A stretch of 64,000 bases of DNA from Thraustochytrium aureum (Eukaryota). Position numbers and translations under genes: made by a program. How positions within the stretch are numbered: the stretch's first letter is position 1; each line of letters begins with the position of its first letter. The DNA is taken from the NCBI GenBank assembly GCA_012862495.1, contig BLSG01000162.1, forward strand, positions 115,789-179,788, read 5' to 3'. Below, piece after piece: positions 1-64,000 of the stretch. The notes beneath the pieces were generated by a model. It searched no databases, was not told where the DNA came from, and saw only the letters and a list, made by a program, of their open reading frames with translations.

Positions 1-1
1 G

Positions 2-544
2 CTATCACCCAAGGAGGCGCCCTTGTCGTCTTCCTCCTCGGCGTCCTCGAATGCGGCTGCCGGGGCAGTGCGCAGGTTTGCTATTGAGACGGACGAGGGC
101 GAGCTGGAGGCCACAGAAGAAGGGATGCGCGAGGCGGATGAGGTCACGCTGCCCTCCAAGGTTCTGAGCTGGCACGCCAAGTACAAGCCGCGCAAGCCCA
201 AGTTCAACAACAGGGTGCGGACCGGGTTCATGTGGACCAAGTACAACAAAGCGCATTACGACAGCGACAACCCGCCGCCCAAGAGCGTGGTGGGCTACAA
301 GTTTAACGTGTTTTACCCTGACCTGGTGGACAAGAGCAAGGCGCCGCAATTCAAACTTGAAGCGGCAGACTCGCCGGAGTTTGCGATCCTGCGGTTCACG
401 GCAGGCCCGCCGTATGAGGACATTGCCTTCAAGATCGTAAACAAGGAGTGGCGGACGGGGCGCAAGTCGGGCTTTCGATGTGTGTTTGAGCGGGGCGTGC
501 TGCAGCTGCACTTTCAGATCAAGCGGCTGTACTACCGGCGCTAG
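2..544 (+). CDS. CACTIN: Cactin, C-terminal domain (5'-partial; frame is open from the window start)
   Basis: KYKPRKPKFNNRVRTGFMWTKYNKAHYDSDNPPPKSVVGYKFNVFYPDL...FTAGPPYEDIAFKIVNKEW...RLYYRR matches the conserved cactin C-terminus. Confidence 0.93.
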   Translation, partial: LSPKEAPLSSSSSASSNAAAGAVRRFAIETDEGELEATEEGMREADEVTLPSKVLSWHAKYKPRKPKFNNRVRTGFMWTKYNKAHYDSDNPPPKSVVGYKFNVFYPDLVDKSKAPQFKLEAADSPEFAILRFTAGPPYEDIAFKIVNKEWRTGRKSGFRCVFERGVLQLHFQIKRLYYRR

Positions 545-752
545 GAAGGCCCTGTCGTGGGCGGCCCTCGTTCAGGAGCTAGCCGTCGTTGCGGACCCCA
601 GCTCTCTCTGGAGAGAGACGGCGCGAAGCACGGTCGTGTGACCGGCTTGCGCCGTGCGCCTCCCGCCAGAGCCCGCGAGAGCCCGCCAGAGAGCGCACGG
701 CCAAGAGGTTGTGCGTACCCAAGCGAGCACCAAGCGAGCAGGCGAAAGCGAA

Positions 753-796
753 GGAGAAAGCATTGAAATGGAATGGAGAAAGCATTGAAATGGAAT
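753..796. repeat. 22-bp direct tandem repeat x2 (GGAGAAAGCATTGAAATGGAAT) between convergent genes
   Basis: Two adjacent copies read directly from the sequence. Confidence 0.85.
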
Positions 797-804
797 GGGG
801 TTGT

Positions 805-1530
805 TTATTCCCGCTTGTCGGCGCTGTTGCTCGCCAATTGCCGTGCCCGGTATGCGCGGTAGTGATCGTCCGTGCCCATGGCCCAGTCCCAGAATCGCGT
901 GTACCCGCCGTACATGCCCACGTTGTGAGAGTGGTGAAAGTCGTGGGCCCGAGAGCAGTCGACCCCAAGCCACTCGATGGTCCAGGGGGAAAGCGGAAAC
1001 GGCAGCGCAAAGCTCGAGTGCGCGTCGATGGACTGGTAAACCTTGAGGCACAAGTAGAGCCAAAACACCGAGACGTGCGTGCCGAGGAGCAGCGGGCCGG
1101 CCGCAGAGGAGAGCGAGTTCACAAGCAGGCCCTCGAGCGGATGCGCGTACTCGACCGCGATCGGCAGGCAGTGCTTGAACTCGTGGTGCTGTTTGTGGAT
1201 CCAGGAATAAAACCATCTGTGGTGCGCGAGGCGGTGTGACCAGTAAAATAGGAAATCGTCGATCTGCGTGCAGACCAGCACCTGCCACAGCACGGTTTGC
1301 CACGATGGGAGCGTGGGGCCCATCTCCAGCAGCGCCGCGAAGATGGGGTAGGTCGCGAAGAGAACAAGCGGGCGCACCACGAGGTGGTCGCCCAGGACCT
1401 CGCGCAGGCATTTGATTACTAGTTGCCGCGGCGGGTACGGCTGCCGCTTGAGGATCCTGTACTGCGGCAGAAGGTCGAAGTGGTCGATGGCCCAGTAGAA
1501 GACCTGGCAAGTCCAGAAGACGGCTTCCAG
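805..1530 (-). CDS. Sterol desaturase/fatty acid hydroxylase family, C-4 methylsterol oxidase (ERG25/SMO)-like; N-terminus lost in gap
   Basis: Histidine boxes FYWSHRLAH, IHKQHH, HDFHH plus EYAHPLE and FWDWAMGTD. Confidence 0.88.
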   Translation of the reverse strand: MEAVFWTCQVFYWAIDHFDLLPQYRILKRQPYPPRQLVIKCLREVLGDHLVVRPLVLFATYPIFAALLEMGPTLPSWQTVLWQVLVCTQIDDFLFYWSHRLAHHRWFYSWIHKQHHEFKHCLPIAVEYAHPLEGLLVNSLSSAAGPLLLGTHVSVFWLYLCLKVYQSIDAHSSFALPFPLSPWTIEWLGVDCSRAHDFHHSHNVGMYGGYTRFWDWAMGTDDHYRAYRARQLASNSADKRE

Positions 1531-2149
1531 NNNNNNNNNNNNNNNNNNNNNNNNNNNNNNNNNNNNNNNNNNNNNNNNNNNNNNNNNNNNNNNNNNNNNN
1601 NNNNNNNNNNNNNNNNNNNNNNNNNNNNNNNNNNNNNNNNNNNNNNNNNNNNNNNNNNNNNNNNNNNNNNNNNNNNNNNNNNNNNNNNNNNNNNNNNNNN
1701 NNNNNNNNNNNNNNNNNNNNNNNNNNNNNNNNNNNNNNNNNNNNNNNNNNNNNNNNNNNNNNNNNNNNNNNNNNNNNNNNNNNNNNNNNNNNNNNNNNNN
1801 NNNNNNNNNNNNNNNNNNNNNNNNNNNNNNNNNNNNNNNNNNNNNNNNNNNNNNNNNNNNNNNNNNNNNNNNNNNNNNNNNNNNNNNNNNNNNNNNNNNN
1901 NNNNNNNNNNNNNNNNNNNNNNNNNNNNNNNNNNNNNNNNNNNNNNNNNNNNNNNNNNNNNNNNNNNNNNNNNNNNNNNNNNNNNNNNNNNNNNNNNNNN
2001 NNNNNNNNNNNNNNNNNNNNNNNNNNNNNNNNNNNNNNNNNNNNNNNNNNNNNNNNNNNNNNNNNNNNNNNNNNNNNNNNNNNNNNNNNNNNNNNNNNNN
2101 NNNNNNNNNNNNNNNNNNCTGTTCTGTGATTGGTCGGCTGCGCGTCTTG

Positions 2150-4308
2150 CTACTTGCGCTGGGCCCAGTAGTCGCGCAGGGAGGTGCCCGAAGCGGCGAG
2201 GTCGGCGAGCAGCTTGCTGGGCTGGAACTGCCAGCCCGGCAACTCCGGCGAGCGCTCCAAGTGCTTGCGCAGGGCCTCGGCAACGGCCGGCAGACCGACA
2301 ACCTGGTCGGCGTAAAACATGGGAGGGCTGTAGCGCGGAGCGCCGTATCCGGCGCCCCAGCAGACGTCAATGTCGGAAGGGCGGCTCGCGATGCCCTCCT
2401 CGAGAATGCGCATGCCCTCGTTGACCATGGGGTACAGGCATCGCTCGAGTATCTCCTGGTCGGAGATGGCGTCGGCGCGCGCGGCGACGCCGTGCTTGGC
2501 ACGGTGGTCCTCGCAGAGCTGCGCCACGACGGCATCTTCAACGGGCTTGCGGCCGTCGTACGTGTACCAGCCGGCGCCGGTCTTTTGGCCGAGGCGACCG
2601 GCGTCAACGAGAGCGTCGGCGAGAGCCATCCAGGTGGCGCCGCGGCGGCCCTGGACGTTCTCGGGCGTGTGCGGGAAGTACGACTCGCGGCGGATCCGGT
2701 ATCCGATGTCGTTGCCAGCGAGGTCTAGAACCGCGAGGGGGCCCATGGCAAAGCCAAAGTTGTAGAGCACCCTGTCGATCTGCGAGGGGGAGGCGCCCTC
2801 CTCGAGGAGGCAGACGGCCTGCTGCACGTAGGGCTCGAACATGCGGTTGCCGATGAAACCAAAGCAGTTGCCGGCGAGCACGGTGGTCTTGCCAATGGTC
2901 TTGCCCATTTTCATCGCCGTGGCGATGGCGGCAGCGCCAGTGTGCGTCCCGCGCACGTTTTCGAGGAGCGGCATGACGTTTGCCGGGGAGAAAAAGTGCG
3001 TCCCGATGAGCATCTCGGGCCGGCCGCTGGCCGCGCCGATGACGTCCACATCCAGGTATGACGTGTTGGTGCAGAGGAGCGTCTCGTCCTTGCAGACCTT
3101 GCCGAGGCGCGAGAAAATGTCCTTCTTCAGGTCCATGTTTTCGAAGACGGCCTCGATGACGGCGTCGCAGCCCTTGAGCGCGCCAAAGTCGGCGTCGAGC
3201 GAGCCGGAGAAGAGGCCCATGCGCTGGTCGAGGTCGCTCTCTGTCATCTTGCCCGAGCGAAAGGCGGAGGACTTTTGGTAGAGGCCCTTGATGGCGCCTT
3301 TGCAGGCGTCGAGTGCTTCTTGCGAGGTCTCGGAGAGGGTGACGGGGATGCCGCGGTTCATAAAGCACATGGCGATTCCGCGGCCCATGGTTCCGCCGCC
3401 GATGACGCCAACGCTCTCGATAGGGCGCGCGGCCTTGGCGTCGACGCCAGGCACCTTGGAGCACTCGCGCTCGGCGAAAAACATGTACTGCATCGCCTTG
3501 GCCTGGTTGCCCGCCATGAGGCCCTCGAAGAGCTCTGCCTCCACCTGGAGGCCGGCCGCGAAGGAGGGCGCCTTTTCCGCGCCGGCCACGGCGTCCACGA
3601 TGCGCTGCGGGGCCAGCTGGCCGCGAGCGCGCTTGGCGAGCGTGGCCTTTGCCTGCTCGTAGACGCTCGGGTCGGCGGGGATGACCTTGCGGGCCGAGAT
3701 GCGCGGCAGGCGCGCGGCGTCCGGGACGGCGAGTACGGTCTCGTGGACAAACTTGAGCGCGCCTTCGAGGAGCTCATCTGGCGTCTTGCCATCCACCAGG
3801 GCGTCGACGAGGCCCATCTTGTTCGCCGCGGCGCGGGCACGGGGCGGCCGCTGGTCATCATGTCGATGGCCGCCTCGACACCAACGACGCGCGGGAGGCG
3901 CTGTGTGCCGCCAGCGCCGGGCAGGATCCCCAGGTGGACCTCTGGGAGGCCAAGGCGCGCGCTCGGGAGTGCGACGCGGTAGTGGCAGGCGAGCGCGGTC
4001 TCCAGGCCGCCGCCCAGGGCGGTGCCGTGGATGGCGGCCACGAGCGGGATACCCGACTCGTCAAACTCGCGAATAACCTGGTTGAGGTCAGGCTCATCGC
4101 GCCACGCCCCAGTCGCAAACTCTGTGATGTCCGCTCCCGCCGGAAACGTGGCGCCATCGCCCATCACGACGACGGCCTTGGCACCGTCGGCCTTGGCCTG
4201 CTTGAGCCCCATCAAGAGCCCATTTCGCACGGCCTTGGAGAGCCCATTCACGGGTGGGTTGAGCGCGCTTACGACCGCGACGCCGTTCTTCAACGCGTAC
4301 TTTGACAT
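2150..4308 (-). CDS. Bifunctional enoyl-CoA hydratase/3-hydroxyacyl-CoA dehydrogenase (EHHADH/MFE1-like), one frameshift near 3830
   Basis: Crotonase motifs (NPPVNGL, FPAGADI, ALGGGLE, GLPEVHLGILPGAGGTQRLPR) in ORF 3358-4470 continue into the HADH motifs (VIGGGTMGRGIA, EAVFE, NTS, THFFSPAN, GFIGNRM) of ORF 2150-3817. Confidence 0.92.
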
Positions 4309-5244
4309 TCTCGCGTCTGCCTTTCGCGCGCGCGTCCGTCCCAAGCACTCTCTCCGCGGCTGCTCTGCGCGCCCTGGTTGCTGTTCTGGAGTCGCCGTCC
4401 TGTGCGTCTTCAAGTTCGTGCAGTGGTTGGGAGGATCGGACCTAAGTACTTGAGAGAAGAAGAGACACATTCATCGAGTACCAGCCAGTGCGAACGATGT
4501 GCTCGACGACATCCGGGCAAGTCGAGGAATGGGGTCGCGCGGCCTCGTCCGGGATCACNNNNNNNNNNNNNNNNNNNNNNNNNNNNNNNNNNNNNNNNNN
4601 NNNNNNNNNNNNNNNNNNNNNNNNNNNNNNNNNNNNNNNNNNNNNNNNNNNNNNNNNNNNNNNNNNNNNNNNNNNNNNNNNNNNNNNNNNNNNNNNNNNN
4701 NNNNNNNNNNNNNNNNNNNNNNNNNNNNNNNNNNNNNNNNNNNNNNNNNNNNNNNNNNNNNNNNNNNNNNNNNNNNNNNNNNNNNNNNNNNNNNNGCCCA
4801 GGGCAAGCAGGGCTGCGAGCACGGGTCTCGTTTGACCCTGTGAGCTCGTGGCCTCGTGGCCGTGCGCGCTCGCGCGTATTTGGGCTTTGTCAACACGACT
4901 TGATCAAGACGCGCTTGCTCGTTTCGCTCGAACTCAGGAGCGCCGCTAGAGCAAGAGGTCGAGCCCAAGCAAGAGCCGCAATGCTTCGAGGCTCTCGAGG
5001 CACTCTCTTTTTTTTCTTCTTTCTGGATTTGGTTGGGGTCGCGCCTGCTCGTCGTGAATGCCAGCGCTGTGGAAAATGGCGAAATGGCCTTTCGGGCGTG
5101 CGGCCTTCGCGCACGGCCGTGGCGCAGGTTGCCGCGTGGAGTAGTTTGCGTATCTCTAGAGTTAGTCTGGTTGTTGTGCGAACATGGGAATTGATTTGAT
5201 TTTGCTTCTCGAGATCTTGGAGCAGCGCTTTGGAGTGAGTGGAG

Positions 5245-5332
5245 GCGCCTGGAAACGTACGCCCGGGGACGATCCCCGGGTCGCTCGGCGCGCCTGGAAA
5301 CGTACGCCCGGGGACGATCCCCGGGTCGCTCG
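5245..5332. repeat. 45-bp period direct repeat x2, each copy containing the inverted repeat CCCGGGGA-CGA-TCCCCGGG
   Basis: Copies start at 5245 and 5290, immediately downstream of the amine oxidase stop codon. Confidence 0.85.
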
Positions 5333-5337
5333 CGCGC

Positions 5338-7400
5338 TCAAAAGAGCGCGAGCATGTTGGCGAGCACAAGTTGCGCGGTCTCGACGCAGCCGGCCGTCCA
5401 GCCCTGGTGCGCGCTGAAGGCGTCGCCGATGACGTGGACGCGCGAGCGGTCGAGCGCGCCATTGGCGATGACCGGGATCATGGCCTTGGGCGCGATGTCA
5501 ACCGTCCACTTGTGCGAGCCATTGGCCAGTAGCGGAAGATGGTAGAGGACCAGTCGGGCTCGGGGATCTCGTCGTCGCCGTGGAGCTCCCTGACTTGGTC
5601 GAAGACCTCGCGCGCGGCGGCCTTCGGGTCTGCCGTGAAGCGGTCGTTCCAGTACCGGGCGTGCTCACCAGACGAGTAGCAGAGCAGGTCCTCGTTGTCG
5701 TAGTAGTGGAGCTGGCGGATGTGCAAGTCGGTCGTGGACTTGCCCTGCTTGAACCCGCGCTGCTTCCACCACTGCTTTTGGCCAGGCGCTCGCTTCCACT
5801 CCAGGAATACCTTGAAGAGCGGGATGGCCTTGACCGTGTCCTCTACGAGGGCTTTGCGTGAGGCGTCGACGGAAGGGACCGCGTCGAGCAAAGCGACAAG
5901 CGCGTCCTGCGGTAGGGCGCAGATGACATGCGACGCGCGAACGGTCGCCTCCACGCCGTCGCGATCGCGGTACTGGACGGTGCGCGCGTCAGAGCCGGTG
6001 CCGGTGATGCCGACCACCTCCTGGCTGTACATGACGCGCGCGTTGCTGCGCGAGAGCAGGCGGCGCACGACCTCCTGGTAGCCCTCCTTGACGTAGCGCT
6101 GGTCGTTGTCGTGCGAGGCGTCGTAGAGGTCGCCTTCCTTGACGAAAAGCGCGGCCTGCACATCGTCGTCGGAGAAGATGTCGTAGCCGGAGAATGCGAA
6201 GAAGGCCTCCAGCTCCTCCTCTGAGGCGCCGTACTTTAGCATGAACGCGCGCAAGCTCTGGCCCGTGAGCTCGTTGCTGGCGAGGGGGTCCTTGGCGGCC
6301 TCTTCGGGCATTTCGGTACGGAACGCGTCCATGCAGTCGGCGAACAGCTGCCTGGGCGAGCGGCCGGCGACGTGAAACTCGCGCTTGCGCGAGCGCTCGC
6401 CCTTGTAGTAGAACAGGTTGGTGCTGTCCTCGAGGCGGACCGGGGAGAGGTGGCAGCCCACTTCCTTGATAATGTTCACGACGGCCGAGTGCACGCCGCC
6501 CAGTACGCGCATGCCTCCGAGCTCGTCGAGGTTGGCCTCGTTGTCCGGGTCGTTGTCGTCCGAGAGCAGGCGGCCGCCGCAGTCGCCCTCCTTCTCGAGC
6601 AGGACGACCTGCAGGTCCGGGCGGCACTTGGTGAGCTGATAGGCCATGTAGGCGCCGCTGAAGCCTGCGCCCACGATGACCACGTCGGCGCGCTCAGGGG
6701 GGTCGTCCAGGTTGGTGGTCGCGGCGAAGGCTGCGGCGGAGGCAGCCAGCTCAGCAGGCCCACCGGCGGACCGCCCCTTGCCGAGGATGCGCTTGGAGAA
6801 CCGCTTGGAGAGGCGCCGAAGCATGGCTGTGCCCTCCTTGCTGCGCTGGCGGGAGATGGCCGTCTGCTTGTCCATCCCGCCGAAGAGGGGGCGCGCATGC
6901 AACTGCTTGGCCTCGGCGCGCGCCGCGCGCTCGCGCTCGCGCTGCTTGGCGACGGGGTGGAATAGGGAGCGCCGCTCCCAGCCTCCGCCGTACATGGGGC
7001 GGCGCAGGGCCGCCTCGGCGTCCTTGCGAGCGTCGCGCTCGCGCGAGGCATTCTTGGCGCCCGGGCGGAAGAACGACTTGCGCTCGTTGCCGGAGAACTT
7101 GGGCCGGTGGAGTTTTTTCTCCGACTCTTGCCTGGCCAGGCGCTCTTTCTCCTTGCTCTTGATGAAGGGGTGGTACAGGCTGCGCCGCTCCCAGCCGCCG
7201 CGGAAGACGGGTTTGCGCAGCGCCTCGCGGGCCTGCTTCTCGGCAGCGTCTTGCGACTTTTTGTGCTTTTCGCCCTTCGCCACCACCCCGCTCCCGAAAA
7301 ACTGCGGCCGCCTCCACCGCTGCTGCGCCTCGGTAGCATCAGCCTTTTCCTTCTCGATGCGCGCCTTCTGGCGCAGCCGCCACGCCTCCGGCCCCAGCAT
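5338..7400 (-). CDS. Flavin-containing amine oxidase/L-amino acid oxidase family protein with N-terminal repeat region; frameshift near 5523
   Basis: FAD-binding DVVIVGAGFSG...EKEGDCGGRL and ELGGMR. A one-base correction at YWP gives NGSHKW...VHVIGDAFSAHQGWTAGCVETA...LF*, the typical C-terminal FAD motif. Start codon uncertain. Confidence 0.85.
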
Positions 7401-9275
7401 GTTCACCGCCTCCTTGGCCTCTACAACAACGACAACGACGACCTCGACGACGAGGACGACGACGACGACCGGGTCGTGTCGAGCGCGACGGGCCCCTTGC
7501 AAGCAGCGGCACGAACCACGCTGCAGCAGCCGCTGACAACGGTCCCTGCGAGCGCGCCGCGCCTGTCCGCGAGCCGGCAAGTGGGCCGCCGCGCGATGGA
7601 ATCGAGCTCGCGCTGGGAGTCTGCTGCACCCAGGACGGCTGCCAGTGGCCTCGCTCGCTTTTTCGCGTCCGCAGTCACAGGGGCACTCGGGCACTCCTCT
7701 CCAGCATCCCGGGTCCTCCTCGCCGCTCCGCACAAGGTGAGCGTGGCGCTGCGTGGTGCGCCTACGAAACGGTGTATGCGTTGAGCGGAGACGTTTGCGA
7801 AGTGGACACCAGGAGAAACGGGACGCGGCGCACGCGGCGAGCCCCGGCAAGGTGGGCGGAGGTTGGAAGCGCGCACGGGTGTCGCCTGGTGCCCCCTGAT
7901 NNNNNNNNNNNNNNNNNNNNNNNNNNNNNNNNNNNNNNNNNNNNNNNNNNNNNNNNNNNNNNNNNNNNNNNNNNNNNNNNNNNNNNNNNNNNNNNNNNNN
8001 NNNNNNNNNNNNNNNNNNNNNNNNNNNNNNNNNNNNNNNNNNNNNNNNNNNNNNNNNNNNNNNNNNNNNNNNNNNNNNNNNNNNNNNNNNNNNNNNNNNN
8101 NNNNNNNNNNNNNNNNNNNNNNNNNNNNNNNNNNNNNNNNNNNNNNNNNNNNNNNNNNNNNNNNNNNNNNNNNNNNNNNNNNNNNNNNNNNNNNNNNNNN
8201 NNNNNNNNNNNNNNNNNNNNNNNNNNNNNNNNNNNNNNNNNNNNNNNNNNNNNNNNNNNNNNNNNNNNNNNNNNNNNNNNNNNNNNNNNNNNNNNNNNNN
8301 NNNNNNNNNNNNNNNNNNNNNNNNNNNNNNNNNNNNNNNNNNNNNNNNNNNNNNNNNNNNNNNNNNNNNNNNNNNNNNNNNNNNNNNNNNNNNNNNNNNN
8401 NNNNNNNNNNNNNNNNNNNNNNNNNNNNNNNNNNNNNNNNNNNNNNNNNNNNNNNNNNNNNNNNNNNNNNNNNNNNNNNNNNNNNNNNNNNNNNNNNNNN
8501 NNNNNNNNNNNNNNNNNNNNNNNNNNNNNNNNNNNNNNNNNGGGTAGTTGGTCTGGTTGGTCCCATTGCACGCGGGCAGTAATCCACAGATCGCTCAAGC
8601 TTGCGTGCTTGCATGGACATGCGGAATCGTTGCGGGTCTGCATCTCATCTGCGCTCGCGGCAAGTCCGAGAGATGAATTCCGATTCTGCATTCTGAACTG
8701 CTCTTGTCCACATGACTCGGGCCGCCACAAAGCGACCGCTCTCGGTTTTTCGCACCCGTCCGGTGCGTCTCTCCTCCTTGGTTGGCTCCACGGGCGGACC
8801 GAATGCAAATCCAGTGCAGTGGCCGGGCGCCAGCCAGCCTGACTCGGAGATGAGGTGTGCGTGGCTTGCATGCACCGCTGGCGCAGAGGGCGAATCAGCC
8901 AGAGCGACACCACCTGTTTTCACGATAGGTAGACCTTGGGTAGACTGTCCAGAAAGAAAAGCAAACTCAATGTGGAACGACCACCCTGGCCGACGCGAGT
9001 CTAGCTCAAAAAAGTGCGCAGCGTGCCGATCACAGAATGTAGCACACGCCGCTTGCTTGCTGGCCTGTTTCTTGCGCAAAGCACACGTGGTCGCGCTCTG
9101 CGGTAGGTAGGTACTCACCTACTCTGCCGACTCCTTCTTTCTTTCATGACAGGCAGAGCTACAACAGTGTCGCGAATTTCTGCGCCTGTCGGTCCGGCAG
9201 CGCCAAGTCGTGGGCTCGAGCAGCAGGACTGGAGACCGGGAGCCCTGGCCCGCGGCCACCGCTCAGAGGACCAGG

Positions 9276-11591
9276 ATGGCGAGCGTGCTAGGGGGCACGA
9301 TCAGCACGAGGTCGGTCTGCACGTTCCCGAACACTTTCAGCGAAGCCGCTTTGGAGATATACCGCGCCAACACAAGCGCCGCCGAGCTCAGCCCTGCGGA
9401 CTGCACGCGGACGTATGGCGAGTTTCTCGGCGTGGGCTGGATCCTGTTTCAGGTCTGCATCGCAGCGACGAATGGGCTCTACGTCGTGCCCGTGCTGCTG
9501 CACCGCCTGTGGCGCCTCAAGGCGTTCGCCAAGTCGGTTCATCGCCCGTACATGAGCCTGACGCAGCCACGAGTCTACTTGTGCGCGCTCGCGATCGCGG
9601 TGGCGCTGCTGGCCGAGATGGTCGACCCCCTCGGGTTCCACGACCTCGTGGTGCCCCACGTCTACTTTTTGTGCGACGAGGTTATCGCCAGCACCTGCTT
9701 CGTGCTCGCCCTGCTGATTGTGGACTTTTGGTGCCTCTGCGCCAAGGGCATGCGGCGCAACCAAAGCGGGCTGCCCAAGTCCGTCATGGCGTCCCTGAGC
9801 TTGCTTGCATACGCCAACTTCATCGGGTTTCAGGTCACCGGCATGCTAGACTACTCCAACTACTTTGTGTGGGAAGGGGTCAAGATGTTTTGCGGCGTCC
9901 TCCTCCTCTTCGTGATCGCCGCGGTCGCGTGGTTCTATGTAAGACGCATCGAGCGCTCTCTGCTTGCCATACAAGCCTCGCAAGCCGACTCCGAAGCGCA
10001 AGAGTTTGGCCAGGGAACCTCGCCCGCCCAGAACAGCGGTAGCGGTAGCGGCGACAAAGACGACCTCGAGCGAGGCGAGCCCCCAAAGCCAAAGCCGTCA
10101 GCAGCCAAAATCTTCAAGACCAAAAGCGCCCACGCGCTCAAGAAAGCCGCAACCTCTGTCCTGAACTCGTCCTCCAGCAATTTGAGCCCCACCGCAAGGA
10201 TCATCAAGCAGCTCAAGGCAAAGTACCGCCAGTTCTTCCTGCTCATTGGCCTGAGCTCGCTGGTGATGTGCGCCAATGGCGCTCTCGCAATCGCGCGCCC
10301 GGCTGAAAGGCTGTCCTGGGGCTACGATGTTCTGGAGGTTGATGTGTACGTCTTTGCCGCTGTGCTCAAGGTGCTGTACACGTTGGTCGCACTCTTGGTT
10401 ATCAGGTTCTTCCACGTCCCGGGAGGCCGCCCCTCCGCTATGGCGTCCTCCAGCAAGACGGGGGGCTCTTCCAACCCGCCCAACTCGAGCTCCAATATTC
10501 CGGCCAACTCGAGCTTTGTGACGTCGCTGGCCAACAGGGTTGCGCCGTTCTCGTCCAAGGAGGAAAGCGGGAGCTACCAGTCAGACTACCCGCGCCCGTC
10601 GCGCACCCAAGTGGCCTCCATATACGACATGGACGAAGGGCGCACGCAAGCAAATGAGGTCTTGCAGTCGATGCTCAAGGACCCGGTGCAGCGCGCCGAG
10701 TTTCTTGCGTTCTGCGAAACCATGCACGGGCACGAAAGCGTCTTGTGCTACGCGGCGATCCTCGATTTTGAAAGCGAGGTCGCAAAGGGCGGTTCAGGCA
10801 CGCCAGGCGCTCTCGCGGCGGCAAAGCACGTCTTGGCGACCTTTCTCGTTGAGGGAGCGCCATATCCGGTCAACATCTCCGCGCACAACTTGGCGAGCAT
10901 CCGCCAGCACGCGCGTCGGGACGGATCACCTGTAGGCATCACCGCGGCAAGTTTCTCTAGGATCAAGCGCGAGCTCTTTGACATCATGGACGACAATTTT
11001 TTTCGGTCCGTTCCAAGAAACCCGCAGTGGCTGGTCTTATTGATGCGACGCGCCGCCGCTTGCGTTCCGAAGCCCGCCCGGGCCGCGCGAGATGCCAAGC
11101 GAAGTCGATTAGCAATGCCTGAAACCAACCCCTCTGGCTCGTCCGTATCATTGCCCAGCCCAAAGCGGTCTCTTGGATCGCTCGTTCAGGGCTCTCTCTC
11201 ACCGCTGCGCGGCGGTTTGCGACACGTCCCCAGCTTTTCGGCCGTTCACGGCGGCGCGCTCCACGAGCAGCAGAAGCACAGGCTCCTCGACGTCCTTGGC
11301 CCCAGGGAAGATGGAAGCGCGTTCAATGAGGCCCCGCGGCGTCGGAACAGGCACGGACGCGGAACGGGCAAGACGCCGTTAGTTGACGCGAACTGCAACC
11401 CGACGAGTTGGGGCGAAAACGCGAGCCCGTTCGGACCTGGGCTCCTGCGAGGAAGAGCTGCGAGGCTTGGCTCTCGCAGGCCGTTCTGGCACGCAAGTTC
11501 TCGCCATCGCACAATCTCGCGCGTGAACCCGCCCATCTACCCCTATCCTCGTGACCTCCGCTACTTTCTTATAAAATGCGTTGAAATTTGA
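9276..11591 (+). CDS. Seven-transmembrane protein fused to an RGS (regulator of G-protein signalling) domain
   Basis: Seven hydrophobic segments with a long polar loop between TM5 and TM6, then LQSMLKDPVQRAEFLAFCETMHGHESVLCY...FLVEGAPYPVNIS...FSRIKRELFDIMDDNFF (RGS pattern). Confidence 0.82.
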   Translation: MASVLGGTISTRSVCTFPNTFSEAALEIYRANTSAAELSPADCTRTYGEFLGVGWILFQVCIAATNGLYVVPVLLHRLWRLKAFAKSVHRPYMSLTQPRVYLCALAIAVALLAEMVDPLGFHDLVVPHVYFLCDEVIASTCFVLALLIVDFWCLCAKGMRRNQSGLPKSVMASLSLLAYANFIGFQVTGMLDYSNYFVWEGVKMFCGVLLLFVIAAVAWFYVRRIERSLLAIQASQADSEAQEFGQGTSPAQNSGSGSGDKDDLERGEPPKPKPSAAKIFKTKSAHALKKAATSVLNSSSSNLSPTARIIKQLKAKYRQFFLLIGLSSLVMCANGALAIARPAERLSWGYDVLEVDVYVFAAVLKVLYTLVALLVIRFFHVPGGRPSAMASSSKTGGSSNPPNSSSNIPANSSFVTSLANRVAPFSSKEESGSYQSDYPRPSRTQVASIYDMDEGRTQANEVLQSMLKDPVQRAEFLAFCETMHGHESVLCYAAILDFESEVAKGGSGTPGALAAAKHVLATFLVEGAPYPVNISAHNLASIRQHARRDGSPVGITAASFSRIKRELFDIMDDNFFRSVPRNPQWLVLLMRRAAACVPKPARAARDAKRSRLAMPETNPSGSSVSLPSPKRSLGSLVQGSLSPLRGGLRHVPSFSAVHGGALHEQQKHRLLDVLGPREDGSAFNEAPRRRNRHGRGTGKTPLVDANCNPTSWGENASPFGPGLLRGRAARLGSRRPFWHASSRHRTISRVNPPIYPYPRDLRYFLIKCVEI

Positions 11592-12428
11592 AACTTGCCG
11601 AGATGAGATTGGCGGTCAGTTTACGCCGTGAAGCCGCTCTTGTCGCGGCACACGCGCGGGGCGATGCCGCGGCCGTGAGTTTCCTCTCCNNNNNNNNNNN
11701 NNNNNNNNNNNNNNNNNNNNNNNNNNNNNNNNNNNNNNNNNNNNNNNNNNNNNNNNNNNNNNNNNNNNNNNNNNNNNNNNNNNNNNNNNNNNNNNNNNNN
11801 NNNNNNNNNNNNNNNNNNNNNNNNNNNNNNNNNNNNNNNNNNNNNNNNNNNNNNNNNNNNNNNNNNNNNNNNNNNNNNNNNNNNNNNNNNNNNCTCCAGT
11901 TGCAGCACTTGTTTCGCACTGCAGCGGTCATGATGTTCAAGGCCGCAGCACAACAGACGCGACAAGCGAACGAGCGCGAGGCGCGCTCGCGAGGCGCGCT
12001 CGCAAGGAGACAACGAAACGGAATGGGCGCCGCCGAATGCGCACCGGTGGACTCGACCCTCTCCATCGATCGGCGCCGGCCGACGCCTGCGTGGAGCACA
12101 CTGGCATCGGTGAGTTGTACCTACTCCCCAACAGTCTCACTCGGTACTACTCCAATGCAACAGGAGTACTACAGACAGGTAGAGTAGTACATGCTCGACT
12201 TGCACGCCAAGCCACGCGAGCATACCTCGAACGCGCGCCGGCGATTGGACGCGTTGCCGTGGACGCGCTACGTCAGGCGTCGCTGCGCTGCGTTTGCTTG
12301 CGCTGCCTTGCCCTGCGCGTTTGCTTGCGCCGGCCTGACGGGTTCACGTCGCCGGCTCGGTCGCCGCTTGCTCGTGCTGGGCTTGCAGGCAGGCTGCGCG
12401 CGCGGCCGTCGGCGAGCGGGCAGCCAAG

Positions 12429-14807
12429 ATGCTGGCGATGCAGGTCAAGGAGCGGCGGGAGGCGCTGGCGAGGAAGGAGCGGCAGCAGAAGAAACGAAAA
12501 GGAGGGCAGGAGCGGGGGCGCAGCCACACGAAAAGAGCGAGGGGGCACGAGTGCCAGTTCCCCGAGGCGAGAGACATGGTTGTGCTCGTGGTGCCGTTCC
12601 TCGCGTTTACCAAGATGATGGCGAAGCGCGCGACGGACTACCTGACCTCGAAGGGCGTGATCGTCGCCGAGCAGTGGGACACTGAGGTCTCGCACCTCAT
12701 CACCTCCGCCAGAGCGACCAACAGCCAGCTGGAAACCAAGCTGGGGATCCCCGTCCTGGAGCGGACCGGAATCGAGCTCATCTCGTCAGACTGGGTCCGC
12801 GAGCTTATCGACAAGGGCGTCTACGTCGACTGGCGCCAGTTCATGGTCCGCCACCTCCGCGAGCCAAAGCCAGAGGCCCTCCCGGCCGTTCCCACGCTCA
12901 CGTCTGCGTCCTCGTCCAGCACCAACTCGTACAGGCGGGCACACGCCGACATTTTCGACACCTTTGGGTCTGCGAGAGACGAGTTCGGGTCGCGCATGAT
13001 GACCGCGACGCAAGATGACGACGATGGCGCGGACGACCACGAACTGGACGCCCTCCCGCACGCCGCTACGATGGTCGAGGCCGAGAGCGACCACGACGAG
13101 GAGGACAAGGAGAGCAATCCAGGCGAGGCCAGCGGTGCAGGTGCCGGGCATAACGGAGCGGCTTCCGCCGCTCGAGCGGGCCAAAGCCGAGCGCGCACGC
13201 AGACGTTCAGCGACGACACTATCATTGAGGCCACGCCCGAGAACGAGGGCGGCGCAGAAGTCCACTCCGCCTCCCCGCCGCCCTCGAGTCAAGACGGCGC
13301 CCCTTCAGAGTCGCAACCGCACGGGCCGCACGCCGCGGCCCCCGAGACGCGGCGAACGACGCGGCGAATGGCAAAGCAGGCCGACGAGGGTGCAACACTC
13401 AAGCTGAGCGTTGAGGGAACGCCCGATGCGCCGCCAACGAGGCCAGACCCCTTTTTAACAGCACCAAAGCGCGAAGTGCCGAAACGGTTGGCAAGCACCT
13501 CGCGGGTTCGCGCGGCGTCGCACACAAGCACGGCCAATCGTGGCGTCAAAGAGGTCGCTCTGCCGGCCGCCCGCGGGCCCAAGCAGGGCGAAGGCAAGGC
13601 CTCCCAAGCTATCCTGAGCTTTTCCGAGCTGTCGTGCTCGTCGTCCTCGAGCTCCTCAAACTCGATCGCCGCCAGCTCCGCGGCGCAAAGGAGCGCCTTT
13701 CGAGCTGCAGAGCTTGCCGCGCTCCGGGCCCCAGACGCACTCGAGAGCTTGCGGCCGCTATTGAAAGCGGCGATCGAGTTTTACGAGGCGAGCTCGTGCA
13801 ACGTGGACTCCGCCTCAGACCTGGAGGCAGACCAGCTCGCCGTGCGCAGCGATTTGCGCCTCTTCTTGCGCCTCTTCTCGGCACGCCGAAATGGCGCAAA
13901 GCGCGAGGAGGCCGTGCAAGCCTTGAGCCGCCTGCCGCTTCTTGATCGCGCCAAGGCGGAGGAGCTTGTTGACGCTGGCTTTACGACGATCGACGACCTA
14001 CGCCGCGACAGGTCTTACTTGAGCGTGTATCAGCGCTCGGCGTTGCGCTACGCTGAAGACCTGGTCCAACCAGTGGAGAAGGAGGAAGCGCAGGCAATTT
14101 GGGCGCAGGTTGCCTCTGCGGCCACCGAGGTCTTCACGCGCGGGATGACGACTGTTTTCCTGCTCGGCGACTTTAACCGCGGCCTCGCAACGAGCAACCG
14201 CGTCGAGCTGCTCGTTATGGATGTGCAGTCCAAGACGTGCCCGCGGCTGGCCCGTCTTGTCAAACGGCTCAAGGACAAGGGGCTCGTGCTAAACACACTC
14301 GGAACCTCGTGCACCACTGTGGGCGGGGCGACGGGGCCCTTCCGCGAGACCCTCTTGGCGACGGAAACGGCAGAGTCCAAGCAGGACGCCTTCGAGCGGT
14401 TCGAAGGGATCTACCGTGCTACGCCTGACGGCACCGCGCGCCATGTCCACGTGGTTGCCTGCAGGAAGGACTTTGTGGCCTTCTCCAAACTCCTGCTGAC
14501 GGGCGACCAATTCTTCGTCAAAGCCCTCCGCCAACGGGCGGCCGACCGCGGCTTGGAGATGGACTTTCATGGCTTGTACCACGCCGACAACGGGCTGCGC
14601 GCTGCGGAAACGAAGGGGCTGGGCAGCGAGGCCGAGGTGCTGCGGTACCTTGGCGTCCCCGAGCTCGACGCGGTGAACCGCACGTTTGCGTCCGAAAAGG
14701 AAGCGGTGGATGTCGTCTTGCACGGCAAGCAAATCTGCCCCAACGCGCAAGAGCGCACCCTGACAACTGGCCAGCTCGCCGACGCCTTCACGCAGGACGG
14801 CCACTAG
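12429..14807 (+). CDS. BRCT domain + family-X DNA polymerase-like protein (Pol lambda/mu architecture), catalytic residues degenerate
   Basis: BRCT-like (WDTEVSHLIT...ISSDWVRELI), HhH (LSRLPLLDRAKAEELVDAGFTTIDDLRR), palm GDFNRG, thumb LLTGDQFFVKALRQRAADRGLEMDFHGLY...SEAEVLRYLGVP. Confidence 0.82.
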   Translation: MLAMQVKERREALARKERQQKKRKGGQERGRSHTKRARGHECQFPEARDMVVLVVPFLAFTKMMAKRATDYLTSKGVIVAEQWDTEVSHLITSARATNSQLETKLGIPVLERTGIELISSDWVRELIDKGVYVDWRQFMVRHLREPKPEALPAVPTLTSASSSSTNSYRRAHADIFDTFGSARDEFGSRMMTATQDDDDGADDHELDALPHAATMVEAESDHDEEDKESNPGEASGAGAGHNGAASAARAGQSRARTQTFSDDTIIEATPENEGGAEVHSASPPPSSQDGAPSESQPHGPHAAAPETRRTTRRMAKQADEGATLKLSVEGTPDAPPTRPDPFLTAPKREVPKRLASTSRVRAASHTSTANRGVKEVALPAARGPKQGEGKASQAILSFSELSCSSSSSSSNSIAASSAAQRSAFRAAELAALRAPDALESLRPLLKAAIEFYEASSCNVDSASDLEADQLAVRSDLRLFLRLFSARRNGAKREEAVQALSRLPLLDRAKAEELVDAGFTTIDDLRRDRSYLSVYQRSALRYAEDLVQPVEKEEAQAIWAQVASAATEVFTRGMTTVFLLGDFNRGLATSNRVELLVMDVQSKTCPRLARLVKRLKDKGLVLNTLGTSCTTVGGATGPFRETLLATETAESKQDAFERFEGIYRATPDGTARHVHVVACRKDFVAFSKLLLTGDQFFVKALRQRAADRGLEMDFHGLYHADNGLRAAETKGLGSEAEVLRYLGVPELDAVNRTFASEKEAVDVVLHGKQICPNAQERTLTTGQLADAFTQDGH

Positions 14808-15644
14808 CCGGACGCCCGCCTGCGAATTCGCAGATCACCTTTAGAAGTCCCCTTTGCGCGCGTTAATGTTATTCAATTCCCCTCCGGCCTCCCTCCCCAT
14901 CGAACCCAGTGCCGGCGCGCAACCGGCGCACAATTGGGCCTGAGCATCGCGAGCCAGCCATTTCCCCTACCTAGCTCCAACCACGCAAGCCTGCGTGACG
15001 CGGTGTCCTCGGGAAGGCGGAAACTGAGCCGTCCCACGGGCAGCTCTCTATAGCTGGAGCTCGACCCTTGGAGAACACAGAGGGGAGGCGCTGGTCGTCG
15101 ATCCGACTTGTCGAAACCGTGACCTCGAGCCTCACCACCACGGCCTCGCGCGGCGGTCGCGTGCAGTGGCGGTCTTTCCCGCGACTCGAACGCAAAGCCA
15201 AACCAAACAACAAAGTCTGCAATTCGATTGAGCTGTGAAGGTCATCATGATGGCTTGGTCCTGGTGTCATGTTTCCGAGTCGCTTGCTCGCGTACTTACT
15301 TTCCTTCTTCCGCCTCTNNNNNNNNNNNNNNNNNNNNNNNNNNNNNNNNNNNNNNNNNNNNNCCTGCACCTGCAACAGCGGAGCGCGCCACCGAAAGAGC
15401 GAGAGGAGCGCGCACACCTCCAACCCAACCCAACCCAACCCGGCGGTTCAGGGTCCTTTGAGGTGTGCCGACATTACGAGCGGTCTTTCTCGCTTCCGTC
15501 GCTTGGGCTTTCAAGGGGCAAGCGAGCGGCCGAAGTCTACTTGCGTGAGCACAGCCTGCAGAAGACGGCTGCCATTTTCGCGGGCAAGGCTCTGGTGAAG
15601 CAAGTCATCAGGTGAGAAGAGCGGCAAGGAGAAGGTGGGAAGAC

Positions 15645-15765
15645 AATCGATCCGTCGAGCAACGACCGCTCGATCGATCCATCGATCCGTCCAGCAACCA
15701 ACGATCGATCGTTTCTCGTCCGGTCGATCGATCGATCCGTCGATGTCGGTGTCGAGTATCGATCG
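15645..15765. repeat. Low-complexity (ATCG/GATC)n-rich tract upstream of the ankyrin-SAM gene
   Basis: Many ATCGATC units within about 120 bp. Confidence 0.6.
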
Positions 15766-16000
15766 GCAGGCGCCCGGCAGACCTGCAACGCGACGCGAGT
15801 CGTCATTGTTGCGCCCTGGCTCAGTTGCCTGCGAAAGCGCCTCGCGAGCAGCTCGCAGGACGCGGCTCGCTCGTTGTGCAGCTCGTTGGCGGGGCTGGAG
15901 CGTCGGGAGGATGGTGGTGGCGGCTGAAGGCGTTGGACGTCGTGTTGAGGTGCTGACGCGGACTGCGGCGCGTGCGAATGGCGATGCCGCCGGGAAGTCG

Positions 16001-17071
16001 ATGCTGGCCTTCGAGGAAGGTGCCGGCGGGAGCTCGAGCGCCATGATTTTTGCGGCCGTTCGAGCTGGGAGGGGAAGCGACGTCGCGTCGCTCGCGACGG
16101 CCGGTCTGGCCGTTGATGTTCCCGACGTAGCTGGCATGACCGCGCTGATGCTGGCAGCCAAATTGGGCCATGTGCATGTCGTCAAAGCGTTGCTTGACGC
16201 CGAGGCTGCCGTGGACAAGTCCAAGCCAGACGGAAGGACCGCTCTCATCTTCGCCTGCGAAGAGGGCCATGCTGAGGTCGCAGCGGCGTTGCTCGACGCC
16301 GGCGCAGACGTGAACAAAGCCAAGGCGGGGAAGAAGACCGCGCTGATGCTCGCTGCTCAAGACGGCCACCTCGACGTTGTCAAGGTCCTGGTTGACGCAG
16401 GCGCGGCTGTTGACAAGACCTGCGCGGCTGGCCGGACCGCACTAATGTATGCCGCCAAACAAGGCCACGCAGGCGTCGCGCAAGTTCTGCTGGATGCCGG
16501 GGCAGTTCCGGACAGGGCCGACGCAAGCAGGTGGACGCCGCTCATGCTCGCAGAACGAGCTTGCCACCTCGAGGTGATGTACGTGCTGCTTGGCGCAGGC
16601 GCGAATGCGGATTCGGATTTTTTCGGCGTCCAGGACGGCTTTCCCGCCCCTGAAGTTGAGGAGTTGCTCACCTGGCACAAGACCAGCCCTATTGCAAAGG
16701 TCCTTCGGGAGCTGCACATGCACCGGTACCTGGAGCAGTTCCGCAATTTCGACGCGACTGCAGACCTGGCCTCGGCCATGCGGTGGAGAGACGAAGATCT
16801 TGAACTATTTGTTGGTATCAGCAGCGAGGCGGACCGCGCCAAGCTCCTCGCTCGATTCTCGGGGAACAGGCGATCGTCGCCGATGTACAGGCTGCTCCGG
16901 TGGTCGCCTCCCGAGGTAGCCGTCGAGCTTTGGGCGAAGAACCGAAACAAAGATGAAGAAGCTTGGGCTTCCACTGTGCAAGAAGAGCAAGAAGCGGGGA
17001 GGGTTTGCGCGGCAGAAAGGCCCCGCGTAGTCAAGTGCGACCCGCGCAGCGGCGGCAAGGTTTGGGTTTGA
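16001..17071 (+). CDS. Ankyrin-repeat protein with C-terminal SAM-like domain (start uncertain; 15911 is an alternative)
   Basis: About 5 ankyrin repeats (GMTALMLAAKLGH, GRTALIFACEEGH, KTALMLAAQDGH, GRTALMYAAKQGH, WTPLMLA), then IAKVLRELHMHRYLEQF...DEDLELFVGISSEADRAKLL (SAM-like). Confidence 0.85.
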   Translation: MLAFEEGAGGSSSAMIFAAVRAGRGSDVASLATAGLAVDVPDVAGMTALMLAAKLGHVHVVKALLDAEAAVDKSKPDGRTALIFACEEGHAEVAAALLDAGADVNKAKAGKKTALMLAAQDGHLDVVKVLVDAGAAVDKTCAAGRTALMYAAKQGHAGVAQVLLDAGAVPDRADASRWTPLMLAERACHLEVMYVLLGAGANADSDFFGVQDGFPAPEVEELLTWHKTSPIAKVLRELHMHRYLEQFRNFDATADLASAMRWRDEDLELFVGISSEADRAKLLARFSGNRRSSPMYRLLRWSPPEVAVELWAKNRNKDEEAWASTVQEEQEAGRVCAAERPRVVKCDPRSGGKVWV

Positions 17072-17159
17072 GCGAGTTGTCTGCGCCGTCTCGCAGGCAA
17101 ATACCATCGCTTGTAATGTTCACAAAGCTATTCCTTTTTTCAAACCGTGGGGGCGCGCA

Positions 17160-18604
17160 TCAAATTGCGATTGGTTGTGTTTGGTTGGCGGTCGATTGAG
17201 GTGGTTGCGACGGGGCAGCCGCCTGAAGTAGAGCAGCAGGTTGCGACGGGGCAGCCGCCTGAAGCAGAGCAGCAGGTTGCGACGGGGCAGCCGCCTGAAG
17301 CAGAGCAGCAGGTTGCGTTGGAGCAGCAGCTTCCACTGCAGCAGCCTGGGGCGGGGCTGCAGGTGCAGCGACATCTTGGGGTGGGTCAGCCGGTTGCGGC
17401 GTGGCAACTAGCTGCGACGCGCCGGTGGCGCCCAAAGCAGCAACGGGTTGCGAGACCTCGAGTCGGGAGCAAAATGCAGTCACATACGCAGAGACAGGTT
17501 TGGCTCCCTTGTTGGTGAGCGTCACTGTGACGCGACCCGGCCCCGTAGCTTGCCTTGGGTCCAGGCTCGCGGACATAGACTCGTACGCTACCTGCTTTTC
17601 CCCGACGGCTTGATCACCCACCTTGACGGACGCTGTGACTTGGCCCTCACCAAGCAAGAGGACCTCAAGGGTCAGTTTGTGCGGCCCAGCTGGGACAGCC
17701 ACTTGCACAGCGTCCTGGCCAGCCACGGCAAGGTCTAGCAATGTCGTGTCCTCCCGCTCTGCGGCAGGCAGCAGATTTGGCGGAAAGTCTGTCGCCACGC
17801 CACCCAGAAACGCTGGCACGTCAGAAGCTTTTGCGCCGAGGCTCCGGATGAACGGACAGGCATCGTGGGCGTCGGAGCGCGACGAAGTGTGCCGCGCCGG
17901 GCAGATCGCCTGCTTGGCCACCGCTTTCTTGCTCTGCAGCTTGTTCACAACCTTGATGATGTACCGCAGGGCCGTCGGCACGTTGATGAGCACAGCCTTC
18001 CCCAAGAGCTGCGGGTACACGTCCATGCTCAAGTGTGAGGCTAGGCCGAGGCCCTTTGAGAACTTGCGGTTGGCATCAAACAGACTGAACCCGTCCATGT
18101 CAATGACGTTGATCACTTTGACGATGCGCCCCGTGGCGCGCGTCGCTGCGTCGCAGCGCTGAAAGCCGAGCTCGTTCGACCCCATCAGGCACAGCACGAC
18201 TTGGTCCAACTCTAAACGTCGCATCAGCCCGTTTGTGTTGCTCTTCGACGTCCGGACGACAAAGACGGGGCTCTGCGAAGACCCGATGTGGCTCACAAAC
18301 CCGACGGCCTGAAAAACCTTGATGGTTGACGCAACCGGATGCGACTCTCCCCTCGCTGTGGCGTGCAGGAGATCCAAGTTGGCTTTCCTCCACGCGATGC
18401 AGCGCCTGAGCGGCCCTGCGGCCTTCTTCGGGTCCTCCTTGAACGACAACAGATACCGCAAGAAGAACAGGTCGTCCACAGGCGTACCAACGTCGCCGGC
18501 CTGTTCCACCTCGGGCTTGACCAACTCCTTGAGCTCGTCAATCTTCGCGCGCCTCGCTTCGACCAGCTCGCTCACCAGGAGCCCCCTCTCCCGTCGACCT
18601 CCAT
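17160..18604 (-). CDS. CRAL-TRIO (Sec14-like) lipid-binding protein with a beta-rich C-terminal domain and A/P/Q-rich tail; probable frameshift just after the start
   Basis: DDLFFLRYLLSF...CIAWRK (CRAL-TRIO N), VIDMDGFSL, VYPQLLGKAVLINVP. ATG at 18604 joins the long frame if one G is added to a G-run. Confidence 0.8.
17200..17317 (-). repeat. 36-bp coding tandem repeat, about 3 copies (PSQPAALLQAAA)
   Basis: GGTTGCGACGGGGCAGCCGCCTGAAGCAGAGCAGCA repeated on the + strand. Confidence 0.9.
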
Positions 18605-19167
18605 CGTGCCAAAGGACGACCAAACCAATCACCAGCCTTCGCGCAGCTCGCGCGCCACCACGACGACGACCTTGCTGCGGCCACGAGCGCAGGCCGTGTG
18701 GGGCCTTCTTGGTGGTGGTTTCGCCAACACCGCCCAGGCCAGAGCGAGGTGTCTGCGCCGTGGCTGCGGTGTCTGCGACGTGGCTGCGACGTGGCTGCGA
18801 AGTTGCCAAAGCCCGCCCGCCCGGCACGTAGCGAAACAGGTCTGTTCGTCTTGTGCCGCTGTGCCGCTGAATCGAGCTCGGCCATCGGCCAAACACCCCG
18901 CCCCGCTCACGCGGCCTGAGTGGCAGAGCAGCACAGGAGATCTGCCGAAGGCCCTCGTCGGGGTCTGCCCTGCCGCCGCAATCCAAGTCACCTATAAATT
19001 TATGGCGCCTTATCAATAAGGTGATGCGCCGTTTCACCTATAAATATATGTACAGAAGCTGTGCTGTCACCTTAGTAATTCGGAGCGGACAGAAGATACG
19101 GAAAAGGGAACGTCGCAGTCTGTGCAAGACCAGCCAACCAAGATTGGTGTTGAGGTGTTAGTTCTGC

Positions 19168-21255
19168 CTACTTGTGGTGTGGTCGCAGGTTGCCTTGCAT
19201 GTGGAAGTCCACAAAGCACGTCACTGCACGTTTCTTGACACGCGAGATGTGTAGGGCAACGCCGCAGTCCTCGCACTTGTACGCTGACTGGCCCTCGCAC
19301 ACTACGCAAGTGGATTGCCGGGCCACAGTGGCTACCACACCCTCGGCAGAGATGCTTTGGCGTTGGCCAACGGGAACTGGATTGTGCTTGAAATTCTTTG
19401 AGAGGCGAAGACGTTTGGCATCGCCCTCGTCAAACTGCTTTCGAAGGCTGCTGATGGACCTCTTCGAGCTTTTGCGCACCTTGGCGGCATCTGCTTCGGA
19501 AACAAAACCTTCCATCGGCGCGCTGGGCACGGAAGGCAGTACTCCTGTCGTCGATTTCTCAACGATGCCCGCGGAATCGCTGTGCTCTACCAGGGTCGTC
19601 GATTTCTCAACGATGCCCGCGGAATCGCTGTGCTCTACCAGGGTCGTCGATTTCTCAACGATGCCCGCGGAATCGCTGTGCTCTATCAGGGTCGTCGATT
19701 TCTCAATGATGCCCGCGGAACCGCTGTGCTCTATCAGGGACAGTGCGAGCTCCCTTGCAAACTCGGTGGCCGAGATTATCTTGTTGCACTTGTTCCTGAA
19801 CGAACTGAGTTTGGCGAACGGGAATTGAAACGCCCCATCGTCGTTTGTGCACGCTTTGATGATGCGATACAAGATGAACGCATTGCTCGCAAGCTGTCGA
19901 ATGCCACGGAACGCCAAAAGTTGCTTCAGCCCGAACTTGAGTGTTGCTGGGGTCGTGAGCGCAGCACCAAACTGAGTGTGACCGTCCAACCCGCCTTTCA
20001 GCGCGTTGTATGCAGCCTGGGAGTAAGACTTGAAAACGTGCACTGGATGGAGTGGCCCAGTTCGGCGAATCAGTTTGCGTAGCGCCCGCCACAAGCGCAA
20101 GTGTGAGGTCAACCGCTCGCAAACGGTCGCACCAAAAATGGAGGGGGGGCTTGGCGGGGACTGATTCGCGGTTGTACTTTGCCCCGAGCCGCTGTCAGCG
20201 GCCGCGTCCGCTTGCTCGCCGTGACCAACACTGGCGTGCGCCCAACCGAGAAGCGGCTCAAATTGAACAAGCGCGGCTTTGAACGCTTCGCGCGCAGATG
20301 ACGGCACGGTTACCAGGCAAGCGTATACTAGCTCGGTAGTGCTTCCTTCGACGTAAACGACGAGTTCCACGTCAAGCACCATGGCTTGGTGCAAAACTTG
20401 TCCACGACGCTCAGATGGAACTGCATCCCACCAACCGTCGTCGCCGACAGTGCAAGCGAAATATCTGCCCCTCTGCTGCGCGACAGACCGTGCCCTAGCG
20501 AGTGGCGTCGGTGCCGACCGTGTCTTGAACTCGACACTCGCGAGGGCCGCCTCGACTTGTGGACCCGCATTCGGCGGGACAACCATGGCCACAGCGTCAC
20601 ACGAAACCGCTAGGTAGGGTTGGGACTCTCGAGCAAGGAGACCGACGTGGTAGATCTCGTGGCACCACGTCGAGCGCTGGAGCACCTTGAAAAGGTTGTC
20701 TTCATTGATGGTGTCGCTCTTCATCATTTGAGTGGACAGCCCGCGTGCAAAAAGCCATGACCTGGCAAGGATTTCTGCGCCCATTTCCAGCAACTCCGCG
20801 TTGCTAGTACCCCTCATCTGTGTCAAGCCCACCGCTGGTACAGAGGCGCTCGTGTTGTCATCTGTGCCGCTTCTTGCCTCGACTCCTTCAGCTCCGCTCT
20901 CAGGAAACGCAACGCTGCCCTCGTCGACGCTCTCGGCATCACTTTCGGCTGCACTGCTGTCNNNNNNNNNNNNNNNNNNNNNNNNNNNNNNNNNNNNNNN
21001 NNNNNNNNNNNNNNNNNNNNNNNNNNNNNNNNNNNNNNNNNNNNNNNNNNNNNNNNNNNNNNNNNNNNNNNNNNNNNNNNNNNNNNNNNNNNNNNNNNNN
21101 NNNNNNNNNNNNNNNNNNNNNNNNNNNNNNNNNNNNNNNNNNNNNNNNNNNNNNNNNNNNNNNNNNNNNNNNNNNNNNNNNNNNNNNNNNNNNNNNNNNN
21201 NNNNNNNNNNNNNNNNNNNNNNNNNNNNNNNNNNNNNNNNNNNNNNNNNNNNNNN

Positions 21256-21286
<31 letters not shown>

Positions 21287-23166
21287 TCGTCGCCGCCTCC
21301 ATTTGTGCTGCGGCTGCGAACCAGCTGCGCGATTGTGCTTCTGCTGAGCTGGTCGCTGGAGATCTCGCCTGGAAGCGCCGCATCGAGGCCGCCTTGCGCC
21401 CGGTTTGTGACGGAAGGCCCGCGCACAAGCAGCGCTCGCGCTTGTGGATCCAGACGTGCCAACCGGCCGCTCGCCGTTCCCGTGACGCAAAAAAGGCGAG
21501 CAACAAACCAGTCAGCCGAGCGCTGCCAGCAAGTGATTGGGAGAACACCTTGCTCGCGGAGCTTGCTCTCGACCTTGCGGAGCTCTGCACTCTTCCGATC
21601 GCACGGGAAAAACAAAACGACCTTGGCCGGTTTGATGCTCTCTGGAATCGCCTTTTGGTCGAAGCAGACCGTCCGCATAATCTCGTCGCTGATGGCCGTT
21701 CCAGACTCGAGAAAACGCACAACGTTGCCGCCCTTGGCTGCTTCCCTGGCCTGATAATCCCGAAACGCAAGGGCGTGCACCACCTTGCTGGTGTCCCCCA
21801 CGCGGACAGTCGCACGTGCGGCGAAGAGCTCCCTGCCGAGCTGCGGGTCGTCACCAACCACAAAGCCCGCTTCGACAGGGACGTTTACTTTCTCCGCCCG
21901 CGCAATGACGTTTTCAACCGTGTCTACGAGAGGGCCTGGGCTGACATTCAACCTCTTCTCCGTTGCAACCACTTTTTGGAGAAGCTCTGAGAGCGGCACG
22001 AACGGGTGCCAAGCCTTCTTCACAGTCGTGATGAAGCTTACCTCTTTTTCAGTCAGCGCAGACCAAAAACGGTCCTTGCTGTACCCGTTGTCTCCGGTTC
22101 CAATAGTGCCACGGATCCGCCCACCAACACCATCGATCTTGTCCATGTCCTCGAGCAACTCGTCAACAGCGCAGTCTTGGATGTAGTTGAGGCGCTCTTG
22201 GTGCCGCACTGCATACGTAATACGCAGCAGCGAGTCGGTCACCGCGTCATTCTTCGTCCCGTCCTTGCCTGCTTTGCGGTGGCTCACGGCTCGCTTTTGG
22301 ACCTCTTCGGAGCGAGGCCCAACCAGCTCGTCATCCACAACGAACTGGAGTGAATGCGACAAGGTCAGGCGACGAGTTGACTCAAAAAGCACCCGCTCAA
22401 ACGTGCGGACATTCGCGATGGTGTCCTCAGTTTGACCAAAGCGGTCGCCCGCGGCGGCTTCGGTGGCAGGATCTGTCGCTTTGGTGCATCTGATGATGGC
22501 GTGGTAGCGCTCCACGCTGGGAATCTTGGCCGAGGCACGCCCAACAATCTTGGCGATGTCAGGAAGGAGGTTCTCGCTGGAGGTGTTGTACACTTGATGC
22601 ATCAAGTACGACCCAACAAAGCCGAGCATCTCGCCAAAGTCCAACGCATCCCTTTCCGCCCCAAACATCTCCTCGCGAAGGCGCTGGTTTGTCCAGGACA
22701 TCATCGTCTCTAGAAAGCGACGGGCCAGGACCATGAAGACGTGGAACGGGGAGAGCTTGCTCACATCATCTTTCAACAGGCAAAACTCTGCCTGGCAGCC
22801 ATGAATGACTTGCTCGAAAATGTCCTCGCACTGGCTTTGGAGACGCGGCACGAAGAGCTTGTCGATCGCGTCGCCCTGGGACATGAGCTCATATTCGTCA
22901 GGCTCCGCGCGCCTCTCCCAGCGCAGCGACTTGGTCCTGAGTGTCGCTGTCGGGGCGTTTGGCGCGCTGCCCAGTGCGTCGCGCTCTGCCTCGACCCCAC
23001 CGGGCCCTTGGACGTTCTGCCTGTGGAGTGGGCATTTTCTACTGTTTGAACGTCTGTGGTCTGTCCTTCCGCACTTCTTGCAGGCCTCCGCGCGTGCCCT
23101 TGGCGGAGCGGCTTTTGACGGAGCCCGCGAGCTGCGAACGTCGCTCTCCAGCCCCGCACGCTCCAT
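19168..23166 (-). CDS. piggyBac-like DDD transposase with inserted YqaJ/lambda-exonuclease-like domain, N-terminal CxxC-H-C knuckle and C-terminal Cys-rich domain (gap at 20962-21255)
   Basis: VVDDELVG (D1), GDNGYS (D2), YNALKGGLD (D3). Between D2 and D3: WQRSADWFVARLFCVTGT, GLLARESQPYLAVSCDAV, VEFKTR, GQVLHQ. C-terminus CVVC...KCEDCGVALH...CFVDFH. Confidence 0.8.
19547..19738 (-). repeat. 48-bp coding tandem repeat x4 (LVEHSDSAGIVEKSTT) in the transposase ORF
   Basis: Near-identical units starting at 19547, 19595, 19643 and 19691. Confidence 0.92.
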
Positions 23167-26100
23167 TGCGCCGCGGCGACCGCGCTCAGTTAACAACTCA
23201 GCAGCACCGTCCCACGTACCCTTCCAAGCCAGGGTCTGGCTTGGGCGATCGCTTGCGGGCGTCCTGGGGCAGCGCAGATGGCAAGGCGCAGCAGCGCAGA
23301 TGGCTCTGCGCGCTCGCCCCAGCGTTTCTGGGGCTGGCAAAACGCACAGATTCGAATGATTTCATCCATAGATTTATAGATTTAGGGATGAGGAAGAAAA
23401 GAAGTGTTCGTCCACCTCATCTATGAATTTATGGACCAAACTGGTTCTGACGACTCTTGACTCCGGCTAGTCCATTCGATCTTAAACTTGACATTCAATA
23501 TCATAATATCATTGTTAAGCAACTGTACTCTTGACTGTCAAGGAGCTCCCGTCGGTGCACACTCTGATCGCACAAGAGGCGCACTTCGAAAGGAAAGCTT
23601 CCTGCAGAACTCAGCTTTCAAGGCGCCACTATAACCCCTCATAACCCACGCTCGTCTCGCGGTCGCCGGGAGGGTGCCGATCGCGGTTACAGATATTCCC
23701 GCGCGGGATGCGCGCCGGCGAGCGTGCGTCCCAGATTGTTTCGGGACTGTTTCCCGCTTCCTTGTTCGTCGGCGGCGGGTACGGTAAGGCGCTTTCGCTC
23801 CGCCGTGGTGCGGTCGCGCGGTCTGGCTTTTGTGAGGCGTAGTTTTTGCGGGGTTTTACCTTGGCCGCCCTGTTTTGCACCGCCTCCTCCTGCAGGCGGC
23901 GCAGGGAAGCACGCCCTGGGCCTACTAGTATCTCTTTCACGACGGGTGACGGGTGATGAGTGAGTGACACGGATTTCCCACGATCATGATGAGATACGCT
24001 TATGCGCTCGCTCGCTTGCTTTTACTTGCTCGCCCGCTTGCTTGTACTTGCTCGCCTGCTTGCCTGCTGGCTTGACAGGCGGCGCAACGGCTTCAAGAGC
24101 CGAAAGGAGAAGAGCCGAAAGGAGGAGGACGCCCTCCCTCACAAAAGCGGCGGAACTGGTATATGCCGAAGCTGGTGCCTTGCGAAGGAGGAAGCTGAAG
24201 AAAGCAAGGGCTCCTCTCTCCTCCGTGTTGTTTTTCGTTCGCGCCCAGCAGGGCCGCTCGTCCTTGTCGGTGGCCCGCGTAACCTCCGCCTCTCAATCAA
24301 TTCAAAAGCAAGACGAAAAAAAGAGGAAAAAGGAGAAAAAAAGAGCAAAAACCAAAGCCTCTAGCTAGTGCTTCGGCTAAACTACCCGATAAACTCCCGG
24401 GAGGAAGTCCCGCGACAAGGCTACAGCTCGGATAATCTATTCTCTCCAGTCGAGGAATGTCCGAGGGGAAATACGTACGTCAGAGAAGATGCACGATCGG
24501 AAAAAAGGACTCTGTCCACCCGCGAGGAAGGAGGCGGCCTGAAAGTGGACAGCAAGTTTCGCGCCGCACTCCTCTGTCCGCTGCGACGGCGATGTGAGGA
24601 GGGCTTTGTGGTTGATTGCCCGAGAGGGCGTTCTGGTACTGCGCGACAGCGTACTCCCAACACTTGGGCCGTTCAAGAGTCGCTTTTAAAAGCTGGCCAG
24701 GTCGCGGCCGCCCCTCAGGGCCCGGGACCCAAACTGAACCAGAACGTGTTGGGCCGCACATGCGATAGCGGCCCCTGTCTCCACTTGCAATCCGCGCGTC
24801 CCCTTAGGTTCCTTGGGCTGGAGCGCCCAGGTCCGCTGGGAGGCGCGCTTCCCCAACTGCTTCTTTTTAGCCTTTTAGCCTCTCGAAAGAATTGTTTTTA
24901 GCTTTTTAGCTTGAAGGCCTCGTCACGTACAGTTGCTGGTACTCTACCGAGGGGAAGAAGGAGGGAGAGGGAGGGAGGGAGGGGCTCGAGCGAGGTCTTC
25001 CTCCTCCCGCACGATGGCGGTTGCGACGATGCCGACGACATGCAAGAGCAGGGTACTTGCCCGTGCGGCGCCTCTCCGACTGGGCAGAGCAGCCACTGGC
25101 TGGCGGGCGTGATCATGCATGCANNNNNNNNNNNNNNNNNNNNNNNNNNNNNNNNNNNNNNNNNNNNNNNNNNNNNNNNNNNNNNNNNNNNNNNNNNNNN
25201 NNNNNNNNNNNNNNNNNNNNNNNNNNNNNNNNNNNNNNNNNNNNNNNNNNNNNNNNNNNNNNNNNNNNNNNNNNNNNNNNNNNNNNNNNNNNNNNNNNNN
25301 NNNNNNNNNNNNNNNNNNNNNNNNNNNNNNNNNNNNNNNNNNNNTCCTCGCCGCCGGCGTCTGTTTTTTTTCCTTTTCTTTTTCCTTCGTCGGCTTGGCT
25401 TGAATCGTGCTGGGCAGCCAGGACCGCAGCTGGCCGGAACTCCACTCGGGGAAACCTTCGAGGGCGCGCTCAAGACTGCGCGGCTGCAATCCCTCCCGCC
25501 GCCTAGCCGCTCGCGCCGCCCATCAGCAAGCAGCAGCGAGGGCTGCAGCAGCTGCTTGCCGAGCGTCAACCTGCGTTGTCTTCTTGGGTGTCTGATCAGT
25601 CTTCTCACAGCAGCGACGAGCCGGCCAGGCAGGCAGGCAGGCAGGCAGGCCTCTGGGCGAGGTTCTTTCCCGCTCGGGCCGCGCTTGTCCTTCTCTGGCG
25701 AGGTGCAAGTGGAGGAGTTCCAACTTGGCTTCAACAGGTCAGTGGCCACTTTCCTCAACGCCTCCCTCCGAGGCAGGCAGGCTCCTCATTCGCTCCGTGC
25801 CGCTGCGTGCGTGCGCGGCCAGCAACTGCTTTTCTCGCCTGGTGAGCGATTGACCGATATCGATCGACCCGTGTCCCCCACTTGCGTCTCCCTCCCTCCC
25901 TCCCTCCCCTCCCTCCCTCCGCGCGCCACTCTTACGCGCAACAATCACTCAACACGCTGCAGCTGTCGTCAGGCAGCAAACTCAACCTGCGCAACCAGAC
26001 ATCGGAGCAGAACAGCAGCGGAAGAACAGCAGCAGACCAAGCAGAACAGCAGCGCCAGCAGCAGCCAGCAGCAGCAGCAGCAGACGCGAGTTGAACAGGG

Positions 26101-26395
26101 ATTAACGCGACAGGCTGGACGTGGACGCTGCCAGCGCCAGCTAGGCCATCAAACAAAAGCCGAGGGTGTGACTTTGTGCCGCTGCGACAGCGACCTCGCC
26201 TCAGTGTCGCCGCCGCCAAGGTCCGGCCACGAGCTCGACGACCAGGAGCAGCACAAGCGCCGAAAATCAGCGCGCGTAGGCAGCGCGACCAGGGTCGCAG
26301 TCGACAAGGTGGAACGCTTCGGGGACCTCGGCTGGGGCACTCAAGCCGAGGCAAAGCAGAGCGTGCAAGGGCACAGCCGAGCGGCTCCGCCGAGC

Positions 26396-28032
26396 ATGCC
26401 CCCTGGCCAGGAGCCTGTCGCCGTGTCAGTGGCGTACCAAGCCACCCCTGGGCGAATGTGGCCAATGCCGCACGCCCCCCGCCGGGCGCGGGGGCCGAGT
26501 TCCTCCCAACCGCGTACGAGCGCCGCGACGTGGCCCACCTCCTGGCCTCCAAGCTCTCGCCCGAGCTGCAGGCTCGGATTGACCAGATCAAGGAGACCGT
26601 AGGACTCCTGCATGTACTCAAACGGCGAGATCGAAAAACCTGTGCCGTGGACCCACTTCATTCTGTCAGCGCCGCCATCCAAGGCTGCCCCCGAAGCGTT
26701 CGCCCCGGTCACCGACCTGGTCGTCTGGGCGCCCGAAACGCTCTTCAACCGCGCAGGCCTGCAGTTCATGCCCTGCCCATGTTGCGGCAACGTCGGCAAC
26801 AATGTTATTACCAACGGGTGGGGCGAAAGCCCTTGCCTTTTGGTCAAGTACCAAGACAAGCTCCTCTGCCTCCTGAGCAAGGAGTATGTCTGCAGCCGCT
26901 GCGACACGGTCTTCCGGGGATGGAACCCAGACGCGATCAGTCACATGCCCCTCCGACTGGCAAACCTGTTTCCGGTGCCACGTTCGGCGCTTTCCGACGA
27001 GGCCGAGCGCGCGCTCTGCGCTGTCGAGCGCGAACCGCCGCAGGACGGCCCGGCGATGTTCGGCCGCTCCACGAGCCTCTCCAGCCTCGCGCTTCTTCGC
27101 GAGGGTGGCGACTCTGACTCTGAGTTTCTGGACACTTTCAGCGACTTTGGCATGCTCGAAGAGCTCGAGCAGAGTGACAACGCTGGCGCAGCGCCGCAGT
27201 ACAGCGCTGTTTTCGAAGGCTCGTCTTCGTCCTCCTCGTCTTCATCGGCGCAATTTCCGTACGGTGAACCGCTTGCAAGCCTTGGCGGCTCGGCGGCACG
27301 TGCAGACCAAGAGCCGTTCGGCTCTTTCCCGGAGCTCCGAAACTTCGAGGAGTTTGTCGTTCCGGCACCGCAGGCCACCACGTCTATGCAGCGCAACCTC
27401 GAGTTCCACCNNNNNNNNNNNNNNNNNNNNNNNNNNNNNNNNNNNNNNNNNNNNNNNNNNNNNNNNNNNNNNNNNNNNNNNNNNNNNNNNNNNNNNNNNN
27501 NNNNNNNNNNNNNNNNNNNNNNNNNNNNNNNNNNNNNNNNNNNNNNNNNNNNNNNNNNNNNNNNNNNNNNNNNNNNNNNNNNNNNNNNNNNNNNNNNNNN
27601 NNNNNNNNNNNNNNNNNNNNNNNNNNNNNNNNNNNNNNNNNNNNNNNNNNNNNNNNNNNNNNNNNNNNNNNNNNNNNNNNNNNNNNNNNNNNNNNNNNNN
27701 NNNNNNNNNNNNNNNNNNNNNNNNNNNNNNNNNNNNNACTTGACCTCATTCCAGAAGTGGCCCGCGCCGCTCTGCTCGAGGACGTGGGCGAGGATGTCGC
27801 TGATACGAGTATGGCGGCTGCGAGTCTGAGCGAGAGCAAGCGCTCGATTCAGTTTTGCTCGGTCTGTTTTGGCGTGCGTCGTCAAAGAGGACAGCTGGTT
27901 GGCGGTCACAAGCCGAACGGGTTCTGCCCCGCGAAGGGGCGAAAGGCGACGGCAGATGAAAAGCGCGAGCTGCGCCGTCGCCGGCAGAAAATGAGGCGTG
28001 CCATGAACAAGCGCCGCGGCTCCACCGAGTGA
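26396..28032 (+). CDS. Cys-rich putative Zn-binding nuclear protein, DUF6729-like or transposon-derived (two apparent frameshifts, internal gap)
   Basis: LVVWAPE...MPCPCC...GW...LLSKEYVCSRC...FRGWNPDAISHMP..LANLFP; after the gap, FCSVC...GH...FCP followed by a basic tail (RRRRQKMRRAMNKRR). Confidence 0.5.
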
Positions 28033-28273
28033 CGGAATGCCGTCCTTGCTGACTTTCCGGAGCACCTGAATCTGGCTGAGTAGCGCCTATTTCGCGAGCC
28101 GCGCGACACCGCTTGCCCACACTTTTCCCTGTACAGCCTTGCCCTTACATTAGTGGAGTATGGTCGTCTGCTGACCCAGAAACACGAACAGAAACGCATT
28201 TATTTGATTTTGATTCGCACATAACGCCCACCCGCCCCGCACTTCCGAGGCCGGCCAAGGCTTTCAAAAGCTG

Positions 28274-29861
28274 CTACGCGAGGCCGACCACGGCTTTCAA
28301 TACCTGCTGCACAATTGCAGCTTCATGTGGCCGGCCAAGGCTTTCAAGAGCTGCAATACTCGCCTTCTCCTTCGTCTGCTGCTGCGCGGACGACGGCCGC
28401 GACAAACTCGGCCTCCGGAACTGTCGCTTGAGGCTGCCCCTCCACGATGCGTTTCGAGCCCAAGGGCCACAATCGCGTGCGACCGCGCAAAGCAGAGCGC
28501 CTGCGGCCAGCGAGTAGCTCGAACCGTCCATCAACCGACTCCACGTCGGCCCTTGACTGGTCCACGAATAGCGCGTTGAGCTTCCCCACGGCAACCTGAC
28601 CCACCGTCCGAGCGTCGCAGAGCCGGAACAGGCGGCGCGCGTCCCGTTCGAGGCGGGAGCGCTCACAGGCCGCTTTTAGGCACTCGAAAATGACGCCAGC
28701 GAGGGCGACCTCGCTCATGCTACTCGCGCGGCCCGCCGCCCGCGCCGCAGAGGTCTGGGCATCGTCCAGCACGCACGTCTCGCCCAGGGCTCGGGCGTCG
28801 AGGTCGTGCCACTGAGCAAGAGCGCCACCTGCGCAGCGCAGCGCATCTGAGATTGCTGCTACAAGACCCGTGGCCCCGCGAGCAACTCGCGCGCGAACGT
28901 CTGGCTCGAGCCGCGCGGCTGCCTGGCGCGCCTGCTCGTGATCATGCAGCCGCCAGAGGTGCGCCTCCACGTGCGACAGGAGCAGCCTTCCGCCGTTGCG
29001 CTCACAAAAGGCGCTCACGAATGACCGCAGCTGACGAACAAAGGCCGTGCCGAGGCTCGGGTCGGCTTCAAGTAGGGCTGCAAACTCATGCGCGTCGCCT
29101 GTCTCGAGCTCAAGCGCCAAACACCGCGCCGACCCGCGCCTTGCGCGTTCCGTGCCGACGCAGGAACGGGTTTGGACCTCGCCCTGCATCTTGTGCTCAA
29201 CGCGATCCGCCTGTTCCAGCTCGTCTTCGTTGAGCGCGTAAGAGCNNNNNNNNNNNNNNNNNNNNNNNNNNNNNNNNNNNNNNNNNNNNNNNNNNNNNNN
29301 NNNNNNNNNNNNNNNNNNNNNNNNNNNNNNNNNNNNNNNNNNNNNNNNNNNNNNNNNNNNNNNNNNNNNNNNNNNNNNNNNNNNNNNNNNNNNNNNNNNN
29401 NNNNNNNNNNNNNNNNNNNNNNNNNNNNNNNNNNNNNNNNNNNNNNNNNNNNNNNNNNNNNNNNNNNNNNNNNNNNNNNNNNNNNNNNNNNNNNNNNNNN
29501 NNNNNNNNNNNNNNNNNNNNNNNNNNNNNNNNNNNNNNNNNNNNNNNNNNNNNNNNNNNNNNNNNNNNNNNNNNNNNNNNNNNNNNNNNNNNNNNNNNNN
29601 NNNNNNNNNNNNNNNNNNNNNNNNNNNNNNNNNNNCGCACGGCGCGCTCCCAGGCGGAGCGGACAGCCACGATTCGAACAGCCATGTCCAGGTCCAGCTG
29701 GTTGGCAGCGCCGCTGACAGGGTCGTCCACCGCAGTCCCGGCCCAGCCGCCGTCCGGGTCGAGTCCCGGAGGCGGCTCGGCGCGGCGCAGCTGCACAAGA
29801 GCCCGACCGCTGGATGTAGACGCGCCTGCCTCTGCCAGAGCGCCGCGGGACGCGAGATCAG
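28274..29861 (-). CDS. Hypothetical coding region with EF-hand-like segment; probably the frameshifted C-terminal continuation of the ankyrin gene
   Basis: RRLFRLCDARTVGQVAVGKL and VPEAEFVAAV resemble degenerate EF-hands. A frame change near 29905 links the ankyrin ORF to ...VQLRRAEPPPGLDP. Confidence 0.4.
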
Positions 29862-30782
29862 CTAGATGCGCGAGCTTGCACTCGAGCTTCGGAACGCTCG
29901 CGCCCGCCCCTCGCCGCCGCCCTCGCAGGCGGCAAGGTGCTGCTTGGCCTGGTTGAGCAGGGCGACAGCTTCGGCTTGCGCGTCGCCAACTCCAACGCAG
30001 GCCAAGAGCTCAGCCAGGCACTTGGCCGCGTATACGCTCTCAAGGTGGCGAGGCGGCGTGGCACCTGCGAGGAGCCGCACTGCGAGGCCAAGCAGAGGGG
30101 CGCTCTGCCACGAAATGCAGGCCTCGACCACGCGCTTGGCTTGCACCAAAGGCGCGCCGAGTTGCGCGAGGAAACTGGCCGCGGCGCCGTGGCCGCCGAC
30201 GAAGGCCAGCTCGAGCGCGTTGAGGCCGCTGTTGTAATCGCGAGCAGCGACTGAACCGCCCGCCTCGACCAGAACGCGCACGCAGGGAACGTGACCTGCG
30301 GCCGCCGCGAGGTGCAGCGCCGTATTGCCTTTGCTGTCCCGACGGTGGACATTTGCGCCGCTTTCGACGAGCAAGCGAACCATGGCTCTGTCGCCGCGCT
30401 CGCTCGCTCGGTGCAGGCTGGTGCGTTGCGAGACCTGGTCCTCAGCTTCGGTGTCGGCCCCGAGGTCGATCAGAAGCTGCGCGATTCCGACGCGGCCCAG
30501 GTCGGCGCAGTACATGAGCGGCGTCCGCGCCCTCTTCGGCTCGACACAGTCCGGCTCCGCTCCGCGCAGCAATAGCTCGCGCGCCGTGCACATGTGGCCG
30601 GCCACGACGGCCCTGAGCAGCGCGGCGCGGCCGACCTTGTTCCCCGCGCTCCCGAGCTTTCCCGTGCCGGCTTTCGCGTCGAGCATGTCAACCACGCCTT
30701 GAGCATCGCCTTTTCCGGCGGCATCGCACAGCTCGTGGTCAAAGCCCGACGCCACCGCTTTCGCCGTGCGAGGCGCCGCCAT
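29862..30782 (-). CDS. Ankyrin-repeat protein
   Basis: RTPLMYCADLG, RTSLHRASERG, GNTALHLAAAAGH, GLNALELAFVGGH. Confidence 0.85.
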   Translation of the reverse strand: MAAPRTAKAVASGFDHELCDAAGKGDAQGVVDMLDAKAGTGKLGSAGNKVGRAALLRAVVAGHMCTARELLLRGAEPDCVEPKRARTPLMYCADLGRVGIAQLLIDLGADTEAEDQVSQRTSLHRASERGDRAMVRLLVESGANVHRRDSKGNTALHLAAAAGHVPCVRVLVEAGGSVAARDYNSGLNALELAFVGGHGAAASFLAQLGAPLVQAKRVVEACISWQSAPLLGLAVRLLAGATPPRHLESVYAAKCLAELLACVGVGDAQAEAVALLNQAKQHLAACEGGGEGRARAFRSSSASSRI

Positions 30783-31411
30783 GGCCAAACCGCGTTCACG
30801 GGGGCTGGGGGGCGGGGGCTGGGGGGGCTGCGGCGGGGAAAAAAAGCTAATGCAACGCCGGCCAGCCACCTGGCCAGCCACCTGGCCAGCCACTTGGCCA
30901 AGCGCCAGCGTCGAGCACCAGCTCGGCTCGGCAATGGCGCCGTTCGTTCGTTCGACTGCGGGTCGTCGGGCCATGACCGCCTGCCTGCTCGGGGCGCAAA
31001 CGGACCTAACGCACAAAAACAACGCGGCTGGCAGCCTCGTGACGGCAGGACCACGGTGACGAGACCTCTGTCCTGCGCCCTCGTCATGCCCTTTGTCCTG
31101 GTTGAAGGGTTTCAAGATGAGCATCGATCAATCAGGGTGGAGTCGACGGATTCGAGTCGGCCGCTTGATCAAGAGCAAAAAAAGAAAGCACGCCCTCATC
31201 GAGGGCGAGCCGGCGGCGCGGCGCGACCAGGCCGAGGCCGGCGACGACGCCAGACCGCACTTGACCGGCTGCTTCAAGCAAGCTGGAGAAGCGCTCCGCA
31301 GCTCTTTTTTTCTGTTGCGGGCTGCGCGGCGCCAGCCGAAGCCGGCCGGCGGGCGGGGAAGGGGGCAATCCGAGCAAAGGGCCTTTTCAGCAATAAAAAG
31401 CTATAAGGGCT

Positions 31412-31984
31412 TTAGGCTTCGACCGGGAACTCGAACACGACATCTACGGACGTGAGCTTTTTGTACACGGTCGCAAAGGTGTCGAGCTTGGTCTCCGCGG
31501 TGGTCAGGTCACGGGTGTGCAGGAAGACCTTGAGGATCTTGGAGCCGTCCGCGCGGTACCGGGTGCGCTTGCCGACAATCTCCGTCGGGTAGACAAGGTC
31601 GTCGAGGATGGCCTCGCGAACAGCGGTGAGGGTGCGGCTGCGCGGGCGGACGCCCTGGGTCTTGGTGCTGCGGTTGTACGACTTGCCGTAGATGGTGCGG
31701 TGGCCGATCACGACGACATGGCGGCCCTGGAGCTTCTTCTCGAGCTCGCGCACCAACCGAACCTGCACCTTGCGGAAGGCATTGAGCAGCTTGTACGGCA
31801 CCATGATGATGACGGCCTTCTTGCCCCCGGGGGTGGACACCTCGCGTGCGCCCAGAATGTAGAGGTTCTCCAGGTCATTCTTCAGCTCGGGCGTGCCCTC
31901 GAGCTTGTAAATCTCCTCGGCCACCTTGAGCTCAAACTCATCCGCCTCCTTGCCCGCAGGCTTGACAATCTTCGTCGACGCCAT
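31412..31984 (-). CDS. RPS7: 40S ribosomal protein S7 (eS7)
   Basis: KVQVRLVRELEKKL.GRHVV, RPRSRTLTAV, ILDDLVYPTEIVGKR, VYKKLT...VVFEFP; 190 aa. Confidence 0.97.
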   Translation of the reverse strand: MASTKIVKPAGKEADEFELKVAEEIYKLEGTPELKNDLENLYILGAREVSTPGGKKAVIIMVPYKLLNAFRKVQVRLVRELEKKLQGRHVVVIGHRTIYGKSYNRSTKTQGVRPRSRTLTAVREAILDDLVYPTEIVGKRTRYRADGSKILKVFLHTRDLTTAETKLDTFATVYKKLTSVDVVFEFPVEA

Positions 31985-32296
31985 TCCCCCTGCCGCAAAC
32001 CTGCTCCTGCAACTCCTCACGCGAACAAGCAACCAACCTGTGCTCGTGCTGCGCGCTCGATGCTCACTCTGCTCTGCTCCACACCTGCCTGCCTGCCTGC
32101 CTGCCCACCTATGTGCCTGCTGCCACTCTGCTCCTCTCGTTTCCGCACGCGCCCAGCGCCAGAGTCCCGCGCGCCCTCGAATGCGCCCTCTGCGCTGCAC
32201 CGCGCGGCCCCCCCGCAGGCAGAGCCAGGCCGCCCTCGTAACGCCCTCTGGAGCCGCCATTGGTGGCCACCAACGAGCGAGTAGGGTTAGGGTGCG

Positions 32297-32334
32297 TGCG
32301 TCATGGTGACGCAGGGGGACGAGGGTGACGTCAC
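32297..32334. promoter_or_regulatory. Cluster of TGACG (ATF/CRE-like) sites in the divergent RPS7/bZIP intergenic region
   Basis: TGCGTCA-TGG-TGACGCA (32297-32313) and the perfect palindrome GTGACGTCAC (32325-32334). Confidence 0.35.
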
Positions 32335-32935
32335 TGCGTCGGCGTTACTCGGGGAATCGTACGGGGACACCTTGTGCCTTTGGGCGAGGTTGTGCCGAGA
32401 ATTGCGCTGTCTGGTATGAGAGATTGGAGGGAACGGACGCGGCTGACCCGACGGGGCGGGTGGCACCGTGATACAGGACACCGGTTTCGCGCCGGACGTG
32501 CCATGACACGCTGGCATCCCGGCCCAGCAGTGACCGGAGCTTTAAGCCCAACGCGCGGAAACGCCTCCTCCGACTGCATTCTCCTTTCCCGCTGTCTTTA
32601 TTCTTAAGGCGCGCGGGTGGGCCGCCGAGCTCACTCGCCTCAACCGCTGCACCGCTGCTTGACTTAACGCAGTGCGGCGGGTTCCTCACCCACCGCCCTG
32701 TCTGCGCGGGCGGCGCGGTTTGCGGGAGGGGACAGCGCGCGGGAGGACTCAAGAAGGCGCGGCAGACCCCGAACGGAGTCCAGTGCGGACAGTTGCTTCC
32801 TCTCGAGCAGACCAGAAAAAGAAAAGCGAACGAAAGTCGGAGCCTCAGGAGACAGCGAAGACACGGCAAGGGCAGGACGCGTGGCGTGATCGAGTGCCCG
32901 GCCGGCCGGTCGCGGTCGTGGAGAAGGAAAACAGG

Positions 32936-34012
32936 ATGGCGTCCGTGAAAAGGCGGTTTTCCACCTCGGATGCCTCCCCGGTGACCCTGCCCATGTCGCC
33001 GGCGTCGTCGGCGGATGAGTCGGACGCGGGCAGCTCGCAAGGGTCGCCGAAACGGTCCAAAGGCGAAGACGCCGGCGAGCGGCAGAGCAAGCTGATGGCG
33101 AGGAAGATTGCCAATAGGCAGGCTGCCGAGCGGAGCAGGCAGAGGAAGATTAGGAGGTTCAAGGGAGCTCGAGGTGGAGAACGGCGCGATGAAGGCGGAG
33201 ACGCGACGATGAAGGCTGCGCTGGCCGCGCTTGAAGGCGAGCGGGACCAGGCGCGGGCTGAGGCGGAGAGAATGCGCGCCGAGCTGGAGCGGCTCCGTGC
33301 GCAGCTCGCCGCGAAAGCAGAGCTTGCCGTCGAGCAGTTTGACGCTGACCACTCGCCTGGGCCCCTCGACGCGCCCGCTTCGCCGCTGTCGGATGCGGCG
33401 CTTGCTGATCTCTTTCAAGAGGACGTGTTCACGAGCGTGGGAGACGTGGACGCCGTGGAGGACGGGCCAGGCGTCGGCGGCAAGGAGCACGCGTACGCCG
33501 ATTCAAGTCTGTGCGATGTTGTGGACCTGGACTTTCTTGGCGCGCTGGTCGAGCAGGAGGAACTGAAGACTGCTTTCCCTGCAGTGGAAAGTCGATTGCG
33601 CTGCCTCTCGCTGGTGTTGCCGCTAATGGCCACCACGTTGAGGCAGCTCATCAAGCCTCAGCAGCAGGACTGTTCTAACTGCTCGACTACGCTCAAGCCC
33701 CGAGTCCTCGTCCGCGACCTTGTACACTTGTTTCTGACCCGATCCGCCCTTGTTGCGCTCGCCAGCCCGTTGGCTCTGCTGTCTTCGTATGTAGTTGGCA
33801 ACCAAACTGACTTTATCTTTCATCTTGACAATGCGTGCCTCCGCGGCGAGCCAGAGCCCCGCGCGGTTGATCGTGCTCCGCACGGCCGGCCGGGTCGAGC
33901 CACCGTCCGTCCTTCGAGCCCACGCCAGGCAGCGCCGTGCTTGCCTGCCCGACTCGGGCTCGCGGCAAGCCGCCAAGGCGAGCGTGGCTCCCTCGAGCCA
34001 GCGAGAGCTTGA
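32936..34012 (+). CDS. bZIP transcription factor, HAC1/XBP1/bZIP60-like (unspliced form; the predicted spliced form ends at 33678)
   Basis: Basic region RKIANRQAAERSRQRK. Leucine zipper KELEVENGAMKAENATMKAAL is restored by two compensating 1-nt indels near 33163-33202. Hydrophobic C-terminal segment follows the IRE1-type hairpins. Confidence 0.82.
   Translation: MASVKRRFSTSDASPVTLPMSPASSADESDAGSSQGSPKRSKGEDAGERQSKLMARKIANRQAAERSRQRKIRRFKGARGGERRDEGGDATMKAALAALEGERDQARAEAERMRAELERLRAQLAAKAELAVEQFDADHSPGPLDAPASPLSDAALADLFQEDVFTSVGDVDAVEDGPGVGGKEHAYADSSLCDVVDLDFLGALVEQEELKTAFPAVESRLRCLSLVLPLMATTLRQLIKPQQQDCSNCSTTLKPRVLVRDLVHLFLTRSALVALASPLALLSSYVVGNQTDFIFHLDNACLRGEPEPRAVDRAPHGRPGRATVRPSSPRQAAPCLPARLGLAASRQGERGSLEPARA
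33582..33661 (+). other. Putative IRE1-dependent non-spliceosomal intron (80 nt)
   Basis: Stem-loops CTTTCC-[CTG|CAGT]-GGAAAG and AGCCT-[CAG|CAGC]-AGGACT with 7-nt CNGCAGN loops. Confidence 0.65.
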
Positions 34013-34372
34013 GAGAGCTTGGGCTGGCTGGCCCGTGTGAGGGTCAGTTGTCCTGTACCACTTGAGCAAGAGCACGGCACCGCGAAAAGCGACGAGTTGC
34101 AAGTCGGAAAATTAGTGTTCTGTTGTGTCTTCGTTTCCATGTTTCAAGTGTCAAGGTGCCTCGACAACGTCTTGTTGTTTCTGTTGATCAAGACGTTTGT
34201 TAGTTTCCGTTCCGCTTCCGTTCTTTTGCAACTTGCCCGCGTGGCCCCCTCGCGAGCGGTCATCTTGTCGTCTTTGTCGTTGGAACCGTGGCGCTCAGTC
34301 GAGTGCAGTGTCCAAGAACCACGCATCTGCTGCGCACCGGCTCGGCTTGTCGTTTCCCATGGCCAAGTCCGA

Positions 34373-37101
34373 CTACTTGAAAGACATCGACAGAGATTGG
34401 ATCTTGATGCATTGCCGCACCTGATGGGGATTGAATTCGGCCCCTCGGGCCACAGCGCCCCCCAGGCCATGGAAGCAGCACTTGGCAATGTCCTTCGCCT
34501 TGGCGATCGGGCCCGGGACGCATGGATTCGACAACTGCGGAACGCTCTCCACAGACACTCTGTAGCCAAGAGCAGCGAGCTGCGCAACCCAAATCCCCAC
34601 GGCCCGCTCGGCCCCGACGACGCGTTTGAGCTTGCCTCGGTGCGCATTCAAGGCGACCAAAGCACTGCGGGAGAGGACAAACGCCGAGCCCTCCATCGGA
34701 TGCGCCGGCAACAGCGCGTTCTGCGAGCTGATTGCATCGCCCTCGTCCCGAGTCTTGTCCGGGATGTCATCAAGGACGTTGCCGAGCAGTTGAACTGGCG
34801 CGTTTACCCCAACCTGCGTCAAGGGGGCTGACACGGTCTGGAGGAAGCGCTGCATCGCCGGCATGTCGAGCACGGTTCCGTCGTGCATGGACACGACCCA
34901 CTCAGGGGCGAGCGTTTCGTGGGCCCACACAAGCGCGCCTTTGAGCTTGGCGTCATCGTTCCAGTGCGTGTCGACGACGTCCAGGATCAAGAGGTCGCCG
35001 AACTCTGCGGCCTCGAGGCGGATCTCGGTTTGGATCCTGCGCTCGCGATCGGCGTAGCTCGCTAGATACAGCGGCACGTTGTGCGTGAGATTCTGCGCCT
35101 TGGGGTCCATGGCGCACGACGCCTTACTGTCGCGCAAGATGGGGGGGTACATGCACCACTGGCTGCCCACCACGGAGACGATCGACGCGTGTCCTGCGCC
35201 CCACGACTCNNNNNNNNNNNNNNNNNNNNNNNNNNNNNNNNNNNNNNNNNNNNNNNNNNNNNNNNNNNNNNNNNNNNNNNNNNNNNNNNNNNNNNNNNNN
35301 NNNNNNNNNNNNNNNNNNNNNNNNNNNNNNNNNNNNNNNNNNNNNNNNNNNNNNNNNNNNNNNNNNNNNNNNNNNNNNNNNNNNNNNNNNNNNNNNNNNN
35401 NNNNNNNNNNNNNNNNNNNNNNNNNNNNNNNNNNNNNNNNNNNNNNNNNNNNNNNNNNNNNNNNNNNNNNNNNNNNNNNNNNNNNNNNNNNNNNNNNNNN
35501 NNNNNNNNNNNNNNNNNNNNNNNNNNNNNNNNNNNNNNNNNNNNNNNNNNNNNNNNNNNNNNNNNNNNNNNNNNNNNNNNNNNNNNNNNNNNNNNNNNNN
35601 NNNNNNNNNNNNNNNNNNNNNNNNNNNNNNNNACGCCGCCAGGCGCGCTGTTTGTTTGGTCGAGCGCCAAGTGGGACGCGTCTTGGCCCGAAGCGACCTG
35701 AGCGTTGCTGGTTAATTTTCCTGGAATCGCGAGCTCGGCGGTGAGCTTGCCTGCTTCGTTGTATTCGTCGGCCATGGCCTTGCGCTCCAGCGCTTCCTTT
35801 GCCAGCTTCTTGTCCTCCAGCAAGGCCTTCTTTCCGGCCGGGCCGATCAAGTGCTTGTAGATGAACGGCTCAGCGCGGAACGGGTCTGAGGTGGGAGCCA
35901 GCGTCGGCTTGTTCGTCGGCGGCGCGCTCGGCGCTACGGGAAGGTGCTCGAGGTGCCACGTGCAGTTGACGATGTCACTTGCGCTGTACTTGTGGCTGAA
36001 CACGAACCGCGTCGGAGTCCGGTCTCGGAGGCAGCACTCCAAGCCGCACTTCCAGTGGAAGCGAAACCGTTCGTCCTCGTCCCACCAAACGCTGAGGCCG
36101 AGCGCCTTGGCCCAGAGCGCCAGCGCAGCATCCTCGCACCGGTACACCTTGAGCCCTTCCTTGTGGGCTACGATTTCGCGGATCAGGCCGCCAGAGACGA
36201 CATAGCCGGCGGCGCCCTGCGCGTACCACGGGTAAATGTCGGATTCGTTGTACTGCAGCTCGGCCCACTTGCCGACCTTCTCCACGGGTGTAAACCACTC
36301 GATGTCGCCGAGGACGCGGTACCCGGAGGAGGGCAGCGTCATGACGTGCTCGCGAAGCGCGTCGAGCCGAACGACCGAGTCGTCGTCGATTTTCATCACC
36401 CACGACATGGGAAAGTTCTCCGCGGCCCACGTGAACGAGGCCAACGTTTTAGCGGCGAGGTTGCCGTACGAGTCCATCACGTCCAGGATTAGCAGGTCGG
36501 GGTGAGCGGCGCGCTCTTGGCGAAGCCTGCGCGAGACCAGCCGCTCCATCTCGTTGTGTCTCCTAAAGTCCAAATCGGTGCGGTTCGTCTGCTTGAGCAA
36601 GCAAGGCCCATAGTCGGACTGCATTTCGCTGGGGTATTCGCAGTGCCGCGCCCCCACGACGAAAAAAACGTACGGCTGGTCTTTGGCCCACGACCTCCGA
36701 ATGGCGTCGCGCGCCTCAAAGTTGTTCCGCGCGCTCATGACCATGACCAACAGGGGCGGATCTCCGAACACGGAGATGGTCGGTGCGATGGTTGGGGCCA
36801 CGACTACCTCCTCCAGTGCGCGCATCCTCTGCCACGTGGCGAACGACTCGCTGATGCCGCTGCGCACCGAGTGTCCGTGGCCTCTTGTCCCGAGCATCGA
36901 GCTGGACAAGCCGAGCATGGCCACCACGGCAATCGCGAGCAGCACGAGGCCGGTCTTGGCCACGCGTATTGGCGTGCTGCTCAGCGCCTCGGCCGTGCTC
37001 CGCGCCAGCGACGCCGCCGACCCGGACGACCTCGGCGACTGCGTCGGGGTGGACCTCGGCGACCTTCCGGTCTGCACATCTACCCAGCGTTGTCCCGCCA
37101 T
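34373..37101 (-). CDS. Type II membrane GT31 (beta-1,3-galactosyltransferase-like) protein, apparently with two tandem GT31 domains across a gap
   Basis: TM anchor, MSARNNFEARDAIRRSW, DSYGNLAAKT, WVMKIDDDSVV, YAQGAAGYVVS, EDAALALW; second copy DLLILDVVDTHWNDDAKL...GSAFVLS...ERAVGIWV. Confidence 0.8.
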
Positions 37102-38921
37102 CTGCGCCTCCCAGCAGGCAACCGGGGGAAGGCCGGTCCCGTCGAAGACAGGCAGGCAGCCGGCCAAGCAAGCAGGCAGGCAGGCGGGCAGGCAGGCAGG
37201 CGTGTTTTATTCTTCTTCCGTGACGAGGAGCCGCGCGGTCGGTCGGCCGGCCGGCCGGCCTCTGCGCGACTTTGCAGCCGCAGAGTTCGAGGCGTGTAGA
37301 CCTGGAGCAGCAGGTGGGCGCCGCACGGACGCAGTCCTGGCTTCAGTCCTGCAGCAGCGCCGCGCGCGTCCTCCCTTCCTTCCTTCCTTCGTCGTTCGAG
37401 CGGGGCGCGCTGCCTGCCGGTCACGTTCGTTCGGAGTCTGCCTGCTACTGAAAACGCAGTGAAACAGCCATCCACAGAGCCCAACAAAACCAAACAGAGC
37501 CATCGGCGCTCTTGACTTCAATTCATCCGTCGAACAACAAACAGCAACAGCAGCAGCGCAGCAGCAGTAAAGCAACAGCTCAACAGACTCGGAGAGGCAG
37601 AGAGGCAGGCAGGAAAGAAGACGGACAACGCGAGGCAGGCAAGCAAGGACCGACCGGAATCCAGTCACAGAGCGGCCAGGCGACGCATGTGGCACGTCAG
37701 GCACGCGGGCAGGAAAGAAACGTTTCGCCCTGGGCCTATCTGCTTCCCTGCGAGTGCGCTCCGGCCCTGGACGTCGAGCCCTTGCCGACCCTGCTCGCTC
37801 GCTTGCTTGCTTGCTTGCTTGCTGGCTGGCTGGCTGGCTTCACGCCGTCTGCGTCCGTGCATGCCTTGCGCCGTCCTTTCGTTGGACTCNNNNNNNNNNN
37901 NNNNNNNNNNNNNNNNNNNNNNNNNNNNNNNNNNNNNNNNNNNNNNNNNNNNNNNNNNNNNNNNNNNNNNNNNNNNNNNNNNNNNNNNNNNNNNNNNNNN
38001 NNNNNNNNNNNNNNNNNNNNNNNNNNNNNNNNNNNNNNNNNNNNNNNNNNNNNNNNNNNNNNNNNNNNNNNNNNNNNNNNNNNNNNNNNNNNNNNNNNNN
38101 NNNNNNNNNNNNNNNNNNNNNNNNNNNNNNNNNNNNNNNNNNNNNNNNNNNNCCTACTCTGCTCTCTCTACCCCCCCTCGTGCTGAGCGCCGGCCGGCCG
38201 TCCGGCTTGCGCGTGTCTGCTGTTCTGCTTCGCGCGAGGAGGCGAGGAGGAGCTGCCGAGTGTGCAGGCTGCGAGTGAAATAGGAGTGCGAATCATGTGA
38301 TTCATCATGTGATGTTTGCTCCTTTCCCTGCACTGCCTGAATCTGGTTGAGCATGCAGGGAGCGCACCGGTTGAAGGTTGGGCAGGCGCCGGTACTACCT
38401 ACCAGCACTGTACAAGTGGGGTACTCATCATGATGGCCTGACTGGGATTGCGGGCCCACAGCCGCCGTCACGGAGCTGGAAATGACTCGCCAGCTACTTA
38501 CTGGCTCCCGAGGACGCGCGACGGCGGCGGCCCAAACTGCGCCGTAAAGAGCAGAACGCTGATGTTTTTTGTGGCGCCGGCCGCAGCTGGCTATTGCTGC
38601 CTATTGCGCGAGCAGGGCGACGAGTCGACGACGCTCGGATGTGCGGATGCTGGAAACCTCGGCATGCGAGTGGGCGTCGCATTCTCTTTCTCCACGTACT
38701 ACCTACCCCCGCGGCTCAAGGCGAGCCGTTTCACAGTTTCACAAACCGGCAGCAAACACGCCGGTTTCGTTGTCGCCGCTGGCGGACCAGAGAGAGGCTG
38801 AGGCTGATGAAGGTACTTTACTCGGGCTTTTACTCACAACGCAACGAACATCGAGGCCCGTTGGTAGCATGCGCCCGACGATCAAGGCGGTGCTGGGAAG
38901 CACAATTTCCGGGCGCGTTCT

Positions 38922-41900
38922 TCACGGCTCCGCGAAGCCTCGATGTGAAGCCACGGGCTCCATGCCCGGTGTGCGCTCTGAGGCTTGACGCACGAGCGCC
39001 CCGAGCCGCCGCCGTGACAAAGACCCCGACGCGACCGCCCGATCAGCCTCGCTTGCGCCAATAGTGAGCGTCAGGTCGTCGCTGGCGCCGCCGCCGCGCT
39101 CTGAGGCGCCGAAATCGCGCTGCTCCATGCGGTCCGCTTCTCCACGGCACCGGTCCTCCTCGCGAAGCAGGCGCATGCTCGAGGGGTAAAGCAGCTTGGG
39201 AAACCCAAACAGGACGTAGTCGAGCACCACGCCCGTGACTGCGGCGAGCATGGCGCGCGACCAGACAAACGGCGCCGTCGGACCCGTGAAAGACAAGGCC
39301 ACGCCCGCACCGTCCAGCACCGGCACGACATCGCAAACCCAAACGCCGAGCAAAACCAGACCGGCGCAGGCTGCAAAGCAGACCAGGACGAAGAGGTTCA
39401 CCGTAACGGTGAGCACAGCCTGCCGCGCGAAGAGCAAAACGACAACCGAGACGAACACGGCCGCACCGAGGCCATCGAGCGAGACCGTGGCGGGCGCGCT
39501 GTAAAAGCGAGGCAGATCACGAGCGCGGCGTGCAGAGTGGCGCGGAGGCACATCTTTAGGATGCTGCGGCCGTCCAGGTAGTGATTGTCGCGGCCGACGA
39601 CGTAGGCCTGCGGGTGGGCAAGCGCCGTCTCCCGCGAAATGTCCGCCTGGAACCAGGCTATCGCCGTGATCACGCTGTTGGTGACCCAGGCGAACAGGGT
39701 CACGTAGTAGGTGTTGACGTAAATGCTCTGCCCCGATACCATGCTGTAAAACACGTACACGAACACCATGTAGATCAGCACCAGCCACGAGTACGAGACG
39801 TACTTGACAAGCATCGCGTTACGCTGGTAGTTCCACCGCCCGTGCACGAACAAGAGCGCCCGCAGAAACTTGAACCGCGCGATGCTAAAGTCGCTGCTGT
39901 TCACCGCCTGCAAGCCCTCGTGCCCGCTAATCCCAACGCCCACCCGCGCCTCCTGGATCATCGCAACGTCGTTGGCCCCGTCGCCGATCGCCAACGTCAC
40001 CGGCTCGCGGTGCCGCCGCCCCGCGCCCGCGTGCTCCACCATCTCGACCATCAGTGCCTTTTGCTTGGGGCTCACGCGGCAGGCCAAGACCACCGAGCAC
40101 ATCGCAGCAAGCTCGAGGAGCAGCCCCTGCGTCTTTGCCGACCCCTCTTCGGCCTGCAGCAACTGCTTGAGCGCCCGGCCCGAGATCACCAGCGCGATCT
40201 TGCTGGCCAGGAGGTCAGCCGCAGCGGTGCCCGCGCTGCCGCCAACGCCAACAGAGTCCTTTGCGAGGCCCGAAGCGAGGTCGTCAAGCGAGGAGACGAC
40301 CCCGGAGAGCTGCGACACCAGGTCGCTGCGCGAACCCTCGTCGATCAGGACGCGCGACATGCTCGCGTCGAGAATGCGCGCAGAGAGCGCAATGTTGATC
40401 GCGGTCTGGATCTTATCCCCGGTCAGCACCCAGAGCTTGATGCCCGCGTCTCGGATCATCTTGACCGTCTCTGCCACTTGCTCTTGCAGCGCGTCCTCGA
40501 TCCCCGTTACCCCGTACACGTCAAAGTCGCGCTCAACAAGCATGGCAGCACGCTCTTCCGCCGTGCTGCGCTCGCGACCAATCTTGCGCTGCGCTGCCTC
40601 GTGCGCCTTGCGCCACTCCTCTACCAGCGCAGGCTCGAGCTCGCGCCCGCCCACCACGAGCGTGCGCAGCCCGCACATCGAGAAGCGCGACAGGTGCTGG
40701 TCCGTCTCGGATCCCGCTCCGTTCGAGCACAGCTCGAAGATCACATTGTCCGCACCCTTGATGAGCGTCCACACCTTGCCAGAATCGAGGTCCTCTGCAA
40801 CGACGGACATTCGCTTCCGCGCGCTGGTGAACTTGTTCACCCCCAGCACGCGATAACGCTTCGGCAGGCCACCACCACTCGCTTGAGATTGAGCGGCGGC
40901 GCCGCCATCATCGTCATCGCCCGAGCTGCCGCCTGGAANNNNNNNNNNNNNNNNNNNNNNNNNNNNNNNNNNNNNNNNNNNNNNNNNNNNNNNNNNNNNN
41001 NNNNNNNNNNNNNNNNNNNNNNNNNNNNNNNNNNNNNNNNNNNNNNNNNNNNNNNNNNNNNNNNNNNNNNNNNNNNNNNNNNNNNNNNNNNNNNNNNNNN
41101 NNNNNNNNNNNNNNNNNNNNNNNNNNNNNNNNNNNNNNNNNNNNNNNNNNNNNNNNNNNNNNNNNNNNNNNNNNNNNNNNNNNNNNNNNNNNNNNNNNNN
41201 NNNNNNNNNNNNNNNNNNNNNNNNNNNNNNNNNNNNNNNNNNNNNNNNNNNNNNNNNNNNNNNNNNNNNNNNNNNNNNNNNNNNNNNNNNNNNNNNNNNN
41301 NNNNNNNNNNNNNNNNNNNNNNNNNNNNNNNNNNNNNNNNNNNNGCCAGCGAGGTCCCCGAGCAGCTCTTCTGCCGGCAGCTTTGGCGGCTCGAGCGCGC
41401 CCGCCGCCAAGGCCTCGGCCCCCTCGCGCGGTTCGGCGTCCTGGCTGACGTCTGGCGGCTGCCACCCGTACAGACGGCCCTTGACCGAGCAGCTCACCAG
41501 CCGCATTTCGTTGTTCGTGAGCGTGCCAGTCTTGTCGGTGAACACGTGCGTGACCTGGCCAACCTCAGCCACGAGCGAGCCCGTGCGGCACACGGCCGGT
41601 GTATCCGAGCGCGGGTCGTACATTTCGAGGTCCCAGCTTACGTAGAGGCCCTGCACGTAGTTGACGATTTCGAGGCAGACGTACATGTTGATCGGGATCA
41701 TGCTGGCAAAGGTGCCTGAAAAGGTGAAGAAATAGGCCAGCCACCCCGGCAGCACAAACTCGTTCACAACGTCGAGGCCGCGAAAGTACCAAAGCGTCTG
41801 CGTGTCGGGCACCCAAAAGATAAGCAAGAGCACGGCCAGAACGACCACCAACAGGTACACCAACAGGAGGTAGCCCATCATGCGGTTCACGGCAGAGTCC

Positions 41901-42653
41901 AGCCGCGAAAATTTGGAGGGCGTAGAGCTGCTCGAGAGGACCAGCTTGGTCTCGGGGCCCGCGTACACCACGATCCCATCCACCCAGGCCGTGTTCCGGA
42001 GCTGGCTGCCGCGCAAGAGCAGCGAGGAGAAACCTACGCCGACCTCGGCGCGCGACGGGCTCTCGACCACTAGATTACCGCTGAACTGCAGATAAGCGTT
42101 CGGCTCCTCGCACCGGAGCCGCCCCTGCAGCGCCCCCGACGAGGCCCCAAGGGCGCGCAGGTCGCTTGGGACCTGGCGGATCTTTAGGTTGGTCTCGCCG
42201 TCTATCCCGCTCGTCTCGATGTAGCAGAGCCCCGACGCTGCGGACGAGCCTACCAGCAGCATATCGGCCGGGACCAGCTCGCCTTTGCAAACGCGGATCA
42301 CGTCGCCTTGAAGCAGCTCGCCCCACGTCGTGTGCTCGATGTGGCCGCTGGGGTGCGCCACGAGCCGCGCGGGCTTGCGGTTTGTATGCTGGTCGGCGCG
42401 GTGCCTCTCGAGGTCGTCCTTGCCCTCGAACACGAGCGTGACGGCGATCACGCACACCAGGATCGCCAGGGTCCCCCACGGCACGTAGCTCACGATGTAC
42501 AAGCTAGGGTAGAAAAACCCCACCGAGTTGACGACGCAGACCGCCAAGAAGAACGCGTTCGAAAACCTCCTGAACTGCAACAGTGTTGCGAGGACCATAA
42601 AGTTCCACCACGTGTACTTGCACGTGCTCACGGCGTTGGTCACCGCACTGGAA
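38922..42653 (-). CDS. P4-type ATPase (phospholipid flippase); 5' end in gap, internal gap, frameshift near 39505
   Basis: NAVSTCKYTWWNF, DGETNLK, DKTGTLTNNEM, KGAD, LWVLTGDK, CRVSPKQKA, AIGDGANDVAMIQEARVGVGISGHEGLQA, LLFVHGRWNY. Confidence 0.93.
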
Positions 42654-43647
42654 NNNNNNNNNNNNNNNNNNNNNNNNNNNNNNNNNNNNNNNNNNNNNNN
42701 NNNNNNNNNNNNNNNNNNNNNNNNNNNNNNNNNNNNNNNNNNNNNNNNNNNNNNNNNNNNNNNNNNNNNNNNNNNNNNNNNNNNNNNNNNNNNNNNNNNN
42801 NNNNNNNNNNNNNNNNNNNNNNNNNNNNNNNNNNNNNNNNNNNNNNNNNNNNNNNNNNNNNNNNNNNNNNNNNNNNNNNNNNNNNNNNNNNNNNNNNNNN
42901 NNNNNNNNNNNNNNNNNNNNNNNNNNNNNNNNNNNNNNNNNNNNNNNNNNNNNNNNNNNNNNNNNNNNNNNNNNNNNNNNNNNNNNNNNNNNNNNNNNNN
43001 NNNNNNNNNNNNNNNNNNNNNNNNNNNNNNNNNNNNNNNNNNNNNNNNNNNNNNNNNNNNNNNNNNNNNNNNNNNNNNNNNNNNNNNNNNNNNNNNNNNN
43101 NNNNNNNNNNNNNNNNNNNNNNNNNNNNNNNNNNNNNNNNNNNNNNNNNNNNNNNNNNNNNNNNNNNNNNNNNNNNNNNNNNNNNNNNNNNNNNNNNNNN
43201 NNNNNNNNNNNNNNNNNNNNNNNNNNNNNNNNNNNNNNNNNNNNNNNNNNNNNNNNNNNNNNNNNNNNNNNNNNNNNNNNNNNNNNNNNNNNNNNNNNNN
43301 NNNNNNNNNNNNNNNNNNNNNNNNNNNNNNNNNNNNNNNNNNNNNNNNNNNNNNNNNNNNNNNNNNNNNNNNNNNNNNNNNNNNNNNNNNNNNNNNNNNN
43401 NNNNNNNNNNNNNNNNNNNNNNNNNNNNNNNNNNNNNNNNNNNNNNNNNNNNNNNNNNNNNNNNNNNNNNNNNNNNNNNNNNNNNNNNNNNNNNNNNNNN
43501 NNNNNNNNNNNNNNNNNNNNNNNNNNNNNNNNNNNNNNNNNNNNNNNNNNNNNNNNNNNNNNNNNNNNNNNNNNNNNNNNNNNNNNNNNNNNNNNNNNNN
43601 NNNNNNNNNNNNNNNNNNNNNNNNNNNNNNNNNNNNNNNNNNNNNNT

Positions 43648-43867
43648 TCCAGCCAAGCTAAAGCTGCTGGATGACCAAGTCGAGGCGTGGGTCCAGATTG
43701 CGTGCCCGCGGCTGTCGATCGACTGGGGCACGGCCTTCAGCAAGCCCCTGCTCACACCTTACGAGGCATTCGTGGCCTTTGGGGAGGCCGAGTGGCGGCA
43801 GGTGTACCCGCAGGATTTTTATGCTCGGGATAGCGGGCCGTGGACCAACTTTTTCGAGCGAAAATAG
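43648..43867 (+). CDS. DPH1: Diphthamide biosynthesis protein 1, C-terminal fragment (rest in gap)
   Basis: [30 protein letters not shown]...YPQDFY...GPWT. Confidence 0.9.
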
Positions 43868-43976
43868 CCACACGCCGCCCGTAAAAGCAGCCGACTGCCT
43901 TGTTACCTTTTTTCTTTTTCAGAAGATGCCAACCAGGCCCTGCGGCAGCTGCCTCTTCAAACTTTATACGGGGAAT

Positions 43977-45050
43977 TCAGCGCGCCCCTGGCAGGAACGA
44001 CTCGTCCTCAACGACTACGTCGCGCCCGGTTCGATGGTCCCAAGCCAAGTCAATCCCAAACTCAGCCTTGAGCACGCGTAGGGACTCTTGCAACGAGTCG
44101 AGCGTCGTCTCCACCCGCTCCACAGGCGGGCCGCTTGCATCTACGCCCTGCTCGGCAACACACTGGCCCAGTCCGAGCGCTGCGGACAGGTCTGCCTCGT
44201 GCACGCGGTCAGCCCTCACCAGCGTGTTGCGGATGAGCATCTTGCGCCCGCCTGGTGTCAACGCGGTCGCCAGTCGAAGGTTGGTGAACCAGTTGACCGG
44301 CTCGGGCTTGGCGGAGACCCACCAGTTCCCGAGCTCGATGTCGATGTCGTGCACTGGCCTTTCCAAGTGAAACACGTACTGGTCCTTCCAACACGCCTCG
44401 AGAGCGGGGCCTGGCTCGCTGGGGCGCCCATTCTCGTGCCAGTACAGGGCGTCCCAGCACTGCAGCCGCATGCCGCCGGGGCACTCAAACTCGGCGCAGT
44501 CGTCTGCGAAGCGGAAAATATCCGGGCCCATGCGCTGCGCGCGCCCAGCCCCAACGCCCCCGTACGTATCGAGTGACAGCGGCTCGCGCAGGCTGTTGCC
44601 TCCAAAGCCCACGTCAACCAGGAACCGCGAGCCGTCGACGAGCGTAACCACGTTGACCATGTGGGAAAATCCAGACACGCGGCCGCCGAGGATCACGCGG
44701 GCAATGCGCCGCTGCACCGCAAATCCAAGCTCTGCCAGCACGGCGCCCATGAGCTTGTTGTTCTCAAAGCAGTATCCGCCGCGTTCATGGGCCACTATTT
44801 TCTCAAACGCCTCGTCCACGCCGACCACAACCCCGCGGCCCAGGGCGACGTCGAGCTGCTCGAACGCCACGCTCGACGACATGGCTTGCGTCAGCCTTCG
44901 CAGCCGCTCGAGCGCTTGACCGGCGTCCAGCCCTTGCACAGGCTCGCCATCGCTTGTAGGATCGAGCCCGACGCGGCGAAGAAACCTCGCAAGCCGCTCT
45001 GCGCCGAGCGTCTGCGTGGGCGCTCCCGCCGCGGGCTTGTCGCTGCTCAT
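43977..45050 (-). CDS. Arylamine N-acetyltransferase family protein
   Basis: VAFEQLD, RGGYCFENN (Cys), SHMVNVV (His), LVDVGFGG (Asp) catalytic triad. Confidence 0.9.
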   Translation of the reverse strand: MSSDKPAAGAPTQTLGAERLARFLRRVGLDPTSDGEPVQGLDAGQALERLRRLTQAMSSSVAFEQLDVALGRGVVVGVDEAFEKIVAHERGGYCFENNKLMGAVLAELGFAVQRRIARVILGGRVSGFSHMVNVVTLVDGSRFLVDVGFGGNSLREPLSLDTYGGVGAGRAQRMGPDIFRFADDCAEFECPGGMRLQCWDALYWHENGRPSEPGPALEACWKDQYVFHLERPVHDIDIELGNWWVSAKPEPVNWFTNLRLATALTPGGRKMLIRNTLVRADRVHEADLSAALGLGQCVAEQGVDASGPPVERVETTLDSLQESLRVLKAEFGIDLAWDHRTGRDVVVEDESFLPGAR

Positions 45051-46003
45051 CCGTCCTTGCGCTGTACGGCTGCGTGGTGCGTCTCGCGTGGTTGGAGCTC
45101 TGCCGCGCCTCCATCCGTTCCGTTNNNNNNNNNNNNNNNNNNNNNNNNNNNNNNNNNNNNNNNNNNNNNNNNNNNNNNNNNNNNNNNNNNNNNNNNNNNN
45201 NNNNNNNNNNNNNNNNNNNNNNNNNNNNNNNNNNNNNNNNNNNNNNNNNNNNNNNNNNNNNNNNNNNNNNNNNNNNNNNNNNNNNNNNNNNNNNNNNNNN
45301 NNNNNNNNNNNNNNNNNNNNNNNNNNNNNNNNNNNNNNNNNNNNNNNNNNNNNNNNNNNNNNNNNNNNNNNNNNNNNNNNNNNNNNNNNNNNNNNNNNNN
45401 NNNNNNNNNNNNNNNNNNNNNNNNNNNNNNNNNNNNNNNNNNNNNNNNNNNNNNNNNNNNNNNNNNNNNNNNNNNNNNNNNNNNNNNNNNNNNNNNNNNN
45501 NNNNNNNNNNNNNNNNNNNNNCTCGCTTCGGGCTCACGTCGGCACTTGCGCTGAGCGCCCCAGCACTGGAGCTCGCCACGATGAGCCAGAACGTACCGGT
45601 ACTTCGTCGAGTACTGTACAAGAGTACTCTGATCATCTCATCTTGATGATTGGCCGAGTTGCGGCTGGTTGAGCTGCAGCTCTGCCGGCAGGGCGCCGCG
45701 AACAATGCTTGATCGTCGTCGTGCAGCTCGCCGTTCCTTGCTGCTGTGCGAGGAACGCCTGCGTTCGCCAGCCCTCCGGTCCTTGGCTCGGAGCACGGTC
45801 GGCGTTGCGACGCGCTTCCGTGTGAGCTTACTGAGCCTTACTTGGCTCGCGCGGAACATGGTTGTTCCAGCGGGTTGGGTTGGCAGATCTCGCGCAGACC
45901 CCGAACGCTCGCATCAACAAGCTCGACGCAAGACAGCCAGCTCCCAGTAATTCCAAAGCGCAGACTTGACTCGGAGGGATTGGCCCTCCGCAGAGCAGGG
46001 GCG

Positions 46004-46249
46004 ATGACGTTCTACTACCGAGTAACCGGCCTGGACAAGGACAAGGGTGAGGACGCCAACGTGGAGCAGACGCTCGACGGTGTTGTTTGGGACGGACAGC
46101 ACGCTGTGTACGGCACGCGACGCACGATGGACCCCGACACCGTCCGCCAGCAGCTTGAAGCTGCCATCGGGCACTCTGTGACAGTCGAGTGCCAGGAAAA
46201 CGCCTTCGAGAGCTCAGCATTCTTTGAGTACCAACCCAACAAGCCGTAA
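46004..46249 (+). CDS. Small hypothetical protein (81 aa)
   Basis: MTFYYRVTGLDKDKGEDANVEQTL... with GC3-rich codon usage like neighbouring genes, followed by an A-run. Confidence 0.5.
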   Translation: MTFYYRVTGLDKDKGEDANVEQTLDGVVWDGQHAVYGTRRTMDPDTVRQQLEAAIGHSVTVECQENAFESSAFFEYQPNKP

Positions 46250-46610
46250 AAAAACCGACTATCCGCGGGCCAATGCCGAGAGCTTCCTCCTCGAGTCCGC
46301 CATCTCCTGCGCATGATGGCCTTCTTGCCCCTTGCCCAGCTCGCCGCCGTTTTCGAGTCGCGGCTTCAACGCGCCTTGGCGCTGCCAGCCACAACGGTGT
46401 CACAGCAGCCAGCCCTGCATGGTATCCAGGCGCTTTCCCTCGAACCGAACAACGACAGCCGACGCCTTCTTGGGCGCAAGACGGATCGCGCGCTCTCCGG
46501 CCAGGTCTGCACTAGCGACGGATCGATCGATCGACTCGGGAGTTCAAAAACAAGAAAGCCTGTTCTCAAGCTGGCTCAGTTACATTTCGAGAAACCACAG
46601 CTCGGCATCA

Positions 46611-47069
46611 ATGAGCGAGGAAAACGCGAAGAAGAGCGCCGGGCGCCTCGAGCCGGTAAGTTTAGGCAGCGTAGCCCGCCCGCCCACCGACGCGCGCGCG
46701 GGCACCGTGCGCAACGCCTGCGCGAAGCTGCGCTGGAGGCTGAACGGGCCGAGGCTGACTGGTTTGCTTCGAAATCGCTTCTCCACGCGCCGCAATCTTG
46801 CACAGGGTGTCGTGCTGGCGCTGCTCAAAGAGGTGCTCGGGGATGATGCCAAGATAAGCACGGGCGCCGCGGAGCTCGCCGCAGAGTACCTGCGGCTGGT
46901 GACCAAAGAGGCCATCGACAGGAGCGTCAAGGCTGCAGAGGCCGCCTCGAGTACGAGCAGCGACAACGCCTTCATGGAGCAACTCATGGACAGCGCGGAC
47001 ACCGAGGTGGTCCACGTAGAATCCTCGCACGTGGGTGACGTGGCGCAGTCGATCTTTCTGGACCTCTGA
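46611..47069 (+). CDS. CENPX: CENP-X/MHF2 histone-fold protein; exons 46611-46655 and 46806-47069
   Basis: AKISTGAAELAAEYLRLVTKEAIDRS...VAQSIFLDL. Intron 46656-46805 has a GTAAGT donor, a GCTGAC branch site and a CACAG acceptor. Confidence 0.75.
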   Translation: MSEENAKKSAGRLEPVSLGSVARPPTDARAGTVRNACAKLRWRLNGPRLTGLLRNRFSTRRNLAQGVVLALLKEVLGDDAKISTGAAELAAEYLRLVTKEAIDRSVKAAEAASSTSSDNAFMEQLMDSADTEVVHVESSHVGDVAQSIFLDL

Positions 47070-47293
47070 GCTCCCGGCACCGGGCCAGAGCTCGAGCCTT
47101 TGACCGCGCGACTGTCCTAGCAGGAATCGGTTGCAGCAAGGTTCGACAGCTTGCTACAGTAAACGCACAGCGCAGGGCGAGCGCGGCGCGCCCCACTACT
47201 GCTCGTTCAATGGCCTTACTTCGTCGCAAGGAAGCTAAAGGAAGGTTGAGTTGTTGTTGGTGTTCCCGTCCGCCGTCGCACGGCTCCGAACGC

Positions 47294-47766
47294 CTAGAGT
47301 GGAGGCGCACGTGGGTCGTTCTCGTGCACGATTTCGAAACCGCATTGCATCTCCTGAAGCTCGCAAGCTCTTTCTTCACACAATCGCCGCCGCCGAATGT
47401 AAAAAACCCGTCGCGCCCCGGTGTGCCGAATGCAGTTGATACCGTGGCGAAGAAAGGTCGTTTCGTACGTAAAGGCCTCGGACAACTCGAGGCTGATCAC
47501 AGTCAACTCGCCCTCCGCCTGCAGGGTGCTCCAAGAGTCGATGCACTTCTTCTCGTGTTCCTTGGCATCGGCGCAGACGAGGGCCACAAGGCTTGGCTGG
47601 TACTCCAGGCCGCGTTCTGCGCCTTTTAGCACGCAGTCAACAAGGGCGTGCGTAAATGAGCTCTCGCTGTAATCGTCCCCGTCGAATACAACATGGGATG
47701 GGCGCGTCTTGTTCAGATAGTCCACAAAGGCTTTTGCTGCGCCCATCGCTCCCTCGCAGGACCAGT
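47294..47766 (-). CDS. Hypothetical alpha/beta protein (N-terminus in gap, probable frameshift near 47403)
   Basis: Coding-like frame FVDYLNKTRPSHVVFDGDDYSESSFT...; a one-base correction in the T-run gives RVFTFGGGDCVKKEL. Confidence 0.45.
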
Positions 47767-48818
47767 NNNNNNNNNNNNNNNNNNNNNNNNNNNNNNNNNN
47801 NNNNNNNNNNNNNNNNNNNNNNNNNNNNNNNNNNNNNNNNNNNNNNNNNNNNNNNNNNNNNNNNNNNNNNNNNNNNNNNNNNNNNNNNNNNNNNNNNNNN
47901 NNNNNNNNNNNNNNNNNNNNNNNNNNNNNNNNNNNNNNAGGTTCGCGTCCTCCATCTCGGCCGTGCCGACCGAGGCACGCCGAGCGGAGTCCTGACGGCG
48001 ATCTGCTAGCGCTTCGGGCTTCGAGGCCTTCGGCCTAGTGTGGCTTGTCACCACAGCTGCCCGGAGCTCACGCACTGGCTTGCTGCTCGCTCGGTGTCTG
48101 AAGATGGTCCACGTGTTGTGTGTGTGGGAGCACCAAGGACAGAAATGGTGACCGAAATGTTGTTCTGCTTGGAGTACCCCGACGCTCGGTCACTGGTACT
48201 CGTCTACGCACACGCCCGAGCACTCGGTCCTAGCGAGTACCTTCCGGTAGAGTGCAGTACCGGTAGGAGTAGGGTCTTTCCTTCAACTCGAGCGGATTCG
48301 CGTTGGCTTCTGACTCTGGTCCTCGTCGGGCTCCTGGCCTCCTCCCAGCGAGCCGGCTCCGGTGCACCGCTCAAGTTGGTGGTTGGCGCCTGACCCTTCA
48401 AGCATACCTAGAGAGCATCGGCAGCACCGCTCCTTCCATATTTTGGAGGTCGCGCCGCCCCTCTTTTCGCGCAGCGTAGTCGGCATGCTGGGCAGCGTGA
48501 TGTTCTTGCTCTCTCTCTCCATGCGGCTGGCTGGTAAGTTGTAACTGATCAAAAGAACAATTCCACACAAGCGAGAAATGATCCTTTGATCGCCAGGTGT
48601 TTGCATGCATTCTGCTACGACATACGCGCGCGCGCAGTGCCCTCCCTCTCCGTGCGTGCGTCAGCGGGTCGGCCGACGAGGACAGGAAGAAGCCCATAGT
48701 CGGCTGCGACGCTGGTGCTGGTGCTGCTGGTGCTGCTGGTGCTGCTGCGTTGGTGCCTGGCTTGGCCGTTGGGAGGGTTGAAAGAAGGCGTCCGTCCGTC
48801 AACCCGCCGTTTGCCGCG

Positions 48819-49989
48819 ATGCCGGACGGCACCCAAGACCCGAAGCAGAAGAAGAACCCCGTGGGCGAGTTCCTGTTTTATTATGTCGGGACGCTGACGG
48901 CCATCTATGTGGCGGACCGGTCCGGCTGGCTCGCCTCGGGGGCGCCACGGCGTTGACACACTGCCGCCCGGGCTCTCTTTGGCCAACGTGCTCGAGGGCG
49001 CCCGCAGCGACGCGGACACGAAAAACAACCTCTTGTTTATTCTGATCGGAATAGCTCTGGTCTACCCGATGCACCTGTGGCGCACGTTCGTCAAGTCGTG
49101 GTTTGTCCCGCTGGCGACGCGCGGGGCCGGCCTTGACGCGAGGCTGCACAAGCACCACAAGTTCCTCGAGCAGGCCTGGCTTGCGGTGCACTACTCTGTC
49201 GCGGTGGCCCTGGAGGTGTACGCAATCAAGACCGCGACCAAGCATTGGCCTCCGTTGGCCACGGCCGCCTCGCGCGACGCGTTGCCAATGCCGCTCGAGG
49301 CCGTCCGGGCGCACCATGAATCGAGCGCTGTGCGCGCCGTCTACTTGCTGCAGTTTACCTTTTACTTTATGGAGCTGGCCACGCTGGTGATGGACAGGCG
49401 CTCGCGCTCGCGCTCTGACGCCTTCGTGTACGCGATCCACCACGTGCTCACTGTCGTGCTCATCGGGTTTAGCTACGTCACGTACTGCCAGCAGGCCGGT
49501 CTCCTGGTGCTGTTCTGCCACGACGTGGGTGACATTTTCCTCCCCATTGCAAAGTGCTTTGTTTACACCGAGGACCACGCCCGCGTCGCCTACTCGCGGC
49601 GCACGTTCAAGGTCCTGGAGGCCCTTGGCGTGTTCCTCTTCATCTGCTTCCTAGTCACCTTTGGGTTCGCCCGCCTGGTCCTCTTTCCGACCCTCATCTG
49701 GGTTGGCGTCTACAACTCTGGCTGGTTCGCGCGCGACTTTCGGGGCGGCGAGAGCGTAGACCCGGGCCTTCAAGACCCGACGACTTGGGACTGGATGCCA
49801 GAGCCAATCAGCTCTGGGTCGAGCATCCTGACGATGCATCTCCTGCTCTTGTTCCCGCTGCACGTGTACTGGTTCCGGTGCGCGCTTAGGGTGGCGTACC
49901 GCGCCGTCATGGGGCTCTACGACGACGAGCGGTCTGACGACGACGATGACGACGCGCCTGCCGCGCCTGCCAAGCAAAAAACAAACTGA
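48819..49989 (+). CDS. TLC-domain ceramide synthase (LAG1/LAC1 family); frameshift near 48940
   Basis: Lag1 motif RSRSDAFVYAIHHVLTVVLIGFSY...LVLFCHDVGDIFL, FARLVLFP, LHVYWF, DDERSDDDDD and C-terminal KQKTN (KxKxx ER-retrieval signal). Confidence 0.9.
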
Positions 49990-50857
49990 CCAATGTCGGC
50001 AGCCAACCCACTTTCTCCCAAACTTTATCGCGCTGCGGCCCGGCTGGCACTCGCGCCGGCCTCCCGGCGCCACGGGCCAGCGCCAGCGCGTATGTTGAGA
50101 GAACAGACGCAACGTCAAAGACATTCCCCCCTACCTCCAACCAACTTGCCGAGCCAGAGCTCCCCAGAAACAGAACGAACACAGGCCAAAGCAAAGCGCG
50201 CAGAGGTCCGTGCACCGCAGCCGCCTAGCTCGCCAATCATGATCTCGTCGCGCTGCGCGGCGCGCGGCGAGGATGGATGGCACGACCGTGTCGAGGCGCG
50301 CCAAGAGGAACAATCGAGTGCAACCAAACACCGTCGTTCACATCCGTAATTGGAAGCAAGCAAGAGCAAATCCAAACCACCAGGGGACGTCCAGCTGCAC
50401 GCTTGGCCTCCCTCCTTCCCTCTGTCGCGCGCCGCCGCCGCCGCGCTGCTGCTGCTGCTTCCAGGGCAGGGCCGGGCCGCCGATCGGCCGCTGCTCTGCT
50501 GTGCCGGCCAAGCGCGTCTGGGGTTTGCGGGAGGCNNNNNNNNNNNNNNNNNNNNNNNNNNNNNNNNNNNNNNNNNNNNNNNNNNNNNNNNNNNNNNNNN
50601 NNNNNNNNNNNNNNNNNNNNNNNNNNNNNNNNNNNNNNNNNNNNNNNNNNNNNNNNNNNNNNNNNNNNNNNNNNNNNNNNNNNNNNNNNNNNNNNNNNNN
50701 NNNNNNNNNNNNNNNNNNNNNNNNNNNNNNNNCGGCGTTGTCACGTACGCGGCACGGATTCGGCAGGGACGCGCATCTGCTTCGCTGCGCTGGGCGGGGT
50801 TCGGAGGGACGTACTGGCCTGCTCGTCGTCGCCGCTGGCGGTCTGCATTTGCACTGG

Positions 50858-53800
50858 ATGATGGAGACGGGAGACGAATCGGCGCAGCCAGTCACGCCTC
50901 GTCTCGCCGAGTCTGAGGCCCTTGCAGGGGCGAGCGATGCGGCCAAGGACGGGAAAAATACGCCGACCGTAGGCGACCGCGGTACGGAGGAACAGGTCGT
51001 GGCGGAAACTGAGCCGCTCGGGCCCAGTCCCCCTGGGGAAGCGAGGATGCCCGAGGAGGCGGTGACGGTTCGCGCTGCTGAGGGGCCCCATAGAGGATGT
51101 CGCATCAAGACCAACGACAACGCGACTCGAGGCGACCAAAAACGAGACCATCAACGCGACAGATCCCATGTCCACCGTGACAGCAAACCACGTGATTGAC
51201 TCTGGCGACAAGGAGAACCGACCTGAAGGGGACGCACCGAGCCTGAGAAAGGGCCTGACAACGGGCCTGGAAAATGGCCTCAATGCGCCCGCGGTCGACG
51301 CCGAGAACGCGGCCCACGGCACTGACCCCTCCCAGACCGGCCCGCCAAACGGCCAACTGTTGGCCCCCGCAAGCGCTGCAACGGACGACACTGACGCCGG
51401 AGAAGACGACAACGCGCAATGCGCGAGTGAAACAGATTTGGAAGGCGAAGGCGGCACCGACGACGTTTCTGACGAGGAGGACTTTGGTGAAGGAAACGAC
51501 CTTGACCTCAACCACGACCTCGGCCTGACGTTGACCTGGCGCATAGAAAACTTCAAAGACGTCCTGGAGGCTGCGAAGGCCAAGCTCGAGCTGAAAAGAG
51601 TGAGCGAATCCCTCCGCAGCCCCACTTTCAAAGCCCCAGACGGTTTCTCCTGGGGCTTGCTGGTGTTTCCGTGTGGCAATTTTCTGACGGGGAGGGAGGT
51701 ATGCCAAAACTTTTCCATGTACATCGAAGTGCGCGACGCAGCTTTCCAGGTGGCCAAGCTCGGTCCGCAGTGGAAGATCCGACGCCGGTACTCCCTCGCC
51801 GTCGTCAACCTGAAGAAGGGCACTGCGCGGGGGGTCTCGAAAGCTCCCTTCAAGTCATTGACAAGCGCCGTCGCCGCCTTGCACAAGTACGGCGCGGGTG
51901 ACAAGCAACTGTGGCGTGATGTGGGCAACGCCGCTGACGACTGCTTTCGCTCTACTCAACTGGACTGGGGTTTTGCTAGCCTAGCGCCATTGTCCCTGAT
52001 CGCGGACGAGAGGAACGGGTTCCTCAGTCCCGAGGGAGCGTTGACCGTTCAGGCCACTGTGACACCGCACGTGGATTGGGAATCGTACAGCAGCAAGGCG
52101 GCCACAGGCAAGGTGGGCTTGGAGAACGACGGAGCGACATGCTACCTCAACTCGTTGTTGCAAACGCTGTACATGACCAAGCGGCTCAGGGTAGCAGTGT
52201 ATGATCTCAACACGAGCGCCGACAAGCGCAACTCCGGCATCGGGCTCGAGCTACAGCGGCTCTTCTGGGAGCTGCAGACGAGCGAGCGTGCCATCTCCAC
52301 GCGAAGGCTCACGACGGCATTTGGTTGGGACTCGGCGCTCTTGTTCCGGCAGCACGACGTGCAGGAGATGAACCGCGAATTGGTGGACAAGCTCGAGTCG
52401 CGAATGCAAAACACGCCCCAGGAAGGCCTCATCAAGGCGCTCTACACGGGCAAGACCCGTTCGTACATCAAGTGCGTCAACGTGGACTTCACCTCCGCGC
52501 GCGACGAGGAGTTTTACGACATCCAGCTTGACGTGAAAAATATGCCCGACGTCGACGCCGCATTTGCAAAATACGTCGAAGAAGAGAAACTCGAGGGGGA
52601 GAACCAGTATGAGGCCGAGGGGCACGGCAAGCAGGACGCCATCAAAGGCATCGGGTTTCTCTCGTTTCCGCCCGTGCTAAACCTGCACCTCAAGCGTTTC
52701 GAGTACGACATGCGCACCGACTCGACCGTCAAGATCAACGACCCTTTCAAGTTTCCTGTGCGCTTGCAGCTGGACAAGTACCTGCACCCGGACGTCCGCG
52801 CAGATGGTGCGGCCGCGGGGACTGCGCCGCCGGAATACGACTACGTGCTGCACTCCGTTCTCGTCCACGTGGGGGACGTCAACGCGGGCCACTACTACGC
52901 GTTCATCAATGACATGGAGCCCACGCAGTCGCCAGCGCCCGGGTCCAACGTGGACGACTTTCTCGCTGGCGTTCCCCAGCGCTGGCTGAAGTTTGACGAC
53001 GAACGGGTTATTCCAGCCAACAAGCGCGTCGCCGTCGACCAAAACTATGGCGGCGGCGTGGGCGTGGCGCATCACCTGAGCTCGGGCCTCGGCAACGCGT
53101 ACATGCTAGTCTACGTCCAAATCAGCAAGCTCTACGAGGTCCTGCTGCCAGTCCCGGACGAGCGCGTCCCGCGAGCGCTGCTCGACAGGTTTCAAGCCGA
53201 CGAGGCGACAGAGATCAGGGAGCGCGAGGAGGAGGAGCGGCGCCGCGTCGAGATTGAAGTCCTTTTGTACCACGACAAGCACGTGCGGGACTTTGGCGCT
53301 TACGGGCGCTGGCCGGGGCGCCTCAAGCAGCAAGCCGACTTTGTCTGCTTCGAAGACGGCGACCGACTCACGATGCGCAAGACTGACAACGCCGACGCGC
53401 TCTACGCCGCGGTGGCCAAGTTCTACGGCGTCGAAGAGTCTGTCTTTCGCCTTTGGGCCTGCATCGACCGCCAGAACAGTACGGCCAGGCCAGACTTTGT
53501 GATTGAGCACGCACCTCACAGGGACAATGAGACCGTCCTGGACTACAAGAGCGTCGCCGATTCTGTGTGCATCTACGTCGAGTTCTCGCCTGGGTGGGGC
53601 CTGGAGGGCTCGCGCCGCCCAAAAGGCGCCGGGGCCCAGCCAGACGGCGACGCTCCCATGGACGATGCCGCCTCAAGCGATTCGACTGCTCCGGAAGGAC
53701 CTGCGCCTGAGCCGTCCCCTGCAGAGCAAGACCCGCCCCCAGTCGGGCCCAACGACCTGGTTGCCGAGCCGGCAACGAAGAGGCTGAAACCGAGCGCGCG

Positions 53801-55604
53801 CTTTGAGCCGCCGAGCACCCACGCCCTCCTCTTTGTGCGAGGGTGGGACGCCGATAAAGCGGCTATCAACGAGAAACTGGCATATCTTGGGCCGCTCTTG
53901 GTCCCCAGATCCACGGAGGCGAATCGATTCATTCCGGATGTGCTCGAGCCGTTCTTGGCCCAGGCGGGCTGGCCCGCAGGGGCGGAGGCGGCCACGACGC
54001 GCAAGCCGAGCGACTACCTGCTCTGGGAGTTGGTCAGCCCCCGCTCCATGGCCCTGCTCAACCTCGAGGCGGAGCCCGGCACCTTCATCGGCGCGTTCAA
54101 GTTGCAGCATGGCGACATCCTGGTGGTCGGGCGAGCTAGCGCGGACAGCGTTTTGCCGAAGGATGCGAAGGATGCGACACCGGAGCCGATCGTCCTCGAA
54201 GACGAGCGCGGTAGGCTTCACAACCACCTCCCGCTGCACGCTTTCCGCGCACCAGACCTGCTCTTGATGTACATGTCGAAGAGGTTGGAGATTGTGGTCA
54301 CCAGTTCGAGCGCGGCAGACATGGCGGAGCGCATCCGGGTCGAGTGCCAGATGCACACCAAGATGTCGACCTTCGCAGAGGTCGTCTGCCGCGCCCTGTG
54401 TGAGGAGGGCCGCGCCCCTGAAGGCACCCACGCGGACCAAATCGTTTTCTTCCGCGCCAGTGGGGCCTTTCGTTTCATCGAGCAGGCGCGGCCGCTCGAA
54501 GCCCTTGTTGACCAGGCCGACGCAACTGTTTGGCGGCAGACCGCGGCGACTTCCTCGCCAAGCGGCGGCAAGGCGTCGGTGTGGAACCCGGCGGCGGACG
54601 GCCCAGACGCAGGCTTCCCGCAACAGCGCGCCTTGTTCTATGAGTTGCTTCCGTGCAAAGCTAGCGAGGTGGGCCGCCTCTTCGAGATCACCGTGCTGGA
54701 CGGCGCATACCCGCGATACCGCACGGAGCTCGGTTTTTTGCGCACCGCCGACGACGAGATGGACGAGCGCGGCTTCGAAGAGCTGGAAGCTGAGCTCTCA
54801 AAGCGGCTCGGCTTGTCACAAGCCGATGGGGCCATGTTCCGCTGGATCACTGTCTCGCGTGGTCTGGTCCAGCTCGTCGCTGCTCCGCGCGAGCCTGAGG
54901 ACCCGCGTTCGGCGTTGTACACGTGGGCCAAGCTGCGCGAGGAGCGCGTGGCCCGCCGCTCTGTCGTCGCCGATCTCATCCGGCCGGAAGAGGACGAGGT
55001 GGAGCGCTCGCTCTCGCTTGCCTCGGTTCTGGGCCCCCACCTGCACCGCTCGGCCGGCCAAGTCGCGAGCACCCGCGTTGCAAACGGAGACAAGCCAAAC
55101 GCGTGGCTCGTCGTTGTGCGCCACTTTGATTCTCCGATTCCTGACAAGGGGACACGGGCGCGGCGGTACGGCCAGCCGCTCACCCTCGTCGTTCGTGAAA
55201 GCGACACGGGAACCACTGTGCTCGCCAAGGTGAGGGGCCGCCTTGGCCTCTCCGCGGCGGACGTCAAGGACTGGCGCGTTGCGGTGTTCGGTACAGACCC
55301 GAACAGCAAGGAGTTTGCCTGGCTCGAGGATGGCAGAAAGCTCGAGAGCTTTCCGGGGTTTCTCGACACGGGCGTCGGAAGGAATCGGGCCCTTGCCCTT
55401 GAAGACTATCCGACACTGGGTTTGTACCACCCGAATCCGCACCAGACGCTGCAGAGCCGAGCGCGTGCCGAGCCCAAGTTGCGCCGTCCCATCTCGAGCC
55501 GCAGTTCGCCTGTTATATCTGACAGCGCAATCGAGCACCCTGGCCAGGACAGGGGTTCGCTTCCGCCTGCGCCACCGCCGCCCCGTGGCGACGGCTGCTT
55601 TTGA
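50858..55604 (+). CDS. Ubiquitin-specific protease USP7/UBP12-13-like (MATH + USP + UBL-like region); probable frameshift near 51088
   Basis: MATH (WRIENF, WGLLVFPCGN, DWGFASL), Cys box GLENDGATCYLNSLLQ, QHDVQE, LHLKRFEYD, His box LVHVGDVNAGHYYAFI, WLKFDDERV, NAYMLVY. Confidence 0.93.
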
Positions 55605-55949
55605 GCTTTTTGATTGATTCCAACTCTCAGCCAGGTTTCCTTTGCTTGGCTTCCTCGACACTTCTGCAGCCCGGGCCTCGGCTCCGCAAAGATGCACCGT
55701 CCGCAACCATGTCGTCCTCTTGGCCTTGGCCGCCCAGGTGGCATGGACGCGCTCGTGCGGTACCGGTAACGGCCTCGAAAATGTGTGGAAAATGCCGTGC
55801 CGGAATGGTCGTCTCGCAGACCCGCAGCCGCGCGCCGGCCGGTCCGTGGGTTGGTCGCGAGTGGACCGCTCGCACTAGGGCCTGGGCGGACGGCCTGCAC
55901 GCACGCAGTGGCGCGCAGCGGCTGGCGCGGCGCTCGGCAGGCACGCGGG

Positions 55950-57383
55950 ATGGCGGGGCGCAAGATTCTGTTCAAGGTGAACGTCGCTCTCGGCGCCAAC
56001 CGGCGCGCGCTGTTGAGCGTGCGCGAGGGCGACGACCCCCACGACGTGGCGCACGGGTTTTGCGAGCAGCTCGGGCTTCCTGAAAAGGTCGGCGATGCCC
56101 TCAGGGAGGAGGTCGCGCGGGAGTGGCGCAAGTTCGAAAGGCAGGCTGCCATGGAAAGCCGAGTTCACGGGCCCTCGCGAAAGTCGCCGTCGAACAACAT
56201 TCCGGCGCCCGGCGGCAGCAGCGATGCCTACAAAAGGGAGTATTATGACCACCTGCAAGAGCGGTACCAGGTCGCGGTGCGTGCCAAAGCTGACCGCGAT
56301 GCAGCGGCGGCGAAGGCCGCGCGCCCCGTGTCAGCCCCGCACAAGCCACCCCCAGCTCACAAGGTCATCTCCGAGGAGGCGGCGCAGGCGCTGTCCAACC
56401 GCTTGTACGAAGAGAGCATTCAGGCAAAGAAGAAGATGCAAGAGGCGCAACGCAAGGCCAAGGAGGCGCGCGAGCGCACGCGGATGGCCTCGTGCACTTT
56501 CAAGCCAAAAATTTCCAAGGTAGCCAAGGAAGCCCCAGGGGGCAGGACGCACGGGCTGGGCCTCGAGGTCCAGGTGCAGCGGTACCAAGAGTCGCGCGTG
56601 GTCCGGGAGCACCTCGCTCGCGAGCGCGAGCGCGCCGAGATCGAGAAGGAGTGCAGCTTTCAGCCCAGCATCAGCAAGAAATCGCGAGACCTCGCGAGGC
56701 GGCGCCGCACGGCCAACGTCCCGCTGCACGAGGAGCTCCACACCGAGGCCGAGGTGCGGCGGGCCACCAAGGTCATCATCGAGCACACTCCAATGTACGC
56801 CTTCCAGCCCAACACGGGCCACGGCGAGCGCGGCACCACCGAGTCACAGGGCGACTTGGTGAACCGCCTGGCTGAGCCGAAAGGCGCAGGCGACGAGGTC
56901 TTCTACGATCACGCCATGTACGACCCGCAGACTGGGCGCGAGCTGTTCAGGCCTCAGGTAGGGCGCCCTCCAGCAGAGCACCGCGCGAGGCCGCCGGATG
57001 TCCCGGTCACAGACTACCTGTTTTTCGCGCGGCACGAGGCCCAGGACATCCGCGACCGGCTCCGGCGCGAGGAGGATGAGGCCCTCCAGGCTGCGCAGGC
57101 CAAAGGCGCGATCAGTGAGGCGTCGCGTCGTATTGCGGACAGCATTCGCGCGCAGCGCTTCGCGATGCTCTGGCACGCACTCAACGACCCGAAAGTGCGC
57201 GAGGACAGCTCGGAGGAGCTGCAGCTGCGGTGCATGGTCGAGTTGCTGCCCGAGCTCTTGCTGCGGCATGTAGGGCCGGACGCGATCCTTTCGGCCGCGG
57301 CGGGGTCCGAGGAGGACTTTTGTTCATACATGTGCCGAATGGCGCGCGGCGTGCCCTGTACAGCCGACCTGTTGCTCGCCTGA
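55950..57383 (+). CDS. Hypothetical coiled-coil protein with repeated CTF(K/Q)P-I motifs
   Basis: ILFKVNVALG...LSVREGDDP...FC N-terminal module; SCTFKPKISK, ECSFQPSISKKS, YAFQPN, LFRPQV repeats. Confidence 0.65.
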   Translation: MAGRKILFKVNVALGANRRALLSVREGDDPHDVAHGFCEQLGLPEKVGDALREEVAREWRKFERQAAMESRVHGPSRKSPSNNIPAPGGSSDAYKREYYDHLQERYQVAVRAKADRDAAAAKAARPVSAPHKPPPAHKVISEEAAQALSNRLYEESIQAKKKMQEAQRKAKEARERTRMASCTFKPKISKVAKEAPGGRTHGLGLEVQVQRYQESRVVREHLARERERAEIEKECSFQPSISKKSRDLARRRRTANVPLHEELHTEAEVRRATKVIIEHTPMYAFQPNTGHGERGTTESQGDLVNRLAEPKGAGDEVFYDHAMYDPQTGRELFRPQVGRPPAEHRARPPDVPVTDYLFFARHEAQDIRDRLRREEDEALQAAQAKGAISEASRRIADSIRAQRFAMLWHALNDPKVREDSSEELQLRCMVELLPELLLRHVGPDAILSAAAGSEEDFCSYMCRMARGVPCTADLLLA

Positions 57384-58674
57384 TGTCATGAATCTGCGTC
57401 GTTGGGTAGCCAGTTGAGAAAGCGCTTGCAGCTCGGGAACCAGAACGGTGCGTTGCCCCAACTTGAAGGTGCTCTGTTGCGCTTGGAACAAGTCCAGCGC
57501 GGCGAGCTGCAGTCGGCATCATGCGACGCTCAGGCGTTGCCCTGAAAATGGTTTTTGCACATCATCCGGGTCGTCCAATGTTGCGGGGGCAACAACAGCG
57601 GGCCGGCCGCGACATCGACTTCAGCGCTCATCCGCGCCGTCGCCATGAGCGTAACATTCATCCGGCTGGCTCAGTTCCTCCACGTCAGTCAGTCAGTCGC
57701 CCACGGCGTCGCACGACGCATCGAACGAGGCAAACTGGGCACCAACTCGACACAAGTGACACCGCGAGAGATCCCCCGACCGCCGCGCCAATTACTCCGC
57801 CTCACATCCTCGCCCATCGGACAAACCCCCTGCCTCCACAGAAACCAAGGCAAAGCCACGCCATTTGGGCCAAAGTATCCCCGAGAGGGGCCGCGCCTTG
57901 CAGAGGGCGCCCTCACAGTATCGTAGAGAGAGAGACAGAGAACGAGTTCCCCAAACCAAAGAAAAACGATTCAAAACAACAAACTCAACTTGTTGTATGT
58001 TTGGTAAGTTACCTTCTGACAAATGTATCGTACAACACACAACACCAAAAAGGGTGGACTCCAAGCGGGAGAAGCGAGAAGAAAAACCTCGAAAAGTGAG
58101 CGATACCGTACTCTAAAGGTATAAAACTCGAGTGGAAAAATAATGCGAGAGAAGGAAGAAAAAAACGACGGCGGGCGTCCAGGGCGAGTTGGAGCAGAGC
58201 CACTTCGCGCATCGGCACCGAGCATCGAGCGCCGGCATCGGCACCGGGCATCGGCATCGCGCCTCGAGCGTTGGTACCTACTCGCTTCCGTCGCGCATCG
58301 AGCAGCAGCAGCCGCAGCAGCAGCAGTTGCGGCAGCAGCGGTTGCGGCAAACGCGGCGCGCTGTTCGCGTCGGCCTCAGCGGGCTCCAGGCGCGCGCGGT
58401 GTGCGGGCAAGTGAGGACCGGAGTACGCCGACCGGACGCGAGTTGGCGTGCGTGTGCCGCGGCGGCTGCTGTGCGGCGCTGGTGAGTTTGTTTGTTTGTT
58501 TGCTTGTTTGGTGGATGACGGCGTGCATGCGATAGGTGCGCGCGCGCGGGGCTTGCTGGCGGCGCCCGAAGTGGCGCTGCGAGCGAACGAGGAAGCAACC
58601 GCGCGCTTGGAGCAAGGTGGACGCACTGCTGACGCTGAGCGACGCGGAGCGACAACAGAGAACCCCGGTCTGCA

Positions 58675-60033
58675 ATGTCGGGCATTCCGACGCGGCTCAG
58701 GTCGCTGCTCAGACACGTATCGTCGCCCAGGGCAAGCAAAGGAGCCAAGAAGATGNNNNNNNNNNNNNNNNNNNNNNNNNNNNNNNNNNNNNNNNNNNNN
58801 NNNNNNNNNNNNNNNNNNNNNNNNNNNNNNNNNNNNNNNNNNNNNNNNNNNNNNNNNNNNNNNNNNNNNNNNNNNNNNNNNNNNNNNNNNNNNNNNNNNN
58901 NNNNNNNNNNCGAGTGGTACACCGAGCACGGGTTTGACCTGCTGCTGTCCACCAAGGCCACAGGGATCGACCTTGCCAGCAAGACCCTCAAGGTCGCTGG
59001 CGCCGACGGCGAGCGCACGATCTCGTTCGGCAAGCTGGTCATGGCGACGGGCGCCAGCGCGCTGAGCCCCGGCGACATCAAGATGAACAACGCGGGGCTG
59101 GGCAACGTGTTCACCATCCGCGAAGAGCACGACGCCCTCGAGATGGTCAACGCCCTCGAGAGCATGCAGGGCGGCGACGACGAGCGCAACATCGTGATCG
59201 TCGGCGGCGGCTACATTGGCATGGAGGCCGCGGCAGCGCTCTCTGGATGGGGCTTCACCGTGACGATGGTCTACCCCGAGGATTCGCTCATGAAGCGGCT
59301 GTTTCCCGCCGCCATCGCCGAGGTGTTTGAGGCTGTGTTCAGGGCGCGCGGGATCAAGACGGTCAGCAACGCGCGTGTGACCGGGATGGTTCCCAGCGAC
59401 GCAGACAAGACCAAGGTGGGCGGAGTGGCCCTTGGGTCGGGGGAGACGCTCCCGGCGGACGCTGTGGTGTTCGGCGTTGGGGCTCGCCCCAATGTGCAGC
59501 TCGCAGAGGGCACAGACCTTGCAAAAGGCGAGGGCCGCGTCGGCGGCCTGGCCGTGAACGGGGACTTTCAGACCTCGAACCAGGACGTGTACGCAATCGG
59601 CGACATCGCGGCGCTCGACGGCAAGCAGCGGTTTGAGCACGTCGACTTTTGCCGCAAGTCTGCGGCCCGCGCGGCCACCGCGTTGGCGTCGGGCAAGTCG
59701 CAGGGCAGCTTTGACTACCTGCCCTACTTTTACTCGCGCCTGTTCGAGTACACGAGCGCTCCGCTCGTGTTCCAGTTTTACGGAGACAGCGACCTGTCCG
59801 AGGGCCAAGAGGTTGAGACCTTCGGCCCACTGGAGGCGGCAGCCCGGGCCGGCGCGTCCGAGTCTGTCCCCGCCTTTGGGGCCGCGTGGCTAGGAAGCGG
59901 CCGCAAGATCCGCGGCGCGATGCTGTGCAACGCGACGCCAGAGCAATACCAACGCCTGAAGGAGTCTGTTGAGTCGGGGGCCGAGCTTTCGGAGGCGTTC
60001 GTGGCCGACTTGCTGAGCGAAAGTGACGAGTAA
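58675..60033 (+). CDS. Monodehydroascorbate reductase (MDAR)-like FAD/NADH oxidoreductase (gap at 58756-58910)
   Basis: LVMATGA, IVGGGYIGMEAAA, VYAIGDIA, EHVDFCRKSA, DYLPYFYSRLFEY...FQFYGD. Confidence 0.88.
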   Translation: MSGIPTRLRSLLRHVSSPRASKGAKKMXXXXXXXXXXXXXXXXXXXXXXXXXXXXXXXXXXXXXXXXXXXXXXXXXXXXEWYTEHGFDLLLSTKATGIDLASKTLKVAGADGERTISFGKLVMATGASALSPGDIKMNNAGLGNVFTIREEHDALEMVNALESMQGGDDERNIVIVGGGYIGMEAAAALSGWGFTVTMVYPEDSLMKRLFPAAIAEVFEAVFRARGIKTVSNARVTGMVPSDADKTKVGGVALGSGETLPADAVVFGVGARPNVQLAEGTDLAKGEGRVGGLAVNGDFQTSNQDVYAIGDIAALDGKQRFEHVDFCRKSAARAATALASGKSQGSFDYLPYFYSRLFEYTSAPLVFQFYGDSDLSEGQEVETFGPLEAAARAGASESVPAFGAAWLGSGRKIRGAMLCNATPEQYQRLKESVESGAELSEAFVADLLSESDE

Positions 60034-60156
60034 GTAGACGGCCCAGCGCTGCTCCGCGGCCCTCTGAGCTCTAGAGTAGAGCGCGCGCGGGGGCGGGAAC
60101 GAAATAAAGGTTGGACTTTCACTTGGCTTCTCGCACGGCCACACACATTACGCTAC

Positions 60157-61468
60157 CTACATCATCCCAGCTTCTACCGCTGCGTCGGTGTCAATCTGGC
60201 CGGCGTCCTCTTCCTCCTCGTCCTCGGGATCGTCCAGACCCGGGTCGCGGGGCTCGAGGTCCTCGCCGTACTGCGTTGCCGTGTCCACCTGGTGCAGCAC
60301 AAACTCGACGCTGTCCTCGCTCGTTATGTCAAGTGGCAAAAAGTGCACCAGGTTGTAGTTCTCCAGCACTGTGCAAATCGACTCTGAGAGCGCCTTGAAG
60401 CGCGCCGAGCCCGCCTGCTCGTGGATTCCGGCCCTCAGCGAGATCTCGTCCGGGTTGAAGAACTCGGGGTCCTGGATGCTGAGATACTGCGTCTCGTCGT
60501 CTTGGTCACCGAGGTCGGCAGCCGCCGCCTCAGCAGCCGCTCCCTCGCCGTCCTCAAGGTCATCGTCGCCATCCGCGCCCGCCAGAGCGAGCTCCTCGGC
60601 CTTTTGGAGGGCGTCCAGGCGACCGCTCACGCTGTGCTCCGCCAAAAAGGCCGAGTAGGCCTGGATGCGCTCGGCGTCGTGCGGGGCCTTGCGGCGGCGC
60701 CCGCCGAGCGCCGTGTTCTTTTTGATGTCGCACTTTGTGATCACGTTGACGGCTGCGGCCTGCAGCTGCATCATCGACGTCAGCGAGAGGAGCGCGCCGG
60801 AGATGTACTTTGCAGTGTCGTCGATGAACAGCGCATCGATGACGTGCACCACGCACACGTTGATATTCCAGGACTTGAGGCGGTCGATCACGGTCCGCAG
60901 CACGGGTATGTGCGTGTAGAGCTCGATCTGACCGGGACAGTCAAATATAAAGTACTCGTCGTCGCCTCCGCCTATTTCGTCGAGGCCCTCCTGGAGCCAC
61001 TCGAGGTTGTCCACGAGGTGCTCCATGCAAAACACGAGCGCCCCGTTCGGTCCAAACTCGAGCTCTTCCACGACGTCGGCGACGCTGACGAGGTCGCGCA
61101 CGTCCAGGTCAAAGGGGAACTGCTTTTCCATCTCCTCGGAGCGCTCCTGGCCAGGGTCGAGGTTGACCACCTTGGGCTGCAGCCTGTTCTTGTTGGCCAG
61201 CATGTGGTTTTGCATGGTGAAGCAGTACGTCGACTTGCCGGACCCTGCCGGGCCCACCACAAACTGCGCATATCGCCCCTAGGTCGGTTACCCGCCGCCG
61301 CGGCCGCTCCGTCAGCCCGTCGCCCTTCGCGAGCGCCATTTCCAGCAAGATCGCCATTGTGCCGAGGCCAAGTCCGCGCCGCTCCGGCGAGCCCCGTTGA
61401 CGCCAAGCCAGCGCACGGCCGCCTCAAGCCCAACCGCCATCGCCATCGCCGCTGCTGTGACTTACCAT
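60157..61468 (-). CDS. GPN3: GPN-loop GTPase 3; exon 1 is ATG only (61466-61468), exon 2 is 60157-61278
   Basis: (M)GRYAQFVVGPAGSGKSTYC, VNLDP, FGPNGALVFCME, FDCPGQIELYTH, QYGEDLEP; ATG|GTAAGT donor and TAG acceptor. Confidence 0.9.
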
Positions 61469-61979
61469 GTTTCGCGCCTCGTTGCTCTGCAGGAAGGTGT
61501 CTGCGCGCGAACGTGGAGGTGCCCGAAGTGGTTGGACGCACATTTTTCCACTTGAAGTCGCGTGNNNNNNNNNNNNNNNNNNNNNNNNNNNNNNNNNNNN
61601 NNNNNNNNNNNNNNNNNNNNNNNNNNNNNNNNNNNNNNNNNNNNNNNNNNNNNNNNNNNNNNNNNNNNNNNNNNNNNNNNNNNNNNNNNNNNNNNNNNNN
61701 NNNNNNNNNNNNNNNNNNNNNNNNNNNNNNNNNNNNNNNNNNNNNNNNNNNNNNNNNNNNNNNNNNNNNNNNNNNNNNNNNNNNNNNNNNNNNNNNNNNN
61801 NNNNNNNNNNNNNNNNNNNNNNNNNNNNNNNNNNNNNNNNNNNNNNNNNNNNNNNNNNNNNNNNNNNNNNNNNNNNNNNNNNNNNNNNNNNNNNNNNNNN
61901 NNNNNNNNNNNNNNNNNNNNNNNNNNNNNNNNNNNNNNNNNNNNNNNNNNNNNNNNNNNNNNNNNNNNNNNNNNNNNNN

Positions 61980-62762
61980 GCAAGGCGGCCTGAAGCTGTG
62001 CGTCCTCGTCCGGATCCTGCGTGTGGAGGCTGACGCGCTGCGGGTCGGGCTCGACGTTGACGTCGTCCACGCCGAGCACGTACCAGTCCTGGCGTCGGCC
62101 GATGTTGAAGTCCTGCAGGGGCACCGGGAGGTCGCCGCGCACGACAAAGATCGAGTAGCCCTCCTCGCGCAGCTGGCCCAGGTATGCCGACAGGTAAAAC
62201 AGCGAAATCCGCTCGGGTCGCTTCTTCAGCGAGTTGAGATTGTAGACCTCGCCGCGGATACTGCGGATAGCAAACCAGTGGTTGGCCAGGTTGCACACAA
62301 AGGCCACGTCAGAGCCCTCGAGGGAGGCGTCCTCACGGCTCAGCTCGTCCAGGATCTCGGTCAATACGCGCGTGTCCTGAACGAGGCTTAGAGAATGGCT
62401 CCGCTTGAGCGCCGTGGCGAGGACCTGGATGGAGAAATTGCCGGCGTCGTCCACGTTGTTGGATCCGTGGCCGGTCGATTCTGCGCCAGCGCCACGGTCA
62501 GCTCCCGCGCACCGCGCCGCACGCGAGCGCTCGGCCGGCAGGAAGCCTACTTACCGTCTCCGCAGAGCTCCTTCTCCGCCTTGTCCAGTTCGTGCGCGAT
62601 CGTGGCAAGGTCATCTGGCTGAAAGTATGGCGCCTGCAGCAGGTTGTTCAGGCAGTGCTGCCCGCACATGCTGCCGTACTGCTTTTCATGGTAGATGCAG
62701 CCCGTCGCTCGCCGCTCGAGGTCGTCCGCGTCGACGGCGTTCGCCGGGGCAAACGCAGCCAT
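61980..62762 (-). CDS. ATXN3: Ataxin-3 / Josephin deubiquitinase with UIM; intron 62481-62554; 3' end in gap
   Basis: IYHEKQYGSMCGQHCLNNLLQAPYF, NVDDAGNFSIQVL, HWFAIRSI, YNLNSL, GYSIFVVRGDLP, UIM DEDAQLQAAL; GTAAGT...GCTGAC...CAG intron. Confidence 0.93.
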
Positions 62763-63520
62763 CCTCGCTGCAGCCCGCCCACCGCCGCCTGGAAAGGACC
62801 GGCGTGGGCGCCCACGAGCCCTGGCGCAACTGCTGGAGCTTTCCTTTGCCCTTGTGCGCCCAGCTGCCCCTCGTGCGGTCAAACCGGGCGTGGCGGGCCT
62901 CTGGAGGCTGGCTTCGTTTCGACTTTGTGCGAGCTGCACATCAGGAACATGTTCGAAGCTGGCATTCGCGGTGTTCGTTTCCAGGGTCGCCCGCGTTGAC
63001 GGCCAGGCGCCCGCGCGCGTCCGCGTGCGCCTGGCCGCGACCGCTGGCTCGTGGAGGTCTCTGTTGGGGCACTCTCGAATGGACGGACGGACGAGCGCAA
63101 GCGAGCAAGGCAGGTACCGAGTATGTAAGTAGGTGCCAGTCCTGGCATCGGCGCCAACGCCGACCGAACGCCGTGGACGCCACCATGCCCGCGCCATCAA
63201 GCCACGCGGCCGACGCGGCAAAGAGCGCCTGCATGCGCAAGTCGTGCGCGACGAGATGAGGCAGGCATCCCGATGAGTAGAGGAGTACCACTCCTGCGTC
63301 TTGGGACAGCACTGCCTGTTGTTGGACTTCGACAGAAGAAGAAGAGCGCGCCAATGCAAGCCAAAGCAAACAGGGCGCGAAACCCGAGCACGAGCACTTG
63401 CTCTACTGGCCGCTCCGACGCCCGGCCAGCCGCAGCCCTGCCCTCAGGGATGATGGTCGCACGCAGATGCAGCATCGCCCCAACACCATGCACCATGCAA
63501 CATCGGCCCAACACCATGCA

Positions 63521-63613
63521 TGAGGAAGACTTCCTTGCTCCTCGCCATGCCTGAGGAAGACTTCCTTGCTCCTCGCCATGCCTGAGGAAGACTTCCTTGC
63601 TCCTCGCCATGCC
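63521..63613. repeat. 31-bp tandem repeat x3 (TGAGGAAGACTTCCTTGCTCCTCGCCATGCC)
   Basis: Units start at 63521, 63552 and 63583; each has the internal dyad AGGAAG-A-CTTCCT. Confidence 0.9.
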
Positions 63614-64000
63614 CCTGGGCCACTTTTTGCTGACGGGTGACCTTTTTCGACGCGCTCTGGATCAAGAAGCCGTCGTCGACTCTCCTCGCCGCGTTTGACT
63701 CGGCCTGCCCGGCCCGGCCCGCTCGACAGTCTCACCACTCATCGTCGGATCGAGGCCAGGACCGTATGGGTGGGTGGGGCCGAGCCCAAGTCCACCCGGC
63801 CTCCAACGTGCCACAGATGGATGAACCGCAGACGTTCACGATCATCAGCCCTCCACCCACCAGGCATGAAGGACACCGTTGGCAACCGAGCGAGCCAGTT
63901 GCTCGCCACATCCTTGCTAACAGCAAGAGCCTGCGCTCGACCCGTCCGGTTTGCCGCCGTGCCGGCGATCCGGCGGCCGTGGACGCACGCCAAGCGCTGG

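Follow-up and report, generated by a model that had tools for sequence, protein, structure and literature searches.

A piggyBac-type transposase family with a lambda-exonuclease-type domain inserted in its DDD catalytic core

A minus-strand open reading frame of Thraustochytrium aureum carries, on either side of an assembly gap, motifs of a piggyBac transposase and of a YqaJ/lambda-exonuclease-type nuclease. Does it encode a single protein, and what would an exonuclease do within the catalytic core of a transposase? The locus was analysed within a 64-kb stretch of DNA, here called the window. It almost certainly encodes a piggyBac-type DDD transposase with a lambda-exonuclease-type domain between D2 and D3. 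The domain order, the single chain and the joint conservation of both active sites are shown at the level of sequence; structure modeling predicts the two folds and a transposase core that closes around the inserted domain.

Reading frame, assembly gap and predicted folds

With X for each N codon, the minus-strand frame has no stop codon between 23361 and 19171, with the ATG of the transposase ORF at 23166 and the stop codon at 19168-19170 (Table 1). All the motifs listed in an earlier, sequence-only reading of this DNA are present in this one frame and in the order given there. The codons of the transposase triad are at 22335 (D1, D278), 22092 (D2, D359) and 19986 (D3, D1061), and those of the nuclease residues R557, E822, D857, E879 and K881 at 21498, 20703, 20598, 20532 and 20526, respectively.

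Table 1. Positions of the transposase ORF, its parts and the flanking motifs in the window
Feature	Position	Strand	Basis or remark
Single ORF, piggyBac-type transposase with nested YqaJ/lambda-exonuclease domain	23166-19168	minus	1331 codons, 98 inside the N gap; relatives
N-terminal CxxC-x4-H-x7-C zinc-knuckle-like motif, residues 29-45	23032..23082	minus	pattern match; zinc binding inferred
RNase H-like core holding D1 (D278) and D2 (D359), and helical part for DNA binding/dimerisation	21967..22929	minus	family profile, model
Three beta-strands past the fifth core strand, likely the retained piggyBac insertion domain	21703..21831	minus	model
Nuclease N-terminal part, QRxxxW..R....TGT, predicted 5'-phosphate pocket (R557, T562, T564)	21442..21537	minus	LHK-Exo match
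Variable acidic loop within the nuclease, with poly-Asp run and N gap (20962-21255)	20770..21441	minus	bridged in sister copy
Nuclease core: E822, S855, D857, E879, K881, QxxHQ; D818 at conserved Gly	20095..20769	minus	model, alignment
YNxxKGGxD helix with D3 (D1061) and C-terminal half of the DNA-binding domain	19732..20049	minus	profile alignment
Linker with four in-frame 48-bp (16-aa) tandem units	19547..19738	minus	
C-terminal cysteine-rich domain, CxxC..CxxC..LH..CF..H	19201..19308	minus	aligns to C-terminal domains of 6x67, 9c0f
14-bp near-palindrome, two copies downstream of the stop	18992-19005, 19038-19051 (span 18988..19051)	.	candidate transposase binding sites
Same 14-bp near-palindrome, two copies upstream of the start	23366-23379, 23421-23434 (span 23366..23434)	.	

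The ORF is interrupted by 294 N, immediately past a (GAC)n poly-Asp run; the length of this gap is an estimate, on which the reading frame across it in this copy rests. A gap of estimated length inside an ORF could arise if unrelated sequences had been scaffolded together, and the fusion could be a chance one. However, both sides of the gap contain portions of the transposase and of the nuclease, and a sister copy of ∼86% identity bridges the gap in frame. Its 2551-base contig joins 20946 to 21406 through 150 letters in place of the window's 459; in another run of that study, a contig has 145 letters in place of 454. Both contigs are 309 bases shorter across the gap, so the frame is kept. Judged from this bridge and from the same order in gapless relatives, the gap hides no mis-join and an artefact is hardly credible. 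Mis-scaffolding, which the sequence-only reading had named as a way in which it could fail, is contradicted by the same evidence, and its claim that the fusion does not depend on the gap length stands. The acidic-loop segment is 24-241 aa long across 41 relatives. At the linker tandem repeat, the sister copy is 144 bases shorter, which is the length of three units.

A profile of 102 family sequences matches Trichoplusia ni piggyBac (6x67) with E=3.5e-24, the match being split into residues 123-369 and residues 432-594, and the alignment places D268, D346 and D447 of piggyBac in register with D1, D2 and D3 of the family. The AlphaFold model of the window protein (pLDDT 80.6, pTM 0.82) superimposes on 6x67 with a Z of 27.5 and an rmsd of 3.7 over 374 residues spanning model residues 31-1066, on both sides of the insert; these cover 374 of the 395 positions in 6x67 residues 117-511. 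The same model matches lambda exonuclease with a Z of 15.6 and an rmsd of 3.7 over 207 residues (model residues 465-945). The model of P0004, a gapless 1068-aa relative on a single contig, gives a Z of 24.3 to piggyBac and 15.5 to lambda exonuclease. Three model strands (E367-377, E380-391 and E402-409) past the fifth strand of the core suggest that the piggyBac insertion domain is likely retained and that the nuclease is likely placed after this three-stranded domain; the model also predicts the split helical DNA-binding domain. N360 was at first suspected as damage; this was rejected because piggyBac has the same residue after D346. DRGY is the family norm at D2, a difference from piggyBac. 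Besides the window protein, 12 of the 150 matches listed carry the zinc-knuckle-like pattern (7 of the 40 that are at least 900 aa long), and the four Cys columns of the cysteine-rich domain are retained in 32-35 of 42 long members.

The sequence-only reading had proposed a structure model and a HMMER/HHpred search of the two gap-separated halves as checks. The model, as described above, predicts a core closed around the insert. In a search against Pfam neither half passes a cut-off: PF13843 scores 16.3 bits (E=0.0065; curated cut-off 22.4) and YqaJ has no match in either half, so the assignment rests on the relatives and on structure. Single-sequence searches of the halves against solved structures gave only weak or repeat-driven matches. 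Among 38 long relatives, six pass the cut-off of PF13843 and ten that of PF09588, two of them (P0034 and P0044) passing both, and 20 have no match to either family at E<=0.1.

The 5'-phosphate pocket of LHK-Exo is described as Arg12, Thr17 and Ser19 (PMC3239189). Through the LHK-Exo alignment, R557, T564 and S855 would correspond to R28, S35 and S117 of the lambda exonuclease pocket, and one or other Gln of QxxHQ to its Q157. The earlier reading took QR...W...R as a nuclease motif; by the LHK-Exo match its phosphate binder would be R557 (in WFVAR) rather than the Arg of QR. At position 818, where 36 of 41 relatives have Gly, this copy has Asp; among the relatives, only P0147, which itself lacks some catalytic residues, shares this Asp. 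G818D is also present in a contig of another study, identical over 20569-20836, from a run that is possibly the window's own source. This copy is nearly intact, but its nuclease may be weakened by G818D.

The family and its relation to known systems

The claim of a one-polypeptide fusion is borne out by relatives, gap-bridging contigs and two structure models, with the refinement that the fusion belongs to a widespread family and is no one-off. The family search reaches 1402 representatives at E<=1e-3, of which 115 remain at E<=1e-30. Among the 150 matches listed, 42 have D1-D2, the nuclease core and D3, all 42 in the nested order, and D1-D2 and D3 never occur together in a match that lacks the nuclease; the domain-order profiles were built from the same sequences that they scored, which biases the count. 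The DDD triad is retained in 32 of 42 long members, the nuclease E-D-E-K in 33 and both in 30. In twelve, one or more of the seven catalytic residues are missing; some of these twelve are truncated gene models. The predicted phosphate pocket is conserved at R/K557 (39/42), T/S562 (40/42), T/S564 (39/42) and S855 (41/42). Tree distances of the transposase and nuclease halves correlate (Mantel rho 0.65, p=0.001, 40 sequences), and 9 of 12 supported transposase splits are found again in the nuclease tree (4 of 9 in the reverse direction), suggesting partial agreement between the two trees. Low-sensitivity pattern or tblastn searches found no family relatives in viral contigs, prokaryote genome contigs or annotated phages, and word-based protein searches with P0004 and with the family alignment returned P0004 alone. 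The family is poorly detected by Pfam and hidden among mis-joined gene models.

Like piggyBac (6x67/6x68), piggyBat (9c0f) and PF13843, the family has an in-register DDD triad, a predicted helical DNA-binding domain to which both sides of the core contribute, a predicted beta insertion domain and a C-terminal cysteine-rich domain. Unlike in piggyBac, the insertion domain is followed, ahead of the D3 helix, by a ∼270-residue nuclease with a variable loop, and the members are about 1000-1450 aa long compared with 594 for piggyBac. The nuclease shares with lambda exonuclease, LHK-Exo and YqaJ (3sm4, 1avq, 3syy; PF09588; PHROG 434) the predicted fold (Z 15.6 and 14.5), the PD-(D/E)xK catalytic set and the 5'-phosphate pocket residues. 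Lambda exonuclease-type enzymes are free-standing trimeric rings that act alongside an annealing protein, whereas the window nuclease is nested in a transposase.

At least two further groups of eukaryotic DNA transposons, ISL2EU and KolobokE, have taken up lambda-exonuclease domains. KolobokE, of the Kolobok superfamily, is described as carrying a lambda-exonuclease-like nuclease (PMC9587614). There the nuclease follows the DDE domain of a Kolobok-type transposase; in the window the nuclease lies between D2 and D3 and the best fold match is piggyBac, which sets the locus apart from KolobokE. ISL2EU (PHIS superfamily) carries a YqaJ exonuclease whose role is stated there as unknown (PMC4482050, PMC4122938). 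Its YqaJ domain is in a separate second ORF, beside an IS5/Harbinger-type transposase with a THAP domain and an AT target, whereas the window has a single ORF. The nested piggyBac/exonuclease layout was not found in the papers searched. A piggyBac-X class is defined in non-animal eukaryotes. A Plasmodiophora preprint uses the label DNA/PiggyBac-X for a divergent piggyBac class, and the window family may be this catalogued group (Repbase/RepeatMasker). The layout indicates that a large enzyme can be accommodated where the piggyBac insertion domain ends, and this natural site of fusion is of interest for the design of piggyBac tools.

The copy in the window and its flanks

The family profile finds no copy in the window other than this one. 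Among the 40 of 475 differences from the sister copy that were listed, 30 are on third codon positions, and 27 of the 39 changed codons are silent. No terminal inverted repeat was found (best inverted alignment score 37; shuffled mean 32, maximum 47), nor was a TTAA target-site duplication around this single copy, and 18800-19167 contains no TTAA. One relative, L001, has a 14-bp inverted repeat close to both contig ends. The 14-bp near-palindrome of Table 1 occurs at four sites in 64 kb, all flanking the transposase ORF, compared with 0.02 expected for a pattern that was itself chosen from these sites. Alternatively, it could serve as a promoter element both for the transposase gene and for its CRAL/TRIO neighbour. 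Exact 18-base matches to this end motif in four viral contigs were dismissed as chance, since the contigs have nothing else in common with the element and a GC content of ∼30%.

Near-identical pieces of this copy are present in runs of five studies; no contig joining both flanks across the element was found in the sequencing runs, and none of the runs with matches is listed as RNA. Runs X1-X3, from one study and guessed to be RNA, cover the transposase ORF and the genes next to it and leave 23416-25599 uncovered; the DNA-type run X6 has scattered cover in that interval. At best, this pattern hints weakly at transcription.

Role of the nested nuclease

The nuclease is very probably active within the family. 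In piggyBac, the element is reported to be freed by nicking and hairpin formation, after which the flanks bear complementary 4-nt 5' overhangs that normally re-join seamlessly (PMC7351741); the piggyBac insertion domain lines the target-DNA channel. By analogy, excision in this family would leave 5'-phosphorylated flank ends with 4-nt overhangs, which the nuclease, predicted to work 5'-to-3' and attached directly past the insertion domain, would remove. Loss of the overhangs would block clean re-joining of the flanks and push the donor break to homologous repair off the sister chromatid or homologue, and the repair would copy the element back, with a net gain of one copy per jump. That donor-end resection is the role of the nuclease falls slightly short of an even chance. 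The best explanation as a whole, a widespread nested-nuclease transposase family whose nuclease resects 5'-phosphorylated donor-site ends, is evenly balanced between right and wrong. A tethered domain would not necessarily carry out long resection, since lambda exonuclease is described as a processive trimeric ring (PMC3239189) and the piggyBac transposase as a dimer (PMC7351741). The strongest form of the proposal is on the doubtful side: that this is an undescribed widespread protist piggyBac-type lineage in which an in-core exonuclease turns cut-and-paste into cut, resect and copy-back, and the first case of a second working nuclease lying within the triad of a DDD/E transposase. The question bears on how an element with traceless excision gains copies, and a nuclease built into a structurally solved, well-studied scaffold makes its role approachable by a point mutant.

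The nuclease might instead work on the transposon's own ends, trimming a short 5' flap after hairpin opening or strand transfer, or cutting the non-transferred strand, which would ease integration and repair with no long resection. The piggyBac element is reported to keep a 4-nt 5' overhang at each end once the hairpin opens, a flap that the same source describes as dispensable for the reactions in vitro (PMC7351741). Its dispensability makes the retention of a 270-residue enzyme for flap trimming hard to explain in a family whose median pairwise identity to this copy is 22-42% by domain. End trimming is consistent with the conserved 5'-phosphate pocket, with a tethered domain in a dimer, which fits short trimming better than processive resection, and with weaker fold matches to Dna2 and MGME1 (solved with 5'-overhang DNA) at a Z of about 8, near the noise level. 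We consider it unlikely, if a serious contender. That the domain takes no catalytic part in transposition, being a passenger or a mere DNA-binding clamp, is very improbable: its nuclease activity is a predicted one and nuclease residues are lost in 9 of the 42 members, but the metal ligands and general base are intact in 33, and median pairwise identity to this copy is higher in the nuclease motifs (31-42%) than in the transposase core (22-28%).

A further alternative concerns this copy rather than the family, namely that the gene has been fixed and kept by the host (domesticated), or recently immobilised, and has ceased to belong to a mobile element. The failure to find terminal repeats or a target duplication, the G818D change shared with another study's contig and the near-identical pieces in the runs of five studies are consistent with such a gene, and degenerate members are known in named genomes (P0147 in Fistulifera and P0021 in Hondaea). 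Against this, all seven catalytic residues and the cysteine-rich domain are intact and only 3 of 81 conserved columns depart from the consensus; the sister copy is present in the same runs, and the near-palindrome lies on both flanks. An immobile gene is judged rather improbable.

A nuclease nested in a piggyBac-type transposase

The minus-strand reading frame comprises 1331 codons from ATG to stop, 98 of them within a 294-base N gap, and lies in eukaryotic, GC-rich DNA. All the piggyBac and YqaJ/lambda-exonuclease motifs named in the sequence-only reading were recovered by a codon-position check, with their order and positions borne out. Pfam support from the two sides of the gap alone is poor, with PF13843 at E=0.0065, under the cut-off, and no YqaJ match. 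When 102 family sequences are combined into a profile, it aligns with T. ni piggyBac as two separate segments (residues 123–369 and 432–594). In these, D1–D3 of the window protein (D278, D359 and D1061) line up with piggyBac D268, D346 and D447; between the segments are weak profile matches to mimivirus R354 and LHK-Exo.

An AlphaFold model of window residues 80–1145, calculated with 101 sequences and the gap entered as X, has a pLDDT of 80.6 and a pTM of 0.82, the nuclease loop being the only low region. The model agrees with the proposed fusion: it superposes on piggyBac with Z 27.5 (rmsd 3.7) over 374 residues flanking the insert on both sides, and on lambda exonuclease with Z 15.6 (rmsd 3.7) over 207 residues, window 544–1024. 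A model of the gapless relative P0004 gives the same matches (Z 24.3 and 15.5). Since 374 of 395 piggyBac positions align, most of the 62-residue insertion domain appears to be retained. The nuclease is placed in the model after this domain, immediately ahead of the D3 helix, and the superposition suggests proximity of D1–D3. The triad, the fold and the Cys-rich tail identify the window protein as a piggyBac-type transposase, and the nested piggyBac/nuclease feature in the window is real.

Frames around the ORF match the CRAL/TRIO, ankyrin, DNA polymerase X, RGS and USP7-like families; two of the nine window frames scanned with Pfam had no match. A separate Cys-containing ORF is interrupted by a gap; its pre-gap part is well covered in sequencing runs X2 and X3 and has no Pfam match at E≤0.01. 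By its general resemblance, this ORF may be transposon-derived. The 64-kb window holds 18 N gaps, several adjoining simple repeats, and the assembly is a short-read scaffold.

Features in and around the transposase ORF (window coordinates)
Feature	Position	Strand	Basis
Transposase/nuclease ORF, ATG to stop	23166–19168	-	
N gap inside the ORF	20962–21255		
48-bp in-frame tandem expansion, four units, linker ahead of the Cys-rich domain	19547–19738		
CRAL/TRIO-domain gene, ordinary host neighbour	17163–18614	-	Pfam
Ankyrin-repeat gene, ordinary host neighbour	15599–17068	+	Pfam
Family-X DNA polymerase gene, ordinary host neighbour	12429–14804	+	Pfam
ORF with Cys, interrupted by gap	26603–27829	+	

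The assembly gap and the element ends

The gap directly follows a poly-Asp run inside the nuclease loop, whose length ranges from 24 to 241 residues across 41 relatives. It is bridged in two runs of one study by contigs of a sister copy (∼86% identity), not of the window copy itself. Each bridging contig is 309 bases shorter than the scaffold, and the reading frame is thus preserved. The earlier worry that the two sides were mis-scaffolded is countered by these contigs, which span the same region in frame. Among the differences listed between the copies (40 of 475), 30 of 40 fall at third positions; the tandem expansion region of the sister copy has 144 fewer bases. The loop holding the window's acidic run and gap is also the one that carries a SAP DNA-binding domain in the relatives P0117 (613–645) and P0146 (522–554).

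No terminal inverted repeat scoring above shuffled sequence and no flanking TTAA pair were found around the window copy. A 14-bp near-palindrome occurs at four sites in the 64 kb, two on either flank of the ORF and none farther from it than about 270 bases; the number expected by chance, 0.02, is flattering, the pattern being derived from the same four sites. Because piggyBac Cys-rich domains are described as binding a palindromic sub-terminal repeat (PMC7351741), the near-palindromes are candidate sites and may, by analogy, be bound by the transposase; they could possibly be promoter elements instead. The 4184-base contig encoding P0004 (L001) carries a perfect 14-bp inverted repeat at 69–82 and 4127–4140 with weaker flanking similarity (score 43 versus a shuffled maximum of 34). 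These are probably the sub-terminal repeats of a complete element, which suggests that family members are genuine elements of about 4.2 kb.

The family and conservation of both active sites

A word-based search yielded four relatives at 32–42% identity: the gapless 1068-aa P0004, gene models from Hondaea fermentalgiana and a Durusdinium trenchii-labelled assembly, and a metagenome protein. With their profile, the number of representatives collected at E≤1e-3 was 1402, falling to 594 at ≤1e-10 and to 115 at ≤1e-30; the 1402 may mix family members with ordinary piggyBac or YqaJ proteins. Among the 150 matches listed, D1–D2, the nuclease core and D3 are all present in 42, and none has D1–D2 and D3 without the nuclease. 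The order is nested in all 42, a count biased by sub-profiles made from the same sequences. Pfam cut-offs were passed by few of 38 long relatives (YqaJ by 10, PF13843 by 6, both by 2), and 20 match neither at E≤0.1. A RecE-like phage exonuclease family is matched by five of seven relatives, though not by the window half, and the phage exonuclease family phrog_434 by six. Among 24 representatives, the named members belong to Hondaea and Fistulifera solaris, to the assembly labelled Durusdinium, or to marine protist transcriptomes. Public gene models of P0003, P0005 and P0012 fuse members to unrelated neighbours and bear the neighbours' names (FKBP/MIP, histone acetyltransferase, cytochrome c peroxidase); these are likely gene-prediction joins that conceal the family.

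The window protein was aligned with 41 matches of at least 900 aa, leaving out seven cluster-mates and all shorter matches, after P0003, P0005 and P0012 had been cut free of unrelated domains. The triad is intact in 32 of 42, the nuclease E-D-E-K set in 33 and both sites in 30; 5′-phosphate pocket residues matching LHK-Exo and lambda exonuclease, as the pocket is described in PMC3239189, are also retained. Of 81 conserved columns, the window copy deviates at three: residue N360 is the one found in piggyBac itself, A858 occurs in seven relatives, and the position of D818 is Gly in 36 of 41 relatives. Tree distances of the two halves are correlated (rho 0.65), with partial agreement in supported splits (9 of 12 shared one way, 4 of 9 the other), and the window protein clusters with P0003, P0012 (Hondaea) and P0018 in both trees, a placement that points to a likely thraustochytrid-like host. 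The correlation would fit one ancient fusion. Among full-length members, P0021 (Hondaea GBG31278) lacks D2 with its nuclease set intact, and P0147 (Fistulifera GAX20624), P0018, P0063 and P0148 have losses at both sites; all five are candidate domesticated genes.

Possible role of the nuclease and known systems

PiggyBac excision is reported to leave complementary 4-nt donor-site overhangs that permit seamless repair, and the insertion domain to line the target-DNA channel (PMC7351741). From the nicking chemistry, the flank ends should carry a 5′ phosphate. A 5′-phosphate-dependent exonuclease joined after the insertion domain would most simply act on these ends; their resection could lead to homologous repair that restores the element. 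Alternatively, the nuclease might trim flaps at the transposon ends, which we consider rather unlikely. Resection followed by element-restoring repair is the favoured reading, held tentatively and at somewhat short of an even chance; its logic is akin to that of restorative homing, as PMC13565253 discusses it for TnpB and Fanzor.

In KolobokE, such a nuclease is described downstream of a different transposase (PMC9587614), and in ISL2EU as a second ORF with no known role (PMC4482050, PMC4122938). Among the papers listed by full-text literature searches, none was seen to describe a nuclease placed inside the catalytic core of piggyBac; the arrangement is absent from term-matched passages of PMC5718144, PMC12477816, PMC7805219 and two preprints, and neither 'exonuclease' nor 'YqaJ' occurs in the main text of PMC5381638. 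The supplementary transposase lists of a bioRxiv DDE survey could contain family members. A Plasmodiophora preprint mentions a class named PiggyBac-X, and the chances that the family is catalogued in Repbase under that name seem evenly balanced.

Follow-up and report, generated by a model that had tools for sequence, protein, structure and literature searches.

Targets of mRNA splicing by IRE1 have been documented for animals and fungi as well as for plants and green algae. XBP1, HAC1 and bZIP60 are the ones named in a 2026 review (PMC13149111), the plant and green-algal targets are listed in a 2024 paper (PMC11077094), and a second review from 2026 cites bZIP1 of Chlamydomonas, where the pathway governs lipid remodelling (PMC13545648). 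The RNA substrate in XBP1 consists of a long, bulged exon-exon stem (S1), two arms presenting 7-mer loops with a G at the third position (G3), and a zipper (ES1) that leaves behind a loop which IRE1 cannot recut (Peschek et al., PMC4687415). The same loop motif, CxGxxG, recurs in yeasts, animals and plants (PMC11077094). For Dictyostelium, the IRE1 splicing target was unidentified as of 2018 (PMC6025073). An IRE1-spliced mRNA in any stramenopile was not found in the open-access literature, among the matches listed; the terms for IRE1 or the UPR that were looked up are absent from PMC3019232 and PMC13235166, and the available excerpt of PMC9902392 mentions the plant pathway generically only. 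Heterokont bZIP proteins have been found to cluster with HAC1 and ATF6 (PMC4736632). 

Here we describe a bZIP gene located in a 64,000-nt stretch of DNA, hereafter the window, from an apparent thraustochytrid (Table 1). In our assessment, this gene probably encodes the IRE1-spliced UPR transcription factor of the organism. Five features of sequence and predicted structure make its transcript a strong candidate for membership among the IRE1-spliced UPR bZIP mRNAs, and it is likely an added member of the XBP1/bZIP60/HAC1 kind, in a lineage for which we found no described case.

Table 1. Features of the candidate bZIP switch and its divergent neighbour; positions count from the first nucleotide of the window.
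Feature	Position	Strand	Description
Unspliced ORF	32936..34012	+	358 aa + stop; Ser-rich N-terminus, bZIP, acidic region, splice region, hydrophobic tail
bZIP domain	33077..33295	+	Basic region N60-x7-R68-x9-L78; zipper heptads L, M, M, L, A, M, L with read-supported indels
Two compensating assembly errors	33163..33200	+	Extra base at 33163; base missing behind 33200; 4/4 runs, 2 studies
Acidic region, residues 131-216	33326..33583	+	20 D/E and 2 K/R of 86; common to both forms
Exon-exon stem S1, 5' arm (predicted)	33521..33563	+	Core 33548-33556 is the perfect 9-bp complement of 33679-33687
ES1-like zipper (predicted)	33570..33667	+	33570-33574 with 33663-33667 after intron removal; junction in 8-nt loop
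Hairpin 1 (predicted 5' splice site)	33572..33592	+	7-nt loop 33579-33585 CTGCAGT; predicted cut after G33581
Predicted unconventional intron	33582..33661	+	80 nt (3n+2); no equivalent register has GT-AG ends; removal predicted
Intron-internal stem-loop (predicted)	33600..33647	+	Stem 33600-33607/33640-33647; fourth junction arm; probability 0.99-1.0, four energy sets
Hairpin 2 (predicted 3' splice site)	33654..33671	+	7-nt loop 33659-33665 CAGCAGC; predicted cut after G33661; weak stem
Exon-exon stem S1, 3' arm (predicted)	33672..33715	+	Pairs with 33521-33563
Stop of predicted spliced frame	33676..33678	+	220 aa; AGLF (217-220) in place of residues 217-358
Hydrophobic segment, residues 262-288	33719..33799	+	In unspliced tail; 19-residue Kyte-Doolittle maximum 1.70; central proline
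RPS7, divergent neighbour	31412..31984	-	Pfam S7e E=4.5e-70; outside the switch

The locus resembles metazoan XBP1, a substrate of IRE1alpha and RTCB built from the elements S1-S2-S3 and ES1, in its G3 7-mer loops, its predicted S1 and ES1 helices, the 3n+2 length of the intervening segment and a hydrophobic region in the part of the protein that splicing would replace (PMC4687415, PMC11077094). Unlike in XBP1, where 26 nt are removed, the intron predicted here comprises 80 nt with a stem of its own and creates a four-way junction, and the spliced frame adds 4 residues, whereas that of XBP1 adds a long activation domain. With bZIP60 of plants, bZIP50 of rice, bZIP7 of Marchantia and bZIP1 of Chlamydomonas the candidate shares a splicing step, predicted in its case, that takes away a C-terminal hydrophobic or transmembrane segment while the activating parts lie upstream; here as there, a stem flanks the two CxGxxG loops (PMC4891664, PMC11077094). 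About 96 residues separate the start of the hydrophobic segment from the C-terminus, as in the non-stalling algal orthologues, which need no ribosome stall (PMC11077094). The intron of bZIP60, by contrast, measures 23 nt; moreover, the new C-terminus is almost nil in our case, the organism belongs to another supergroup and sequence homology is not detectable. Fungal HAC1/HacA mRNAs likewise carry an unconventional intron with twin loops, which varies between 19 and 848 nt in fungi (PMC6222058), and fungal bZIPs are the closest Atlas neighbours of our protein (see below). An earlier reading, made from the sequence alone, had described an intron of intermediate length with a structure of its own: the structure is upheld by prediction, but a length of 80 nt is unremarkable beside the fungal range. 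Splicing of yeast HAC1 differs in that it adds an activation domain. Furthermore, whereas the yeast HAC1 intron pairs with the 5' UTR to block translation, the intron is predicted here to pair with itself, with a probability of 1.0 in a 1-kb fold starting from 32800.

The sequence-only reading had started from two 7-nt loops of the type CNG|CAGN, and these are present at the positions it gave, as verified string by string. Both loops carry a G at position 3 of the 7-mer and match CxGxxG. Loop 1 is closed by six Watson-Crick pairs (seven counting a G-U), a stem length that is reached by 2 of the 683 CNGCNGN 7-mers on the + strand. In loop 2, three closing pairs (seen at 14 of the 683) are followed by a bulge and two further pairs, and its sequence, CAG|CAGC, is one base off the metazoan consensus C(C/U)G|CAGC. 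Translation across the proposed junction confirmed that removal of the 80 nt between the two G3 positions yields a protein ending in FPAAGLF, 220 aa in length as compared to 358 aa, in which a 142-residue tail with the hydrophobic segment is swapped for four residues. The segment begins with CA and ends with AG; sliding it to the equivalent registers gives AG..GC, GT..CA and TG..AG, none of which has the GT-AG ends of a spliceosomal intron. Introns with GT-AG ends starting from 33584 would measure 78, 81 or 84 nt, would stay in frame and are without read support.

As assembled, the bZIP ORF has about 13 zipper codons out of frame. The contigs of all four runs covering this part, which derive from two studies, show one base fewer at 33163 and one more behind 33200. 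The frame break in the zipper is two assembly errors that cancel each other out, and the bZIP domain is intact. Since these codons are garbled, the whole ORF as assembled matched no Pfam family; the basic region alone hit Pfam bZIP_1 with E=0.0043 and 17.6 bits, which is under the cut-off of 27.6 for a query that does not include the zipper. When residues 40-300 were compared with the ESM Atlas, the top three clusters (0.92, 0.92 and 0.91) were fungal bZIPs, one of which carries the name X-box-binding protein 1, a lead only because 4-10 of 100 shuffled control proteins reach 0.9 as well. No Atlas match was obtained with the unspliced tail alone, and the C-terminal 70 residues of the 358-aa ORF matched no Pfam family. 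The acidic region, retained in both forms, is likely the activation domain. The hydrophobic segment is the sole strongly hydrophobic stretch of the 358-aa protein and is present in the unspliced tail only, in agreement with the earlier statement that it is lost through the frameshift. Gene finders would report the inactive form alone, and in the present assembly they would overlook the bZIP altogether.

RNA folding was predicted at 37 C with four energy sets, i.e. Turner 2004, Turner 1999, Andronescu 2007 and Langdon 2018. The folding check that the sequence-only reading had proposed gave -74.4 kcal for 33540-33695 (z -4.37, equalled by 0/200 shuffles) and brought to light the enclosing stem S1, which that reading had overlooked. 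S1 encloses both hairpins and is predicted to extend to 36 pairs with bulges; its core has a predicted probability of 1.0 in six of six contexts up to 1 kb and with all four energy sets. The fold-back of the intron on itself, already pointed out before, is likewise predicted with each of them (Table 1). For the spliced RNA, the four sets agree in predicting that S1 is retained, that a new ES1 helix of 5 pairs forms and that the junction comes to lie in a loop that is not a 7-mer. As to the two cut-site hairpins, pairing probabilities in the order of the energy sets given above are 0.08, 0.34, 0.72 and 0.42 for hairpin 1 and 0.07, 0.07, 0.31 and 0.06 for hairpin 2, and the form in which both loops are open costs 3.1, 3.4, 0.5 and 2.1 kcal relative to the minimum. 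Pre-zipped ES1 is a competing fold under two energy sets. Thus, the hairpins can form as claimed, but they do not belong to the dominant predicted fold, and the cleavable form with both loops open is not the ground state in these models. Partly zipped conformers are predicted for human XBP1 too, yet the open form predominates in probing (PMC4687415). Rfam returned two unrelated matches only for 33300-33900, both far under the gathering score, in a search with E up to 10, and 0 matches for the whole 64-kb window at the gathering threshold.

How often such an arrangement would be expected by chance was assessed by recoding and shuffling. Among 1500 synonymous recodings, only 2 reached a fold as stable (z -3.18). 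Loop 1 is imposed by Pro-Ala-Val and was present in 20000/20000 recodings; loop 2 was kept in 9781/20000 and the 9-bp flanking helix in 2504/20000, while all five features were retained in 3/20000. Taken individually, CNGCNGN 7-mers are common (683 per strand of the window), and shuffled windows contain 2.4 twin-loop pairs on average as compared to 3 pairs in the real window, among which only the pair in the bZIP gene has a 9-bp flanking helix. Twin loops with summed stems of at least 9 occurred in 56/300 shuffled windows, twin loops with a 9-bp flanking exon-exon helix in 2/300 and twin loops satisfying both in 0/300; these rarity figures, like those from recoding, are overstated because the thresholds were chosen after the locus was seen, and the location within a bZIP gene is no part of them. 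In a scan with 156-nt windows, the bZIP locus ranked second of 612, the scan covering the + strand up to 56081 with 12 shuffles each on a grid anchored on the locus. The best of the 612 windows (45630) falls into a stretch beside an N gap (45600-45800; z -4.35, 0/200 shuffles), for which Rfam gave no match.

Sequence variants were inspected within 33521-33715. All five variants listed leave both loops and both hairpin stems untouched. Of these, one is located in the terminal loop of the intron, and two shift the register of the outer stem. Another replaces Glu by Gly and leaves its S1 pair in place as G-U, and the fifth disrupts a G-U pair; a compensatory double change was not present among the five. 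With 2 of 9 SNPs inside the structure and 1.8 expected, SNP depletion is not seen.

To return to splicing itself, the sequence-only reading had called for read data across the junction. Four runs bridge the region: X1 (contig 33006-33811, depth 103), X2 (33451-33775, depth 447), X3 (33527-33775, depth 124) and X4 (33499-33743, depth 2.2); in X5 the intron is uncovered. X1-X3 come from one study and are presumed to be RNA, whereas X4 contains 0.06 of the search words and amounts to a single 247-nt contig, whose 3 differences are possibly errors. The junction created by the 80-nt deletion was found in 0/4 bridging runs, each of which shows one continuous unspliced contig over both sites; these are assembled contigs, which lose rare forms, with no stress treatment on record. 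The joint tables were empty at 5% and at 1% among the pieces listed. These data show that the unspliced form is dominant in the bridging runs, as expected at rest; splicing is neither supported nor excluded by them. The earlier proposal that the gene encodes the UPR factor of its lineage has a stronger structural case than was noted at the time, through S1, ES1, the intact bZIP and the HAC1/XBP1-like Atlas neighbours, and splicing is its predicted step. Jointly, the X1-X3 contigs span about 32790-33811 and do not cover the stretch separating RPS7 from the bZIP gene, as would be the case for RNA. They stop near 33811-33835, and there is no coverage at 33836-34050. Should this be the mRNA end, it would fit a 150-nt 3' UTR after the stop of the spliced frame, and the unspliced frame would then lack a stop codon; the observation comes from a single study, contigs do not reveal mRNA ends, and we give this consideration no weight. 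Behind 33775 (33776-33835), X2 and X3 carry a diverged allele with an apparent 3-nt deletion inside the hydrophobic segment, read by eye at loose contig ends, which would keep the unspliced frame.

For cleavage, ligation, localisation and the role in the UPR, we infer the following scenario. In unstressed cells, the 358-aa form would be made and, by analogy with XBP1u and bZIP60u, the segment 262-288 would tether the protein to the ER membrane, and the mRNA too during translation. Cuts by IRE1 behind G33581 and G33661 would follow upon ER stress, at two sites that the intron's own hairpin, by shortening the 80 nt, would have placed next to each other in a four-way junction. S1 would hold the exons together and ES1 would zip them, the intron would be ejected and a tRNA ligase would join the exons. 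The resulting 220-aa product would keep the bZIP and the acidic region and lose the anchor. Because of this composition, the switch would consist in release from the membrane rather than in the gain of an activation domain. A more specific version, which we put forward as a tentative and rather doubtful proposal, is that the IRE1-bZIP switch of thraustochytrids is characterized by a four-way junction and a self-folding 80-nt intron, that splicing does nothing but free the factor from its membrane tail, and that both cut sites stay concealed in a pre-zipped conformer as long as the RNA is not remodelled.

Other explanations for these observations have to be weighed. The protein may be a membrane-tethered bZIP of the ATF6/CREB3/bZIP28 type that is freed by proteolysis, in which case the mRNA would never be spliced and the RNA stem would serve otherwise. 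A hydrophobic segment that follows the bZIP and has a proline at its centre would suit such a protein, as helix breakers occur in site-2 protease substrates, and unspliced contigs alone were observed. RxxL motifs, the site-1 protease type, are present and too short to be counted. Heterokont bZIPs group with OASIS-ATF6 as well as with HAC1 (PMC4736632). However, the hydrophobicity is borderline (1.70), the C-terminal 70 residues lack a Pfam family, and proteolysis gives no reason for the placing of two G3 7-mer loops right at the junction of the 36-pair stem, nor for their combination with an ES1 zipper and a distance that shifts the frame. We regard this explanation as unlikely. Quite unlikely, in our view, is also that the stem represents another cis-element, acting in translational pausing, mRNA stability or localisation, or is partly due to chance, with the loops as by-products of codons. 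Indeed, loop 1 follows from the protein sequence, loop 2 is frequent, both are closed in the dominant predicted folds, and the stretch at 45630 folds better still. This reasoning meets the rarity of the combination (3/20000 recodings, 0/300 shuffled windows) and its position within a bZIP gene, where the known IRE1 introns sit; moreover, pre-zipped alternative conformers are predicted for human XBP1 as well (PMC4687415).

Finally, IRE1 may cut the stronger hairpin 1 only, making the mRNA a substrate for decay (RIDD) or for a single cut. The 3 contiguous pairs of hairpin 2, its predicted probabilities of 0.06-0.31 and the lack of a spliced contig in the bridging runs would all agree with this, but the purpose of S1 and ES1 is to keep two exon ends in place for ligation, in decay they would be without function, and loop 2 is a near match to the metazoan consensus. 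We consider a single cut very unlikely. Splicing by IRE1 remains our preferred reading. If it is true, IRE1 targets would extend to a heterotrophic stramenopile, the range of the oldest UPR branch would become wider and the age of this branch could be put to the test. In addition, the locus could be used as an RT-PCR marker of ER stress and as a handle on secretion and lipid yield. Thraustochytrids are genetically tractable producers of oil and DHA, and it is for this reason, together with the control of lipid remodelling by the pathway in Chlamydomonas, that lipid yield comes into view.

Relatives of the gene were searched for in several ways. Orthologues were not found with the whole ORF against 5.8 billion proteins, with residues 37-76 (the basic region), with a 256-aa piece against 1.84 billion representatives or in metagenome, viral and prokaryote contigs, blanks that are weak because the queries had a garbled zipper or comprised the basic region alone. 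An exact look-up of three window proteins gave no match, and a PDB search with the basic region gave one match that is not significant (E=4.1). Genes for IRE1 or an RtcB/Trl1 ligase were absent from the window ORFs scanned. The divergently oriented RPS7 gene was used for synteny: among the matches listed, a bZIP motif was present in 0/5 loci, including the labyrinthulomycete-like contigs L001 and L002. RPS7 is 85% and 84% identical to two MMETSP proteins, 76% to the protein of Hondaea fermentalgiana, the best named match, and ~65% to oomycete proteins. This similarity and the long unbroken ORFs of the window fit a thraustochytrid, that is a stramenopile, the assignment being one of similarity and not of a tree. 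L001 (6937-7506) and L002 (10001-10570) are metagenome contigs with a GC content of 40% and an intronless RPS7 gene that is 69% identical to that of the window; they probably stem from another labyrinthulomycete, and their gene neighbours differ from those in the window.

Between RPS7 and the bZIP gene lies the palindrome TGACGTCA (32326-32333), the only copy in the window (0.68 expected by chance), which we take to be a CRE-type bZIP site. Autoregulation by the bZIP protein is a possible, weakly indicated meaning of this palindrome. Regarding the window at large, the assembly contains indel errors and 18 N gaps, and some genes are apparently split over frames, namely a P-type ATPase (39401-42598) and a hydroxyacyl-CoA dehydrogenase (2153-4470). 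On the - strand, transposase-like ORFs occupy 19171-23166 (weak DDE_Tnp_1_7, E=0.0065), and directly downstream of the bZIP gene two tandem galactosyltransferase-like ORFs flank an N gap at 34376-37101.
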